A DNA stretch of 64,000 bases, taken from positions 1,600,001-1,664,000 of the forward strand of contig CBDCDZ010000004.1 in NCBI GenBank assembly GCA_965215565.1, read 5' to 3'. Within the stretch, counting starts at the first letter, position 1. Each line of letters begins with the position of its first letter. The notes under the pieces were generated by a model. The model was not told where the DNA came from. It saw only the letters and a list, made by a program, of their open reading frames with translations, and did no database searches. The DNA is from Trueperaceae bacterium (GTDB taxonomy: Bacteria > Deinococcota > Deinococci > Deinococcales > Trueperaceae). A program made the position numbers and the translations under genes. Positions 1 through 64,000 of the stretch are shown here, piece by piece.

Positions 1-1161
1 AATGCCCGCATTCTGAATGATCTCTTTGCCCAGCTCGACGTTCGTGCCTTCTAAACGCACGACTAAGGGCACCTCTAAGCCGACCTCTTTGACCGCCTCA
101 ACGACACCATTAGCAATCGTGTCGCAACGCATGATGCCGCCGAAGATATTGACGAAAATCCCTTTGACGCTGGGGTCACGAGTGATAATTTTGAACGCCG
201 CCGTGACGTTTTCCGTCGTCGCGCCGCCGCCTACGTCCAAGAAGTTCGCGGGCTCGCCGCCCTCGTGCTTGATGATGTCCATCGTGGACATGGCGAGTCC
301 TGCGCCGTTGACCAAACAGCCGATGTTGCCGTCCAACTTGATGAAGGAGAGTCCATACTTGTCCGCTTCGACTTCAGCGGGGTCCTCTTCGGACTTGTCG
401 CGCATCTCCAGCACGTCTTTGTGGCGGAAGAGCGCGTTGCTGTCGAAGCTCATCTTGCCGTCGAGCGCCATCACTTGACCTTGCTTGGTAACGACGAGCG
501 GGTTGATCTCCAACATATCGGCGTCTAACTCCCTAGCCGCGTTTGCCACCGCTTTGAAGAACTTGACGCCGTTCTTAAAGGCGTCGCCGGAAAGCTCCAA
601 GGCGAAGGCGAGTTCCCGAGCCTGAAAATCCGTCAAGCCTACCGCCGGGTCTATGACCACGCGCTGAATCTTCTCGGGCGTCTTCTCGGCGACCTCTTCG
701 ATTTCGGTGCCACCCTCGGTAGACACCATCACGATGTTGCGGGCGTGGGCGCGGTCTAAGACGATGGAGAGGTAGAGTTCGCGCTCGATGTCAATGCCCT
801 GCTCGATGTAGAGCCTGCCCACCTCTTTGCCCTCGTCGCCCGTCTGAACGGTGACGAGCGTCGAGCCGAGCATCTTCTTGGCTAACTCGCGCACCTTTTC
901 TTCCGCCGCTTTGACGCCGCCGTCTAACCCGTCCGTCACCACGTTGACGCCCGCCACGTCCTCGTGCTCCTTGAAGCGTCCTTTGCCGCGCCCGCCCGCG
1001 TGAATCTGCGACTTGACCACAACGACTTTGTTACCGCTATTTTCGATCAAGGGGCGCACAGCGGCTACGGCCTCGTTGGGCGAGGTGGCGACGTGACCCT
1101 CGGGCACGGCAATGCCGCGCGCTTTCATCAGCTCTTTAGCTTGGTATTCGTGAATATTCAA
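1..1161 (-). CDS. sucC: Succinyl-CoA ligase [ADP-forming] beta subunit (3' end runs off the window)
   Basis: Manual translation from TTG at 1161, after a [19 protein letters not shown]...[12 protein letters not shown]...EINPL...[20 protein letters not shown]...[10 protein letters not shown]...[10 protein letters not shown]...VVRLEGTN. Absent from the ORF track because there is no stop in the window. Confidence 0.96.
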
Positions 1162-1183
1162 CGTTCGGTCTCCTTTTAGTGAG

Positions 1184-1296
1184 TTAGCAGGTATCATCTG
1201 GTTTGAGACACTCTCACTCTAAAAAGCAGCGTTTAGGACGCACATTGTGAGATGATACCTGCGGCGTTCTGTCTCAGTATATTTTGGAACTGCTAA
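1184..1296. repeat. Dispersed repeat family A, copy 1 (MITE-like, TTAGCAG...CTGCTAA ends)
   Basis: 7-bp terminal inverted repeat plus an internal 13-bp inverted repeat (GCAGGTATCATCT 1187-1199 / AGATGATACCTGC 1250-1262). Shares several blocks with copies at 49768 and 59476. Confidence 0.8.
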
Positions 1297-1417
1297 GTAG
1301 AATGGCTCCTGCAAACGCTCTAGCCTACCGCGCGACTGGGCGTGTAGTAAAACGTTGTGTGCTAGGCGCGTACAAAAAAGGCGCGGGGCGTGCACATCTT
1401 TCGGTTGCCCGCGCGCG

Positions 1418-2605
1418 CTAACGCGCCACGACGACCTCACGCTTCGCTGCCCACTGCCCCAAATCCTGACGGTTGATTGCCGTCGCCATCAACTCCGGGA
1501 ACAGCTCCGGCGTGCAGGCGAACGACACAACGCCTAAGTGAGCGAACGCCTCGGCGACGCGGTGATCATAGCTCGGCGCACCGTCGTCGCTGAGCGCTAA
1601 AAGCGCAATCATCTGCACGCCAGACCCTACCAAGGCGGCGGCGCGTTTCAGCATCTCCTCCGCGTTGCCGCCCTCAAAGAGGTCGCTGATGAGGATCAAA
1701 ATAGTGTCGTGCGGGCGTGCGACGCGCGTCTGGCAGTAGCCGAGGGCGCGGCTAATGTCCGTGCCGCCGCCGAGTTGCACGCCGAAGAGGAGGTCCACGG
1801 GGTCGTGCAGGTCTTCGCTCAAATCGACGACGCTCGTATCGAAAGCGACGAAGCGCGTTTTTAGTGCAGGGAGCGAGGCGAGCACCGCGCCGAAAATCCC
1901 TGAATACACCACCGAGGTCGCCATTGAGCCGCTCTGGTCGAGGCAGAGGATGACGTCGCGCAGAGCGGAGCGCTTGCGCCCGTAGCCGATGCGCCGTTCT
2001 GGGATGACGGTCTTGTACTCGGGCTGGTAGTGCTTGAGGTTGGCGCGGATGGTGCGTGGCCAGTCGATTTCGTTGTGGCGCGGGCGAGTGTTGCGCGCGG
2101 CGCGGTTCAGCGCACCCTTTACAGCTTGTTCGGTAGGACCGGCGAGCTTACGGAGCAACTCGTTCACGACGCTCCGCACAACTTGACGGGCAGTGTCTTT
2201 CGTTGTTTCGGGGATGACGCTGCCCAGCGAGATGAGGTTGGCAACCATGTGCACGTCGGCTTCGACCACCTCCAACATCTCGGGCTCTAAGAGCATATGC
2301 CGCAGGTTGAGGCGCTCCAAGGCGTCTTGCTGCATAACTCTAACCACGCTACTCGGGAAGTAGCCGCGAATATCGCCGAGCCAGCGGGCAACTTTGGGTG
2401 CAGACGCGCCGAGCCCGCCGAGCCGGCCGTCCGCGTCGTAGAGTGCACCGAGGGCGGCGTCCATGCCCGCGTCGCTCGCGGAGAGTATCCCGCCGATGCT
2501 ACCCGCTTCGCCGCCCAAGACGAGCCGCCAGCGCCGCTCACGTTCGCTCTGGTTGACGTGGCCGGCTTCGGCTGAGGGCTCGAGGTCGCCTTTGGCACCT
2601 TTCAT
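1418..2605 (-). CDS. VWA domain-containing protein (CoxE-like / YehP-like)
   Basis: MIDAS motif LCLDQSGSM, GGGTDI, LISDLFEGG and the N-terminal RRWRLVLG signature; last gene of the AAA-VWA operon. Confidence 0.88.
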   Translation of the reverse strand: MKGAKGDLEPSAEAGHVNQSERERRWRLVLGGEAGSIGGILSASDAGMDAALGALYDADGRLGGLGASAPKVARWLGDIRGYFPSSVVRVMQQDALERLNLRHMLLEPEMLEVVEADVHMVANLISLGSVIPETTKDTARQVVRSVVNELLRKLAGPTEQAVKGALNRAARNTRPRHNEIDWPRTIRANLKHYQPEYKTVIPERRIGYGRKRSALRDVILCLDQSGSMATSVVYSGIFGAVLASLPALKTRFVAFDTSVVDLSEDLHDPVDLLFGVQLGGGTDISRALGYCQTRVARPHDTILILISDLFEGGNAEEMLKRAAALVGSGVQMIALLALSDDGAPSYDHRVAEAFAHLGVVSFACTPELFPELMATAINRQDLGQWAAKREVVVAR

Positions 2606-4917
2606 TATGTCTCCACCTCCTCGATACCTAAAAGTCGCCGCACGGTAGGCATAACCGCCCGCGCCCGCGCTTCGTCTAAGGGTTCGCCTGGAGTACTGCT
2701 AGCCCTGCCCTTGACCCGCACCCCCATCTGCCTGCGCTCGGGCGCACTAAACGTCGCGAAGGTGCGCCGCAAGAGGGGAACGAGTTGCACGAAGGTCTCC
2801 TCGCCGAGGCTCTGCAACCAGCCGTCCAGCACGCGCCATAAACTTTCGTCATGGAGTAGAACCGCGCCGCTGTCCCTTAGAAAACCCTCTATCCAGGCGG
2901 CAGCGTCCGGTGGCTCGCTCGCCCGCGAGAGCGCCAAACTCACCCTTCGCGCCGCCGCCTCACTGCTCATATCGCCCGTGTCGAAGAGGAGCCGCGCGGC
3001 GCGCCCCGTCACGAGCGCGTGGATGTTGGGGCGCTCGAGCAGGGCGCGCCGCGCCTCTCTCCACATCGCGTTATAACGCTCGTCAGCGAGAACTTGAAGG
3101 GCGCTGTGCGTCTGCATGATGCGCCCGAACATCGCGTCCGCCGCGTCGTCGTCCAGCGAACTGCACGCCCCCGGCAAACCGATGCATAGGCGCGGCGCGA
3201 GCCCGCCCACGACCTGCGCCACCTGGCTCGCGTCCGTTTTGCGGACATTGCCGTAGCGCAGCACCTGTACGAGCGGTGGGAGCGCCGCCATAAGGTGCGC
3301 CACGTCGCTCGTGAGGGCGGCTTTGTTCTCCAAGGCTCTCGTCAGCGCCGCAACCGCGCTCGGGAGGTCAGCAAGCAGCGCGTCCCCCAGCAGCGCGGTG
3401 AGCGCGGGTAGATGAGGCGCGTGTTCCGCCTCGTGCTGAACGTAGGCGCTCGCGGCAAGTTCCACCGTGTTACCCCACACCGCCACCTCGACTAAACGGA
3501 CTGCGAACTCAGGTTTCCAGCGCAGCAGCCAGTGCTCGTGAAAGCTCCCCTTCTTGCCGTAGACGGAACGCGGCTCGCCCCACGGGACGCCGAGCAGCTT
3601 CAGGCGGTGGAGCAGGTGGCTGCGCCCTAAGTGGAGGTCTTTGCGGAGGTCTAGCTCGAGGCTGCTCTCGCTCGCTTTAGGCTGCGTCCGCAGCGACTTC
3701 TGCAAGCGCATGAGGTCCTGTTGCAGCGGCAGCAGCGGCGCGCCTTCGGGAACCGTGCCCAGCCGCTCGCCGACGATGAGCTTCTCTTCGACAAGGCGCA
3801 GCGGTTCGCTGCGTCCGCCGCAAAAGACCGTCTGCACCGCCTCGTTCAGTTCATCCAAGCCTGCCGCCGACTTGCCGCGCAGCGCCGCTAAGCTGTCCGC
3901 CAAGCGCACCCCCTCGATGATATGGGCGGACGAAGCACTCAAATCTTGTTCGCGAAAGAGCGCCGCGACGTGGGTGAGCCAGCGGACGCTGACTGGGTCG
4001 CCCTCTCTTTCGCCTCGTTCGTCATTGCGGCTGCGGACGCGCCAGAGGTGGTCATACCAACCCGGCGAGAGAACACCGGCACCGTAGCCGCTGCGCCGCG
4101 CCAACCGCCCGTACGTCCAGGGTGTCCAGGTGGCGGTCACTTTGGTTTTAGGCAACCCTTTAAGCAGCGCTCTGTCCGCCGCCTCGTTCGACCTCTCCAA
4201 CAGAGCAGGCACGTGCCACGCGCCGCACACCACGGCGATGCGGGTGAAGCCCTCCCGCTCGGCGCGGCGAATCGTCTCGCGCATGGCGGCTTCGCGCAGG
4301 CTTTCGGTTCGCGCCTCGAGCCTATCCGCCAGGGCATTTTTTGGGAGGGTATTCTCTGGCAGCGCATCCTCGCGCAGCGCCACCATCGCCTCCTGAATCG
4401 CCTCGAATAGACCCTTGCTCTCCCACCGCGACTCCACCACCTGGTCCCACCAGCGTTCGCCGTCCGCGTAGCCAGCGGCGGCGGCGAGTCGCCCCAAGGG
4501 ATCGTGACGGGGATGGGATGCGTTGGTGGGCTCGAGTTTGGCGGTAGGCTCGAGTTCGGCGTCACCGGGCACTTCATCAACCTCTTCTCCACCAGGTTCA
4601 GTCAGCGCCAACCGCTGCGCTTGCGGCAAGTCCATGAAGCGCACAGGAATACCTCTCGAGAACGCAAACGTCAGCGCTTGCCACTCCGGTGAAAACACCG
4701 CGAAGGGGTAGAACGCGGCGTGTTCCGGTCTGTCAGGTGCATAGACCATCAGCGCGACGGGGGGCTGCGTCGCCTCTTGCGCAGCGAAGCCGATGACCGA
4801 ATCCGCGTCGGGCGGACCTTCGGTGAGGACGAGGTCGGGACCCAACGTCTCCAACGCGCGGCGCAGCGCCCGAGCCGAGCCGGGACCGTGGTGCCGGATA
4901 CCGTAAAGGTGAACCAC
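2605..4917 (-). CDS. DUF5682 family protein (YehM-like)
   Basis: Starts LYGIRHHGPGSAR; EGPPDA, YPFAVFSPEWQA, VVCGAWHVPAL, SGYGAG. Stop overlaps the VWA start (TAATG). Confidence 0.85.
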   Translation of the reverse strand: MVHLYGIRHHGPGSARALRRALETLGPDLVLTEGPPDADSVIGFAAQEATQPPVALMVYAPDRPEHAAFYPFAVFSPEWQALTFAFSRGIPVRFMDLPQAQRLALTEPGGEEVDEVPGDAELEPTAKLEPTNASHPRHDPLGRLAAAAGYADGERWWDQVVESRWESKGLFEAIQEAMVALREDALPENTLPKNALADRLEARTESLREAAMRETIRRAEREGFTRIAVVCGAWHVPALLERSNEAADRALLKGLPKTKVTATWTPWTYGRLARRSGYGAGVLSPGWYDHLWRVRSRNDERGEREGDPVSVRWLTHVAALFREQDLSASSAHIIEGVRLADSLAALRGKSAAGLDELNEAVQTVFCGGRSEPLRLVEEKLIVGERLGTVPEGAPLLPLQQDLMRLQKSLRTQPKASESSLELDLRKDLHLGRSHLLHRLKLLGVPWGEPRSVYGKKGSFHEHWLLRWKPEFAVRLVEVAVWGNTVELAASAYVQHEAEHAPHLPALTALLGDALLADLPSAVAALTRALENKAALTSDVAHLMAALPPLVQVLRYGNVRKTDASQVAQVVGGLAPRLCIGLPGACSSLDDDAADAMFGRIMQTHSALQVLADERYNAMWREARRALLERPNIHALVTGRAARLLFDTGDMSSEAAARRVSLALSRASEPPDAAAWIEGFLRDSGAVLLHDESLWRVLDGWLQSLGEETFVQLVPLLRRTFATFSAPERRQMGVRVKGRASSTPGEPLDEARARAVMPTVRRLLGIEEVET

Positions 4918-4920
4918 GCG

Positions 4921-6021
4921 CTAGCTGATGTCGCGGCACGCGCGGTAGAGGTCGCCCCAGCCCTCGCGCTCCTTGACGACGGTTTCTAAATACTCGCGCC
5001 AGATCGGGCTGTCTTGCACGCGGTCTTTGACAACTGCGCCGAGCAGCCCGCCCGCTAAGTCGTTCGCTTGCAAACGCCCGTCGCCGAAGTGACCTGCTAA
5101 GGAAATTCCCTGATTGACCACGGCGATGGCTTCGGCGGTGGAGAGCACGCTGCTGGGCGACTTGAGCTTGGTCTTGCCGTCCTCGGTCACGCCGCCGCGC
5201 AACTCGCGGAAGACCGTGACGACGCGGCGGATTTCCTCCAGTGCGGGCGGCTCGGCGGGCAGCTCGAGCGCCCTACCCAAGCTCGCTACGCGCTGCTGCA
5301 CGATGCGCACCTCTTCGTCGGCGCTGGCGGGCAGGGGCAAGATGACGGTGTTGAAGCGGCGTTTGAGGGCGCTCGAGAGGTCATTCACCCCCTTGTCGCG
5401 GTCGTTCGCGGTGGCGATGACGCTAAAGCCTTTCTCCGCTTGCACCTCGCTGTTCAATTCGGGGATGGGCAGCGTCTTCTCGGACAGAACCGTGATGAGC
5501 GTGTCCTGCACCTCGCTCGGGATGCGCGTCAACTCCTCGACGCGGGCGACTTTGCCCCTTTTCATCGCGCGCATAAGGGGGCTCTCGACGACGGCGTCTA
5601 AACTCGGTCCCTTCGCGAGGAGCTGCGCGTAGTTCCAACCGTAGCGCACCGCCTCCTCGCTGAGCCCAGCCGTGCCCTGGATGAGAAGCGTCGAATCGCC
5701 CGAAACGGCGGCGGCTAGGTGCTCGGAGACCCACGTTTTAGCGGTGCCGGGGACGCCGATAAGCAGCAGAGCGCGGTCAGTGGCGAGCGTCGCCACGGCG
5801 ATTTCGATGACCCTAACCTGTCTAATGTACTTAGCGGAGACCTCGAAACCGTTCTCCAACGTGCCGCCTAACAGATACGTTCGCACCGCCCAGGGCGAGA
5901 GCTGCCAGTTGGGTGGGCGCGGACGCTCATCCGCTTGGGCGAGTTCGGCGAGTTCGTGGGCGTACGCTTGTTCGGCGTGTTGGCGGAGGATAGTGCGCGT
6001 ATTTGTATGAGCATCTGTCAT
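4921..6021 (-). CDS. MoxR-related AAA+ ATPase (YehL subfamily)
   Basis: LRQHAE, Walker A GVPGTAKT, Walker B VEELTR, ATANDRDKGVNDLSSALKRRF. Start moved to ATG 6021, which follows an AGGAG RBS. Confidence 0.9.
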   Translation of the reverse strand: MTDAHTNTRTILRQHAEQAYAHELAELAQADERPRPPNWQLSPWAVRTYLLGGTLENGFEVSAKYIRQVRVIEIAVATLATDRALLLIGVPGTAKTWVSEHLAAAVSGDSTLLIQGTAGLSEEAVRYGWNYAQLLAKGPSLDAVVESPLMRAMKRGKVARVEELTRIPSEVQDTLITVLSEKTLPIPELNSEVQAEKGFSVIATANDRDKGVNDLSSALKRRFNTVILPLPASADEEVRIVQQRVASLGRALELPAEPPALEEIRRVVTVFRELRGGVTEDGKTKLKSPSSVLSTAEAIAVVNQGISLAGHFGDGRLQANDLAGGLLGAVVKDRVQDSPIWREYLETVVKEREGWGDLYRACRDIS

Positions 6022-6061
6022 GTCGGCTCCTAGAGATTTTTTATCTGACAATTCGTGGGTT

Positions 6062-7381
6062 TCATAAGAGGTCGAGTCGGCGTTGCGCCCATCTAGCGAC
6101 GAATTCATCTTCGTCGTCTTTCGATACCTCGAGAACCTCTCTGTTGAGGCTCTTGTTATCGACGAGCGCCTGCCTCACACTCACCGCTTGGTCATGAGCG
6201 AGCGCGTGCATGAGGTCAGGGGGCAGCGAATCGTTGTCAGCCAACATCCTCCGCATATCCTCCGCCGGATGATGCAGCACCGTCCGCATGAGCGCCAGGT
6301 CTCTCATATCGTGAGCGGTGGACCTCCTCACGACCGCGTCCGAATCCTCCAGCAAGTTCTTTAGAACTGGTACTGGTGTCTTAGGATGTTTAGTGACGGC
6401 GTAGCGCACTTTCTCAGAGCCGTCCTTGGCGAGGACCTCGAGGAAGTCTGGAGGTGTATTTTTGTTCTCCGCTACCCGAACACGCACCCAGATTTTGGGG
6501 TCGCTTCGGAGGTTCTCGAGCGCTTCGAGGGGAGAGTGTTCATTGCTTGCTACCGTTCGACGCACTCCCTCTTCGGCATCTCGAGAAAGCGTGAGAAGCG
6601 CGTCAGGCGGGGTATTTGGATGACGCGCTACTGTTTCCCGGACCAATTTGCTCGGGTCGTGGACCAGTTGCGCCAATGTTTCGCCGAAGATTCGGGTTTT
6701 TGAATAGACACTACAGAGCATCCAAAATTTCTGGCTCTCACTAAACGCTTCGTCGAGTGCTAGACGGTCAAGTGTTTCGTCGGAGATGCGGGGGATTGCC
6801 TGGTCCAAAATGCAGCCTGACCGGGCAATTGGAGACGCATCTCGTGACAATGTTTCAACTATGGATAAAGGCGTGCTCCCGTTCGCGGCGACTGTACTTC
6901 GCACTCCTGCGCTCGGGTCCTGCGCCAACTTCTCGAGGGTCGGTAGAGGGGTCTGAGGATGCCGCGCGACCGCTGCTCGGACGCGAGCGGCGGCATCGTC
7001 CGCCAGCCGGACGAGTAGAGCTTGCAGAGTCGCGCTGTTTTGCGCCACTGCCTCTCGCACGGTCCATCTACCGTGCAGCGCGAGGCTGGCGAGGATATTA
7101 CCTGAAACGTTATCGCTCAGGGCAACGGCTTTGAGCACCGTCCACTGATTATCTCCTGCCAAATGCTCGAGGTCTTCTAACCTCGTATTGGAGTTCGCCG
7201 CCACTCTTCGGCGCGTCGGCATGTCGCCGCTGCGGGCGAGATCGGCGAGCACCTCGGGCGGCGTACGTTTGCTCTTAGCGACGGCGCGCGAGAGCGCCTC
7301 GTCCATCGCCGCGAGTTGGCGCAAGCGTTCGGGGCTGGTCTTTTTGTTGCGGGCTTCTTTTTTAAGTGCGGCTAGGTCCAT
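6062..7381 (-). CDS. HEAT-like / leucine-rich-variant (LRV) repeat protein
   Basis: Many ~24-aa repeats of type LAxDxxxxVRxxVAxNxxTPxxxLxx. ATG 7381 follows GAGGA and lies 3 nt past the DUF5691 stop. Confidence 0.8.
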   Translation of the reverse strand: MDLAALKKEARNKKTSPERLRQLAAMDEALSRAVAKSKRTPPEVLADLARSGDMPTRRRVAANSNTRLEDLEHLAGDNQWTVLKAVALSDNVSGNILASLALHGRWTVREAVAQNSATLQALLVRLADDAAARVRAAVARHPQTPLPTLEKLAQDPSAGVRSTVAANGSTPLSIVETLSRDASPIARSGCILDQAIPRISDETLDRLALDEAFSESQKFWMLCSVYSKTRIFGETLAQLVHDPSKLVRETVARHPNTPPDALLTLSRDAEEGVRRTVASNEHSPLEALENLRSDPKIWVRVRVAENKNTPPDFLEVLAKDGSEKVRYAVTKHPKTPVPVLKNLLEDSDAVVRRSTAHDMRDLALMRTVLHHPAEDMRRMLADNDSLPPDLMHALAHDQAVSVRQALVDNKSLNREVLEVSKDDEDEFVARWAQRRLDLL

Positions 7382-7383
7382 GA

Positions 7384-8829
7384 TCAAAATTCCTCGAGGA
7401 TGGCGCTACGCAAATCGGCAACGTCGCGCATGTGCGCGAGCACTGTATCTATCCAGTTAGGGGTCTCAGGCGGCAGGGTGAGCGCTCGGAGCGCAGCTTG
7501 AAGGGTTTCTGGATGCATATGGTACGCGCACGCTGCGTAAAAACTTTGGAGTTTGGGGCTGTAGAGCTTGGCGCGGCGCAGGTCGGTTTGGAGACCTTTG
7601 AGGACCGTTGCCGTCAGCGCAGGGGACCACGCACCTGGATGTAATTGGGGAAGGTCAGCCAACGTGTTGCTATTCGGGGGCGAGTCGTTGCGCTCAATCT
7701 CACCGAGCAGAAAAGCGTCACGCGCCTCTGCGGGCACGTTCAGGTGAAAGAGGCTGGGCAGCGCCGGTTCGACGACGTCCACGATCTCGAGTCGCTTCTC
7801 GAAAAACGCCCGCGCCCACGTCACGTTCGCCTCGAATAGCGTACGCCTCAACCACGCCTCCAAGATGAGGGTGCCCCACCCCTTGTTTCTCTTAGCGGCG
7901 TCGATGAGCCCGCCCGGTCGCTCGCTGAAACGCTCTGTGAGGTGCTCGAGCGGCACCCCCGCCAACACCTGCCGCGTCAGAGCGCGCTTGCTCTCGCCGC
8001 GCGCCCCTTCCGGCTCGACGCCGTCGCGCAGCAGGGTCTCGTCGGTTTGGGGGAGAAGGTTTAGGGTCATGACCTTTTGAGAGCCTGCTTGCTCCATATT
8101 TAAGAGCGCGTCCGCGCGCCCAGTCATGCGGCGGCTCAGTGCGGACGCGCTCAGATGCGAGAGGAGCCGCGCCGCGCCGCCGCGCACGTTCTTGCTGCGG
8201 TCATCCAAGGCGCGCTCCAAAAAGGGCTCGTCCTCTAAGCTGAGGTTGACACCTAGATACGCGACTAGTTCGGCGCGCGTTTCCGCGCTCATGTGTTGCC
8301 ACACGCCCTCGACGAGCGCCCTGGCGTGCGCCGGGTCGCGCCCTCGCACCTCGGGGACGATCTCGCCGTCGATCACCGCCCAAAGAGGTCTGAGCGCCCA
8401 AAACCAGGCTTGGTTCAAGCGGGCGAGCCAGCGTCCCCGTTCACCCAACACCGAGAGGATAGCGGGGCGCAGCTCGGCACTGTGTCTGCCGTAGTCGAGC
8501 AAGTCGGGCAGGCTTCGCTCGGGGACGCGCAGCTCGGCGCGTCGGGCGTAGTCCAGCCACTGCGCCAGCAGCGTGCCGTGGGTACGGTTTTCCAGCAAGG
8601 TGCGCAAGTGCGGGCTGTAGGCGGCGGCGCTCTGCGCGTCTTCCGGGCAGGGCGGAGGCGGGTTGGGCGCGCGCGCGGCGGGCAAACGCCCCGCTTTGCG
8701 CTGCAGCGCAAGCGCCGCTGCGTCGCTCAGGAGGTGCGCTTCTGGGTCTGCAAGAAGAGGTAAAGTTCCCCTGTAGGTCCGTCGCTCAGTCCCTAAAAGC
8801 GCACTCGTTTGGAGCGCGTCCCAGTTCAT
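7384..8829 (-). CDS. DUF5691 domain protein
   Basis: WDAL..SALLGTERR, LGERGRWLARLN..W, DEPFLERALDDRSKNVR...AARLL; GGAGG RBS; expected position after the SWIM gene. Confidence 0.78.
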   Translation of the reverse strand: MNWDALQTSALLGTERRTYRGTLPLLADPEAHLLSDAAALALQRKAGRLPAARAPNPPPPCPEDAQSAAAYSPHLRTLLENRTHGTLLAQWLDYARRAELRVPERSLPDLLDYGRHSAELRPAILSVLGERGRWLARLNQAWFWALRPLWAVIDGEIVPEVRGRDPAHARALVEGVWQHMSAETRAELVAYLGVNLSLEDEPFLERALDDRSKNVRGGAARLLSHLSASALSRRMTGRADALLNMEQAGSQKVMTLNLLPQTDETLLRDGVEPEGARGESKRALTRQVLAGVPLEHLTERFSERPGGLIDAAKRNKGWGTLILEAWLRRTLFEANVTWARAFFEKRLEIVDVVEPALPSLFHLNVPAEARDAFLLGEIERNDSPPNSNTLADLPQLHPGAWSPALTATVLKGLQTDLRRAKLYSPKLQSFYAACAYHMHPETLQAALRALTLPPETPNWIDTVLAHMRDVADLRSAILEEF

Positions 8830-8877
8830 AGAACCACCTCCGTAAGGGGAACGTTGCGTCGCTTTACCGCACCCGTA

Positions 8878-10194
8878 CTAACCATGTAACCTTATCGTCC
8901 CGCTTGCCAAGCTCGCTGAGAGGGGCAAAAAGGCGTGCCCGTCCCACTCGCCGAAGAGCGTCAGCGGTCGCCCTCCGCTCACTGCGAGCAGCGTCCAGCC
9001 CTGAGTGAAGTTGGGGTGAAGGTCCAGTTGATGCGAAGCGTCTGCGACCCGCCAAGTACCACTGGGAGCAGCCGGCGCGAGCTGAACCTCTTTCAAGGAG
9101 AGCGGGTAGCGCGTCAGCCACGGCTGGGCGGCGAGTGCCCGCGCGTAGTGCGCCGTTCCGCCTAAAATATCCGTCTCAGCGTCGAAACGGTTCAGCGGCT
9201 CGCTCTCCTCTTGCACTTTGACGAGCGCGCGCTGCGGCGCGTGACCCTCGAACAGAACCATCTCACCCTCGAACGCAGTGTTGGCGCGCAACGACTCGTC
9301 AAACGCTCCGCCGTAAGCGAACTCGAGCACGAACACCGTGCGCCCGCTCCTTTCGCCGCGCAGCCACGAGCGCCGCGCGCTCAAGTTGTTCTCGTTCTCG
9401 CTCGCCTGACCTAAGACCTGCCAGCGGTCTTTTACGCCCGGTTGTTGCCGTAGTGCGTTCTGGTCCTGCGGCAAACCGAGTTTCGTCTTGGTGTCCGCTT
9501 GCAGTGCAGGGCTGAGCGTGTCCAAGCGGCCGTAGCCCTCGAGCAGCAGATGCAGAAGGGCGAGGTGCTCGAGCAATCTGTCCGCGCGCCCCTCGCCCCA
9601 TACCGCTACGCTACCGAGCGCACGCAAGCGGTTGGCTAGCCCTGGTGCCTGCGCGTCCACCATGCGGCTCGCCACCTCGTCCCAAAAGGCGTAGGGCTTG
9701 CCCTGAACGCTGGCGAGCCCTTGGCGCACCAGGTCGCGCAGCCACAACTCTAAGTCGCGGACGCCCGCTCGGACAGTCGCCTCGCGTTTCTTCGCGCGTT
9801 TCGTAGCGGCGTCGGGGTCAGCTTTCACCTTCTTTTCGGCACGTTTGACGCGGGTCTCAGCCCGCGCGCTACGCTCCGTGAGCCACTCGCTCACCCAGTC
9901 GGGCGGCGCGCCGCTGCCGAACGCGCCCGCTTGCTCGGCGCGCAGCAAGAAGAGGGCGAGACCATGTTTGCAAGGGAACTTGCGGCTCGGGCAGGAGCAT
10001 TTGAAGGAGGGTCCGCCCGCTAGGTCGATGCGGGTCAAGTAGGGCTTGCTGCCGCTGCCCTTGCATTCGCCCCAAAGCGCGCGCTCGTCGTCTCCCAAAT
10101 TGGACCACTTGCTCAGGGTTAGGAGCTTTCTAGCCGCCTTGACTGAACCGCTGTCGGGCGCAAGCGCCAAAATCTGTTCGGAGGTCCACTGCAC
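8878..10194 (-). CDS. SWIM zinc-finger protein (YehQ-like)
   Basis: WGECKGSG.KPY, SWIM motif CSCPSRKFPCKH, RMVDAQAPGLA, TLFGEW. Start probably GTG 10194, which is 6 nt after TAAACT. Confidence 0.88.
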   Translation of the reverse strand: MQWTSEQILALAPDSGSVKAARKLLTLSKWSNLGDDERALWGECKGSGSKPYLTRIDLAGGPSFKCSCPSRKFPCKHGLALFLLRAEQAGAFGSGAPPDWVSEWLTERSARAETRVKRAEKKVKADPDAATKRAKKREATVRAGVRDLELWLRDLVRQGLASVQGKPYAFWDEVASRMVDAQAPGLANRLRALGSVAVWGEGRADRLLEHLALLHLLLEGYGRLDTLSPALQADTKTKLGLPQDQNALRQQPGVKDRWQVLGQASENENNLSARRSWLRGERSGRTVFVLEFAYGGAFDESLRANTAFEGEMVLFEGHAPQRALVKVQEESEPLNRFDAETDILGGTAHYARALAAQPWLTRYPLSLKEVQLAPAAPSGTWRVADASHQLDLHPNFTQGWTLLAVSGGRPLTLFGEWDGHAFLPLSASLASGTIRLHG

Positions 10195-10200
10195 CGCCAC

Positions 10201-10206
10201 AGTTTA
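10201..10206 (-). promoter_or_regulatory. Putative leaderless -10 element (TAAACT) for the SWIM-AAA-VWA operon
   Basis: Minus strand TAAACT-gtggcg-GTG; same geometry as at 52039 and 54522. Confidence 0.5.
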
Positions 10207-10420
10207 CCGCGAAGGCGCATGAAACAGCTAGTAGCGGCGGCTTATAGTCGCGTTTCCATTTGAGCTTGCTGCGGCAAACTCAAGCGTGGGTGTAACCGGA
10301 AACGGTGTGACTTCATGACCGACGACAAGAAAGTTTCTCAGCCGTCAACGTATGAGCGTATGGCTCGGCCGAGGCTCGAGCCTTGACGCTTCTGACGCAC
10401 GCCGGCGGACTTATCCAACA

Positions 10421-10446
10421 GAAATGGAGCAGGCTCGCCTGCTCCA
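10421..10446 (-). terminator. Intrinsic terminator-like hairpin after the 121-aa ORF
   Basis: TGGAGCAGGC-tc-GCCTGCTCCA (10-bp stem), followed by TTTC on the minus strand. Confidence 0.55.
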
Positions 10447-10467
10447 CGGGAGACTCTACTACGCGCC

Positions 10468-10833
10468 TCAGCCTGGGCGCTTCTCTACCGAAACCTGCTT
10501 GGGCTTGGACTTGCCGTAGCTAAGGAAGTAGTCGAGTTCGCGCCGCCCCCCTACCGCACCACTCTTGCCCTTATAGCTGTTTGGCGAGAGGACTACTTGC
10601 AGGCTCCAGCAGTCTAGGTGAACCGTCTCGCCGGAGTAGAGCGACGCGATGATCTCCATACGCTGCTCTCGAGAGTCGTAGTCCGCAGGGTAAAACGCAG
10701 CGAGCGCACAGTAAAACGTGTTGACGCAACTGTACGTCACCGACTCCGCACGCTTAAAGATGCTGCGCCTGCCCTCCACGAGCCAAAACGCTGCTACAAC
10801 AACATTAAAAGGTGTTTCTGGTGTAAAATCCAT
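10468..10833 (-). CDS. Hypothetical protein (121 aa)
   Basis: ORF with AAAGGA upstream and a terminator-like hairpin downstream; no recognisable motif. Confidence 0.45.
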   Translation of the reverse strand: MDFTPETPFNVVVAAFWLVEGRRSIFKRAESVTYSCVNTFYCALAAFYPADYDSREQRMEIIASLYSGETVHLDCWSLQVVLSPNSYKGKSGAVGGRRELDYFLSYGKSKPKQVSVEKRPG

Positions 10834-11065
10834 TCAAGGTTTCCTTTCCAGGGATGCCATAGAACTCGCCAACGCGAGCGTCTCTTACCCTTCGAACTTG
10901 CCAGAGTTTGAAGGGTTTGCTTTTGCAAATCGGGCTCGGGTCACGCTTGCCAGAGCGTAACCGCGCACCAATATAGGTTTTACATGATGACCTCCTTTTG
11001 AGGTTAGCCTTTCAAGAAAGAGCAACCGTAAATTACATTACCCTATGCAATATGGGGCTGTCGGA

Positions 11066-11719
11066 TTAGTCTCCGGGCTGGACGATGACGACGAGGCTTT
11101 TGCGCACCGTCGTGTCGCCGTCGGTAGCTTCTAAGATGACCCGGTACCCGCCCTCGTCCTCGAAGGTATGAAAGGCGTCCGTCACGTCCTGGCAGTCCTC
11201 GATGACTTCGTCGTCCGTCCCGTCACCAAAGCTTAGCGTGCACGTCGCGGGGCCTTCGGCTTGCAAGGTCCAACTGAGCGCCGTAAGGAGCGGGGCCGCA
11301 CCCTGGCTGGGCTGGGCGATAAAGGAGGTGATCGCGAAGTCCTCGTCTTCGGGCGAGCCGTTGCTGTCTTCGTCGACAACGACAGCAGCAGTCTGTTTGA
11401 CCTCGCCGCCGCCGTCGTTCGCGCTCAGCGTGATGATGTAGCTACCCGGCTCTTTATAAACGTGAAACTCCGCTGTCCTTTGATCACAGTCCTCGATGCG
11501 CGTCATGTCGCTGTCGCCGTAGTCCAGGGTGCACCTCACGCTGTCGCCGTCCGAGTCGGAAATGCTCCACTCGTAGAGAACCTCTAGGGGCGCGTAGCCC
11601 TCTTCAGGGTCAACCGTGAAATTCTCGATGATGGGGCTATTTTGCTCCGTGAGTTCAGCGATGATCGAGCAGCCCGTCAGGGTACTGATGAGCAGTAAGG
11701 TTGCTAGCGTGCGTTTCAT
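11066..11719 (-). CDS. Lipoprotein with two PKD-like domains
   Basis: MKRTLATLLL...LTGC lipobox; two repeats of P..G.APL.....W.....CTL.(Y/F)GD......H.(Y/F)...G.Y...L.A.DG. Start moved to ATG 11719. Confidence 0.8.
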   Translation of the reverse strand: MKRTLATLLLISTLTGCSIIAELTEQNSPIIENFTVDPEEGYAPLEVLYEWSISDSDGDSVRCTLDYGDSDMTRIEDCDQRTAEFHVYKEPGSYIITLSANDGGGEVKQTAAVVVDEDSNGSPEDEDFAITSFIAQPSQGAAPLLTALSWTLQAEGPATCTLSFGDGTDDEVIEDCQDVTDAFHTFEDEGGYRVILEATDGDTTVRKSLVVIVQPGD

Positions 11720-11801
11720 GTCCGTCCTTTCAGGGTGTTTCTCGCTCCAGTCTATATGACTCAAACCCTCTCGGAGAGGTTTTCTCCTGTAGGCTGCGCT
11801 G

Positions 11802-11915
11802 GTAGCGGTCCTAAGTCGAACGCTGCCGCGTGCTTCTTCTACCGTCTCCATACGATAAACAAGAGGTTGAAACCCCTTGTTTTGACACCACTGTCATTCC
11901 AGATAGAGCCACTAC
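11802..11915. repeat. Dispersed repeat family B, copy 1 (reverse orientation relative to copies 2 and 3)
   Basis: Reverse complement aligns with 42284-42397 along its length; central hairpin ACAAGAGG-ttgaaa-CCCCTTGT; ends GTAGCGG / CCACTAC. Confidence 0.8.
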
Positions 11916-11918
11916 CGT

Positions 11919-12908
11919 TCACGCACCCTCAGGGCCGCCGCTCAACCAGACGCCACCGGGGTCTTTGTCTGCTAGGAGCGCATCTACCGACGCCGCTAAG
12001 TCTCGGTGCAAGTAGAGCTGCTCCTTGCCGCGAATCTCCAAAGCGGAGCCGAAAACGGGCCGCGCCAAGCGGCGCTTGGCGGCTACGTCGATGCCGCCGA
12101 GCAGGGGCATCAAGTCGGGGTTATCCATCACGTCTTGGAGCGAGCCGCCGTGCGCCGTGGCGATAAAGCGCACACCGCGCCGCGCCATCGTAACGACGAC
12201 GTCCACATCGTTGTGGTAGCCGATTTCGTCAGCGATGACGACTTCGGGACCGTGGTTCGCAATCGCTTGCATCATGATTTTAGCTTGCACGGAAGGGTTA
12301 GGGACCTGTAAGCGCCGCGCCAAACCGATGCCGGGGTGAGGTATCTTGCCGTCGCCGCCGATTTCGTTAGACGAGTCTACGATGGCGACGTTCGGTCCTA
12401 GTTCGGCGGCTAGGATGCGGGCGACGTCGCGCAGGATCGTCGTCTTGCCAACACCGGGTCTGCCTATCAACATGAGCCCGTCGCGTTCGGTTTTTAGAAG
12501 CGGCTCTAAGGAAGCCGCCGCGCCGTAGATAAAGCGCCCGAAGCGCACCGTCACGCCAACGATTTCGCCGTAGCGGTCACGAATCGCGGAGATGCGGTGG
12601 AAGGTCTTTTCGATGCCAGTGCGGTTGTCCTCGCGGAAGCCGTGAATGCGGTGGATGATGTAGTGGATGTCGTCTTTTGTAACGACGCGTTCAAACGAGG
12701 CGTAGCCGGAGCCGTGCTTAATGACGAGTTGGCGGCCTACGTCTACGGCAATTGCTTCAAAGGCGTCCACGGTCAAGACCGCGTCTTGAATCCACATAGG
12801 CAAGATGAGGAGGAGTTCGGCTAAACCCTCTTCGCCTGCCGGAATAGGCGTACTGAGTGGGGGTGCAGGTGCAGCGCCGCTAGGAAGCTCAAATGATGTT
12901 GTAGACAT
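11919..12908 (-). CDS. SpoIIIAA/Ycf45-like AAA ATPase (no R3H domain)
   Basis: EDNRTGIEKTFHRISAIRDR.G.IVG.TVR.GR, Walker A GRPGVGKTT, IVDSSNEIGGDG, NHGPEVVIADEIG, ATAHG. Confidence 0.85.
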   Translation of the reverse strand: MSTTSFELPSGAAPAPPLSTPIPAGEEGLAELLLILPMWIQDAVLTVDAFEAIAVDVGRQLVIKHGSGYASFERVVTKDDIHYIIHRIHGFREDNRTGIEKTFHRISAIRDRYGEIVGVTVRFGRFIYGAAASLEPLLKTERDGLMLIGRPGVGKTTILRDVARILAAELGPNVAIVDSSNEIGGDGKIPHPGIGLARRLQVPNPSVQAKIMMQAIANHGPEVVIADEIGYHNDVDVVVTMARRGVRFIATAHGGSLQDVMDNPDLMPLLGGIDVAAKRRLARPVFGSALEIRGKEQLYLHRDLAASVDALLADKDPGGVWLSGGPEGA

Positions 12909-12976
12909 AAAGGCTCCTCCAAAAACGTGCTCGACGAACGAAATTCAGCGCTTTGTGACACCTGCGTTGACGCTCG

Positions 12977-13306
12977 TTAAGCACGCCGCCTTACGCCGCC
13001 TGTATAGGCCGTCACGGGACGTTCGGGAGGCGCAGGTGCTTCCGATGTAGAGAGAGATTCTTGAGTAGGCGGCTTGTTGAGTAGCAAATAGGTGAGCAGC
13101 TCGCGCAGCTTGGTGAGCTGTTGCAAGATAGCAAGCCCGAAGTAGATAAAGGCTGCTCCACCCATGAGTAGGCTACCCGCCATGAGCCCCCCTACATTTT
13201 GCGTACTCCATAGAACGAGACCACCCACAATGTAGATGATCATAAGTAGACGTAGGAGTAGTTTAGCGATACCTTGACGCTTGAGGGTGTCGAGAAGGCT
13301 TTTCAC
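12977..13306 (-). CDS. Small two-TM membrane protein
   Basis: Two hydrophobic segments; GTGA overlap with the upstream gene suggests translational coupling. Confidence 0.6.
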   Translation of the reverse strand: MKSLLDTLKRQGIAKLLLRLLMIIYIVGGLVLWSTQNVGGLMAGSLLMGGAAFIYFGLAILQQLTKLRELLTYLLLNKPPTQESLSTSEAPAPPERPVTAYTGGVRRRA

Positions 13307-13917
13307 GGTTGTTCCTCCACTTCTAAATTCGGCGTTTCCAACTCTAAGTCTAAAGTTTCTAAAAACGCCTCGGCGCTGTAAGGTTCGGCGGCGCTGAAGC
13401 TTTCGTAGAAGCTCGTCACGAAACTCGAGACCTCAGCCGCATCTTGCGATAGGCGCGTCGGCGTAACCTGAGCACCCGGTAGCTGCTTGACGCCGGCGAT
13501 GAGCGGCCCCTCGATGAGCACGCTGCGGTCGACGATGACGAAGCTACCCTGAAAGGAAACGAGGCGCACCGCCGCGTCTGCGAACGCTAGGCTGACAAAG
13601 TAAGAAGCTGGGTCGGTGATATTTTCGGGAGGCACAACCATGAACACGGTGACACTCCGGTCCACGGCGGCGCGTCTCAGCGCGTTCGCAACCTCTTTGG
13701 AGCGCAGCAGATCGCTCGCAACCATCAACTCTTGTGTCGCCGTATCGATCACTTGAACGACTTCAGCGGCATTTTGGAGCGTGCCTAACGTTGCACCTTG
13801 TGCTGTTTGCGGCACCGGCGTCGCGCCGCCGGTCTGCGCCTGAACAAGCGTGCTTGTCAGAAGGACCAGCGCCGCGACGCGCCATAACCTGCGTAGATGT
13901 GCGGTAAGCGTTATCAC
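13303..13917 (-). CDS. Exported PLD/Nuc-fold protein with degenerate HKD motif
   Basis: Signal peptide ending VQA; IDTATQELMVAS..LRSKEVANALRRAA..RSVTV resembles Nuc/PLDc_2; FQGSFVIVDRSVLIEGP sits where HxKxxxxD...GS is expected. GTGA overlap with virD4. Confidence 0.55.
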   Translation of the reverse strand: MITLTAHLRRLWRVAALVLLTSTLVQAQTGGATPVPQTAQGATLGTLQNAAEVVQVIDTATQELMVASDLLRSKEVANALRRAAVDRSVTVFMVVPPENITDPASYFVSLAFADAAVRLVSFQGSFVIVDRSVLIEGPLIAGVKQLPGAQVTPTRLSQDAAEVSSFVTSFYESFSAAEPYSAEAFLETLDLELETPNLEVEEQP

Positions 13918-16760
13918 GCAGCCTCGACTCTGCGCCGCTCCGGTCGCGAGGACTTCCTTGCTCTCGGTTTTTCAGCCTCTTTAGGGCTGCCTTGCTGCAC
14001 CTTAGCAGCTGCCTCAGAACCTGAGTCCGCCTTTTCCACAATCCAATCCCGAGCGTCCCCGCCTCCTTGGCTAGAGCTTGCTTGCGCCATCTTCTGCAGT
14101 TCAGCTAAAGCAGCGAACCGCTCGACGCGCCGCTGACCGAGCTGCTCCAGCCCTTCGCTGACGAGCCCCAACTTCCCCTTCTGTTTTTTAACTAAACGCG
14201 CTTTAACCCAACTACTTAACGCACCCGGTTCGGCAAGCTCTGCAGAAAGCGCGTCGGTGAGAACAGTAACTTTTGTAACCTCGTCCGTCTCAGTGTTTGT
14301 GTAGACGAGCACTTCGGGTTGAGGCTGAGCTTCTAGTAGCGCGTCGGCCCAGGTGAGAAAGGGGACCTGTCCCCCCTCCTGCGCAGGCTGAGGTAGAGGC
14401 TGAGAAGATGGGCCCGAGTTCTTCGGCGTTTGCACGCGAGCCTTCTTCTCGGTCTCTCGAGCATCACTTTTCGCAGTCGAAACGGACGTTGGCTTTTTCG
14501 TAGGCACTTGAGCGGGTTTGGAACGTTCTCCAGACTTGTCCGACTGAGCACGACCTTGAGCACCTTTAGAAGCCTGCGTTTTATGCAAGGCGACAAACCG
14601 CTCTATGCGCTCAGCACCTAAAAGCGCCATGCCGTCGCTGACGATCCCTAGCTGCTCCTTTTGCTTCTTGACCCAGCGCTGCTTAACCCAAACTTTGAGC
14701 GCGTCGGGTTCGGCAAGTTCACCTGAGAGCGTACCTGCGTCTACGGCAATCTTAGTAACCCTACCTGTTTCGTTTTCGGTGTAGAGCGTAACCTTCGCTT
14801 TAGCGTCCAGCACCGCGTCTACCCAACTCGTGAAGGCGTCCTTGTCCCCTTCGCCAATCACCTTCCCTTTAGTCATCGCCGCAACCTGGCTCCCACTGCT
14901 ACGTTTACGCGCGATCAACTCGCTCAGGTTGCCTTTAGCTGCGCTGTGCGCCATCATCGCCGTTCTGCGTCCCTGCAACAGCGCGCTCGTCTCAGCAGCG
15001 ACGTTGACGTTATCGGGCAGCTTAGCGTGGTAGTGCTGCAACTTGTTTTGCTTGCCGTGAACTTTTGCCTGATCCAAACGCGGCATGACCGTCTTAATGG
15101 GCGGCATCCCGTTGGCGATCACCACACCCACCGCGTCCGGCCAGTCGAACATCTCCTCCATCGACAGGAGCGGGCGCGACGCCTCACGCTTGCTCGCGCC
15201 GCGCCGAAACGACTCTAAAATCTCCATCGAGTTCATCCGGTTGCGCGTCGTCTCGATGACGGTCATCTCACCTAGCGCCTCGGCAAAAAACTTCGCGTCG
15301 TCGAACTTGAGGTAGCGCGGGAAAACGAGGATGTGCTGGAAGAGGTTCGTCAGGAGTGAGTTGGCAGCGGCGCGTCCGTAGACGGACTCCAACTGCGCCC
15401 TGTTTTGCAGCGCCACGTGATAGCCCACGCGGTACGAGCGCATGGTTGCAAAGTTCTCCTCCATATTGGGCAATTCGCCTAAGCTCGGAAATTCGTCTAG
15501 GTAGAACGACGTGTCCACCGGAAGCGTACCGCCGTGCTCGCGGGCGTTGCGCAAGAGCGCCCTGTCCAACACGCGCTTCGTAAGTTGCAGCAAAAGCTGC
15601 CCGTCGCCGCTCAAGAGGTTCTCTTGCGGCACGCCGATATAGAGGATGGACTTTTTGGTTCCCAAAGAGGTCAGGTCCACGTTCTCCCACGGGTACGCGG
15701 ACTGCTTGGTGGAACGCTCCAGGCGATCATCGCGGAAAATCTGCAGCTTGCCCTCTAAGCCATTGACGATGCCCGCCAACTTCGCGTCATCAATTTCCAA
15801 AAAAGAGGTGAACATCTCCTTGATGTCCTTATCAGGGTGCGACTCGATAAAGCCGCGCACCGCACTCTTGCCCATCATGAGCATCCTGTAAAGCTGACCC
15901 AAAGAGGTTTCGCCCAGAAGCGTCAAGCCCCACACCAAACCCGTGAGCAACTTGCGCTCCTGGTTTTTATAGAACTCGGCGTCACCCGCGTCCGTGTCGA
16001 TGGGCACGATCATCCGCGCGAACTCGCTCGCGCCGTCGAAGGTGTCCGCGCCCGCCAAAAGAGGTAAATTGAGCGTTTTTTCGCTAAAGGGCAAGAAGAG
16101 CTGCACGTCATAGCCCTTCTCCTCAAAGAAGGGCACCATGTTGAAAAAGCCGCCCCGCGCGTCCGGGTATTTGAGGTCCAAAACCACGCACGACACACCG
16201 TCTAGAGCGTCCATCAAGAGGTTTTGCTTGAAGTAGCGCGTCGTCTTACCGGAGCCGGGACCGCCGACGATGAGGGTATGGGCGTTGCGCTTACTTTCAG
16301 GGACACGCAAGAGCTTGCCCGACTTCGTGTGACCGATGTAACCGCGTAAGGGCGATGAGAACTTACCCTTATCCTCTTTGCGCAGAGGTAGCAACTCTTT
16401 ATCTGAGGCCCAGCGTGCACCGCCTGGCGCTTTCTCCGCCCCTGAAGGTAGACCGTCAGCCGTGAACATAAACACGGTGCTGATGACGAGCGAGAGGGTT
16501 GTAGCTACCGGTATCCACCAGGGGTAACGCTGCGCCCACACCTCATAGAAGGGCCCGCGACATTCGGCGGCGCTAAAGCACGCGAAGGTGAACACGCCCG
16601 GAGCCTCCGAGTCCAGGTTGAGGTAGCGCCCCCAGCCCTGTGCGAGCATCGCTGTGACGCTCTGACCGGTGACGCTCAGGGCGATGTAGAGACCGTAAGC
16701 GAAGAGGGTGAGGCCGGTGAGGAGGAAGAGGAAGCGGGGGAGTTGGCTGCGCTCGAGCAC
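13914..16760 (-). CDS. virD4: Type IV coupling protein (VirD4/TraG family) with long C-terminal extension
   Basis: Two N-terminal TMs, GGARWA, HTLIVGGPGSGKT (Walker A), LDLK, FYLDEFPSLG (Walker B), LQNRAQLESVYG, RPLLSMEE. Confidence 0.88.
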   Translation of the reverse strand: MLERSQLPRFLFLLTGLTLFAYGLYIALSVTGQSVTAMLAQGWGRYLNLDSEAPGVFTFACFSAAECRGPFYEVWAQRYPWWIPVATTLSLVISTVFMFTADGLPSGAEKAPGGARWASDKELLPLRKEDKGKFSSPLRGYIGHTKSGKLLRVPESKRNAHTLIVGGPGSGKTTRYFKQNLLMDALDGVSCVVLDLKYPDARGGFFNMVPFFEEKGYDVQLFLPFSEKTLNLPLLAGADTFDGASEFARMIVPIDTDAGDAEFYKNQERKLLTGLVWGLTLLGETSLGQLYRMLMMGKSAVRGFIESHPDKDIKEMFTSFLEIDDAKLAGIVNGLEGKLQIFRDDRLERSTKQSAYPWENVDLTSLGTKKSILYIGVPQENLLSGDGQLLLQLTKRVLDRALLRNAREHGGTLPVDTSFYLDEFPSLGELPNMEENFATMRSYRVGYHVALQNRAQLESVYGRAAANSLLTNLFQHILVFPRYLKFDDAKFFAEALGEMTVIETTRNRMNSMEILESFRRGASKREASRPLLSMEEMFDWPDAVGVVIANGMPPIKTVMPRLDQAKVHGKQNKLQHYHAKLPDNVNVAAETSALLQGRRTAMMAHSAAKGNLSELIARKRSSGSQVAAMTKGKVIGEGDKDAFTSWVDAVLDAKAKVTLYTENETGRVTKIAVDAGTLSGELAEPDALKVWVKQRWVKKQKEQLGIVSDGMALLGAERIERFVALHKTQASKGAQGRAQSDKSGERSKPAQVPTKKPTSVSTAKSDARETEKKARVQTPKNSGPSSQPLPQPAQEGGQVPFLTWADALLEAQPQPEVLVYTNTETDEVTKVTVLTDALSAELAEPGALSSWVKARLVKKQKGKLGLVSEGLEQLGQRRVERFAALAELQKMAQASSSQGGGDARDWIVEKADSGSEAAAKVQQGSPKEAEKPRARKSSRPERRRVEAA

Positions 16761-16824
16761 AGCTAAACCTTTCTAAAAGCATGTCTGAAAAGAGTTGATT
16801 TCATAACTATCTCCGCCTTGAGTG

Positions 16825-18807
16825 CTAGTTCGGATTCTTTCTCTTGATTTCCTCTTCGAGCGCCTTCATCTCGGGTTTAGTTTCCTCTATCTTTGCTTTT
16901 CTTCTCTTAGTTTTATTTGGGTCGTTCATAGACTGGTTGTATCTACCTGAGAACGCTCTTGCACCACCAGCAAGCGCTTTTCCTCCGCCAATAGCAGCGT
17001 TGCCGCCCGCTGTTCCTGCGCCTGCTGCCACACCTGCGCCCGCAGCCGCAATACCGCCTAGCGCGGACCCCGACACCGCGTTTGCCACACTACCCGAGAC
17101 GCCGCCGAGAAATCCCTGTAGCAGACCGGGAAGTTGCTTCATAATGTAGATAGATGCGAGCACGGCGATGGCTAGAAAGATGAGGCTGAATAGCCACTGA
17201 ATCATTAGTTTCTGTATATTGAATAGAGCCGGCGGAATCGTAGTTCCTAAATTAGCCATGTAGAAGAGCGACGCATCCGTGGCAACGTTTTTAACACCTT
17301 CAAACTGCGCTAACATGTCTTGCACAATTTCATTAGTTGTGGACATCGGTTTTTCCACGCCTACCGTGACGACGACGCTGTAAACGAAGGGAAACGCAAC
17401 TATGTTGGCGAACGCTAGAAGGACCATACTGAGCCATCTATTGATCCAACTGCTCGAGCCCGGCAACATAAGGAAAGCGGCGACGACAGGTAGTATAACG
17501 CCCGCCAGTATAACAGTAATAGCAGACGAGTAAATGACGAGTAAGTAGATGCCGTAAAGAGAACCCATCAAAATCATTACGCCGTAGATACCTTTAGTAA
17601 AGCCACCCGAAAGCGCGGACGCCTCGTCAATAAGGTCGTTGCCGGGTACAACGTCAGGGACCAGGCCACCCGCAATTTTGATCGCTACCGTAGCAGTTGC
17701 GGCGGCGGCTAGCGCTGGACCTAGCGTGTCGAGTTGCGCCTCCAGATCGTCCGTCGCAGGTTTAACAACATTTTGCGACATCGAATCATATACACCTTCC
17801 CATAGCCGAAGAGTTTCACCACTGATAGCAGGCGCGGCGAAGATGAGACCCGAAGCCACGATCAGCCTGCCAAAAAGTGCGAGATATTGGTCCGATTGAT
17901 AGTAGTAGGTGATGTTGATGAGGCTCCACACGAAAAATGCAAAGAGAAGCGTCATACCTACCGTGTTGATATTTTTCGCGAGGTTAAGGTCATCCATCGC
18001 GTTCATCGTGGCGTCGATCCACTCCTTGGGGGTAGGGAGAAACGCCTGTTGCCCAGATGAATTGTCTATATCTATATTACTCAAGTCAAAGCGGTCTTCC
18101 ACCTCGGGTAGGTCATATGCCGTCACTTCAGGTAAGATGTTTGTTTTTTGACCCAACTTAACTGCGCCGTCAAGAAGTCTCTTACCAGCCCCTCGAAAGC
18201 TGAAACCCCCTTCCTCTTCGGCCCCTCCACCTCCTTGCCCTTGAACGCCTTCGGTTTCGGGAAGCCCTGCAGCGCTGATATTTATGGGACTGCCAGCACT
18301 CACCACTTGTCCCTCTTGAAGACCTGCCGCCTCATCCCAATGCTCGCCGTCAGGTGCGTAAACACTTCCCAAAAAGCCGTTGGTGATCTCGAAGTGGAGG
18401 TGGCGGCCTGTCGAGCGACCATCTTCAGGTCGGTCACCACCCATATCGCCGATGGTTTGACCGGTCTGTACATACGAACCATCCGGTACAGTCCTCTCTC
18501 TCAGATGACCGTAAAGCGTCGTTAGCCCGTTAGGGTGCTCAATATAGAGGTACGAACCGTAGCCGCCGGGGTTTTCCTTGTAAACCACCCTGCCCTCGTA
18601 CGCCGCAACAACGGGAACAGCTTGGCTCGAGGGCGTACCATCGGGCGGAACGATGTCGATGCCTTTATGTGGTCTTCCCCAACGCTCTTTGATGTGCGAG
18701 CTAACCGGGCCAGTGGTTGGTTGAACAAACTGCGCTTGAGCAGTTTCGCTAAGGAGCAAAAGTAGCACGCAAATGAACAAGCTATATTTTATGGTGACCT
18801 TTGCCAT
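16825..18807 (-). CDS. M23 metallopeptidase fused to a VirB6/TrbL-like polytopic membrane domain
   Basis: Signal peptide ending AQA; HKGIDI, GYG.Y..IEH...TLYGHL, STGRHLHFEI; then several TM segments and a Gly/Ala-rich tail of TrbL/VirB6 type; lies between VirB5-like and VirD4 genes. Confidence 0.75.
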   Translation of the reverse strand: MAKVTIKYSLFICVLLLLLSETAQAQFVQPTTGPVSSHIKERWGRPHKGIDIVPPDGTPSSQAVPVVAAYEGRVVYKENPGGYGSYLYIEHPNGLTTLYGHLRERTVPDGSYVQTGQTIGDMGGDRPEDGRSTGRHLHFEITNGFLGSVYAPDGEHWDEAAGLQEGQVVSAGSPINISAAGLPETEGVQGQGGGGAEEEGGFSFRGAGKRLLDGAVKLGQKTNILPEVTAYDLPEVEDRFDLSNIDIDNSSGQQAFLPTPKEWIDATMNAMDDLNLAKNINTVGMTLLFAFFVWSLINITYYYQSDQYLALFGRLIVASGLIFAAPAISGETLRLWEGVYDSMSQNVVKPATDDLEAQLDTLGPALAAAATATVAIKIAGGLVPDVVPGNDLIDEASALSGGFTKGIYGVMILMGSLYGIYLLVIYSSAITVILAGVILPVVAAFLMLPGSSSWINRWLSMVLLAFANIVAFPFVYSVVVTVGVEKPMSTTNEIVQDMLAQFEGVKNVATDASLFYMANLGTTIPPALFNIQKLMIQWLFSLIFLAIAVLASIYIMKQLPGLLQGFLGGVSGSVANAVSGSALGGIAAAGAGVAAGAGTAGGNAAIGGGKALAGGARAFSGRYNQSMNDPNKTKRRKAKIEETKPEMKALEEEIKRKNPN

Positions 18808-19982
18808 TAGTACTTGAACAACCCGTTGTCGCTGAGTGAAATCAATTTCGAATTGGGCTCTTCTACCATTGTGTTACCCATAGCTTCTAGTGTACCGATC
18901 GCTGTTGCAGCGTCGTCCGCGTAGCTATTGATCTGTTGCATGATACTTCTCTGCTTTTCAGTAATTTCGTCTAACCGGTTTGCGCGCATCGTCTGGTGCA
19001 TCGCCGTCAATTCATTCGTATTATAGGTTCCTGAGAGCACCTGCGCTTTCATCAGGTCACTCAAGTTGGTAAAACCCATAGAAATAAGCTCACCCTGAGT
19101 GAGTAGGTCTTGAGTGAACTGCGTTACAGCCGCTCTCGTTGTGGGTACAGCGTTAATAATATCTGTTGCTGCAGGTACAAAATCCTTTCGATACTTCTGG
19201 TCAATTTCGTTTATTGTCGTGGACTCTAGAACCTTCTCAGCTACGTTGCCTGCCTCTACCGCATTGGCAAGAGACCTACCTTGAGCGACGATGTTGTCGG
19301 CTTTCTCGACGCCTAGCAGGTCGTTTGCTCTTCTAAGAAGGGGGTTGTACGCAAGTGCATCGTGGAACTTACGCTCGGGTGTGCCTTCAGGCGCATTGGC
19401 TGCGTTTTGCGCCTCCAACTCTATTTTTTCCAAAGCGATATCGCCCACAACATCAAGGATTTCGTCACCGCTATCTTCAGGTTTGAGGATGGCAGCCTCG
19501 AGTCTTTGGGAAAACTCATTCAGCTCATCTCTTGTAATTTGCGAACCCAGACCGAGGTCGTACTGCAGAAAGTCGGTCGCTAGATTTTTACCCCACCCGC
19601 TCAGCACGGTCTCGTAATTCTCGAACATGTAGGTGACATCTTGGTACGTATCAGAGATGCCACAAGCAACGTCCTCGACAGTCTGCCCCGCATCTTCTTG
19701 AGTTACGCCGTCGCACACTCCCGTAAGCAGTTCCTCAAAGGAGAAATCCTGGATGAGGTTGTAACCCTGAGTAAAGTACTCTCCATATTCGTTCCAGAGA
19801 TTACCTAAATCTTCATCGACTACACCCAGGAGACCACCAACACCCTCGCCCTCTGGCATATCCGCACAGGTTTCTCCCCCTGCAAAACCTGGCGTGCAAA
19901 ATTGACCATCTTGAGCCGACGCTACGCTCAGTAGCCCTACCAGGCAGACCGCTGTAGCAGAAAGAAAAAATTTGCTCATCAC
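18807..19982 (-). CDS. Secreted helical protein, VirB5/TrbJ-like by position
   Basis: Signal peptide ending ASA; Gln/Thr/Leu-rich helical C-terminal half; coupled to virB4 (ATGA) and to the M23-VirB6 gene (TAATG). The VirB5 call is largely positional. Confidence 0.5.
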   Translation of the reverse strand: MMSKFFLSATAVCLVGLLSVASAQDGQFCTPGFAGGETCADMPEGEGVGGLLGVVDEDLGNLWNEYGEYFTQGYNLIQDFSFEELLTGVCDGVTQEDAGQTVEDVACGISDTYQDVTYMFENYETVLSGWGKNLATDFLQYDLGLGSQITRDELNEFSQRLEAAILKPEDSGDEILDVVGDIALEKIELEAQNAANAPEGTPERKFHDALAYNPLLRRANDLLGVEKADNIVAQGRSLANAVEAGNVAEKVLESTTINEIDQKYRKDFVPAATDIINAVPTTRAAVTQFTQDLLTQGELISMGFTNLSDLMKAQVLSGTYNTNELTAMHQTMRANRLDEITEKQRSIMQQINSYADDAATAIGTLEAMGNTMVEEPNSKLISLSDNGLFKY

Positions 19983-22507
19983 TCCCTCACTCCCTGCGGA
20001 TACCTCGCCGCGAGTTCGTCCAAAGCCGCAACCAAGTTGCCGCCGTGCTCATCTAATACCTCTTTGCGTTTCGCCATGTCGTAAGCGTTGGTGGTGTAAG
20101 CCCAGTACTCGACGGGCGTAGGGCGAACGATCATCACGTCTCCTTCCAGCCGGTCTTCGCGGCGAATCCAGGTCAAGACTTCACTAAAACTACCGCTACG
20201 GCTCGTGAGCGAGCGAAAGACTTCGATGCCTCTGTCGCTCATCTCTAAAAGTTCTTGGACAAGGGCGTCTTCGCCAGGAAGTCTCAGCAAGTAGTGGTAC
20301 GTCGTGTTTTGCAAAAGCCCTTTGGCGTTCTCACCGACGAAATCTTGCAGGCTTTGTGTGACGGCGTAAGCGGCGGCGTTGTAGCGCCGAAAACGGCGGT
20401 AGAGTTCGATCATGAAGCTCGCCGCCTCGTTCACCTTCATGATGCTCCAGGCTTCGTCGAATACAGCGATTTTGCGCTTGGCAGGGTCCTTCTTGACGCG
20501 CTTCCAGATGAGGTCGGAGACGAGGAGCGTACCAACCGCTTGCAGCTCCGGGTAGCGGTCTAACCCGGTGGTCTCGTAGTAGACGACGTTCGCGTCTGAG
20601 CGTATATTCGTCTCGCGGTCGACAAAGCGCCCGAAGGGGGTGTCGCCCGTCCAGTTCTGTAAGCGCAGGGAGAGGCTGCGGGCGATGTCGCGTTCGGCTT
20701 CACTCGCGGGGCGGTCGCCGATCTCTTCCATTGTGACCAGGACGCGCGCTAAGTCGGAGAGCTTCGCGCCTGCAAAAAAGCGCTCGACTGTGCCGTCCTC
20801 TTTACGTCGCTCGCTCGTGAAGCGCGAATACGTTTGACTGATGGCGTGGTTCAAAATAGCGTTTTCGGTTGCGCCAACTGCGCCCCCCTCAGAGGGCACC
20901 ATCGCGCGAATCAGGGCAAGCAAAAAGGCGCGCTTCTCCTCGTCGGGACTCACTTCACCGGGGGGCAAATCGAAGGGGTTAATGCTGACCTTACCGGGTT
21001 CGATCGGAATGGTTTCGCCGTCGAAAAGTTCGACGAGGTGCGCGTAGCCGTAACCACGGTCGATGATCATGACGTCAACGTCGCCGCGCAGCAGTTCGCC
21101 TAAAAGCGTCTGCATCAAAAAGGTCTTGCCACTGCCCGACGAACCCACGACAATGGCGTTCCAGTTCGAGCTGCGCGGATCGAAGGGATCGAGCGCGGTC
21201 AAGGAGTCCCAGCGGTTCCACAAAAGGGTGACGGGTTTGCCCGAGCCGGGCCAGGGCATGTCCACCGGGAAGAAGTCGGCGGCGTTCTCTTCGAAGGTCA
21301 AAAAGGTGCGCTCATTGGTACCGCCGGAGAAGGGCGCGAGCGCCAGATACTGCGTCATGAGCCCGGCGGACTCGATGATGCCTTGCGCGCCAGGGAGGTG
21401 CGCGAGCTTGTTCGTCGCGTCCTGCATCCCCTCTTTAACGCCCTCCAAGGTTTTATCCATCAAAGCCATCGTGACACCCACGCGGTAGACGTGGGAGCCG
21501 CTCAGTGACGCCTCGGAGAGCGCCTCGTCCACCTCGTGAAAGCCCTGACGCATCGAGGGGTCGGAGTAGTCGGTGAAGCCGCCGCGCATCGTCGTCGCGG
21601 AGTAGAGCCTCCGCGCCTGATTCATAAGCGCGCGCACCGTCTTACCGTAGGGCTCGTGGCAGAAGTCGATACAGAGCCAGAAGAGTTTGGGCATACTGAG
21701 GAGGTGACCGATGAGACCGGTATAGGTGTAGCCGACGGGCAGCGAGCCCATGCTGAGCATCTGCACGTAGTAGTCCGAGACGCGCAGGTTGTTCCAGCGC
21801 CTGATGAGGTCGGAGTTGACCACTTGTGAGCGCAGGGTGGGCGGCGCGAGATGCGGCATCTCTTTAAGGACCTCTTTCGGCAGGTGAACCTCGGGCGCTT
21901 CGTAGTCTGGGATGTCGCCGAAGCGCGCGTCGGGGTTGAACCAGCGGTACATCGTCTCGAAGATGCCTTGGTTGAGAAGCGGGATAGGGGCGAAACCCGC
22001 GTCGCGAAAGGTCGTATAGAGTTTGTTGCGTAAAATATGCGCCCTTTCTAAAATCTTTGTCATCTCACCAGGGCTGTAAGACTGCGTCCGCTTGCGCTTG
22101 CGTTGCGGGCTGAGGGTACAGGTTACATAGAATCTATATTCGACTAAATTGCCCTCTTTGCGCGTCGCGTCGAGGTTGCGCACCTTGTTGACGGTTAGGA
22201 GATGCGCCGAGGGGTGGTCTGTATTCAACCCCTTCTGATAGCGCTGCAGAATGCTCCGACGCATTGGCGTCGCTTCAATGAGGAGGCGCATCCGCTCGTC
22301 TTGCGGGACCGCGTGGCGAAGCACGTTCGTCAACGTCGCGTTGAGCGAATCCAACTCGGCGCTGCTCAGTAACAGCGTGTTGATCGAGCGGATTTCGACG
22401 CCCACCTCGACTTGACCGTTGTTCAGAAACACCACACCGTCCAAAATGTCATGAAACGGTAGCTGCTCCGCGAACGACGCCTCATCCCTCGTAAGAGATT
22501 GTGCCAC
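19979..22507 (-). CDS. virB4: VirB4 family T4SS ATPase
   Basis: NWNAIVVGSSGSGKT, IIDRGYGY, INPFDL, AVFDEAW, RRFRRYNAAAYAVTQSLQDF; 842 aa. Confidence 0.9.
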   Translation of the reverse strand: MAQSLTRDEASFAEQLPFHDILDGVVFLNNGQVEVGVEIRSINTLLLSSAELDSLNATLTNVLRHAVPQDERMRLLIEATPMRRSILQRYQKGLNTDHPSAHLLTVNKVRNLDATRKEGNLVEYRFYVTCTLSPQRKRKRTQSYSPGEMTKILERAHILRNKLYTTFRDAGFAPIPLLNQGIFETMYRWFNPDARFGDIPDYEAPEVHLPKEVLKEMPHLAPPTLRSQVVNSDLIRRWNNLRVSDYYVQMLSMGSLPVGYTYTGLIGHLLSMPKLFWLCIDFCHEPYGKTVRALMNQARRLYSATTMRGGFTDYSDPSMRQGFHEVDEALSEASLSGSHVYRVGVTMALMDKTLEGVKEGMQDATNKLAHLPGAQGIIESAGLMTQYLALAPFSGGTNERTFLTFEENAADFFPVDMPWPGSGKPVTLLWNRWDSLTALDPFDPRSSNWNAIVVGSSGSGKTFLMQTLLGELLRGDVDVMIIDRGYGYAHLVELFDGETIPIEPGKVSINPFDLPPGEVSPDEEKRAFLLALIRAMVPSEGGAVGATENAILNHAISQTYSRFTSERRKEDGTVERFFAGAKLSDLARVLVTMEEIGDRPASEAERDIARSLSLRLQNWTGDTPFGRFVDRETNIRSDANVVYYETTGLDRYPELQAVGTLLVSDLIWKRVKKDPAKRKIAVFDEAWSIMKVNEAASFMIELYRRFRRYNAAAYAVTQSLQDFVGENAKGLLQNTTYHYLLRLPGEDALVQELLEMSDRGIEVFRSLTSRSGSFSEVLTWIRREDRLEGDVMIVRPTPVEYWAYTTNAYDMAKRKEVLDEHGGNLVAALDELAARYPQGVRE

Positions 22508-22907
22508 GGGGTCTCACCTCCTCACCTAAGGGTTCTACATGACCTCTACGCTTGCCGCTGTTACCCCGACGCCCAAAGCGTCCTGCGTTACGCGGGCGCA
22601 CCTGCGCGTGATCCACGATGAGCGGGACGTTGTCGGTGTCGGGGACGCACCTATAAACCTCTGGTTCACCCAACCAAACGATAAAGTGTTCGGCGAATTT
22701 GTCAGGAACCTTATCCTTGAGGAGGTACCAGCCCCAGTAGACGAACGCCACTATAAAGAGGCACAAGAAGAGCTTGAGGCGGGGCGGGGCGAAGACACCT
22801 AGCACCTGTATGCTGAAGACAAAGGTACCCAAGATGACGCCCCAGTCGACGACGGACATCCCCAAAATCGTGAACTTGCTCTCCAATTTATAGAGGCGGT
22901 GCTTCAT
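22482..22907 (-). CDS. VirB3/PrgI-like small membrane protein
   Basis: KFTILGMSVVDW followed by two TMs; directly upstream of and overlapping virB4. Confidence 0.65.
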   Translation of the reverse strand: MKHRLYKLESKFTILGMSVVDWGVILGTFVFSIQVLGVFAPPRLKLFLCLFIVAFVYWGWYLLKDKVPDKFAEHFIVWLGEPEVYRCVPDTDNVPLIVDHAQVRPRNAGRFGRRGNSGKRRGHVEPLGEEVRPRGTISYEG

Positions 22908-22926
22908 AACATTCCTCTTCTAAACC

Positions 22927-23349
22927 TTAGGCGCAGGGTGCCTGAAGGAGCGCGGCGAAGGCTGTGCTCGAGCCGAGGATGAGCGTCGTGCCGACGGCGG
23001 CGCGCGCGATCATGGGCATGGCGTCGCGGCTGGCAACCTGCAGCGCGATAAGTCCCGCAACGAGCACGAGAAACCCGATGCCGATACCGAGCGGCCCGGT
23101 GAGACCGTTTGCCACTGCACAAACGGTGTTGGTAACCTCACCGAAAGCGGTGTCACCGTCAGCCGTTGGCGTGGCGGTACCGTTGGAGAGCACCTGAGCC
23201 ACAGCGACGTTGCCGACGGTCAAACCGCCAATAGCGAGACCTACGACAGCTACAGGTGCAAAGGACATGAGGCACGCCATTAAGGTTGAGGCGAGCTTGC
23301 GGGTGAACGTACGAGGGTGCTTCGCAGAGGATTGGGTAGATTGCTTCAT
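22927..23349 (-). CDS. VirB2/TrbC-like pilin precursor
   Basis: Long signal ending AVA; LTGPLGIGIGFLVLVAGL, then a second hydrophobic helix; first gene of the operon, with an AGGAG RBS. Confidence 0.7.
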   Translation of the reverse strand: MKQSTQSSAKHPRTFTRKLASTLMACLMSFAPVAVVGLAIGGLTVGNVAVAQVLSNGTATPTADGDTAFGEVTNTVCAVANGLTGPLGIGIGFLVLVAGLIALQVASRDAMPMIARAAVGTTLILGSSTAFAALLQAPCA

Positions 23350-23602
23350 CTCTACTCTCCTTTAGGTTGAGCGGGTGAATTTGTGTGCAGCTCAACTGAG
23401 GGTCAGCGTACCGAAGCTAGAAAACCCACGAGAGGTTAAGCAGTTCTGATTCTGCGGCTTGACTTCCGTACTTCGGGTTTCCCGATAAAAGATCGTTTTT
23501 CCGCGCGACGACGGGAGGGCTGCGTTGTCTCTAACGAGGTCTACGAGCCGCAAAAGCTAAACACATCCTTTACATGGCTGAATTTCCTATACTAGGCTCA
23601 AC

Positions 23603-25246
23603 ATGAAGAACAGTGACCTCAGGCTCGATGACGATGTTCGCACGCTCCTAGAAAGGGAGCTTGACGCTGATGTACCCGATCCCAACAGCCCTGACTTTCA
23701 GGCTTTTTTAGAGGACATTCAAGTCGAGCGCCCTGATCTGTTCGATGAGGTCATGCGCGGTCTCCAGGTCAACGTCACGTTGCCTGTCGAGAAACAAGCG
23801 CAGCAGGCGGCGCGGCGCGACAGCATCAATGAGCAGTTTACCCGCGCCTTTTTCCAGCGCTCAAAGGTGGACGGCGAGGCGATCCCGGCTAAGCGGCGCA
23901 TCATCACCTACGTCTTTGGTTTGGCGGCGTTTCTACTCCCCGTGATGTACATTCTTGCTCAAACGTTTCAATTTGACGCAACTTCGGACATCGCGCAGGA
24001 GCAGAGCGTACCGCTCGAGCCCGAGCCCGGCTCCTTAAATAGCCAGAGCAGTGTGTCACTTCAGACGCCGCTGGAGCCCGAAGTGCCCATCCCCGAGCCG
24101 GAGCCTAGAGCAGTCGTCACCTTCCCTGACCCCGAGCCGGAACCGAGCGAGCCCACCCCGAGCGAGCCGCGCCAAGCCGCGCCATCCCCACCCCGACAGC
24201 AGGCTGCTGCGCCGCGTCCGCCTAGCCCCACCCCCACATCGGCTCCTACGCCACCGGCTCCCACGCCACCCGCCCCTTCACCTACCCCACCCGCGCCAAC
24301 ACCCTCACCCAGCCCGCAGCGTGCACCCGCGCCTACGGTTCCCGAACCCGCCGAGGTCTTACCCGGTACGCTCGAGCTTTACCGGGCGCAGTACACCGCG
24401 CCCAGAAGTGTCGAGCTTTACCAGGCTCCTCAGCCTCCGGGTAACCTCCGCGTGTACCAACAGGAAAGCGTACCGCCCGCCTCGCTTAACTTGCTAGGAG
24501 CATCCGGCGAGCAAGCGCCGCCACAAGAGACCGTTCTATTCGACCTGAACGCGCAGGCGCAAGAAGGGGGTGCGCCCACGTCGCCTATAACGGGCGGAGG
24601 GAATACTGAAGGTCAACCTTCCTTACCTGCCGCACAGTCACAGTCTATAGTCGCGTCGCCGAGCGAGCCCGCTCCTTTCACCCTCCCGCTCGGCTCCCGC
24701 ATCCAAGCGACGTTGGCCACGGGTATCTTCGTCGCCGAAGGCGCCGCCGTTCCCGTTGTTGCGCACTCGAGAGGTGACTGGTGCACGGAGCCGCCCTGCC
24801 CCGAGATCACCTGGATAGGTCAAGCGCGGCTGGACGCGACGAACCGGGTGCAGGTCAACTTCACTCAGGCACTGCTGGACGGCAGCTTGCAAAATGTGAC
24901 CGCCTTGGCGCTCAACCCGGACTCGAGCAACGGGCTCAGGGCAGATTTGCGCGACGAGGCGTCGCTGTCCGCCGAGAATTTGCTGCGCAACGGCGCGGCA
25001 GGCGTTTCGGACTACGTGGACGCGCTCGTCAACCAGCAGACCGTCACCTTTACAGATAGGGGCATCGTCACCGAGAACACCGTGCCCGAAGCCGACGCCT
25101 TTATCGCGGCGCGCATCGCGAGTCTCTTCGACTCACCCGTTGCGAGAGGACCCACATTAAGGATCGCCGAGATACCTGCGGATACACCCCTACTCGTGCT
25201 TTACGGGGTCAACCCGCAGTTGGGACAACCCTCAGAGCAACCCTAG
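23603..25246 (+). CDS. VirB10/TrbI-like bitopic protein with Pro-rich linker
   Basis: Acidic cytoplasmic N-terminus, single TM, long PEPEP/PTPPAP linker, C-terminal LPLGSRIQATLATGI...WIGQARLD..NRVQVNF...ALNPDSSNGL resembling the TrbI/VirB10 barrel; divergent from the pilin gene. Confidence 0.65.
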   Translation: MKNSDLRLDDDVRTLLERELDADVPDPNSPDFQAFLEDIQVERPDLFDEVMRGLQVNVTLPVEKQAQQAARRDSINEQFTRAFFQRSKVDGEAIPAKRRIITYVFGLAAFLLPVMYILAQTFQFDATSDIAQEQSVPLEPEPGSLNSQSSVSLQTPLEPEVPIPEPEPRAVVTFPDPEPEPSEPTPSEPRQAAPSPPRQQAAAPRPPSPTPTSAPTPPAPTPPAPSPTPPAPTPSPSPQRAPAPTVPEPAEVLPGTLELYRAQYTAPRSVELYQAPQPPGNLRVYQQESVPPASLNLLGASGEQAPPQETVLFDLNAQAQEGGAPTSPITGGGNTEGQPSLPAAQSQSIVASPSEPAPFTLPLGSRIQATLATGIFVAEGAAVPVVAHSRGDWCTEPPCPEITWIGQARLDATNRVQVNFTQALLDGSLQNVTALALNPDSSNGLRADLRDEASLSAENLLRNGAAGVSDYVDALVNQQTVTFTDRGIVTENTVPEADAFIAARIASLFDSPVARGPTLRIAEIPADTPLLVLYGVNPQLGQPSEQP

Positions 25247-25284
25247 TTCAAGCCTGCGCCCATTTCGCTTGCTATAAGAGATAG

Positions 25285-25899
25285 ATGAGCAAGTGGAAAA
25301 AATTGGGGTATACCTTCGTGTTTAGTATCTTCGTCCTTCACTTAGGCATGACCTCACTCTACGTGGTGCCTTCCCCGAGCACGCCGCCCGCTTTAGCCGC
25401 GCTGCGCAACGCGCTTTACGGGAGTACGCTGTTCCGGCAAAGCTGGCCTCTTTTCGCCTCGTACTATCCCTTAAAAGCTGATCTCGGCTTATCCGTAAAA
25501 TGTTTAAGCAACGCTGCGAAACACGCACCTCATACGTATAGCGACATCACTACCCCAGTATGGCAGCGCAGAGAGCGTGGTCTTCTCTCGCCCGAGCAGT
25601 GGATAGCGCAACGCTTGAGAAATACCCTTTCCGTCCCCTACTTCAACTATGCCCGCCTCAAGGGGGCGCAAGGAGAAAGGACGAGCTACGCCGACTTCTT
25701 TAACTGGTTGGAGCGCACACCGACCTTCGGACAACAAGTTGCTATCCTGAGCGCGCTCGCCGCGCGTCACTGCAGCACCAAAGGCGAATTCTCTCGAGCT
25801 GATCTGCAATTGTGGGCTTGTCCTTTAGAGCTGTGGCGCAGTGAGCGCGAACCATGTACCCGGCATCCACTCGGCACCTTCGCCCTGCCTAAGCTATGA
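25285..25899 (+). CDS. SdpA-like / DUF5819-like membrane-anchored protein
   Basis: N-terminal TM with HLGMTSLYVVP, then LFRQSWPLFA (Q.W.LFA motif); ATGA overlap with the HTTM gene. Confidence 0.6.
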   Translation: MSKWKKLGYTFVFSIFVLHLGMTSLYVVPSPSTPPALAALRNALYGSTLFRQSWPLFASYYPLKADLGLSVKCLSNAAKHAPHTYSDITTPVWQRRERGLLSPEQWIAQRLRNTLSVPYFNYARLKGAQGERTSYADFFNWLERTPTFGQQVAILSALAARHCSTKGEFSRADLQLWACPLELWRSEREPCTRHPLGTFALPKL

Positions 25900-26711
25900 T
25901 CGCGTCTCTCACTCAGACACCTCTTCATACAGCCGGGAGCCGCGTCATGCTCGCTTTTATCGGCGCGGCCCTCCTCTGGCGCATGACGAGCACCCTCCCT
26001 GAAGTTCCTTTTCTCTACGGCGCGCTGGCCGACGTGCCCCTACCCCCGCGCAGCGTCTACACGCTCTACGCCATCTGGAGCCTGGCTGCACTAGGGCTCA
26101 TCGTGGCGAGGTACACGCGTGTGTGTGCGCTCATCGCGCTACTCGCTTATGGAATTGACACCCTAACGGGGTTACATAATGCGGGGGACCACCTGGCGCG
26201 CATCACGCTCATTTACGCTCTCCTCTTAGACGAAGACCTGATGCGCGGACAGAAGAAAGTAGGACCCGCTGTCTTTTTTCACAACTTAGGCGTGATTGCG
26301 ATCACGGTTCAGCTTTGCATCGTCTACATCAACGCATCACTCTGGAAGCTGTATGGACCCGACAACCTTTGGTTGGGAGGAACCATGCTCTACTACGTTA
26401 CCCATCTGCAGAGTCACGGCATGGCGTGGTCAAGGTGGTTTTTCGAATCGCCTGTCATCGTCTACACGGCGACGTACATGACCTTGCTCTACCAGCTCTC
26501 GTTTTTGCCCCTTCTTTTCACCCGCTGGCACTGGGTATCGGTGCTCATAGGCACCGGGCTGCATCTGGGCATCGGTCTCTTGCTCGGCTTGATGCCGTTC
26601 GGTCTCATCGTGACAGGTCTCGTGCTGTTCACGCTGCGCGACGCGACGTGGCGACGGATGGGTGAGTATACTCGCGCTAAAACATTCAGAAGAGGGGTCA
26701 GCTCGTCTTGA
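25896..26711 (+). CDS. HTTM-domain membrane protein (SdpB-like)
   Basis: NAGDHL, QLCIVYINASLWKL...WLGGTMLYY, LHLGIGLLLGLMPF; multiple TMs. Confidence 0.75.
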   Translation: MIASLTQTPLHTAGSRVMLAFIGAALLWRMTSTLPEVPFLYGALADVPLPPRSVYTLYAIWSLAALGLIVARYTRVCALIALLAYGIDTLTGLHNAGDHLARITLIYALLLDEDLMRGQKKVGPAVFFHNLGVIAITVQLCIVYINASLWKLYGPDNLWLGGTMLYYVTHLQSHGMAWSRWFFESPVIVYTATYMTLLYQLSFLPLLFTRWHWVSVLIGTGLHLGIGLLLGLMPFGLIVTGLVLFTLRDATWRRMGEYTRAKTFRRGVSSS

Positions 26712-26912
26712 GGTGTAGCATTAAACTCGAACCTTGACCTTGCGTGCTCGAGCCAGAAGAAATCGCGAGGTGGAGCACTTTGAGCAGTATAAATGACCTC
26801 TCACGAGGGCGGGTGTCAGCCTAACGAGTATGAGCAAATGCAATGGGCGGAGAAAGCAAGAGGTTTAATTCGGATAGACCACGCTAAAAAATCACAGAAA
26901 GAGGCAAATGCA

Positions 26913-26941
26913 GTAGAGGTGGGTTTGAAACCCACCTCTAC
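26913..26941. repeat. GTAG-type REP-like palindrome
   Basis: GTAGAGGTGGGTTT-G-AAACCCACCTCTAC, 14-bp perfect arms. Confidence 0.75.
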
Positions 26942-26955
26942 GCCGCGTACTCTCA

Positions 26956-27057
26956 GTAGTGGCGCTGTTCGGAATGATGCAGAGGTTAAACAAGGGGTTT
27001 CAACCCCTTGTCCACTGTGAGGAGATAGCATATGACAGCGTCCGGCTTAGAACCATT
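26956..27057. repeat. Dispersed repeat family B, copy 2
   Basis: GTAGTGGC...GGAATGA...AAACAAGGGG-tttcaa-CCCCTTGT...GGAGA...CGGCTTAGAACCA; aligns with 42284-42397. Confidence 0.75.
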
Positions 27058-27072
27058 GGTCAAGAGGTTCGC

Positions 27073-29343
27073 TCACGAGGTCAAGGTGCCGTAGTAGATT
27101 CGGTTTTCGCTCTGGTTGGCGATGTAAAGACGCTTGGCTGAGGCGTCATAAGCTAGACCTTCAACCCGCATCGTCCCGGTGCCTGGTGCGCTAAATTGGC
27201 AAAGCACGCGCAGCGAGCCCTTCTCGAAGACCGTGATCTGGTTGGCGAGCTTATCACCCGCGAAGAGCAGATTGCCTCCATCAGACGCTAGCGCTCGGCA
27301 CTGCCCGCCCCCTGGCACTGGGAAGGAACGGATGAGCGCGCCCGCGCTGCCGCTTAGCTGGTGAATGCGCGAGACCGTCGAATAGAAAAGCGATGACCCG
27401 TCCCACGCCATGCCCTCGCCGCGCCCGGGCGGTACGGCGACGGAGCCCGTCTGAGCGCCGGTGCTGGGGTCTACGCTGTTGATCCTACCCGCACCCGTGG
27501 TCACATTGGCGACGCGGATGTTCTTCCCGTCCCACGCCATGCTGCCGATGGTGATGTTCCGAGCAGGTTGCACCGAGCGCACCACCGCGCCCGTAGACGG
27601 ATTGAGGAAGTAGATGCGCTCCGCGCCCGCTTTTTGGGTCAGGAAGAGCAAGTTCCGGCGCACCGGGGGCCACCAGATTGGCGGGCGGGGTTGCAGCGCA
27701 ACCGGCTTTTCAGCCTGCAGCGCAACCTCTTGCGCGCCGCCTACCTCTTGCATAACGCCTACCCCTTGCCCGGCACCTACCGCAATGGGCGGACTCGCTA
27801 CGGGGCGCACAGGTGGGGGCGGAAATATCGGGAATTTGAAAGCCCACTTGCTGTAGAAGGCTAAAGCGCTGCTCGAGCCCGCGTTCTTCTGCGGAAAGGG
27901 GAAGTGACCTTCCGGTCTGAAGCGGCAGTGGACGGGCGTGTCACGTAGCGCCCGCGCCGCGTTCACGCGCCCCGCGCCCAAGTCGCCTGCAAAGCCAGGG
28001 TTTTGAGCGTCGATGGGGTCACACGAGTTCTGGACGAGCGTCCGCACCTCTTGGCTCGTCAGGGTGGAGTTTTTCGACCACACCAGCGCGGCGAGCCCGG
28101 CGACGAGCGGAGCCGCCATCGAGGTGCCGCTCTGCGTTTGATAGTTGCCCCCCGGCACCGTAGAGAGGATGTCCACGCCTGGCGCGGACACGTCGATCGT
28201 CGAGCCGTAGTTCGAGAACCAGGCGCGCCGGTCGCGGTGGTCGGTTGCCGCAACGGAGATAACTTGCGGATAAGCGCCCGGAAATTGGGGCCGAACGTCC
28301 ATGTCTCGGTTCTCGTTGCCAGCGGCGAAGACGACTAAGACTCCCTGGTTCGTCGCGTCGATAATAGCGTTGCGGATCGCGATGAAGTTGCCCGACGCCT
28401 TCCAGCTACAGTTGATGACCACCTGCGTGAAGCGTCCTCGGATGCTCGTGACGAAGTTGATGGCGTCCGCGCGGTTCGCGTTCATGCCCGCTTGCAGGTC
28501 TATGCGAATGGGCAGGACGCGGCAGCCCGGAGCCACGCCGAGAACGCCGCCCGCGTTGTCCGCGCCCGCCGCGATGCCCGCGCAGTGCGTCCCGTGACTG
28601 CCCCCGTCCTCCGGGATGAGGTCGTTATCCGCGAAGTCCCAGTCTTCGCCTGCCGGTTGAGGCACCAGGTTGGCGAGCAAGTCGGGGTGGTCTAAATCGA
28701 CGCCCGTGTCGATGACCGCGATCACGACGTTCGGGTCGCCCCGTTCGCTGTCCCACGCGGCGGGGGCGTCCACGTCGGCGTCGGAGGTGCCGCCCGTCTG
28801 ACCGGTGTTGTGAAGGCTCCACTGCTCACCGAAGCGCGTATCGTCAGGGAGGTAGAGGAAGTCGTTGAAGCCGACTTCGGCACCCTCGGCGAACAGGACC
28901 TCCTCTCGCGCGTTAAAGGCTTCGATGGCTCCGAATACGTCGCTATTTTCAATTCCGAGCCAGTAGTAGCCCGGCGTCCACTGTTTTTTCAGCACCGTGG
29001 CGTCAAGCTCTTCGATCAGCTCGAGCTGCCGCGCCTCACTCACCTCTTCGCGGAACTGAACGGTCAGCTCGCCTGGTAACAAGTAGCGCTCGTTACCGTC
29101 GCCGTCCACGAACGCGGTGAGCGCGTCCACAACCGCGCTATTCTCCTCTAGGTCGTTCGACTCACCTACGACTTGGTAGAGACCGAACGTCTGTCCCTCT
29201 TGCAGCGGCAGAGCGGGGCGCAGACCGCCCGTGCTCAGCGACTCGAGGTCTTGCGTGCGTTCCCGGTCCAACTTGAGAACGAGCAGGTCGTCTCGAGGGG
29301 TCAGGGTGACTTTTTCATTACTCAGCTTGTCAGTGTATTGCAT
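27073..29343 (-). CDS. S8 subtilisin-family serine protease with N-terminal pro-region and C-terminal beta-propeller-like domain
   Basis: Catalytic triad VIAVIDTG, SHGTHCAG, SGTSMAAP; repeated MAWDG/LASDG/LAYD blades at the C-terminus. Start moved to ATG 29343 (GAGGAG RBS); no obvious signal peptide. Confidence 0.88.
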   Translation of the reverse strand: MQYTDKLSNEKVTLTPRDDLLVLKLDRERTQDLESLSTGGLRPALPLQEGQTFGLYQVVGESNDLEENSAVVDALTAFVDGDGNERYLLPGELTVQFREEVSEARQLELIEELDATVLKKQWTPGYYWLGIENSDVFGAIEAFNAREEVLFAEGAEVGFNDFLYLPDDTRFGEQWSLHNTGQTGGTSDADVDAPAAWDSERGDPNVVIAVIDTGVDLDHPDLLANLVPQPAGEDWDFADNDLIPEDGGSHGTHCAGIAAGADNAGGVLGVAPGCRVLPIRIDLQAGMNANRADAINFVTSIRGRFTQVVINCSWKASGNFIAIRNAIIDATNQGVLVVFAAGNENRDMDVRPQFPGAYPQVISVAATDHRDRRAWFSNYGSTIDVSAPGVDILSTVPGGNYQTQSGTSMAAPLVAGLAALVWSKNSTLTSQEVRTLVQNSCDPIDAQNPGFAGDLGAGRVNAARALRDTPVHCRFRPEGHFPFPQKNAGSSSALAFYSKWAFKFPIFPPPPVRPVASPPIAVGAGQGVGVMQEVGGAQEVALQAEKPVALQPRPPIWWPPVRRNLLFLTQKAGAERIYFLNPSTGAVVRSVQPARNITIGSMAWDGKNIRVANVTTGAGRINSVDPSTGAQTGSVAVPPGRGEGMAWDGSSLFYSTVSRIHQLSGSAGALIRSFPVPGGGQCRALASDGGNLLFAGDKLANQITVFEKGSLRVLCQFSAPGTGTMRVEGLAYDASAKRLYIANQSENRIYYGTLTS

Positions 29344-29590
29344 CAGATTTCTCCTCATATCAAGTTTTTCAAGGTTGCAGTATCGGTTAGCCAGTACTGG
29401 CTCTACGTCGTTTCTCGTTTCGAAAGTGCGTGTTTCCTTTCGTACGCCGTCCTTAAACACCGTGAGGGCTGGGAACGGCGCACGAGGGTCAGGTTTCTAG
29501 TGGCAACTGCGAGGGGCGTTCACGCGCAGCGCTTTTCTTCCTTTTGCAAGCATTTATCACTCCGATAGGTTCTCGGCTTCAGCGTCTTCC

Positions 29591-30580
29591 TCAAAAGGGC
29601 TCTGAAGAGGCGCTCAACTGACCGTGTCTAAACGCGCTTTCAACATGACCTGCTACGTCATCTGTCATCACGTCGTTGTAGGCATGTTGGCTTACAGGAA
29701 CGACGCCCGCTTCTGCTAGTGCGTACTGTCCTTCGTCGCTGTAGAGACGTTCAAGCAAATGTAATGCGGCTTCTTCACCTACGTGTTCAGGTACGCTGAC
29801 TTGTAGGGGTGAAACAAGAGGTTGAAGCCCCTCACCGTGAAGTTGCACCAGTTCGCCCGCTAAGTCCAGATGTCTCAAGTCGCCGTAGTCCACGATGATG
29901 AGACCGAAGTCGTTGACGTGCTTGTTCAAGTCGTGAATGTCCAGCGTCTCCACCTCGAGCCCGCTGCCAACACTGATATACTTGCAAATCTCAGGCACAG
30001 GACGCTGCTGGCAGAAAGAATCCCACGGACCGCCAGGGATATATTTCCCAACCTTGGCGACGCCCAGATTGGCCTCTGCAACGATTTGGCTCAACGTGTC
30101 GCCACCAATCTGGCTCAAGTAGTGTTCGCTGTAGCCAAAATCGGCAACCCGCTCGAGCAACTCGGGCGTGGCGTAAACCGCTGTGAAGTCGAACCCCACG
30201 CTTAGAGCGCCGGTGCGCGGGTCTGGTTCAGGGTTGCCATCCTCATCGCAGGGGATGAGTTGGCACTGGTTTCTAATGCGTTTAATCTCTTTGTCGAACT
30301 CCTCAGGATCGATCCAGATAGGAGGAGGCCAAACGAGGTCTGGCGTAATGTCGTAGGACACCACCCCTGCGCCGTACTCCGCCGCTGCACCCGCAAGCTC
30401 CACAGTCGGAGCGAAGCGAGCATCAAGCACTTGACTCAGCGGCTCACTGAGTCCCTCGATATCTGTCACGACAGAAACCTCGCCGTACCCTAGACTTTCT
30501 AGCGACGCTTCGGAGTCTTGGCTACACGCCGCCAGCACCCCGCTAAAAACTACAAGACCGAACAGAACGAACTTTTTCAT
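29591..30580 (-). CDS. Lipoprotein, possibly a divergent PstS-like periplasmic-binding fold
   Basis: MKKFVLFG...LAAC lipobox after AGGAGGAG; C-terminal LYSDEGQYALAEAGVVPV resembles the PstS/PBP C-terminal motif. Confidence 0.55.
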   Translation of the reverse strand: MKKFVLFGLVVFSGVLAACSQDSEASLESLGYGEVSVVTDIEGLSEPLSQVLDARFAPTVELAGAAAEYGAGVVSYDITPDLVWPPPIWIDPEEFDKEIKRIRNQCQLIPCDEDGNPEPDPRTGALSVGFDFTAVYATPELLERVADFGYSEHYLSQIGGDTLSQIVAEANLGVAKVGKYIPGGPWDSFCQQRPVPEICKYISVGSGLEVETLDIHDLNKHVNDFGLIIVDYGDLRHLDLAGELVQLHGEGLQPLVSPLQVSVPEHVGEEAALHLLERLYSDEGQYALAEAGVVPVSQHAYNDVMTDDVAGHVESAFRHGQLSASSEPF

Positions 30581-31036
30581 CTCTCCTCCTTTTCGCCATC
30601 TGTTATGACGGCTTGGTCGAACCGAAAGTAGACCTTCTAAACGAATAGTGGATAGGTAATGCTTCACCAAATCTCCTTATAGCGAACACGTGTCTTTCTC
30701 CTTGCGTTTCGGGTACGGGCTTGTGCGCCCTTCCGAAACGTGCCTCTCGGTGTGGAACCTGCAGCTCCGGCGCGTCCCCACCTAGTTCCTCCTCTCTGCT
30801 GCTCTTTCGGAGTGTGCAAGGGGGGCGTAAATCGGCCGTAAACTGCACGCCGCAGAGAGGGCGAAAAGCCCGCGCGGAGAAGGCACCCTTCAAAAAGTCG
30901 TCGTCTCACGTCTAACTCATGCTAGACTGAGCCCAGGGCACCTCAACCGCATACCGCTGACGCCGCACCTCGCGCTCATGAGAGGAACGTTTAAGCTGAC
31001 CTTTTAGCCGAACCTATTCCAGAGAGGACCCTCCGT

Positions 31037-33646
31037 ATGGACCAGCTCGCGCTCACGCTGTTGGGCACACCTCAAGTCCGCTACGAGGGGCAGACGTTAG
31101 CTCTTCAAAGTCGCCACCTTGCCCTCGTCAGCTACGCCGCGCTGCAAGGACCCTGCAGCCGAGACGAACTCACCGAAGTTTTGTGGGGCGCGAAGCGCAG
31201 CGCAAACCTGCGCGTCGCGCTCTCCAAACTGCGCAAGCAGCCCGGCGCGGCGCGCTGGCTCGAGGACGACGAGCGCCTCAGCGTCCGGGTGCAGAGCGAC
31301 GTAGGCATGTTGGAGGAGGCGCGGGAGCGAGACAGGCTCTCTGCGGAGGTGTTGGCGCACTTAGAGCGCGTCGCCCACCCGGAAGGGGGCGGGCTGCTCC
31401 TCGGTCTCAGCGCTCCGACGCCCGCCTTCGAGACATGGCTGGGCGAGCAGCGGCGGCGGGCGGACGCGCTCGTCGAAGACCTCTTGCTGAGGGCGGCGGA
31501 AGAGGTTCGGGAAGGTGGGCAAGTTGGGCGCGCCCGCTCGCTCGTAGAGACGCTGTTAGCGCGAGACCCCTTTAACGAAGCCGCCTATAGGTTGCTCATG
31601 CAGCTCGAGGTGGCGCAGGGACAGCCCGAAGCGGCGCAAGAGGTCTTCGAGCGCCTGCGGCGAACGCTCAAAGAGCAACTCGGTGAGGAGCCGAGCGAGG
31701 AAATGTGCGCCTTGCACAAGCAACTGCTTGGCGCGGGGACCGGTGCTCGCGGGCGGTACTTGCGGCTGGGCGACCCCGTACCTGGAAAGGCTGAATACCT
31801 TCTCGGACGTGCTGAACTGCTAGAACATGTCCACGCAGCCCTGGAGTCCGACCCCGTGCTGCTCTACGGACTCGGCGGCGTCGGCAAGACGGCGCTCGCC
31901 GCCGAAGTCGCCTCGGGTTATCTGCAGAAGGGAGATGTCCTCTGGTTGCAAGCGGGTTTAAGTCGTGCGGATGAGCTTCTCGAGGCGGCAGGACAGTTAC
32001 TACAGATACAAGGAGTAGCCTCAAAGCCGGAACGCCTCGAAGCCACACTGTCCGATGGGACCGTCGGACTTTTGGTCATTGATGACGCTTGGAACGAGGC
32101 GGCGCTGCAGGAGCTGCGGGATTACGTGCCGCACGGTCTTCCCCTCCTCGTGACCGCTAGGCAGCGTTTCAGAAACCTCAACCGTTTCGACGTTACCGTT
32201 CTCCTTCGGACTGACGCACAAAAGCTGCTCGCACGCGAAGCAGGTCAGCTCCTTCCTGTAGAGGAGAGCGACACCGTCTGCGCGGTGCTCGGCGACCACC
32301 CTTTCGCGTTGCGACTCGCGGGCGCGAAGCTCAAGCAGGACCGGCTCACCCCGGTTCAACTGCTGGCTCAGCTTGCAGATGCGCCCCATCACCTCGTCTC
32401 CCCGAGGGGCTGGCGCGAGAGCGGACGTGAAAGCTTTAGCGCCTTGTTGCAAGCGAGCCTAGAAACGCTCTCCGACGATGCGTACTATGCGTTTCTCGCC
32501 ATAGGTGCCCTCGCCTCGGGCGGGGCGAGCGCGCTGCTACTCGCCCAGGTGCTGCAACGCGACCCCGACCTCATCGAGGCGGCGCTCATCGAGTTGCACA
32601 CCCGCGCCCTAGCTGAGCGCGTAGCGACGCCGGGCAGTGACCTCGTGCGCTACGCCCTGCACGACCTCTCGCACAGCTTTGCCAGGGAGAACAACATCGT
32701 GAGGTCTGGAACGGTCATTCGCGCTTGTCTCGAATTCACTGCTGAAAGGCGAGCAGATTTCCAAGCCGTAGATATCGAGATCGGCAATATCATCGGGGCA
32801 CTGGAGATGGCTCGCGAACTGAGTGACAAAGCGGGTCTAGTAGCTATAATGGCTAATTTAGCCGTCGGCGAGACCTACTTTCTAGCTCGTGGTCACTCGC
32901 CGCGCTCGTTAGCCCTTTTAGAGGTCGGAATAAGCTGGGCTAAGGAGCGCGGTCAGTTACATAAGGCACATCACTTTGCGACGAATCTCGGAAATGCCCG
33001 ACGTGTACAGCACCGGGATTTCACACGCGCGCTTAAAGCTTATGGCGAGGGCGCGCAGCTCGCTCGGCTTTCGAAAGACCCCGCTAGAGAGGCTGTTCTA
33101 CTCTGTTTATGTGCAGTGTGCCAACGAAATCTCGGTTTAGAAAGCGAGACCAATTTCGAGCGGGCTTATGCGTTGGCGCAGGGCGCGAAGGACGATGACG
33201 CGCTCGGACAAATTCTTCAGAATCGCGCCTACGTCGCCGCGCTCGACCAGGCTTGGGAGACGGTCGAACGTTATAGCAAGGAGGGTGTTGATCTGGCTCG
33301 CGCTATGCTCGTGAGCGGAGAAGGGGACCGTGCGCGCTCTGACAACCTGCTCTTTTATAGCTTGCTCACCTTAGGCGAGGCGAGGCGCAACCTAGGATCG
33401 GTTGACGAGGCGTTGCGTCTAAGGAACGAAGCGCTCGCGCTCGCGGAGTCACGCGATAACTTGCTATGGCAAGCCTATGCGCATCACGATATCGGAGAGA
33501 TGTATTTCGAGATAGGTCAGGCCGAGCTGAGTACGGTGTATCTGAAGAGAGCCGCCCATCTCTACACGCTAAGCCACGCCGAAGCGGAAGTGAGAGAGGT
33601 AGAAGCGCTACTTAGCGGCGCGAGTTTACGCCGAATTAACGCCTGA
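31037..33646 (+). CDS. SARP/BTAD-NB-ARC-like STAND NTPase-TPR transcriptional regulator
   Basis: LTLLGTPQV, SRDELTEVLW..ANLRVALSKLRK, DPFNEAAYRLLM (BTAD), LYGLGGVGKTALA, LLVIDDAW, DHPFALRLAG, C-terminal TPRs. Confidence 0.88.
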   Translation: MDQLALTLLGTPQVRYEGQTLALQSRHLALVSYAALQGPCSRDELTEVLWGAKRSANLRVALSKLRKQPGAARWLEDDERLSVRVQSDVGMLEEARERDRLSAEVLAHLERVAHPEGGGLLLGLSAPTPAFETWLGEQRRRADALVEDLLLRAAEEVREGGQVGRARSLVETLLARDPFNEAAYRLLMQLEVAQGQPEAAQEVFERLRRTLKEQLGEEPSEEMCALHKQLLGAGTGARGRYLRLGDPVPGKAEYLLGRAELLEHVHAALESDPVLLYGLGGVGKTALAAEVASGYLQKGDVLWLQAGLSRADELLEAAGQLLQIQGVASKPERLEATLSDGTVGLLVIDDAWNEAALQELRDYVPHGLPLLVTARQRFRNLNRFDVTVLLRTDAQKLLAREAGQLLPVEESDTVCAVLGDHPFALRLAGAKLKQDRLTPVQLLAQLADAPHHLVSPRGWRESGRESFSALLQASLETLSDDAYYAFLAIGALASGGASALLLAQVLQRDPDLIEAALIELHTRALAERVATPGSDLVRYALHDLSHSFARENNIVRSGTVIRACLEFTAERRADFQAVDIEIGNIIGALEMARELSDKAGLVAIMANLAVGETYFLARGHSPRSLALLEVGISWAKERGQLHKAHHFATNLGNARRVQHRDFTRALKAYGEGAQLARLSKDPAREAVLLCLCAVCQRNLGLESETNFERAYALAQGAKDDDALGQILQNRAYVAALDQAWETVERYSKEGVDLARAMLVSGEGDRARSDNLLFYSLLTLGEARRNLGSVDEALRLRNEALALAESRDNLLWQAYAHHDIGEMYFEIGQAELSTVYLKRAAHLYTLSHAEAEVREVEALLSGASLRRINA

Positions 33647-33676
33647 GTTATACGCTTCTTCTTGGAGGTACGACAC

Positions 33677-33847
33677 ATGAAAAAGTTCTTGGAATGGTTG
33701 AAAGCGTTCTTCTTTGGTAGGAGCGCCGACACGAGAGCTAACCCGAAGAAGAGCGATCAGCCTGACAGCAAAATAGGTGCCGCCGAAGACGAGCATAGAA
33801 TTGGTGATGATGAACCCGATAGTGTTCCTCGCGCGAGGACTGGGTAG
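33677..33847 (+). CDS. Small protein (56 aa)
   Basis: GGAGG RBS, then MKKFLEWLKAFFFG (amphipathic) and a polar/acidic tail. Confidence 0.5.
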   Translation: MKKFLEWLKAFFFGRSADTRANPKKSDQPDSKIGAAEDEHRIGDDEPDSVPRARTG

Positions 33848-34015
33848 CAAAAGATGAGGTTGCTGGTTCGTTCCTGGCGGGCACAAATGACTGCGCGAAA
33901 GAGGCGCTGTCGAGATTAAAGAGGATGTCTGGTGCACTAGCTTACCTCAACCATGTTGTTGTCCGAAAGTCAATCGCGACTGCTTCTAGGCGTTGTTTTC
34001 GTACGAGAGGTTGAT

Positions 34016-35080
34016 ATGACCTTCGCAGAACGCTTGAATCATCTTTTAGAGGCGAGCAAAGAACCCTTTTCTGGAGTCATTTTCATAACTCAGGGCGGGA
34101 AAGCTCTGGCTAGTGTAACCGCAGGCTACGCCAGTCGCCCTTGGCAAATTGAGAACCGCCTCGAGACCCGCTTCCGCATTGCCTCAATCTCAAAAATGTT
34201 CACCGCCGTCTCGGTACTGCAACTCATCGACGCGGGCGCGCTGACGTTAGAGACCCGCGTCGCCGCGTTTCTAAATCTGGAAGATACGGCGATACCCGAA
34301 GAGGTCACCGTCTATCACCTCTTGACCATGACCGCAGGCATCGCCGACTGGTTCGACGAGTCGGGCGACGTGGAGGGGTGGGCGGCGCTGCGCCGCGCGC
34401 ACCCGCTCTACCTCTTGCGGCGCAACGAGGATTACCTGCCGCTCTTCGTGAACGCGCCGCCCGTTGCGCCCGTCGGGGCGGGGCACCGCTACAGCAACTC
34501 GAGCTATATCCTGCTCGGTCTGATGGTCGAGCAGGCATCCGGGCTTCCCTACTTCGACTATGTGCGGCGGCACGTCTTCGCGCAGGCGCGGATGACCCGC
34601 TCGGACTTCGTGGCATTAGACAGCGTGCAAGGTGAGGTCGCCGAGGGCTACGTCCCCGTTACCGACGCGCAGGGCGCGCGCACGGGTTGGCAGAAGAACC
34701 TCTACTTAGTGACGCCAGAAGCTGCGGCAGACGGCGGCGCGACCTCGACGGCTGAAGACCTGTGCCGCTTCCTCAAAATGCTCAGGGAGGGGCGGCTCTT
34801 GTCCCATGAGTTGACCCAAGAGGTGCTGACGCCCAAAGTGCTCGAGGACGACGAACCCTACCGGGGCTACATCTGGAAGTACGGCTACGGACTCCTCTTC
34901 TTGTTGGACGACGAGGACCAGGTTGTGCGCTGGGGGCACACCGGCGAGGAGGAGGGGGTGAGCTGCCGCCTGCATCACTACCCACAAAAAGATGTCGATG
35001 TCGCTATCCTCAGCAACCAGAGCGGGGGCGCGGGCAGCTTGACATGGGCGCTGCACGACCTCGTCACGTCGATTCTCTAA
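34016..35080 (+). CDS. Serine hydrolase, beta-lactamase / class C family
   Basis: FRIASISKMFT (SxxK), LLTMTAG, YSNSSY, WGHTG. Start moved to ATG 34016 (GAGG RBS). Confidence 0.88.
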   Translation: MTFAERLNHLLEASKEPFSGVIFITQGGKALASVTAGYASRPWQIENRLETRFRIASISKMFTAVSVLQLIDAGALTLETRVAAFLNLEDTAIPEEVTVYHLLTMTAGIADWFDESGDVEGWAALRRAHPLYLLRRNEDYLPLFVNAPPVAPVGAGHRYSNSSYILLGLMVEQASGLPYFDYVRRHVFAQARMTRSDFVALDSVQGEVAEGYVPVTDAQGARTGWQKNLYLVTPEAAADGGATSTAEDLCRFLKMLREGRLLSHELTQEVLTPKVLEDDEPYRGYIWKYGYGLLFLLDDEDQVVRWGHTGEEEGVSCRLHHYPQKDVDVAILSNQSGGAGSLTWALHDLVTSIL

Positions 35081-35105
35081 TCCGAATTTAGTAGCGACTC
35101 TGGAA

Positions 35106-36287
35106 TCACGTCGTCAGCGCTGCTATGCCCGGCAGCGTCTGCCCCTCCAGAAACTCCAGCGACGCGCCGCCGCCCGTCGAGATGTGGCTGATGGCGTCTG
35201 CTAAGCCCGAGGCGTTGACCGCCGCCACCGAGTCGCCGCCGCCCACGATGGAATAGGCGTCTGAGGAGGCGACGCTCTGGGCGATCTCTTTTGTGCCGGT
35301 ATCAAAAGGCGGCGTTTCGAAGACGCCCAAGGGTCCGTTCCAGAAGATGGTCTTCGCGCCCTTCAGCACCTCTTGATAGTGCGAAACCGCCTCCGGTCCC
35401 GCGTCCAACCCCACGTAGCCCTCGGGAATCTCGCCCGAGGGATGCACTTCGGTCTCTGCGCCCTCTTCAATCTCTCTCGCGCAGACCGAGTCTTGTGGCA
35501 GGTGGACCGTCACGCCTTTTTGTTCGGCGCGCCCTAGCACGTTTTTGGCGGTGTCTAACTTATCCTCTTCCACCAAAGATCTGCCGACTTGCCCACCCTT
35601 CGCCTTGAAAAAGGTGTACGCCATCGCGCCGCCGATGAGGATGTCGTCGGCTAAGTCCAAGAGGTTTTCGATGACGCCGATCTTATCCGAGACCTTTGCG
35701 CCGCCCAGAATGACCTTGAAGGGCTTTTCGGGATTGTCCAAGAGGTTCGTCAAGACCTCGACCTCTCGAGCTAAGAGCAGCCCCGCCGCGCTCGGCAAGA
35801 GATGCGCGACGCCTTCGGTGGAGGCGTGCGCGCGGTGGGCCGCGCCGAAAGCGTCGTTGACGTAGACCTCACCGTACGCGGCGAGTTCGCCTGCGAAGTC
35901 CGCGTCGTTTTTGGTCTCGCGTGAGTCGAAGCGGAGGTTCTCGAGCAAGGTTACACTGCCCTCAGGTGCGCCCTGAACGAACTGCGCGGCTTTGGATGTG
36001 GCGGGTCCCTGCGCAGCTTCATAGCGCACCTCTTGACCGAGCAGTTCCGAGAGCCTCTGTGCCACAGGTCCCAAGCGGTACTTGTCCTCCGCACCCTTAG
36101 GACGTCCCAAGTGGCTCATCAGGATGAGGGTGGCATTCTGGTCCAAGAGGTGTTTGATGGTCGGCAGCGTCGCCTGGATGCGGCTGTCGTCCGTAACCTC
36201 GCCGTTTTTAAGCGGCACGTTAAAGTCCGCGCGCATCAGCACGCGCTTGTTGCTTACGTCAAGGTCATCTAAAGTTCTAAGTGCCAT
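35106..36287 (-). CDS. pgk: Phosphoglycerate kinase
   Basis: RADFNVP, SHLGRP, LLENLRF, NDAFGAAHRAH, GGAKVSDKI, WNGPLGVFE, HISTGGGASLE. Confidence 0.98.
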   Translation of the reverse strand: MALRTLDDLDVSNKRVLMRADFNVPLKNGEVTDDSRIQATLPTIKHLLDQNATLILMSHLGRPKGAEDKYRLGPVAQRLSELLGQEVRYEAAQGPATSKAAQFVQGAPEGSVTLLENLRFDSRETKNDADFAGELAAYGEVYVNDAFGAAHRAHASTEGVAHLLPSAAGLLLAREVEVLTNLLDNPEKPFKVILGGAKVSDKIGVIENLLDLADDILIGGAMAYTFFKAKGGQVGRSLVEEDKLDTAKNVLGRAEQKGVTVHLPQDSVCAREIEEGAETEVHPSGEIPEGYVGLDAGPEAVSHYQEVLKGAKTIFWNGPLGVFETPPFDTGTKEIAQSVASSDAYSIVGGGDSVAAVNASGLADAISHISTGGGASLEFLEGQTLPGIAALTT

Positions 36288-36510
36288 GAAGCTCCTTTAT
36301 TTGTAGAGTACAGGGGAGTCAGGTGGAATCTTACAGATGCGGCAATCCAAAGTAGTAATGAGTTCCAAGCAATCCAGTCGAGCTGGTGTACGTAAGTCCT
36401 CACGTAGTGAACGAACGGTGAGCAATGAGTCTAAAGGTTTTCACTCATTGCTCGTTACGGGCGAGCCCTGCCGTTTCATTGATTTCAACTCGTTGCTGTA
36501 AACCTATGCT

Positions 36511-36543
36511 AAAAAAGCGCCGCGCTCAGTTAGGCGCGGCAGC
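36511..36543 (-). terminator. Intrinsic terminator after gap
   Basis: GCCGCGC stem with an 8-nt loop, followed shortly by T6 on the minus strand. Confidence 0.6.
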
Positions 36544-36562
36544 TCTCTCCAGACAGGTTTTA

Positions 36563-37724
<1,162 letters not shown>

Positions 37725-37758
37725 GAACGCTATGAAGAAGAGGGCAAGAGGTCGAAGC

Positions 37759-39618
37759 TTACGGCGTAAGTTCAACCAGGGTCACGGTGTCGCCTACGTC
37801 TAGCTCGAGCCTGCCCCCTTTAAGTGACGCACTCTTCTTCACCATGTCGCCGTCATCTCCCAAAATGTAGAGTGCCGCCTCATCAATCGGCGTCCCCACC
37901 GTGAGTGTGACCTCTTGCCCCTTCACGCTGAGGTCGCGCCGTGCGCTCACCTCGTCGGGGGCGTTCGCGCGCGCCCCGGTGTCGTAACTGACGCGCGCTT
38001 GCCACAGCGCGAGGTAGAAGGTGCCGTCCTCCTTTTGTAGCAGCGTGGCGTGCACCTTGTCGGTTTCACCCGTCAAATCGTACGCCAGAGCGTCCGGCGT
38101 AAAGTCCGCGCCGGGGTCTTCGAGCAGGTCGATGAGGTTCTCCAAAGCCTTGTACGCGGGTTTTTCCGAGCCATCGTTGCGCAGTAAGCCGAAGTTCTTG
38201 TCGCGCTCGTCGCGCCCAGAATCGCTGTAGAGGTCGATGAACTCGTAGAGGTAGCTGCGCACGAAGCCCCGGTTGAAGTGCTCGAAGAAGAGCCTCGGGA
38301 TGTAGGTGGCAGCGGCTCTTTCCGACACGGGGCGGTGATCGGTTGCGCCCATGTTGACGGCGTTGTGGTAGCCCGTCTCGGTCATCACCATCGGCTTGCC
38401 GCCGCTCGGCTCGCGGTAGCGGGGCAGGTAGCTGTCCAAGCCGTTGCCGTAGGGGTCGGTGCACGACGGGCAGTTGCCGCCGCTGTAGGGGTGCCAGTTG
38501 CCGTAGTCGAGGTAGTCGCTCAAGTCGCCCACCTCGTCCGTTTTCCACACGACGGACGGACCGAGCACCTTGACGCGCGACAAGTCGCCGTCGCCCTTCA
38601 CAGCTTTATAGAGCTTTTTTTGCACGTCTCTCGTCACCTTCGCCCAGTCGCCGCCGCGCAAGTCGGGCTCGTTGAGCCCCTCGAAGGAGACCACCGCGCC
38701 GTCACACCATTCGTACACATCGTCCAATTTGGAGAAGTCGGTCGCTTTGATGTAGCTCGAGCCCGTGTTGACCAATAGGTTGAAGCGGATACCTTCCGAG
38801 GCTAGGGCGCGGCACTTCTTGTAGTAGGGGTGGTTGCGGCTGTGCCCTTTCGAGGTGTACGCGCCGTCTCTCAGGTGGCGCACGCCGAGCTTAACGAGCT
38901 TGGGCTCGATGAGGCTCTCAAAATTTCGGTAGACCGTGTCGGTAAATTGAAGGTGGGTGTTCACGCCGATGCTGTCCACGAAGTCGTCGGCGCGTTTCGC
39001 CTTGACGCTCGAGCTGACTTTAGGCAGTGCACTCGGTCCTTCTTTGCGGCGCGCGTCCGCTGCCCCGCTCGGCTTCTCGTCCGCGTCCCGCGTCAGGAAG
39101 AGACCGTCGAGAGAAAAGCCGTCCTCGCGCATCCACACGTTCAAGGTGTGCTCGCCCCCAGGCACGCTGAGTTTGACCCGCTCCTCTTTCATAGTGAGGT
39201 TGGACCAGCCCATCGCCTCTCCAAAGCCGCCGATATGCTCGACTTTCGGTGTGCCGTTCAAACCAAGGTGTAAGGAGTTGCTCGAGAGCGCCTTCCCCTC
39301 CGCCGCCCTGCCGCGCACCCACACGTAATAGGTCCCGGCGGGCACGTCGAGCGTGTGGTCCAAGCGTGGGCTCGAGTCCGCGTAGTCCGTTCTGTAGTTT
39401 TTCCCTACGTCGGGGAGCGCCCGGAGGACCTTGCCGTCCACAGCGTCTTCATCAGCCCGCAACCGCCAGGTGTGCGACGCGCCTGGGCGCATGTCGAAGG
39501 CTTCCGCCTCGAGCCTGAGCGAGCCCGCCTGCGCCGCCAATTCTCTCTCCGGTGTGTCTGTCAGGCTGCACCCGCCCAACGTGACGAGCAAGACCAGTCC
39601 TAAGCCGTATCGCTTCAT
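37759..39618 (-). CDS. Lipoprotein glycoside hydrolase (clan GH-A-like) with N-terminal carbohydrate-binding-like module
   Basis: LGGC lipobox; LEAEAF...GTYYVWVRG...MREDGFSLD module; FVDSIGVNTH, FEGLNEPD (acid/base), NWHPY, MTETGY (nucleophile). Start moved to ATG 39618. Confidence 0.75.
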   Translation of the reverse strand: MKRYGLGLVLLVTLGGCSLTDTPERELAAQAGSLRLEAEAFDMRPGASHTWRLRADEDAVDGKVLRALPDVGKNYRTDYADSSPRLDHTLDVPAGTYYVWVRGRAAEGKALSSNSLHLGLNGTPKVEHIGGFGEAMGWSNLTMKEERVKLSVPGGEHTLNVWMREDGFSLDGLFLTRDADEKPSGAADARRKEGPSALPKVSSSVKAKRADDFVDSIGVNTHLQFTDTVYRNFESLIEPKLVKLGVRHLRDGAYTSKGHSRNHPYYKKCRALASEGIRFNLLVNTGSSYIKATDFSKLDDVYEWCDGAVVSFEGLNEPDLRGGDWAKVTRDVQKKLYKAVKGDGDLSRVKVLGPSVVWKTDEVGDLSDYLDYGNWHPYSGGNCPSCTDPYGNGLDSYLPRYREPSGGKPMVMTETGYHNAVNMGATDHRPVSERAAATYIPRLFFEHFNRGFVRSYLYEFIDLYSDSGRDERDKNFGLLRNDGSEKPAYKALENLIDLLEDPGADFTPDALAYDLTGETDKVHATLLQKEDGTFYLALWQARVSYDTGARANAPDEVSARRDLSVKGQEVTLTVGTPIDEAALYILGDDGDMVKKSASLKGGRLELDVGDTVTLVELTP

Positions 39619-39834
39619 CCATACCTCCCAAGTATGTTGACCAAGTATGTCGTTGCCCAATGTAATGCGCGTCGATGTAAGGAACAGGCTGCCCTCTGTA
39701 ACCTCGACTACGTTACCGAGCTTCGGTGAAAGAAAGATGAAGGTTGTTAAGCCAAAATGAGACTGTTTCACATCGTTTTGGAGTAGAAAACAGCGGAAAC
39801 GGCGTGAGGCAAGCGTGAGATAGAGGTTGGGCAG

Positions 39835-42171
39835 CTACTCCAAAAACCCAGCAATCTCCCTCGGGTCCACGTCGATCCTGAGCCGCGCGCTCCCCCGGTA
39901 GTTTAGGGCGGGCTGCAGGCGTTCGCGCAGCGCTTGGTTGGATGAGGTGCGCACGAAGAGTTGATAGCTGTATTGGTTCTTGACGCGGGCGACGGGTGCG
40001 GGCGTCGGACCTAAGAGTTCCTCTTCGGCAGCGCCAGCGGTGCGCACCGCGCCTGCGAGCCACGTCGCGGCGCGCTCGGCTTCGCTTCTTTGCTTCGCGC
40101 TCAGTTGCACCTTTGCCAAGGTGCGGTAAGGCGGATAGCCGAAGCGCTTGCGGCGCTCCAAGAGGGCGTCTAAAAAGCTTTCGGTGCGCCCCTCCGCGTA
40201 GGCGCGCACGGCGGCGTGCTCGGGTTGGAAGGTCTGCACGAGCGTCAGCGGGCGCTTGCCCGGCGCGAGTTCCGCCAGGTTGAGGAGCAGGCGGTACGCG
40301 CCCTCTTCGGCGCGGAAGTCGCTGAGGTTGAGGAGCGTGTCGAGGAGGGTCACGGCGATGAGCGAGAGGTTGGGCAGGGGTGCTCTACGCAAGATAGCAG
40401 ACGTCGTCACGAGCACGCCCGGCTGCCCGTCATAAAGCCCAGAGAGGTCTTCGCGCTTGTCGCTGTCGAAGCGCAACACGGGGACGTTCGGGAGCAGCTT
40501 CTGCACCGCCGAGACCACCCACTGCGTGCCCGCCGCGCGCGTCGGGCTCATATCTGGCCCCTCGCACGAGGGGCAGAGCGCGGGCGCTTTCTCGGCGTGA
40601 CCGCACTGGTGGCAGCGCAAGACGTAGCGTTCGCGGTGGTAGCGCAGCGGCAAGTCGCAGTTCGGGCAGCCCGCCACGTAGTCGCACTCGGCGCAGCGCA
40701 GCGCAGCCGAGAAACCCCTGCGCGGCGCGAGCAGGACCGCTTGGCGCTCCCGCGCTTCGATTTGCTTCAAGACTTTGATGAGGTCCGTGCTGAGGGGCCA
40801 GGAGTGCCCTTGCGTGAGGTCGACGGTGTGGACTCTGGCGGGCGGCGTGGGCAAGGTCACTACCTCTCCCCTAGCCTCTTCTCCCCTAGCCACTTCGTGC
40901 CTCATTCGTTCTTCACGCGCGCCGTTCTCGGGCCCATCTTGCTGCTGGACACGCCCACTTCGGCTCAGATAGCGGTGCGCCTCGGGCGTGGCGAGCGCGT
41001 CCGCTAAGACGAGCGTAGCGCCCGCCGCCTCAGCGAGCAGCCGCGCGGCGGTGGGCACGAAGACGCGGCAGCCCTGGGCGAGTTTATAAGAACTCGAGCC
41101 TTCCTCTAAGACGACTACCCGTCCGAGCGGCTCGAGGGGGGCGAGCAGCGCCAGGTAGCTCCCAACGAGGACGACGCTCTCACCCGCGCGAAGCTCGGAC
41201 CACAGGCGGCTGCGCTGCGCGTCGGATAGCTCGCCAGAGAGGGCCTGGACGGGCACATGTGCGCCTAAAAGGGCGGCGGTCTCCTCCAGAAACGCCCCCT
41301 CAGGTACGAGCACCAGGGCGCTTTCGCCGCGCCGGATGTTCTCACGTAAGAGCGGCAGGAGCGCCCGCACGCGCTCACGGCGCAGCCCCCCCGACAGGCT
41401 GAAGTGACCCTCGGGCAGCGCCACTTCACTCGCCTCTTCGAGCGTCGTTTCGTCGGCGACGTAGCTCGGCAGCGCGGGCGGCGGCGCGTCTACGAGCGCG
41501 TAGGCGGCGTAGCCCTTTTTCACGAGCGCGCGCACCGCGCTCTCAGGCACCTCCGCGTCGCGGCTCAGCGCGGCGGCGCTCTCGGCGTGCTCGGCGCGCC
41601 ACAGCGCCTCTAGCGCGCGCCGCTGATTCGCCTGCGGCTTGCCGCGCAAGGCGTCGTCGGCGCGGCGGCGCGGCTCTAAGACCTGCACCTGTTTCGCTTG
41701 GGGGCGCACGCGCTCCGCTAGGAGCCCCTGCCGCCGCAAGAGGTCCAACTCGCGCGGCGGCACCCTGGCGGCGTCCGTCCAGCGCTCGCTCGGCACCGCG
41801 TCCACCTGGGCCAGCGCGCGCACCTCATGCAGCAGCGGCTCGCCCAGACCCGTCGGCAAGAGGTTGGCGAGCACCGTGCCCGCTGGCGAACAGGTGTGCT
41901 GCGCGACGTGCCCGATGAGGGCGAGCCCGGCGGGGGACAAAAAGGGCTCCGCGCCGAGTGTGGCGATGACCTCGCGCAGCTCTAAAGCCACCGCCCCGCG
42001 CAGGGGCTCCGTGCCTACCACCAGCCCGATTCTCACTCCGCTCTGCCACGGCACGACCACGCGGCAGCCCGGCTGCGGCACCCTTTCGCCGTGCGGCGGC
42101 AGGAAATTGAAGGGCGGCAGCGGCAGGGGTAAGAGGACGCGCAAAGAGAGGGGAGGTGGAGCGCCAAGCAC
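39835..42171 (-). CDS. priA: Primosomal protein N' (PriA), helicase motifs degenerate
   Basis: GCRVVVPW 3'-binding region, LVLVPE, RRGFS, Cys-rich CAEC..CPNC..CHQC..CPSC, DFRAEE, VQTFQPEH, IDVDP. Confidence 0.92.
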   Translation of the reverse strand: MLGAPPPLSLRVLLPLPLPPFNFLPPHGERVPQPGCRVVVPWQSGVRIGLVVGTEPLRGAVALELREVIATLGAEPFLSPAGLALIGHVAQHTCSPAGTVLANLLPTGLGEPLLHEVRALAQVDAVPSERWTDAARVPPRELDLLRRQGLLAERVRPQAKQVQVLEPRRRADDALRGKPQANQRRALEALWRAEHAESAAALSRDAEVPESAVRALVKKGYAAYALVDAPPPALPSYVADETTLEEASEVALPEGHFSLSGGLRRERVRALLPLLRENIRRGESALVLVPEGAFLEETAALLGAHVPVQALSGELSDAQRSRLWSELRAGESVVLVGSYLALLAPLEPLGRVVVLEEGSSSYKLAQGCRVFVPTAARLLAEAAGATLVLADALATPEAHRYLSRSGRVQQQDGPENGAREERMRHEVARGEEARGEVVTLPTPPARVHTVDLTQGHSWPLSTDLIKVLKQIEARERQAVLLAPRRGFSAALRCAECDYVAGCPNCDLPLRYHRERYVLRCHQCGHAEKAPALCPSCEGPDMSPTRAAGTQWVVSAVQKLLPNVPVLRFDSDKREDLSGLYDGQPGVLVTTSAILRRAPLPNLSLIAVTLLDTLLNLSDFRAEEGAYRLLLNLAELAPGKRPLTLVQTFQPEHAAVRAYAEGRTESFLDALLERRKRFGYPPYRTLAKVQLSAKQRSEAERAATWLAGAVRTAGAAEEELLGPTPAPVARVKNQYSYQLFVRTSSNQALRERLQPALNYRGSARLRIDVDPREIAGFLE

Positions 42172-42283
42172 AGGTCATCATACCGCTATACACGCGCGCG
42201 TCCGCAGAGGTGCTCACGCTGACCTTTCGTTCCGGGACGAGAGAAGCGCGCGGCGCATCAGCCAATAGAGCAATTGGTTGAGA

Positions 42284-42397
42284 GTAGTGGCTTTATCTGG
42301 AATGACGCTGATGTCAAAGCAAGGGGCTTCAACCCCTTGTTCACCACGTGGAGAGAGTAGGGGGAGCGCGTAGTAGCATTCGGCTCAGAACCACTAC
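42284..42397. repeat. Dispersed repeat family B, copy 3
   Basis: Terminal inverted repeat GTAGTGG...CCACTAC; central CAAGGGG-cttcaa-CCCCTTG hairpin. Confidence 0.8.
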
Positions 42398-42413
42398 CTG
42401 ACTCGAGACGGCC

Positions 42414-42442
42414 ATGACATCTGTCACCTCTCACGCCTGACA
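42414..42442 (+). promoter_or_regulatory. Putative DesR-type response-regulator binding site
   Basis: ATGACA-tc-TGTCAc inverted repeat plus a downstream TGACA half-site (42438-42442), upstream of the ABC exporter linked to the DesK/DesR-like genes. Confidence 0.6.
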
Positions 42443-42485
42443 CTTTCGACTGACGCGCTTCGCCGCACCTCTTCATAGTGGATGT

Positions 42486-43493
42486 ATGGAGGTCACCATG
42501 AACATAGGACGCATGGACATAGGACAGACAGACGTGGGAAAAACAGACACAGGACAGACGGCAAAACGTTCGGCACCTATCACTCAAACCGCAACGAACG
42601 GTGTCGTCGCGTCGCTTGCGCGCGTCAGCAAGCGCTACGGCAAAGTGCAGGCGCTTAAAGAGGTCAGCTTGGAGGTTCGCGCTGGGGAGATCGTCGCGGT
42701 GCTAGGACCGAACGGCGCGGGCAAAACCACCGCCGTGAGCCTCATGCTCGGGCTGCTCGCGCCGACGCGGGGGACGGTGCGGCTCTTCGGTGGTGACCCG
42801 CGCGCCGCCTCCAGCCGGACGCGCGTGGGCGCGATGTTGCAGATTTCGGGCGTGCCGGAAACCTTGAGGGTGCGCGAGCATCTCGAGCTGTTCAGCAGCT
42901 ACTACCCCCAGCCGTTAGCTCTAGAAGAGGTCGTCCGCGTCGCAGGTTTGACCGGCTTAGAGAGGCGCGCTTACGGCGCGCTTTCGGGCGGTCAAAAGCG
43001 GCGCTTACATTTCGCCCTGGCACTCTGCGGCGATCCTGACCTGCTCTTTTTGGACGAGCCTACCGCAGGGCTAGACGCCGCCGCGCGCCGCGCCTTCTGG
43101 AAGCAGATACGCGACTTTGTAGGGCGCGGCAAGACTGCGGTCTTGACGACACACTACCTGGAGGAAGCCGACGCTTTAGCGGACCGCATCGTCGTGATCA
43201 GCGGGGGCGAACTTATCGCGGCAGGGACGCCCGCCGCGATCAAGGCTGGGACGGCGGGGCGGCGCGTCCGCTGCGTGACGCGGCTTCGCCGAGATGAGGT
43301 GGCGGGCTTGCCAGGCGTGAGCGCCGCGGCACATGACGGCGCGGCGCTCACGCTGCTCGTGGCGGAGGCGGAGCCCGTCGTTCGGGAACTCCTGCGGCGC
43401 GACCCGGACCTGCGAGGCTTGGAAGTTTCTGACGCGAGCCTAGAAGAAGCCTTTTTCGCCCTTACCGAAACGAGAGAGAAGGTGTCCGCGTGA
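42486..43493 (+). CDS. ABC exporter ATP-binding protein (YvfR-like)
   Basis: GPNGAGKTT, LSGGQ, LFLDEPTAGLD, TTHYLEEA. An alternative start at ATG 42498 follows GGAGG. Confidence 0.93.
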   Translation: MEVTMNIGRMDIGQTDVGKTDTGQTAKRSAPITQTATNGVVASLARVSKRYGKVQALKEVSLEVRAGEIVAVLGPNGAGKTTAVSLMLGLLAPTRGTVRLFGGDPRAASSRTRVGAMLQISGVPETLRVREHLELFSSYYPQPLALEEVVRVAGLTGLERRAYGALSGGQKRRLHFALALCGDPDLLFLDEPTAGLDAAARRAFWKQIRDFVGRGKTAVLTTHYLEEADALADRIVVISGGELIAAGTPAAIKAGTAGRRVRCVTRLRRDEVAGLPGVSAAAHDGAALTLLVAEAEPVVRELLRRDPDLRGLEVSDASLEEAFFALTETREKVSA

Positions 43494-44296
43494 GCGTACG
43501 CAGCGCACGTCCTACCGATTCGCCCGCAACCGAAGCGCGCAACCTGCGGCGGGTTTACCTCTTAGAAGCTAAATACGAATTCTTGAAGCTCTGGCGGATG
43601 CCCGCCTACGCCGTTCCCACGCTCGCTTTCCCGCTCATGTTTTACGTCATCTTCGGTCTCACCTTCGGGGACCAGTCGGCGGGACCCGTCAGCGTGAGCA
43701 CCTACATGCTCGCGACTTACGGTGCGTTCGGCGTTATCGGCGTGGCGCTCTTCGGGTTCGGGGTGGGCGTGTCGACGGAGCGCGGGCAGGGTTGGATGCG
43801 CCTAAAGCGCGCCTCACCGATGCCCTTAGCGGCGCACTTCAGCGCAAAAATCGTCATGGCGCTACTTTTCGGGCTCATCGTCGTGTTGGGGCTATTCGTG
43901 CTCGGCTTTTTCGTCGGCGAGGTGCGCCTGCCGCTCACCACTTGGCTCTCGCTACTCGGCGTGCTCCTCATCGGCGTGTTGCCCTTTTGCGCGTTGGGGT
44001 TAGCCATCGGCTACCTGGTTGGACCGAACGCCGCACCCGCTGTGGTCAACCTCATCTATTTGCCAATGGTCTTCGCGTCGGGGCTGTGGATTCCCATCTA
44101 TCAGCTCCCCGGCTTTTTGCAAGCAGCCGCGCCCTATCTGCCGCCCTACCACTACGCGCAACTCGCGCTCGGCGTCATCGGGGTGGAGCGCGGCGAGGCG
44201 TGGGCGCACATTGCGGCGCTCGCCGGTTTTACCGCCGTCTTCTCCCTGCTCGCGGCGTGGGCGTACTGGCGAGACGAAGGGAAGACATATGGTTAG
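43490..44296 (+). CDS. ABC-2 type permease (YvfS-like)
   Basis: About six TMs; ERGQGW.RLKRASP, SGLWIP...LP; GTGA overlap with the ATPase gene. Confidence 0.9.
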   Translation: MSVRSARPTDSPATEARNLRRVYLLEAKYEFLKLWRMPAYAVPTLAFPLMFYVIFGLTFGDQSAGPVSVSTYMLATYGAFGVIGVALFGFGVGVSTERGQGWMRLKRASPMPLAAHFSAKIVMALLFGLIVVLGLFVLGFFVGEVRLPLTTWLSLLGVLLIGVLPFCALGLAIGYLVGPNAAPAVVNLIYLPMVFASGLWIPIYQLPGFLQAAAPYLPPYHYAQLALGVIGVERGEAWAHIAALAGFTAVFSLLAAWAYWRDEGKTYG

Positions 44297-44361
44297 AGAG
44301 GCGTGGCGGCTTACCGAGTCGGCGCGAACAGGTAGACCCAAACGGGTAGACTAGGATAACC

Positions 44362-45549
44362 GTGAACTATAGACCTAAAACCTGGCGGCTGCTGCCCGAG
44401 AACGAGGGGTGGGTGGCTTATGTCTGGCTTATCTATCTCCTCAACCTGCCGCTCGTGCTACTCTTTATGACGGACAGGACGTGGCTCGACTGGCTGTGGC
44501 TGGGCGTCGCGGTGGCGGCGTTTTTGCCCCTCTACTTCGCGAGCTTTTGGGTCAGCGGCGCGCGGCTGCTCGCGGTAGTCGCCCTGATCGTGACGCTCGC
44601 CTTCGCCTCTATTCCACTCAGTCCCGGCGCAAACGTCTTTTTCATCTACGCGGCGGGCGCGGTGGGCGGCTTCGCGCGGCTAGAGCGCGGGGCGTGGGTA
44701 CTCGCGGGCGTTTTCACCGCCACTCTCTTCCACGGGCTCTTCGCATTTTGGGGGTTGGGGTGGGACCTCACGAGCCTGCTCTACGCCTACGCGCCGCCCC
44801 TCGTCTTCGTGCCGGTGATCGGCGCAGTCAACCTCTTTTACGCGAGCCAGTCGCGGCACAACGCCGAGTTGCGCCTCGCACAAGAGGAAGTAGCGCGGCT
44901 CGCCAAGCTAGCCGAGCGCGAGCGCATCGCCCGCGACTTACACGACCTCTTGGGGCACACGCTCTCGGTCATCACCTTGAAGTCGGAGCTAGCAACGAAG
45001 CTCGCAAGTCGCGACGCGGACAAGGCGGCGGCGGAGATGCGCGACGTGGAGCGGATTTCCAGAGACGCTTTGGCGGAGGTGAGGCGCGCCGTCCAGGGCT
45101 ACCGGGCGCAGGGTTTCACGGCGACGCTCGTGAGCGCCAGGATGATGTTAGAGACGGCTGACATCGCCTTCGACTACGCGGCGGAACCCGTCACGTTCAC
45201 CCCCGAGCAGGAGAACGCCCTCGCCTTCGCCCTACGTGAAGCCGTGACGAACGTGGTGCGGCATTCGGGCGCGACGCGCTGCACGGTGCGCCTCGCCGCT
45301 AAGGGAAATGGCGTCAGCCTCGAGGTCCGAGACGACGGCTCGGGCATCGATTCGGACATCGACTCAGGCGGCGCTCGCCCCTTCGAAGGCTCTGGGCTGA
45401 GCGGGATGCGCGAGCGTTTAGCCGCGCTCGGGGGTGGGCTCGAACATATCGGCGAGGCGGGCACCTGTCTGCGCGTCTACCTGCCCCGAGTGGTCAGTAG
45501 TAGAACTGAGAATAGAGCCGAACGCCCTCCCGCGCCGGAGCTTGTATGA
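44362..45549 (+). CDS. DesK-like sensor histidine kinase (HisKA_3)
   Basis: N-terminal TMs; ERERIARDLHDLLGHTLS, REAVTNVVRHS, DDGSG, GSGLSGMRER. Confidence 0.93.
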   Translation: MNYRPKTWRLLPENEGWVAYVWLIYLLNLPLVLLFMTDRTWLDWLWLGVAVAAFLPLYFASFWVSGARLLAVVALIVTLAFASIPLSPGANVFFIYAAGAVGGFARLERGAWVLAGVFTATLFHGLFAFWGLGWDLTSLLYAYAPPLVFVPVIGAVNLFYASQSRHNAELRLAQEEVARLAKLAERERIARDLHDLLGHTLSVITLKSELATKLASRDADKAAAEMRDVERISRDALAEVRRAVQGYRAQGFTATLVSARMMLETADIAFDYAAEPVTFTPEQENALAFALREAVTNVVRHSGATRCTVRLAAKGNGVSLEVRDDGSGIDSDIDSGGARPFEGSGLSGMRERLAALGGGLEHIGEAGTCLRVYLPRVVSSRTENRAERPPAPELV

Positions 45550-46163
45550 TTCGCGTGCTCATCGCCGAGGACCAAGGGCTGGTGTTGGGGGCGCTCGCGG
45601 CACTTCTAGACCTCGAGCCCGACCTCTGCGTCGTCGCCCAGGCGAAGGACGGGCGCGACGCGCTCGCGCTCACCCTAGAACACGCGCCGGACGTGCTCTT
45701 AACCGACATCGAGATGCCGCACATGACGGGGCTCGAGCTAGCCCAAGCCCTCCAGCGTCACAAGCTCGGTACGCCGAGCCTCGCGACGCGCGTGATCATC
45801 GTGACGACGTTCGCCAGGGGCGGCTATCTGCGCCGCGCGCTCGAGGCGGGCGCGGCGGGCTATCTGCTCAAAGACGCGCCCGCCGCCACGCTTGCGGACG
45901 CGGTGCGGCGCGTCTTCGCGGGCGGACGCGCCATTGACCCTGACCTCGCCGCCGCCGCTTGGGGCGAAGCCGACCCCCTGACCGAGCGCGAGCGCCTCTG
46001 CTTGCGCCTAGCTGGGCAAGGGCACACGAGCGCCGACATCGCCCGCGAACTCGGGCTCTCGGACGGCACGGTCAGGAACTACCTCTCCGAAGCGATCCAC
46101 AAACTCGGCGCGCCCAACCGCGTCCAGGCGGCGCGGTTCGCGCGAGAGAAAGGTTGGCTCTAA
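45546..46163 (+). CDS. DesR-like NarL/LuxR response regulator
   Basis: IRVLIAEDQ, TDIEMP, TTFAR.GYL, LSDGTVRNYLSE, GWL end. Confidence 0.94.
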   Translation: MIRVLIAEDQGLVLGALAALLDLEPDLCVVAQAKDGRDALALTLEHAPDVLLTDIEMPHMTGLELAQALQRHKLGTPSLATRVIIVTTFARGGYLRRALEAGAAGYLLKDAPAATLADAVRRVFAGGRAIDPDLAAAAWGEADPLTERERLCLRLAGQGHTSADIARELGLSDGTVRNYLSEAIHKLGAPNRVQAARFAREKGWL

Positions 46164-46332
46164 GAACGGCCTGCGTTTACTTCACATTTGCGTCCGCGAG
46201 ACGAATACTTCACGCATGTACGGGTGTGTGCGTGACACCTTATAGTCATGGTTTGTCGCTTGTGGCGCAGGTTCTTAGCAACCCTGGAGAGTGAATTAGG
46301 CGGAACGAGGTTCGATCGAGAAGGGACGGCGG

Positions 46333-49300
46333 GTGGGTCCGGTGCTCGAGACTAATCCCGACTTAGAACGAGAATTTAACCTGGCAAGTTTCCGCGAGGC
46401 GCTTTTGGACGTGGTCAGCGACGCACTGACGCACGGCGAAGACGGCGCGTTTTACCAGCGGCTCTTAGAGCGGGCGGTGCCGGTCATACCAGGCGCGCAA
46501 GCGGGCAGCATCTTTCTCCTCGAGCCCTCGGGCAACTACCGCGTCTGCGCGGCGCTAGGCTACGACTTGGCGAGCCTCAAGGAGGTCTCGCTCACCTTGG
46601 ACGAGCTTGCGCCCACCATCGACGCGCAGACCTATGGACCCTATCTGGCGCGCAACTTTGCGCAACTCAACCGCGAGGTGGTGCGGGGGAGTGCGCGGCG
46701 CGTCCTTAACGGTGCGGGCAGAGCCGAAGCGATCAAAGTCGCGCTCTCCGTGCCGGTCATGGTGGGGCGGACGATGCGGGCGGTGCTCTTTTTCGACAAC
46801 TTCGCTCAGGTGGACGCCTTTGATAAGGACGCGCTCGAGATGGCGCAGATGTTCGGCGCGCAGATTGGCGTCGTGTTGCAGCGCTTAGCGGAGCAGCGCG
46901 GCGCAGAGACGTGGGCGCGCTTTCAGCGGTATCTCTTAGAGGTGGCGAGCACGGTCCTGGCTGAGCGGCTCGACGAGAGCTTCTATGGGCGCTTCATCGA
47001 GGGCGCAGTTAAGGCGATTCCAGGAGCCGAAGGGGGCAGCGTTTTAGTGCGGCGCGAGGACGGCGCTCACCCCTACTTTTGCTACGCAGCGGCGCACGGC
47101 TACGACCTCAGCGCGTTGCAGTCCGTCCGCTACAGCGCGACCGAGTTGGAGCGTTGGCACAGTAAACAGGAAGGTAAGCAGGAAGGCGGGCAGGAGAACG
47201 CCAGAGGAGCGCGGCTCGTCTCCTACCGAAGCGGCAGCCACGACGCCGAAAAGCGCGCGCAGTTGCGCAGCTCGGGACGCCTCGACGAGATTGAAGTCAC
47301 CCTCGCCGCCCCGGTGCGCGTGGGCGGACGCTTAGAGGCGCTCATCAATCTGGAGAGCTTCAGCACCCCGAACGCCTTTTCTAACGAGACGGTGCAGTTC
47401 GCCGAGGTGCTCGCCAAACAAGTGGGTGTGGTGCTGCGCCGCTTGCAGCTCGAGCGCGAAGCGGAGCGGCAGAGCACCGTGCTGCGCCTGCTGAGCCAGT
47501 TGGAGCGCCTCCTCTTAGCCTTCGGCTCCCTGGAAGGCTTTTTTCCGCTGCTCGCCAAGCTTTTACTCAGCGCGCCCATCGGCGTTCATACCGTGAGCAT
47601 CTACCGCCTCGCCTCGCCCGACCGCCTAGAGGTTGACCTCTACGGCTTGACCCGCGAAACGCGCGAGCGGGTGCTCAAGACGCTCGCGCGCGAGGGGATG
47701 TTGGACTTGCGCGCCCCGCGGGGATTCGCCGCTTACACCGCGCTCAGGGCGCAGCCCGTCTACAGCCCCGACCTCCGCGAGGAGGCGACGTGGCTGGAAA
47801 CGGGCACGCGCGCCCGCGCGTGCCTCCTTCACCCCCTCGTACGGGGCAACACCCTGTGGGGCATGTTAGAGGTCTCGTCGAACCGCCCACACACCTTTGA
47901 CGCGCCCCTCCAAAACTTCATCGCACAGGTAGCGAGCAGCGTCCAGCTCGCTCTCGCAAAGGAGTCCGAGCGCGAAGAGGTGCGCGCGCAGCTCGAGAAA
48001 CTGAACGCGCTCGTGAGCGCTAACGAAACGCTGAGGAGCGCGGCGAGCTTCGCTGAAGTGTACGAGAGCACGACGCAGATGCTCGTCGCGCGCACGGAGG
48101 CGTCGTCCAGCAGCATCCTCCGCTTCGATGTGGACAGGGACGTGCTGACCGTCGTGGCGAACCACAGCCGCCACGGTGAATGCGCCGTAGGTCAGGAGCT
48201 GTCGCGCGGGCGCGGGGTGAGTTGGCACGTCCTCATGGGCGCGAAGCCCCTCACCCTGGCGAACGTCCACGCGGACGACGAATTCTGCGCAGTAGTAGAG
48301 GGCGTGGTAGGGGGTGCGGAGCCGGGGGCTCCCTGCTCGGATGCGCCAGACTTTCGCTCAGCAGGAGAAAACCTGCTCGGCTGTTCGGCTCAACCGGACT
48401 TTGAACCGAAGCCGCCGCGTCACCAGGTGGCGCACTACGTCGGCTGCCCGCTCATGGACTCCAACGGCGAGGTTATCGGCGTGCTTTCGGCGTGGGGGGA
48501 CGCCCCTTTTTCGGGAAGCGAAGTCGCCTTCGCCGAGGCAGTGGCGCAGAGCTGCACGGGCGCGCTCGTGCGACTCGGCTTAGTCGGTAAAACTAAGCGC
48601 GAGGCGCGGGCGTACCGAGCTTTAGCTAACTTCGGGGAGACTATCGAGGAGATCAACGACGTGGCGCAGCTCATGGAACTCGGGCTCACGAGCTTATCCG
48701 AGCAGATCGGCATGGACATGGCGACGTACTACGACGTCCGGGACGACGGATGCTATCCCGCCAACCTCTACGGCTCCTACCCCGAGCGCCTAGAACTCGT
48801 GCGCGCGCCTATCGCGGTAGGCGAAGGTTTGGTGGGGCGCGTTGCGCGCACCGGCGAAGTCGCCTCCGTATCGGACTACCGCGCGTGGTCTCACGCCCTG
48901 CCCGCTTACGCGGCGTTAGGCGTCACAACGCTCCTCGTCATCCCCGTCAAGCAGCGCGGCGAGGTAGTCAAGGTCATCGCGCTGAGTTGCTTCTTTCGCT
49001 CGGTCCGCATCAGCGACGAACAGCTCACCGTCGCGCGCAACTTCGTCAAGCGCCTGGAGAACGCCTTGGAGCGCGCGGACAATCTACGCGAAGTCGAGGC
49101 GACGCGCGAGGCGACGCTGCGCTCTTTAGGTCTCGTGCTGGAATACCGCGACTTCGAAACGAAAGGGCACACCGACCGCGTGATGAACCTTTCGCTGCGC
49201 ATGGGGCGGCGCATGGGTTTTAGCAAAGCGGAGTTGCAGGCGCTGCGCTGGGGCGCGTACTTACACGACATCGGCAAGGTGGCGATCCCCGACAGCATCT

Positions 49301-49668
49301 TGCTCAAGCCAGGCAAGTTAGACCATCACGAGTTCGAGGCGATCAAAGAACATCCCGTTATCGGCTACACGACGTGCCGCGATATCCCCTTTCTGCCGCA
49401 GGAGACCCGCCAAATCGTGCGTCACCACCACGAGCGCTGGGACGGTCGCGGCTACCCCGATGGGCTCGCTGGCGACGCCATCCCCCTCATGGCGCGCATG
49501 TTCAGCCTTATCGACGTGTACGACGCCCTGACGAGCGAACGCCCGTACAAAAAAGCGTGGCCTGCCGGGGACGCGGTAGCCGAGATACTCAGGAGCGCGG
49601 GCAGCCAGTTCGATCCAACTTTGGTGCCCATCTTCGTCGAGATGTGCGAGGAGCACGCTCTGCTGTAG
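46333..49668 (+). CDS. Multi-GAF HD-GYP phosphodiesterase
   Basis: Several GAF-like repeats; C-terminal ETKGHTDRV, LHDIGK, HHHERWDGRGYPDGL, DVYDALTSERPYK. Confidence 0.9.
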   Translation: MGPVLETNPDLEREFNLASFREALLDVVSDALTHGEDGAFYQRLLERAVPVIPGAQAGSIFLLEPSGNYRVCAALGYDLASLKEVSLTLDELAPTIDAQTYGPYLARNFAQLNREVVRGSARRVLNGAGRAEAIKVALSVPVMVGRTMRAVLFFDNFAQVDAFDKDALEMAQMFGAQIGVVLQRLAEQRGAETWARFQRYLLEVASTVLAERLDESFYGRFIEGAVKAIPGAEGGSVLVRREDGAHPYFCYAAAHGYDLSALQSVRYSATELERWHSKQEGKQEGGQENARGARLVSYRSGSHDAEKRAQLRSSGRLDEIEVTLAAPVRVGGRLEALINLESFSTPNAFSNETVQFAEVLAKQVGVVLRRLQLEREAERQSTVLRLLSQLERLLLAFGSLEGFFPLLAKLLLSAPIGVHTVSIYRLASPDRLEVDLYGLTRETRERVLKTLAREGMLDLRAPRGFAAYTALRAQPVYSPDLREEATWLETGTRARACLLHPLVRGNTLWGMLEVSSNRPHTFDAPLQNFIAQVASSVQLALAKESEREEVRAQLEKLNALVSANETLRSAASFAEVYESTTQMLVARTEASSSSILRFDVDRDVLTVVANHSRHGECAVGQELSRGRGVSWHVLMGAKPLTLANVHADDEFCAVVEGVVGGAEPGAPCSDAPDFRSAGENLLGCSAQPDFEPKPPRHQVAHYVGCPLMDSNGEVIGVLSAWGDAPFSGSEVAFAEAVAQSCTGALVRLGLVGKTKREARAYRALANFGETIEEINDVAQLMELGLTSLSEQIGMDMATYYDVRDDGCYPANLYGSYPERLELVRAPIAVGEGLVGRVARTGEVASVSDYRAWSHALPAYAALGVTTLLVIPVKQRGEVVKVIALSCFFRSVRISDEQLTVARNFVKRLENALERADNLREVEATREATLRSLGLVLEYRDFETKGHTDRVMNLSLRMGRRMGFSKAELQALRWGAYLHDIGKVAIPDSILLKPGKLDHHEFEAIKEHPVIGYTTCRDIPFLPQETRQIVRHHHERWDGRGYPDGLAGDAIPLMARMFSLIDVYDALTSERPYKKAWPAGDAVAEILRSAGSQFDPTLVPIFVEMCEEHALL

Positions 49669-49767
49669 GGCCCGAGCGACACGAACGGTCCTACTTGCGG
49701 TTTACTGGGGAAGACTTTTAGGAAAGTCGTAGGCTCGAGACACCAGAAGTCTTGGGTAGACTTTATC

Positions 49768-49899
49768 TAGCAGGTATCATCTGGTCAGAGTGTACGAAGT
49801 CCTGTGAAGCAACACTACCACTGTATAAAGAGATGTCTACCACGCACATTCAGGGATGATACCTGTGGCACTTTGTCTCAGTACGTCTTGGAACTGCTA
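49768..49899. repeat. Dispersed repeat family A, copy 2
   Basis: TAGCAGGTATCATCTGGT...CACGCACATT...GATGATACCTG...TCTCAGTA...TTGGAACTGCTA. Confidence 0.8.
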
Positions 49900-49931
49900 A
49901 TCCATCTCGCCCGCGTCATTTAGAGCAAGAA

Positions 49932-49970
49932 AACGGCTCGAGTCCTCTACTGAGAAGGACTCGAGCCGTT
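49932..49970. terminator. Long hairpin between convergent genes (probable terminator)
   Basis: AACGGCTCGAGTCCT-9 nt-AGGACTCGAGCCGTT, 15-bp stem; followed by TTCTT on the minus strand. Confidence 0.65.
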
Positions 49971-49982
49971 CCTACTTGCGGC

Positions 49983-51683
49983 TCAGCGTTTGGGCGCGGC
50001 GGTCATGAGGTCCTCTAACAGCGCTGTGATCTGCCCGCGCGACATCTTGCGCACCAGTCGCTGGTGACGTCCGTTGTTGGGCGAGACCCACTTTGTGGTG
50101 CCGCTCTTGCTGATCTCTAAATGCCTGTCCACCTTGGGCATGGCGAAGTAGCGTCCACCCGGACCTGAAAACCCGCGCACGGCGTAGAGGACCGCGCAGG
50201 GGTCCCAACTGTCGCGCCCCACCCCCTCCTTTTTGAAGAAGAGCTTGTAAGACTCGCGCACTGGGTTGCTCTTGGGCGTTCTGCGCGCTAGCGACTGCCC
50301 GGTCATGACGTCGCCGCAGACGTTGCCAGCCGCAAACGTCATCTTGGTAGGCCACGAATCCAGGACGCGCTTAGCTACCTGCGGGGTGATGCCATGCTTC
50401 GAGGTGCCCTTGAGGTAGAGGTCGCGCGCGCTGCCCGGATAGGTACCGCCCATAATCACGAGTTCCTTGACCTTGCGCTTGACGAGCGCCTTTCCGCTCA
50501 GGCGGCTGTACTTGTCTGGTCCCGACACGAGCAGGTCCGACAAGTTCGACATGAAGCCTACCGAGACCACTGTAACGCTGCCGTCGGGCTGCGAAGCGAG
50601 CGCCTTGCGGTAGACCGACACAGCGGAGGGTATCTTCTTGAGGTTCGTGTTGTGAGGAAAGCGCGCCGCGAGTTGACGCACGAAGTGCGCGTCGTTTTTA
50701 CGCCACCAGGGGGTGGCTTTGGGGAGCTGACCCTTGTTCGCGTTGCGCCCTACCAAGAGGTTCGGACGTCCGTAGTAGGTGTTGATGACGTCAATCGCCG
50801 CCGCCGCGTAAGGGTCATAGGTATTCGAGACCGTCGCCAAAAGCTTCGCCTCGCCTCGGTCCGCTAGCGCATGTAGCACCGCCAGCGCGCCCGCGTCGTC
50901 CACGTCAACGCCGATGTCCGTGTCCAAAATGACGCGGGGGCTACCCCCCTTAGCGCGAACGGGCGCGGACGGTCTAGGCTCGGCGGTGCGCTCGCCGCCG
51001 CTATATTCGATGTAGAGCGTCGGCGCGCCCTTCTTGTCACCGCGGTACGACTCGGCGACGCGCTTGCCATCTATAACACTGCTCGTGATGATAAAGGCGA
51101 GCGCGTTACCGCCGTCCCACCCTTTGCGGCTCGTGACCTCACCAACCACCGTAGAGAGGTCCGGGGTGCGCTGTTTAGCGCCGCGCTCACCGCGCTTTTT
51201 CCAAGGGTCTATCGTCCAGGTGCGCTTCGCCGAGGTCTGCTTCCGCTGTGAGATATTGCGGTTTTTACCCTGCGGGAAGCTCTTCGCGTCGTCGGTGTCT
51301 TCGGCGCGGACCGTTACCTTGACGTGTGCCCAGTCGGTCTCGTCCGCCTTGAACTGGATATACGCTTTCTTGATCGTCGCGCCGCGCGGCACCTCGATGT
51401 CGTCAAAGCGCAAGCCGACGCGCTGCTGACCGCGCAAAGCGTCGTGGGTCAACTCTATATCGGTACTACTGTTGATAACCAGACCCGAGGTGCGCTCTTC
51501 GGCGTCGTCCTTATCGGACGAGATGCGCGAAGAGGTCTTTTTGGTGGCGGTAGCCTCGAGTTCAGGCGGTTTTTCCAGACCGCTAGTACAGGCGCTGAGC
51601 AAGAAGATAACCGCGAGCACGTAGAGTGTAGAACGAAAGCTGAAAGGCAGCAAAGAGGCGCGCAACGAACGTGACGACATCAT
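49983..51683 (-). CDS. Lipoprotein with an N-terminal beta-sandwich-like domain and a nucleoside-hydrolase-like domain
   Basis: LSAC lipobox; DDAEE...VGLRF..I.VP.GATI..AYIQF domain; VILDTDIGVDVDDAGAL, ELVIMGG, SWDP. Start moved to ATG 51683. Confidence 0.78.
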   Translation of the reverse strand: MMSSRSLRASLLPFSFRSTLYVLAVIFLLSACTSGLEKPPELEATATKKTSSRISSDKDDAEERTSGLVINSSTDIELTHDALRGQQRVGLRFDDIEVPRGATIKKAYIQFKADETDWAHVKVTVRAEDTDDAKSFPQGKNRNISQRKQTSAKRTWTIDPWKKRGERGAKQRTPDLSTVVGEVTSRKGWDGGNALAFIITSSVIDGKRVAESYRGDKKGAPTLYIEYSGGERTAEPRPSAPVRAKGGSPRVILDTDIGVDVDDAGALAVLHALADRGEAKLLATVSNTYDPYAAAAIDVINTYYGRPNLLVGRNANKGQLPKATPWWRKNDAHFVRQLAARFPHNTNLKKIPSAVSVYRKALASQPDGSVTVVSVGFMSNLSDLLVSGPDKYSRLSGKALVKRKVKELVIMGGTYPGSARDLYLKGTSKHGITPQVAKRVLDSWPTKMTFAAGNVCGDVMTGQSLARRTPKSNPVRESYKLFFKKEGVGRDSWDPCAVLYAVRGFSGPGGRYFAMPKVDRHLEISKSGTTKWVSPNNGRHQRLVRKMSRGQITALLEDLMTAAPKR

Positions 51684-51889
51684 AGAGATTCCTAACGTGA
51701 GGTGAGTGGAATAAATAGGTGAGCGCGGCGCAACACTATAGGCAAAGCGTATTAGCATAGCTTTTTGATACGGCTTCTTGACACAGCTTCGCCCACCTTT
51801 TCGCCGACACGTTGCCAACAGACCGCCCGAAAAGGTTCCCAAATGCTGCCGCGTTGTGCGGTAGTGTTATGCCTCCTCTACTCTTTCTG

Positions 51890-52020
51890 AACCCACTATG
51901 AAATATTTCATAGTGGGTTTTCATGTATTATTCATTAACGAAACTTAATAAAAACAAGGTAAATTTCTCATAAAATTTGTGAGTCATGAATTTCATGAAC
52001 GTTTATGTTAAATCATAATT
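51890..52020. promoter_or_regulatory. AT-rich operator-like array including a perfect 30-bp palindrome
   Basis: AACCCACTATGAAAT|ATTTCATAGTGGGTT (51890-51919), plus CTCATAAAATTTGTGAG and TCATGAA-t-TTCATGA dyads. Confidence 0.55.
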
Positions 52021-52050
52021 GTGTGAGTTTCACTTTGCTAAACTGCGTCT

Positions 52051-52341
52051 ATGAAACCTTCAGAGTCTCACAAGGTCAATCCAGAGGTCAAACTTAACCC
52101 GACGCTCATGGACTCGCCTCTTCAACTCACCTCTCACCAGGGCGTGTTGCAGGGACAGTTTTCAGGTACGTACGCCGCCTCGAACGGAACCGTCGTGCTT
52201 CACGCGCCGAAAGCTGCAACCGTCGAGGCGACGGTCACGGACGGGCACTTCCGCGTGGCGCAGCCGAAGCCGGGTTTCTACTGGCTCATCTTGCGCACGA
52301 ACGCGAGCCTGGCGCAGTTCGGTCCGGTGGAGATTGAGTAA
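52051..52341 (+). CDS. Hypothetical beta-rich protein (96 aa), probably leaderless
   Basis: TAAACT-gcgtct-ATG upstream and its own terminator downstream. Confidence 0.6.
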   Translation: MKPSESHKVNPEVKLNPTLMDSPLQLTSHQGVLQGQFSGTYAASNGTVVLHAPKAATVEATVTDGHFRVAQPKPGFYWLILRTNASLAQFGPVEIE

Positions 52342-52384
52342 AGTTTAGCGCGGATAAACGAAGTATTCAGTACATTATGAGGCG

Positions 52385-52416
52385 TCCCGCTATTGAAACG
52401 TAGCGGGATTTGTTTT
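52385..52416 (+). terminator. Intrinsic terminator
   Basis: TCCCGCTA-8 nt-TAGCGGGA followed by TTTGTTTT. Confidence 0.7.
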
Positions 52417-52480
52417 GGCGGTAGAGGGTTGAGGTCGGCTGACGCGCTTCATGAGCGGCGGTCACCAACTCTCACTCGCA

Positions 52481-52502
52481 AACAAGGGGTTGCAACCCCT
52501 TG
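52481..52502. repeat. Isolated core hairpin of repeat family B
   Basis: AACAAGGGG-ttgcaa-CCCCTTG. Confidence 0.6.
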
Positions 52503-52520
52503 GACCTAGAACCTCTCGTT

Positions 52521-52796
52521 TCAGCCTCGAGCCCCAACGAGCGCAAGTTTTCGTGCCCTCGGCAACTGTTTGATGGCGCGTTCGCGGCGCAGGGCGTGGA
52601 CGCGGTCTTGCGCGCGCTCACTGTAGACGAGTTCGACAGGGCGAAACGCGCGGGTGTAGCGCGCGCCCACGCCCCGGTTATGCTCCTCTAAGCGGCGCTC
52701 GAGGTCCGTCGTGACGCCCGTGTAAAGCGCGTCGTTGCGGCAGCGCACGATGTAGACGTGCCACCTGACCTCATACTCCGCGGGAATATCCTTCAC
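52521..52796 (-). CDS. GIY-YIG nuclease family protein (UPF0213/YhbQ-like)
   Basis: WHVYIVRC..ALYTGVTTDLERRLEEHN.G.GARYTR..RPVELVYSE...ALRRERAIK. Confidence 0.92.
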   Translation of the reverse strand: MKDIPAEYEVRWHVYIVRCRNDALYTGVTTDLERRLEEHNRGVGARYTRAFRPVELVYSERAQDRVHALRRERAIKQLPRARKLALVGARG

Positions 52797-52835
52797 CGTA
52801 GCGACTATACACCTTTGCTAATGGTGCTAATGGTG

Positions 52836-54353
52836 CTAATGGGGCGCTTCACGGTCCAAGTGTTCGAACTCGAGCGCCCCGTCCTCCAATGCGCCGTAGC
52901 CGAGCGCCGCAACGTCCTGAAAGTAATTTTGATAAATCTTCCAGGGCTTCTTCTCCCCCTGCTTGGGCAAGAGGTGCTCCGAGCGCCTGATGTACCCCGA
53001 CGTAAGGTTGATGGCGGACTGCGTCTGCACCGCCGCGTTCGGCAGGCGGGGCGTGCAGGCGTCATAGCCGCGTTTGTCCATGTAGGCGAGAAGGCGGCAG
53101 ACGAACTTGGAAATCAGTTCGCACTTGAGCGTCCACGAAGCGTTCGTGTAGCCCAGTGCCGAGGCGAAGTTCGGGACGCCGCTATACATCGCGCCCTTGT
53201 AAGAGAGCGTGCTGGCGACGTCCACGGGCGCGCCGTCCACGGAGAGCTGCGCGCCGCCGATCATCTTGAGCTTGAGCCCCGTCGCGCTCACGATGATGTC
53301 GGCGTGGAGATGCGCGCCCGAAGCGAGGCGCAGCCCCGTCTCGGTAAACGAGTCGATCTCATCCGTGACGACGGACGCAGCGCCGGACTTGAGCGCGCCG
53401 AAGAAGTCGCCGTTCGGCGCGAGGCAGAGACGCTGGTCCCAGGGGTTATAGCGCGGCGTGAAGTGCGTCTCCACGTCGTAGTCGGCCCCAAGCTCTTTTC
53501 GCACCTCTTTGATGAGCGAGCGCTTGACTAGCTCCGGCTTCCAGCGCGACATCCTGTAGACGTACATTCCTCCGAGCAGGTTCTTCCAGCGCACCAAGCG
53601 GTGCGCGAGGCGTGAGGGCAAGAGGCGGTGGAGCCGCTTGGCGACGTCGTCCTCGGCGGGCAGCGCGGCGACGTAAGAGGGCGAACGCTGCACCATCGTC
53701 ACGTGCGCGGCTTCTTTGGCGAGTTCGGGCACGAGCGTCACCGCCGTCGCGCCGCTGCCGATCACGACGATCTTTTTGCCCTTCGTATCGAGGTCTTCGG
53801 GCCACGCCTGCGGGTGGACGAGCCTACCCCCATACGCCGCCATATTTTGCCACTGCGGGGTGTAACCTGCCTCGTAGTCGTAGTAGCCGCTACACATGTA
53901 GAGAAAATTGCAGGTGAGCGTGATGGGCTCGCCCTCTGCGACGATCCCCAACCGCCACCGCGCCCTCTTCGAGCACCACGAGGCGCTCTGGAGCGTGTGG
54001 TGGTAACGTATGTGCTCGCCGATATCGTAGGCTTCGGCGGTCTCCTTGATGTAGCCGAGGATGTCAGAAGCGTCCGCGATGGACTTGTCACTCGTCCAGG
54101 GGCGGAAGCTGAAACCGAGCGTCTGCATGTCCGAGTCCGAGCGCACGCCGGGGTAACGAAAGAGGCTCCAGGTGCCGCCCACCTCGCCGCGCGCCTCTAA
54201 GAGGGTGAAGCGTTTGTCCGGGAGGCGGCGCTGCACGTGGCACGCCGCGCCGATACCTGAAAGCCCCGCGCCAACAACGATGATGTCGAAGTGCTGCTCT
54301 GGTGGATGTTGAGGATGTTCGGAGTGAGTGGTTGGATTAGCCTCGAGCGTCAT
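52836..54353 (-). CDS. FAD-dependent Baeyer-Villiger-type monooxygenase (EthA-like)
   Basis: VGAGLSG, GGTWSLFRYPGVRSDSDM, VHPQAWPEDLD, IGSGATA, PWDQRLC, SATGL, GYTNASWTLK. Confidence 0.92.
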   Translation of the reverse strand: MTLEANPTTHSEHPQHPPEQHFDIIVVGAGLSGIGAACHVQRRLPDKRFTLLEARGEVGGTWSLFRYPGVRSDSDMQTLGFSFRPWTSDKSIADASDILGYIKETAEAYDIGEHIRYHHTLQSASWCSKRARWRLGIVAEGEPITLTCNFLYMCSGYYDYEAGYTPQWQNMAAYGGRLVHPQAWPEDLDTKGKKIVVIGSGATAVTLVPELAKEAAHVTMVQRSPSYVAALPAEDDVAKRLHRLLPSRLAHRLVRWKNLLGGMYVYRMSRWKPELVKRSLIKEVRKELGADYDVETHFTPRYNPWDQRLCLAPNGDFFGALKSGAASVVTDEIDSFTETGLRLASGAHLHADIIVSATGLKLKMIGGAQLSVDGAPVDVASTLSYKGAMYSGVPNFASALGYTNASWTLKCELISKFVCRLLAYMDKRGYDACTPRLPNAAVQTQSAINLTSGYIRRSEHLLPKQGEKKPWKIYQNYFQDVAALGYGALEDGALEFEHLDREAPH

Positions 54354-54443
54354 GCAGCCTCCTCGAGAGGTCTAGGTACGAAGTTAAGTTTCACTCTAGG
54401 GTACATGGACACGCCCGAGATTAGGTCCAGTGTCCCTACATTT

Positions 54444-54459
54444 GATAACAGGTGTTATC
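54444..54459. promoter_or_regulatory. Candidate operator palindrome between the divergent monooxygenase and permease genes
   Basis: GATAACA-gg-TGTTATC. Confidence 0.35.
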
Positions 54460-54533
54460 CGGTTCGAGTGAACGAAGTTAAAAAAGCTCATCAGAATGCC
54501 CGAAATGCAGCCCAGCTTTGATAGACTCGCTCT

Positions 54534-57095
54534 ATGCTCTGGTCTACCCTCTTCCGTTTGGCTTTTCGCAACTTGCTGCGCCACCCTTGGCGCAGCGTCG
54601 CCACGACGCTCGGCGTCGCTCTAGGCATTGCGGCGGTGCTCGCGACGCTCTCGGTAGGCGACAACGTCGAGGCGAACGTCAGGAGCACCTTGGACGCCGC
54701 TGCGGGCAGAGCGGACTTGCTCGTCACGCCCGGCGCGCAGGGGCGCTCGGTCTTCTCCGTGGACGACGTTTTAGACGAGGTTGCCTCGACGCCCGGCGTC
54801 CTGCGCGTCCACCCGGTGCTGAATACGCGCGCCGAGCCGGTGCGCGACATCCAGGGCGCGGCGGACTCGGTCATACCGGGCGTCGACTCGGGCTTTCAGC
54901 TCTCTGGGCGCGAGACGGAGGAGCCAGAGGACTTGCCCGCCGAACTCCTCGCGGGTGCGCTGCCCGACGCGGGCTCACAGGGCGTCGCGCTCGCGTCGGG
55001 TTTCGCGCAGACGCGCGGCTACGCGGTGGGTGACGAGATCGCCTTTGCGTCGCGCTTAGGTGACTTGCCCTTCACCGTCACCGGGCTTTTGGACGACTCG
55101 ATCGGCTTGGCGAGCACGAACGGCGGGCGCGTCGGCATCGCCAACTTAAACGACTTACAGGACGCTTTTCGGCTCTCGGGGCGCGCGTCCTTCATCGAGG
55201 TGCTCATCGCGGACGGCAGCGTGGCGGCTGAGGTGCAAGAGCGGTTGGAGGCTGCCGTAGGTGACGCCTACACCGTTACCCTGCCCTCAGGTAGCGGCAA
55301 CCTAGCGACGGGCGTGGTGGACACGATCCAGGCGGGTCTGCGCGTGCTCGCCGCGACGCTCATCGCGCTGGGCGGCTTCATGGCGTACAACACTTTCGCG
55401 GCGGGCGTCGTGGAGCGCACGCAGGAGTACGCACTCCTGCGCACCATCTGCATGACGCGCGCGCAGGTGCAGCGCCTGGCGCTCGTTGAGGCGGCGCTCG
55501 TCAGCCTGCTCGGGGTGGTCTTGGGGCTCACCCTCGGCGTCTTGCTCTCGCTCGGCATCACACAGCTTCAGGCGCAGAGCTTGGGCTTCGAATTTCGCAC
55601 TCTGGTCATTCCGGTAGGCAACGTGCTCTTAGCGAGCGTCATCGGCGTGTTGGTCTCGCTCCTAGCGGGACTCTTGCCCGCTAGAGCAGCCTCGCAGACG
55701 CACCCTTTAGCAGCCTCGAGGCGCACCGAAGAGCGGACCTCGCGCAACCCACATCTGGGGTGGCCCCTCGTCATCGGCGGCGTCATCGCGGCTTTGAGCC
55801 CCTGGCAGGGCGGCTGGGCGATCTTCGGCAGCGCCCTGGCGATGGGTCTCCTCTTTTTGGGCATCACGCTCATCACACCGCTGCTCTTGCCGCCCGCCTT
55901 GACCCTCTTGCGCCCCATCTTCACGCGCGTCTACGGCGTGGCGGGCAAGCTGGGCGCGTCCTTTACCCTGCGCAACGCGGAGCGCAACGCTGTAGCCATC
56001 GGCGCGGTGATCGTCGGCATGGGCTTAACCATCGGCGTCGGCGCGATGGTGGCGGGCATCAACCAGTCGATCCGCGACTGGGTGGATACCACCATCGTCG
56101 GCGACCTCTTCGTCACCACGCCCGTGAGTTTTCCGGCTGGCTTCGAGCAGGCAGCCGGGGAGCGCGTGAGTGAACTCGCGGAGATCAGCGGCGTCGGCGT
56201 GCGCGTCGTGCGCTTTGAAGCGGAGGAGGGGGCGAGAGGGCGCAGCGTCGCGCTCGTCTTGGTGGACCCCGAACGCTTCAACCCAGAGGGCGGCTTCGGC
56301 AGATTTCAGTTCATCGACGGACAGGGCGACGCGCAAGTTGCCTACGACACGCTGCGTAGCGGCGGTCAGGTGTTGGCGGCGAACACCATCTTGGACCGCT
56401 TCGGCGTGGAGCGGGGCGACGAGGTGCAGCTCCGCACGAACGAAGGATTTCAAGGCTTCGAAGTCGGCGGCGTCGTCGTGGACTTTACGGGGGGCGGCGA
56501 AGCGTTTGTGGGTAGCTTGAACGACGCAGACCTCTTCGGCGGCGGCACGCCCGACCTCTTCGTGATGACCTTGCAAGAGGGCGCGGACCCGCAAGCGGTG
56601 CGCGAGTCGCTTATAGGGGCGTTCCCGGAGTTATATTTGGACGTCACCTTAAACCAGTCCTACCGTGAGCGCATCCTCACCTTGACCCAGCAGACCTTTG
56701 CCACCACGAACGGACTGCTCATCTTAGCGGTCTTCATCGCCGCTTTGGGCGTCGCTAACACGCTCGGCATGAACCTGAGCAGCCGCCAGCACGAGATCGC
56801 CGTGCTGCGCACCCTGGGGCTTACGCGGCGCGGCGTGCGGCGGCTCATCTCGGCGGAGGGAGTGGTCATTATCGTCGTCGGCACGCTTTTAGGTATCCTC
56901 TGCGGCGTTTTGCTCTCGACGGTCATCACGGCGGGCGCGAACGCCTTGACGGGCTACCGCATCGTGCCGGTCTACCCTTGGCGGCTCATCGTCGTCGCGC
57001 TCGTCAGCTCGCCCTTAGTCGGACTTTTAGCCTCGCTCTTGCCCGCGCGCCGCGCCGCGAAGCTCTCGCCTGTGACGGCGCTCGGGGGGGAGTAA
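54534..57095 (+). CDS. FtsX/MacB-like ABC permease (two FtsX modules)
   Basis: LAFRNLLRHPWRS, VERTQEYALLR, RQHEIAVLRTLG, two LLPAR.A motifs; leaderless TAGACT-N6-ATG. Confidence 0.9.
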   Translation: MLWSTLFRLAFRNLLRHPWRSVATTLGVALGIAAVLATLSVGDNVEANVRSTLDAAAGRADLLVTPGAQGRSVFSVDDVLDEVASTPGVLRVHPVLNTRAEPVRDIQGAADSVIPGVDSGFQLSGRETEEPEDLPAELLAGALPDAGSQGVALASGFAQTRGYAVGDEIAFASRLGDLPFTVTGLLDDSIGLASTNGGRVGIANLNDLQDAFRLSGRASFIEVLIADGSVAAEVQERLEAAVGDAYTVTLPSGSGNLATGVVDTIQAGLRVLAATLIALGGFMAYNTFAAGVVERTQEYALLRTICMTRAQVQRLALVEAALVSLLGVVLGLTLGVLLSLGITQLQAQSLGFEFRTLVIPVGNVLLASVIGVLVSLLAGLLPARAASQTHPLAASRRTEERTSRNPHLGWPLVIGGVIAALSPWQGGWAIFGSALAMGLLFLGITLITPLLLPPALTLLRPIFTRVYGVAGKLGASFTLRNAERNAVAIGAVIVGMGLTIGVGAMVAGINQSIRDWVDTTIVGDLFVTTPVSFPAGFEQAAGERVSELAEISGVGVRVVRFEAEEGARGRSVALVLVDPERFNPEGGFGRFQFIDGQGDAQVAYDTLRSGGQVLAANTILDRFGVERGDEVQLRTNEGFQGFEVGGVVVDFTGGGEAFVGSLNDADLFGGGTPDLFVMTLQEGADPQAVRESLIGAFPELYLDVTLNQSYRERILTLTQQTFATTNGLLILAVFIAALGVANTLGMNLSSRQHEIAVLRTLGLTRRGVRRLISAEGVVIIVVGTLLGILCGVLLSTVITAGANALTGYRIVPVYPWRLIVVALVSSPLVGLLASLLPARRAAKLSPVTALGGE

Positions 57096-57344
57096 CGAAT
57101 ATGCTAGGCTGGAACCCGCATCGCCATACTGAAAAAGGTCGACGGGTTGTGTAAGGTGCTCTGCGCAGGTCACGCCGGTATACGCTGCGAAGGGGGAACT
57201 GATGGGGACGCTAAATGGGGATTATGTCGATAGGTTGCGCTAGGCTGCAATTCAAGCACAAGAGCACAACTCGGGTGCAACGCTGGGCTATTTCGTGAAA
57301 ACGAGGTTTTAGGTGATCAGGACTATCTTCTGTAAAGGGCAGCG

Positions 57345-58715
57345 ATGTCGCTCATAATTGTCTCCAACCGCGAACCACTGCAAGAGGAGAACGGCAGTTG
57401 GCAGCCCTCAGTGGGCGGCCTCACCACAGCGCTCTTACCCGTTTTGGAGAAGCGCGGTGGTGTGTGGGTGGCTTGGGGCGAAGAGAAGGCGGACGAAGTC
57501 CCGAGTATCCACTATCCCGAGGATGATCCCATCTTGGAGGTCAAACGCCTCAAACTCAGTGATGAAGAGGTCGGCAACTACTACTACGGGCTCGCCAACC
57601 GCGTCTTATGGCCCGTCTGTCACTACTTCATCGAACAGATGGATTTGCGGCAGGAGTTCTTCGACGACTACGCCGAGGTCAACCGGCGCTTTGCGGACGC
57701 TGTCGCGGAAACGTACAGTGAGGGCGACGCGGTCTGGATTCAGGACTACCACCTACTCTTAGCACCTGGCTTTGTGCGCGAGCAAAAACCGGACGCCCGC
57801 ATCGGCTTCTTCTTCCACATCCCGTGGCCCGCCGTCGAGGTGTGGCGCACACTGCCCTGGTCGAAAGAACTGACTAAAGGACTCTTGGGCGCAGACCTCT
57901 TAGGTTTTCACAACGAGGCGTATGCCGGAAACTTCTTGGAGGCTGCCAAGGACGTGGGCGCGACGGTCGAGGGCAACTGCGTCTATTATGAAGGCCGCAC
58001 GATTCGCGCAGAGGCGCACCCCATCGGCATCGACACGGCGCGCTTTGAGGAATTTGCCGACAAAGAAAGTGTAAAAAAGGGAGCCGAGGAGCTAAAGGCG
58101 AATATCCACAGCGAGTTCATCATCGTGGGCGTGGACCGGCTCGACTACACGAAGGGCCTGCCCGAACGCCTCCTCGCCTTCGAGCACTTTTTAGAACACA
58201 ACCCCGACTATCAGGGCAAGGTCACGCTCTACCAAGTCGCCTCGCCGAGCCGTACGCGCGTCGAGTCGTATCAAGAGTTGAAAAGAACTGTGGATGAGAT
58301 CGCTGGGCGTATCAACGGCGAATACATGCAGGGCGACTGGGTGCCGGTGCGCTACCTCTACCGCTCGTTTCCCCAAGAAGAGTTAGCGAGCGTCTACCTC
58401 GCTGCCGACGCCGCGCTCATCACGCCCATCCGCGACGGGATGAACGTCGTGGCGCAGGAGTTCTCGCTCATCACCGAGAGCGGCACGCTCATCTTGTCGA
58501 ACTTGACGGGAGCTGCCAATGTGCTCACCGAGACCCTGCGTGTCAACCCCTTCGACATCGAAGAGGTCTCAAGCGCCATCAAAGAGGCGCTCACGACGCC
58601 TGAAGAGAAGCGGAGAGAACGCGCCGCCAAGCTGCGCGAGCAGGTCAAGTCGCTCGACGTGCACGGCTGGGCGGAAGGCTTCCTCAATTCTTTAGAGGGA
58701 CGTGCTAAGGAATAA
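57345..58715 (+). CDS. otsA: Trehalose-6-phosphate synthase
   Basis: IVSNREP, GGL, WIQDYHL, FFHIPWP, GVDRLDYTKG, DGMNVVAQE. Confidence 0.95.
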   Translation: MSLIIVSNREPLQEENGSWQPSVGGLTTALLPVLEKRGGVWVAWGEEKADEVPSIHYPEDDPILEVKRLKLSDEEVGNYYYGLANRVLWPVCHYFIEQMDLRQEFFDDYAEVNRRFADAVAETYSEGDAVWIQDYHLLLAPGFVREQKPDARIGFFFHIPWPAVEVWRTLPWSKELTKGLLGADLLGFHNEAYAGNFLEAAKDVGATVEGNCVYYEGRTIRAEAHPIGIDTARFEEFADKESVKKGAEELKANIHSEFIIVGVDRLDYTKGLPERLLAFEHFLEHNPDYQGKVTLYQVASPSRTRVESYQELKRTVDEIAGRINGEYMQGDWVPVRYLYRSFPQEELASVYLAADAALITPIRDGMNVVAQEFSLITESGTLILSNLTGAANVLTETLRVNPFDIEEVSSAIKEALTTPEEKRRERAAKLREQVKSLDVHGWAEGFLNSLEGRAKE

Positions 58716-59410
58716 TGAACGACGTTCCCACCGTTCAAAACCCGCTCCTGATGCTCGATTACGACGGCACGCTAGCAGAAGTCGTCGATAATCCAGATGA
58801 GGCGCATCCGCACGAAGAGGTGCCGGACCTACTCACAAGGCTGAACGAAGCGCATCCGGTTTACATCGTCACCGGACGCACCGCCGATGACCTCAGCACC
58901 CTCTTACACGTTGAGGGTCTGCGCGTTATCGGCGTGCACGGGATGGAAGAGGGTGTGTTGGGGGGAGAGGTCACGCCGAGCGTCTCGGAAGAGGATTTAG
59001 AGACGTTGGAGGAGGTGCGGCGGGACTTCCCCGAGCTTAAAGGGTTGAAGGTGGAGGATAAGAGGTCAGCCATTGCCTTTCACTACAGAGAAGTCTCGGA
59101 CGAGGGTAGAGAGAAACTCGAGTCCTGGGCGTCACAACAACCCAAAAATTTAAGCAGATTATGGGGCAAAAACGTCTTGGAATTACGTCCCGAAGGCTAC
59201 AGCAAAGGGCGAGCGGTAGAGCGTTTAGTCAAAGAGCATTCAGACAAAAAACCCGTCTTCATCGGCGACGACACGACGGATGAAGAGGCGTTCGAAGTTT
59301 TAGCATTAGATACAGGGCTCAGTATTAAAGTCGGACAAGGCGAGACGAAAGCGCAGGCGCGTCTGGTGGACGTGGACGCAGTCGTCGCTTACTTGAAGCA
59401 CTACCTCTAA
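58715..59410 (+). CDS. otsB: Trehalose-6-phosphate phosphatase (HAD)
   Basis: LDYDGTL, VTGR, GVHGME, HYR, GKNVLELRP, KGRAV, IGDDTTDEEAF; TAATG overlap with otsA. Confidence 0.94.
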   Translation: MNDVPTVQNPLLMLDYDGTLAEVVDNPDEAHPHEEVPDLLTRLNEAHPVYIVTGRTADDLSTLLHVEGLRVIGVHGMEEGVLGGEVTPSVSEEDLETLEEVRRDFPELKGLKVEDKRSAIAFHYREVSDEGREKLESWASQQPKNLSRLWGKNVLELRPEGYSKGRAVERLVKEHSDKKPVFIGDDTTDEEAFEVLALDTGLSIKVGQGETKAQARLVDVDAVVAYLKHYL

Positions 59411-59475
59411 ATTAAGTCTGTGGGGGTTGGGGCTCGAGAGACTCGAGCCCTGCTAAAATCTAGGCGGTGTACTAA

Positions 59476-59653
59476 TAGCAGGTATCATCTGGTTTGAGTG
59501 TACGTAAGTTTTGCGAAGCAACACGCTCACCGTAGGAAACGATGTTTCCTATGGAAAACTGCGTAACTAACACGCACATTATGAGATGAAATCCCGCTAG
59601 TCCTTACGGACAGAGACCTGCAGCATTTTATCTCAGTATGTCTTGGAACTGCT
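59476..59653. repeat. Dispersed repeat family A, copy 3 (with internal insertions)
   Basis: Same left end (TAGCAGGTATCATCTGGTTTGAG) and right end (TCTCAGTA...TTGGAACTGCT); the inner AGATGA/ACCTGC arm is split by ~26 nt. Confidence 0.78.
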
Positions 59654-59893
59654 TTAAGTTTTGCGAGCGCAGTAGCACCAAGTCCGTAGGAAACGTGAGT
59701 TAGTCCTCGGATAGACGTAAGATGGGACCCTTCCAGGTCCATGCCGAGCACCTTCACTATTCCTTAACAAAATGTAAGAAATCCCTCTTAAAGCACAGTT
59801 TTTTTACTTACACCCTCTTTCTCTGTTATGCTTTGACAGGTGAATTTTACAGCAAGGGGCAGAACGTCTCTGCGTCAGACCTTGACACGGTCC

Positions 59894-59913
59894 AGCGCCC
59901 ACATGTGGGCGCT
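59894..59913. promoter_or_regulatory. Perfect 20-bp palindrome upstream of coxM (operator or 5'UTR hairpin)
   Basis: AGCGCCCACA|TGTGGGCGCT, 33 nt before the coxM ATG; candidate extended -10 TGnTATGCT at 59824-59832. Confidence 0.35.
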
Positions 59914-59946
59914 CTAAAGAGGGTGATCACGATAACAGGTTCAACC

Positions 59947-60822
59947 ATGTTTCCAGCGAGTTTCGAGTATCACCGCGCCGGTTCGGTCGAGGAGGCGTTA
60001 GACCTCTTAGCCCAATATGGCGCGGACGCCAAACTGTTAGCGGGCGGTCAGAGCCTCATCCCAGATATGCGCTACCGCTTGACACAGCCGGGCGTTTTAG
60101 TCGATATCAATAAAATTGAAGGCTTGGGCTACCTCAACGAAAATGGAACGCTCAGCTTGGGCGCACTTACGCGCAGTTCGGATGTGGAGTCGTCCAAGCT
60201 CATCAATGAGAGGTATCACCTGCTCGCGGACGTGTCGCGCACCGTCGCGGACCCTATCGTCCGCAGACGCGGCACCGTCGCGGGCAGCCTCGCGTACAAC
60301 GATCCCTCGGGCGACTGGGGTTCGGCGGCGCTAGCATCTCGCGCGGAAGTTGTGATTCGCGGGCAAAGCGGTACGCGCACACAGGATATCGACGACTTCT
60401 TAATGGGGCACTACCAAACCTCGTTGCAAGAGGGCGAGATGCTGACCGAAGTCCGCTTTCCTACGCTGGACAGCCGCACGGCAGGCGCGTACGAAAAGGT
60501 CAAGCGCAAAATCGGCGACTGGGCGACAGCATCCGCTGCTGTTCAAGTGACCTTAGGTGACGACAACGCCATTCGTGAAGTCGGTATCAGCATGGCGGCG
60601 GTCGCGCCGGAGCCGCGCCGGGCGGAGGAAGCCGAAGAGGTCTTGCGCGGTTACTACCTTACAAAAGAGTCGATTGAAGCCGCGTCCGAAGCGGCGATGA
60701 AGGTGGCGGAGCCTAAAAGCGACACGCGCGGCTCAGCCGAATACAAGAGAGACATGGTGCGGGTGTTGGTCTCGAGGGGCTTATACCGCGCCGCCGCGCG
60801 TTTAGGAGTGAACGTTGAGTAA
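59947..60822 (+). CDS. coxM: CO dehydrogenase medium (FAD) subunit
   Basis: [35 protein letters not shown]...[17 protein letters not shown]. Start moved to ATG 59947. Confidence 0.9.
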
Positions 60823-61327
60823 GTCAGCAAATAAACCAGTGGAAAAACAAACCGTCGAAGTGAATGTGAACGGTAAACAGGTGAAGTTGGATGTCGAACC
60901 CCGCACCCTCTTGGCCTACGCCATCCGCGACGCGGGTCTCACCGGCACACACGTCGGCTGCGACTCAACGAGTTGCGGCGCGTGCACGGTCTTAGTAGAC
61001 GGCGTCCCCGTCAAATCCTGCACCATGTTCGCCGTGCAAGCCGAAGGTAGTGACGTCACCACCATCGAGGGCATGGGCGGCGGCGCGAACCTCCACCCTT
61101 TACAGCAAGCCTTTTGGGACCAGCACGGACTCCAGTGCGGCTACTGTACGCCCGGTATGATTTTGACCTCGCACGCCCTGCTCCAGGACAACCCGAACCC
61201 GAGCGAAGAGGAGATTCGCTTCGCCATTTCGGGCAACCTGTGCCGCTGCACGGGCTACAACAACATTGTCAAAGCTGTGAAGCAAGCCGCCGAGACCCTC
61301 TCGGAGCCTGCACAAGCAGCGGATTAG
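60815..61327 (+). CDS. coxS: CO dehydrogenase small (2Fe-2S) subunit
   Basis: [30 protein letters not shown]. Confidence 0.93.
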
Positions 61328-61424
61328 GTCCTGCCTGATGCAATCAGGCAGCGTTTAGCGGTTAAGGACCACAATTCACTTGTGGTCCGCTTCCGCACGT
61401 TCACCACAAGAACTAGGAGTTTTC

Positions 61425-63779
61425 ATGAGCGTTACTGCCACCAAACAATGCCGTTCGCTGGGTCAGAGCGTCAAGCGCAAGGAGGACCCGCGCTTCATCC
61501 AGGGTAGGGGCAACTACTTAGACGATCACGTCCTCCCCAACATGCTCTACATGTCCTTAGTCCACAGCCCGCACGCCCACGCCAAAATCGTCAACATCGA
61601 CACGACGAAGGCGCTGGAGGTGCCGGGCGTCAAGGCGGTCATCACGGGTGAGGATTTGGACGCCGCCGGTCTCTCGTGGATTCCTACGCTCGCAGGCGAC
61701 AAGCAGATGGTCTTGGGCATCGGTAAGGTGATGTACCACTTCCAAGAGGTTGCCGCCGTCGTTGCCGAAACGAGGGAAGCTGCCGCCGATGGCGCTGCCG
61801 CTGTTGAAGTCACCTATGAGCCGCTGCCCGTCGTGGTGGACCCTTACCAAGCCGCGCAAGCGGACGCCCCCGTCCTGCGCGATGACCGCGAACAACGCGA
61901 CAACCACATCTTCTCGTGGAACGTAGGCGACGAGAGCGGTACGGATAGAGCGCTCGCTGACGCCGAAGTCGTCGTCACCCAGAAGATGACCTATCAGCGC
62001 TGCCACCCCGCGCCCATCGAGCCCTGCGGCTGCGTCGCCGACATGAACCCCGCGACGAACAAGCTCACCTTCTACATGACCTCGCAAGCGCCCCACGCGC
62101 ACCGCACGGTCTTCTCGCTCGTGTCGGGCATCCCGGAGAGCAACATCCGCGTCGTCTCGCCCGACATCGGCGGCGGCTTTGGCAACAAAGTTCCGGTCTA
62201 TCCCGGCTACGTCTGCGCCATCGTCGCCTCCTTGACGCTCGGCGTGCCCGTGAAGTGGGTGGAGACGCGCACCGAGAACCTCACCACGTCGGCGTTCGCC
62301 CGCGACTACCACATGGAAGCGAAAATCGGCGCGACGAAAGAGGGTAAAGTCACGGCGCTCAAGGTCTCGACCATCGCCGATCACGGCGCGTTCGACGCGG
62401 CGGCGGACCCCTCGAAGTTTCCAGCAGGGCTTTTCGGCGTCTGTACGGGCTCGTACGACTTTCCGGTTGCGTACGCCCAAGTGGACGCCTACTACACGAA
62501 CAAGACGCCCGGCGGCATCGCCTATCGCTGCTCTTTCCGCGTGACCGAAGCCTCGTACCTCATCGAGCGGACGATGGACGTGCTCGCCGACGAATTAGAG
62601 ATAGACGCCGCCGACCTCCGTTTCAAGAATTTCATCAAAAAAGACCAGTTCCCGTATCCGTCCGCCTTGAACTGGACCTACGACAGCGGCGACTACCACA
62701 CGACCTTTCAAAAGGCGCTCGAGAAAATCGGCTACCAAGACCTCTTAAAAGAGCAAGCCGAAAAGCGTGAACGCGGCGAGTACATGGGCATCGGCATTTC
62801 GACCTTTACCGAAATCGTCGGCGCGGGACCGGGCAAGCAGTTCGACATCTTGGGCATCAAGATGTTCGACTCCTCTGAAATCCGCATCCACCCGACGGGC
62901 AGCGCCATCGTCCGCGCTGGGACGAAGTCACAAGGGCAAGGACACGAGACGACTTGGGCGCAGATTGTGGCGGAGGAACTCGGGCTGGACATCGCCAACA
63001 TCACCGTCGAAGAGGGCGATACGGACACAGCCCCCTATGGACTCGGGACGTACGCCAGCCGCAGCACGCCCGTCGCCGGGGGCGCACTCGCGCTCGGCGC
63101 ACGGCGCATCCGCGAGAAGGCGAAGAAGATTGCCGCGCACCTCTTGGAAGCGGGCGAGCAGGATGTCGAGTGGGAGGACTACAAGTTCCAAGTGACGGGC
63201 GTGCCTGAGAAGAGTGTCACGATGCAAGAGGTGGCGTTCGCCGCGTATACGAATCCACCCGAGGGTATGGAGCCCGGCCTAGAGGCCACCTACTACTACG
63301 ACCCGCCCAACATGACCTTCCCACACGGCGCGTATATCTGCGTGGTGGAGGTGGACAAGGCGACGGGCGAAGTGAAAGTGCGCCGCTTCCTGGCGGTAGA
63401 TGACTGCGGCACGGTCATCAACCCGATGATCGTCGAGGGACAGATTCACGGTGGGCTGACTGAAGGGTTTGCCATCGCCTTCATGCAGGAAATCACCTAC
63501 GACGAGAACGGACACAACCAAAATACGAACTTCTTGGACTACCTCTTGCCGACCTCGTATGAAACGCCGAGCTGGGAGACGGACAATACCGTCACGCCCT
63601 CGCCGCATCACCCTATCGGCGCGAAAGGCGTGGGCGAATCGCCGAACGTGGGCTCGCCTGCGGCGTTTGTGAATGCGGTGGTGGACGCGCTTTCGCCTTT
63701 AGGTGTGCGTCACCTCGACATGCCCCTCAAGCGTGAAAAGGTGTGGAAAGCGCTGCGGGACGCGGGCGTTCGGGGATAA
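61425..63779 (+). CDS. coxL: Aerobic CO dehydrogenase large subunit, form I
   Basis: Active-site motif AYRCSFR (62520-62540), IGGGFGNK, QGQGHET, AKGVGES. Start moved to ATG 61425 (AGGAG RBS). Confidence 0.95.
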   Translation: MSVTATKQCRSLGQSVKRKEDPRFIQGRGNYLDDHVLPNMLYMSLVHSPHAHAKIVNIDTTKALEVPGVKAVITGEDLDAAGLSWIPTLAGDKQMVLGIGKVMYHFQEVAAVVAETREAAADGAAAVEVTYEPLPVVVDPYQAAQADAPVLRDDREQRDNHIFSWNVGDESGTDRALADAEVVVTQKMTYQRCHPAPIEPCGCVADMNPATNKLTFYMTSQAPHAHRTVFSLVSGIPESNIRVVSPDIGGGFGNKVPVYPGYVCAIVASLTLGVPVKWVETRTENLTTSAFARDYHMEAKIGATKEGKVTALKVSTIADHGAFDAAADPSKFPAGLFGVCTGSYDFPVAYAQVDAYYTNKTPGGIAYRCSFRVTEASYLIERTMDVLADELEIDAADLRFKNFIKKDQFPYPSALNWTYDSGDYHTTFQKALEKIGYQDLLKEQAEKRERGEYMGIGISTFTEIVGAGPGKQFDILGIKMFDSSEIRIHPTGSAIVRAGTKSQGQGHETTWAQIVAEELGLDIANITVEEGDTDTAPYGLGTYASRSTPVAGGALALGARRIREKAKKIAAHLLEAGEQDVEWEDYKFQVTGVPEKSVTMQEVAFAAYTNPPEGMEPGLEATYYYDPPNMTFPHGAYICVVEVDKATGEVKVRRFLAVDDCGTVINPMIVEGQIHGGLTEGFAIAFMQEITYDENGHNQNTNFLDYLLPTSYETPSWETDNTVTPSPHHPIGAKGVGESPNVGSPAAFVNAVVDALSPLGVRHLDMPLKREKVWKALRDAGVRG

Positions 63780-63825
63780 GGTTTTTCCACGCCGCACAAA
63801 CGAAGTGTGTGGTAGAGGCAGCTAC

Positions 63826-63853
63826 GTAGGGGCGGTTCATGAACCGCCCCTAC
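63826..63853. repeat. GTAG-type REP-like palindrome
   Basis: GTAGGGGCGGTTCA|TGAACCGCCCCTAC, a perfect 28-bp palindrome. Confidence 0.8.
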
Positions 63854-63905
63854 ACCGCGTAAGACAGCGGGACAGACTGAAACTATTGCAAACAGATAGG
63901 GCTAT

Positions 63906-64000
63906 ATGGACTTAGAACGTATTTTAGAACTTAAACACGAAGAGCAGCGCTTTGTCGTGGCAACCGTCGTATCGCGTCAAGCGCCCGTCTCCTCGCATTT
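63906..64000 (+). CDS. XdhC/CoxF-like accessory protein (5' partial)
   Basis: MDLERILELKHEEQRFVVATVVSRQAPVSSH; the ATVV....P.S N-terminus is typical of XdhC/CoxF and follows coxL. Confidence 0.7.
   Translation, partial: MDLERILELKHEEQRFVVATVVSRQAPVSSH

Follow-up and report, generated by a model that had tools for sequence, protein, structure and literature searches.

Gene content of the locus

The window, i.e. the whole 64,000-nt stretch of chromosome analysed here, carries a co-oriented run of type IV secretion system (T4SS) genes on the minus strand, together with a divergent virB10-like gene. All ten T4SS ORFs described in the first-pass annotation were found in place and open, their translation revealing no frameshift or stop, and in the minus-strand run five of the eight junctions are overlaps of 1-26 nt. 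The features are the following:

11919..12908, minus strand, SpoIIIAA-like ATPase (Pfam Spore_III_AA, E 2e-14; Walker A/B intact)
12977..13306, minus strand, small two-helix membrane protein (hydropathy)
13303..13917, minus strand, exported PLD-fold-like protein (weak TrmB and DrmC matches, below cut-off)
13914..16760, minus strand, VirD4-type coupling protein (Pfam T4SS-DNA_transf, E 1e-34)
16825..18807, minus strand, signal peptide, M23 peptidase and VirB6-like multi-pass membrane part in one fusion protein (Pfam M23, E 7e-24)
18807..19982, minus strand, exported helical protein (N-terminal hydrophobic segment)
19979..22507, minus strand, VirB4 ATPase (Pfam P-loop_TraG, E 2e-29; Walker A/B intact)
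22482..22907, minus strand, VirB3-like membrane protein (two hydrophobic segments)
22927..23349, minus strand, VirB2-like pilin (Pfam TrbC, E 7e-4, below cut-off)
23603..25246, plus strand, VirB10/TraB-like protein, divergently transcribed (one transmembrane segment at 100-118, proline-rich linker)
25285..26711, plus strand, DUF5819-like and SdpB-like gene pair (weak matches, below cut-off), outside the T4SS proper

The T4SS parts present comprise VirB4 and VirD4 with their Walker A/B motifs and the VirB10 fold in the window, and the VirB9 fold outside it. The motifs are intact, as previously claimed, in VirB4 (455 and 680) and VirD4 (166 and 419), and also in the SpoIIIAA-like ATPase (149 and 223). 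VirB4 and this ATPase each occur as one copy in the genome; a homologue of the latter adjoins the T4SS in seven of nine related loci, and it is the third ATPase conserved in T4SSs of this type, where it may hold the role of VirB11. The 12 best PDB fold matches of the C-terminal 199 aa of VirB10 are all chains from the outer-membrane core of T4SSs, the best at E 9e-7. PDB sequence searches with the ATPase and VirB10 returned nothing useful, and no promoter-like site was seen in the divergent gap.

Among the equivalents of VirB2, VirB3, VirB5 and VirB6, the pilin matches Pfam below cut-off, its orthologue carrying a TrbC/VirB2 annotation on two Thermus plasmids, and the rest were recognised by position and hydropathy. 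No candidate for VirB7 or VirB8 was noticed. In particular, family searches with the VirB3-like and helical proteins gave no informative match, and both were assigned from position, size and hydropathy. The VirB3-like gene directly precedes virB4 in six of nine loci (BLAST clustering). The helical protein is VirB5-like by position only; its closest Atlas clusters are unnamed and mostly from Deinococcota (0.90), its GC3 is low (0.52) and it shares 27% identity with the orthologue of G018, a family genome of another genus. The M23-VirB6 protein retains the HxxxD and HxH motifs and has seven hydrophobic segments past residue 280; the fusion is seen in six of seven other database matches, and the G018 orthologue is devoid of M23. 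The C-terminal domain of VirD4 (~90 aa) is present in two copies here and was detected once in G018, G034 and G150. The PLD-fold gene was found in eight of nine related loci, and the H and K of HxKxxxxD, which we take to be the PLD catalytic motif, are absent in all nine aligned family members. Homologues of the small membrane protein occupy the same place in G018, G034 and G074.

Distribution and likeness to known systems

The gene run is a member of a T4SS type that occurs across Deinococcota and has a common gene order: a divergent virB10, then virB2, virB3, virB4, the helical gene, virB6, virD4, the PLD-fold gene and the ATPase gene, as found here. This order, including the SpoIIIAA-like ATPase and PLD-fold genes, is common to five Deinococcales families and many plasmids, and the first proposal of a lineage-specific system is not supported. 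The type is found on 19 plasmids of Thermus, Deinococcus and related genera and also on chromosomes. Ten of the 128 genomes of the family are VirB4-positive. Neither VirB4 nor VirB9 has a match in either of the two genomes that share its genus, so that no fixed chromosomal position was seen. Rare and patchy in the family, the T4SS has a distribution that speaks more for a mobile element than for a function of the host. One related genome (G071) contains a decayed copy, with virB10 split and virB4 truncated.

In the VirB4 tree, which held no reference MPF sequences, the protein falls inside a Deinococcota-centred clade (support 0.998) against outgroups from Bdellovibrionota and Acidobacteriota. 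Its sister is the VirB4 of G018:C46 (support 1.0), whose locus likewise lacks a relaxase after virB10, and the pair is nested among elements bearing a MOBC-like gene. All NCBIfam VirB4 models scored below cut-off, the best one being TraC-F-type (193.6 bits against a cut-off of 567). This model and the best fold match of VirB9 recall the MPF_F systems, as do the TraX genes occurring in G018; however, the VirB4 score lies far below cut-off, the window encodes a third, SpoIIIAA-like ATPase, and TraN, TraH, TraW and TraF were not found in the loci scanned.

A close likeness is with pTA69 of T. aquaticus Y51MC23, for which a “Thermus conjugation system” was predicted (PMC4605624). The VirB4 of pTA69-like plasmids from Thermus, Allomeiothermus, Oceanithermus and Deinococcus is 40% identical to that of the window over 98%, and these plasmids share its order, virB10 being followed divergently by virB2, virB3, virB4, helical, virB6, virD4, PLD-fold and ATPase genes. 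Unlike the window, they have a Replic_Relax-like gene following virB10, a transglycosylase gene inside the operon and an unfused VirB9 close by. In PMC4605624 the relaxase of pTA69 was given as pTA69-45 and the Replic_Relax-like gene goes unnamed in the plasmid section, which reports no experimental transfer test. By its position between ParA and a serine protease, pTA69-45 corresponds to a tyrosine recombinase. As the first-pass annotation had supposed, the type appears undescribed, none of the papers found describing it.

Relaxases and integration hallmarks

Eight of the nine other VirB4-positive genomes of the family have either an HUH relaxase or, immediately after virB10, a short MOBC-like (Replic_Relax) gene. 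MOBC relaxases, such as TraX of pAD1 and MobC of CloDF13, have a PD-(D/E)XK fold (PMC12857230). The post-virB10 protein of the relatives attains the PF13814 cut-off in three of the four scanned but is only ~165-195 aa long, with an invariant H, P-D and E-x-D-x-G-x-Y; it was not found in the present genome. A MOBC-like gene also accompanies a sister system from Bdellovibrionota. On plasmids, the short Replic_Relax-like gene was found on 15 of the 19 Deinococcota plasmids bearing VirB4 and on 14 further ones without VirB4 match, a pattern of conjugative and mobilizable plasmids. MOB-suite types 27 of these 29 plasmids as non-mobilizable, and among 67 Deinococcus-Thermus plasmids none was reported as conjugative, transjugation being offered as a possible reason (PMC9185392). 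The gene may encode the relaxase of plasmids now scored as non-mobilizable by the available tools; it would supply the profile missing from typing tools, and is testable in Thermus thermophilus. Plasmid pVV8, tied to biofilm formation (PMC7767461), retains the gene; since it has no VirB4 match and the 46 kb inspected out of its 81 kb show no T4SS, the biofilm link was not retained as a phenotype of the T4SS machine.

The absence of a relaxase, noted earlier for the 64 kb, extends to the whole genome (99.99% complete, four contigs) for the families searched, namely MOBC-like, HUH and seven Pfam families. The cognate MOBC-like profile, which did find the relatives' genes, gave no match at E<=1, the HUH subtype profile none at E<=0.1, and none was obtained with PF18555 or with PF03432, PF03389, PF08751, PF01076, PF07514 and PF02486, the controls of these six being positive; one further search was also negative, but its own control gave no signal. 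The small contigs C1-C3 yielded no relaxase or T4SS match, either in 33 scanned ORFs or in the genome-wide searches. A small protein associated with the elements also matched at C4:3019345 and 3708395, where the matched parts are the tails of TniQ proteins and not relaxases. Because the relatives usually carry a MOBC-like or HUH gene and the genome matches neither these nor the seven Pfam families, and because VirB4 and its relaxase-less sister nest among MOBC-like-bearing elements, the relaxase was most likely lost rather than primitively absent. The DUF5819-like/SdpB-like pair begins 38 nt past virB10, where relatives place the MOBC-like gene. G018 (330 contigs) has two HUH relaxases on other elements, which could act in trans.

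None of the hallmarks of a conjugative element (relaxase, nearby integrase, att boundaries) was found. As stated in the first-pass annotation, the window has neither integrase nor tRNA att site: the nearest tRNAs lie ~156 and 182 kb off, and three integrase/recombinase queries gave no match near the window, only far away. Flanking repeats at ~11800-11900 and 26870-27015 were rejected as att sites, having 72 and 100 matches genome-wide, and so were 15-kb “joints” in reads, whose sides measure ~20 nt and fall inside these repeats. The insertion site is undefinable by comparison with an empty site, since on either side of the locus synteny with the genomes G001 and G002 breaks down. The same annotation held that a cognate relaxase or an integrase-bounded element, with VirB4 in a conjugative clade of the same gene order, would indicate an ordinary or decayed conjugation module; VirB4 does lie in a relaxase-bearing clade of that order, but no cognate relaxase or integrase-bounded ICE was found.

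Scattered parts, selection and possible function

VirB9, reported as absent, is indeed lacking in the window, but four copies plus a half of VirB9/TraK are located 1.3-1.4 Mb away on the same chromosome:

G000:C4 184577, 252306, 277040, 336976, remote VirB9/TraK subunits

About 1.3 Mb off, this chromosome also carries a lytic transglycosylase gene and one more of the conserved element genes; contrary to the first proposal, the system is therefore not minimal. Three VirB9 copies are fused to CBM4/9 modules and form a clade of their own (support 0.998), one pair showing a dN of 0.28 and a dS of 1.20. The VirB9 part matches the fold of T4SS outer-ring chains (best E 4e-9), the top structural match being the F-plasmid outer-membrane core. 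VirB9-like genes occur in nine of the 128 genomes, solely VirB4-positive ones, with about one per VirB4 elsewhere. Another remote subunit, C4:249238-252081, bears a peptidoglycan-binding tail. Within the remote region, C4:276-283 kb resembles what is left of an element, with an HTH gene (homologue of the gene preceding VirB9 in G150), VirB9 and the transglycosylase. A remote 947-aa protein is a weak TraU lead only (Atlas 0.81), Pfam TraU matching 0 of 30 family members. In metagenomes, VirB9-CBM4/9 recurs in ten proteins and M23-VirB6 in six; for P0006 (VirB9-CBM) and for P0015 (M23-VirB6) alike, the ENA record gives one contig of 93,573 bp, a hint that the parts can be linked. In a comparison too weak to carry weight, none of the 120 relaxase-like proteins listed out of 198 lies on a contig with the length of a fusion-bearing one, and no locus of the M23/CBM subtype appeared among 28 of 80 JGI metagenome loci profiled. 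No description of the fusion and multiplication of VirB9-CBM4/9, or of the VirB6-M23 fusion, was found in the literature.

The T4SS genes are under purifying selection. Compared with G018, pS is saturated for nine of the ten genes and pN ranges from 0.18 to 0.50. In a relative from run X3 (~85-95% identity, reads being scant or missing over 16672-20006 and 25343-26676), 19 of the 20 listed differences inside T4SS genes fall on third codon positions; the stretch is absent from X5 and X6. This selection could stem from an earlier life on a mobile element.

We favour, with a probability of about 0.45, a T4SS core derived from a Deinococcota conjugative element, kept after the loss of its relaxase and used for protein export or cell contact. 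VirB4, VirB3, M23-VirB6, VirD4 and the SpoIIIAA-like ATPase would form the inner-membrane motor, and M23 would open the peptidoglycan, for which relatives would use the in-operon lytic transglycosylase. VirB10 would build the outer ring with the remote VirB9/TraK subunits, held to envelope glycans by the CBM4/9 tails and the peptidoglycan-binding tail of C4:249238-252081, and VirD4, with its doubled C-terminal domain, may recruit putative protein substrates without relaxosome. Relaxase-less exapted T4SSs are known in the Xanthomonas X-T4SS, Helicobacter ComB/Cag and Legionella Dot/Icm systems. The locus shares with them a chromosomal location, the lack of a relaxase, a retained VirD4 and the same outer-ring folds; it differs in phylum and VirB4 lineage, in parts split across the chromosome, in its CBM-fused VirB9 paralogues and M23-VirB6, and in that no effector/immunity genes were identified. 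Relaxase-less T4SSs are reported to be often chromosomal, to be without integrases and to stem from many exaptation events (PMC3548315).

It is possible, if somewhat unlikely, that the locus is instead a Deinococcota-type conjugative element whose break-up in this chromosome is recent, the M23/CBM fusions being envelope adaptations of a still-mobile subtype, the DUF5819/SdpB-like pair having displaced the relaxase, and the locus being idle or dependent on a relaxase in trans. The gene order shared with plasmid modules, the patchy distribution, an unrelated gene pair exactly at the relaxase position, the decayed copies of the group (G071, and pVV8 with its relaxase-like gene and no VirB4) and the P0006/P0015 contig record are all consistent with it; ten genes without frameshift or stop, the almost only synonymous differences from the close relative, a sister locus in another genus also without relaxase, and VirB9 copies multiplied and kept under selection argue against it. 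A relaxase-independent DNA machine, which would release, donate or take up DNA of the chromosome in the manner of Thermus transjugation or Helicobacter ComB, or else one that uses a relaxase of unknown family, is decidedly unlikely. The full-length VirD4 with its Walker motifs would suit such a role, DNA uptake and release are known T4SS exaptations (PMC3548315), relaxase families are still being discovered, one of them from tyrosine recombinases (PMC12857230), and non-classical DNA donation occurs in Thermus (PMC7767461). However, the locus has no linked gene for DNA processing, the catalytic residues are missing from the PLD-fold protein throughout its family, and neither the doubled VirD4 tail nor the glycan-binding fusions have an evident DNA role. 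A dead remnant with genes still undecayed would account for the scattering of key parts and for the system not being found in two same-genus genomes, but is very improbable given the third-position bias against a relative diverged by several percent and the integrity of every catalytic motif checked.

A bolder form of the export reading, which we regard as unlikely, would be a T4SS of an uncultured lineage that has given up conjugation and makes its outer ring from interchangeable, scattered VirB9 paralogues of one to five carbohydrate-binding modules each, the choice of paralogue setting the glycan (that of the own envelope, of a neighbouring cell or of a polysaccharide surface) on which the machine docks before protein export, and the ancestor being a phylum-wide class of conjugation systems, so far unclassified, that had a short MOBC-like relaxase of its own. 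If true, a ring built from CBM-fused VirB9 subunits would anchor or aim a T4SS in a novel manner, and the window would show one such machine after the loss of its relaxase.

A type IV secretion system of a phylum-wide type

The gene run claimed by the first-pass annotation was recovered in full, with all ten ORFs found and open, in a genome (G000) of 4.49 Mb in 4 contigs rated 99.99% complete:

11919..25246, minus strand: pilin, VirB3, VirB4, helical protein, M23/VirB6 fusion, VirD4, PLD-fold protein, small membrane protein and SpoIIIAA-like ATPase, with a divergent virB10

Family matches back VirB4, VirD4, M23 and the SpoIIIAA-like ATPase, the pilin match lies under the cut-off, and VirB3, VirB5 and VirB6 are assigned by position and hydropathy. 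The Walker motifs are intact, as announced, and are so in all three ATPases (VirB4, VirD4 and SpoIIIAA-like). A model of the C-terminal domain of the divergent gene (mean pLDDT 76.6) has VirB10-type core chains as its 12 best PDB matches. The PLD motif has a catalytic H and K, and both are missing in 9/9 aligned members of the PLD-like protein, suggesting that it is probably structural. The GC content of the genes is 0.51-0.61 vs 0.58 for the chromosome. Palindromic repeats of ~100 nt, dispersed genus-wide, occur in the window at 1184-1296, 11800-11900, 26870-27015 and 36350-36460.

The closest named VirB4 relatives belong to Trueperaceae, then to Thermus and Meiothermus, which makes Trueperaceae the probable family of the host. 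VirB4 matches were retrieved in 12 of 60 sampled relatives, spanning five families, in 9/127 other family genomes (two partial) and on 19 Deinococcota plasmids. Plasmids and chromosomes share one gene order, virB10 divergent from virB2, B3, B4, helical, B6, D4, PLD-fold, (transglycosylase) and ATPase, so the type includes the SpoIIIAA-like ATPase and the PLD-fold gene as a rule, and neither is a local oddity. The window system is a T4SS of the pTA69-like Deinococcota type; no MPF class was assigned to it, every NCBIfam VirB4 model scoring under its cut-off. The one description of this type that we found in the open-access literature, in part of PMC4605624, predicts a conjugation system for pTA69; the relaxase it names is, by its position, the tyrosine recombinase. 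Available portions of PMC9185392 report 67 plasmids of the phylum, none conjugative, and those of PMC7694296 and PMC7767461 treat pVV8 and related plasmids without describing a T4SS.

Compared with G018, the relative carrying the sister locus, pS is saturated in 9/10 genes and pN is 0.18-0.50. A relative in a sequencing run of another study (X3) matches parts of both neighbours and of the ATPase, small, PLD, VirB4, VirB3, pilin and VirB10 genes at ~85-95% identity. Of the 1130 difference rows, a set of 40 contained 20 X3 differences within T4SS genes; 19 of the 20 were third-position and synonymous. This pattern shows a working history of the genes, not their present job.

Relaxase candidates and their absence from the genome

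In most loci of relatives, virB10 is directly followed by a 165-195-aa gene, whose product reached the Pfam Replic_Relax (MOBC) cut-off in 3/4 proteins scanned and which RefSeq labels Replic_Relax on two plasmids. Its residues H, P-D and E-x-D-x-G-x-Y are invariant, and it is a candidate relaxase with putative activity. MOBC is defined in PMC12857230, where the available main text lacks the words Thermus, Deinococc and SpoIIIAA. A second subtype (G006, G018, G066) carries an HUH relaxase and an auxiliary gene. One or the other occurs in 10/12 VirB4-positive genomes of the 60-relative sample and 8/9 of the family set, the exceptions being G003 and G085 (VirB4 fragments in fragmented assemblies) and G060. 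With a single-protein query, the MOBC-like gene was found on 15/19 VirB4-bearing plasmids; 14 further plasmids have it but lack a VirB4 match. Of the 29 plasmids with the gene, 27 are typed non-mobilizable.

The claim that a relaxase is missing extends genome-wide for the profiles and families searched: cognate MOBC-like and HUH profiles gave zero matches in G000, as did Pfam PF13814, PF03432, PF03389, PF08751, PF01076, PF07514, PF02486 and PF18555, positive controls matching in every Pfam search except PF13814. The site occupied by the relaxase candidate in relatives holds a DUF5819/SdpB-like pair (25285-26711, weak matches), unrelated to the T4SS and beginning 38 nt after virB10; gene pairs of the type that it weakly resembles mature peptide toxins.

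A FastTree phylogeny of 45 VirB4 (34 of 82 loci chosen, one dropped as a split gene, plus 11 sequences from sampled genomes and the window; the loci left out were fragments or further outgroups) places the window VirB4 as sister to that of G018 contig C46 (support 1.0; 74% identical). The next branches, G121 (0.97), then G034 and G150 (0.87), all bear the MOBC-like gene. The C46 locus has a transglycosylase and no relaxase after virB10; G018 is a fragmented assembly in which other elements carry HUH relaxases. The simplest reading would be one relaxase loss predating the split of the two genera. In the closest Bdellovibrionota T4SS (L094, L096, L137), an FtsK-type protein follows virB10, and L137 also has a Replic_Relax gene.

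On another branch, cognate and Pfam searches also found no relaxase in G060, a single-contig genome 94% complete; its T4SS parts are scattered across ~25 kb and it carries the same peptidoglycan-binding fusion as G000. It groups with close VirB4s (79-81% identical) of G152:C113, G160:C212 and G163:C70 (L028-L030, L177, L179-L181), and in this group, with three of four assemblies fragmented, the MOBC-like gene was not seen beside virB10 where visible.

Two other contigs of G000 were viewed. The 24-kb C1 (L001, L002) encodes a tyrosine integrase, a RepB-type primase, a type I restriction system and a DUF927 protein that shares 41% identity with a protein of a G059 element, and has no long match to the chromosome. 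C3 (L006, L007) is probably a small plasmid: its assembly repeats an 11-kb unit about two times in tandem, and the unit encodes a primase-helicase and a PemK/MazF-like protein.

VirB9 genes and other parts outside the window

VirB9, reported as lacking, is absent from the window, but profiles of conserved element genes located VirB9-like genes and other parts elsewhere on the same contig.

Remote T4SS parts on G000:C4
184577-186595: VirB9-like
249238-252081: conserved element protein with a fused peptidoglycan-binding domain
252306-255440: VirB9-like
255446-255967: VirB9-like, C-terminal half
277040-278104: VirB9-like
281984-282676: transglycosylase
336976-340266: VirB9-like

One modelled VirB9 part (pLDDT 89.2) has T4SS outer-ring chains as its 10 best matches (best E 4e-9). 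VirB9-like genes occur in 9/128 family genomes, every one VirB4-positive, at about one per VirB4 except in G000. Three G000 copies, forming one clade (0.998), bear 1, 2 and 3 CBM4/9 carbohydrate-binding domains. In a scan of 364 class genomes (E<=1e-40, with up to four candidates scored in each) this fusion was detected only in G000, and we found no description of a VirB9 with a carbohydrate-binding module in the open-access literature. Ten database proteins have it, with 1-5 CBMs each and some with ricin-type or F5/8 domains. The M23-VirB6 fusion recurs with intact motifs in 6/7 other database matches; a VirB9-CBM and an M23-VirB6 protein are listed on contigs of equal length (93,573 bp), a hint that the two genes may be linked. 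A cluster of CBM4/9 proteins among the remote VirB9 genes (257026-272265; L059, L060), with three lipoprotein-like members and one GH9 hydrolase, is a likely origin of the domains fused to VirB9; G018, too, has CBM4/9-like genes close to its T4SS genes.

Adjoining the remote transglycosylase, a 437-aa arginine-rich ORF (280599-281912; L060:14599-15912) without Pfam match has a highly basic C-terminal end, with a net charge of +9 over 30 aa; it may be what is left of a relaxase tail, or else a substrate of the T4SS. Two Tn7-like TniQ proteins (3019345-3020964, 3708395-3710044; L066, L067) end in a ~150-aa domain, stand-alone relatives of which adjoin VirB9 in conjugative-type elements (G150, G074, G071, G121); the targeting of transposons may thus be connected with such elements.

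Mobile element or exapted system

The initial proposal of a domesticated, lineage-specific minimal system of undescribed type stands as to the relaxase, not found in the genome, and as to the integrase and tRNA, neither of which was located near the locus; it fails in that the type is phylum-wide and that VirB9 and a transglycosylase lie elsewhere in the chromosome. By the tests run, the window system is not a conjugative element. Relaxase-less T4SS arise often according to the available part of PMC3548315, in which the words Thermus and Deinococc are absent.

We give exaptation after relaxase loss, for protein export or cell contact, a probability of roughly 0.45. It is favoured by the intact genes, the relaxase loss common to the window and its sister locus, the multiplied and modified VirB9 and the doubled VirD4 tail. 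Against it, the system is rare, two congeners are without it, the context at 276-283 kb of C4 is remnant-like and no substrate was identified.

Structures of the core complex place the C-terminus of VirB9 at the periplasmic face of the outer membrane, and by this analogy the CBM tails would more likely bind envelope glycans of the cell itself than outside surfaces. Such anchoring would fit a mobile subtype equally well, and exaptation is for this reason held just short of even odds. On Thermus plasmids, the gene of an S-layer-homology protein adjoins the T4SS module, and this protein may serve the same end as the CBM tails.
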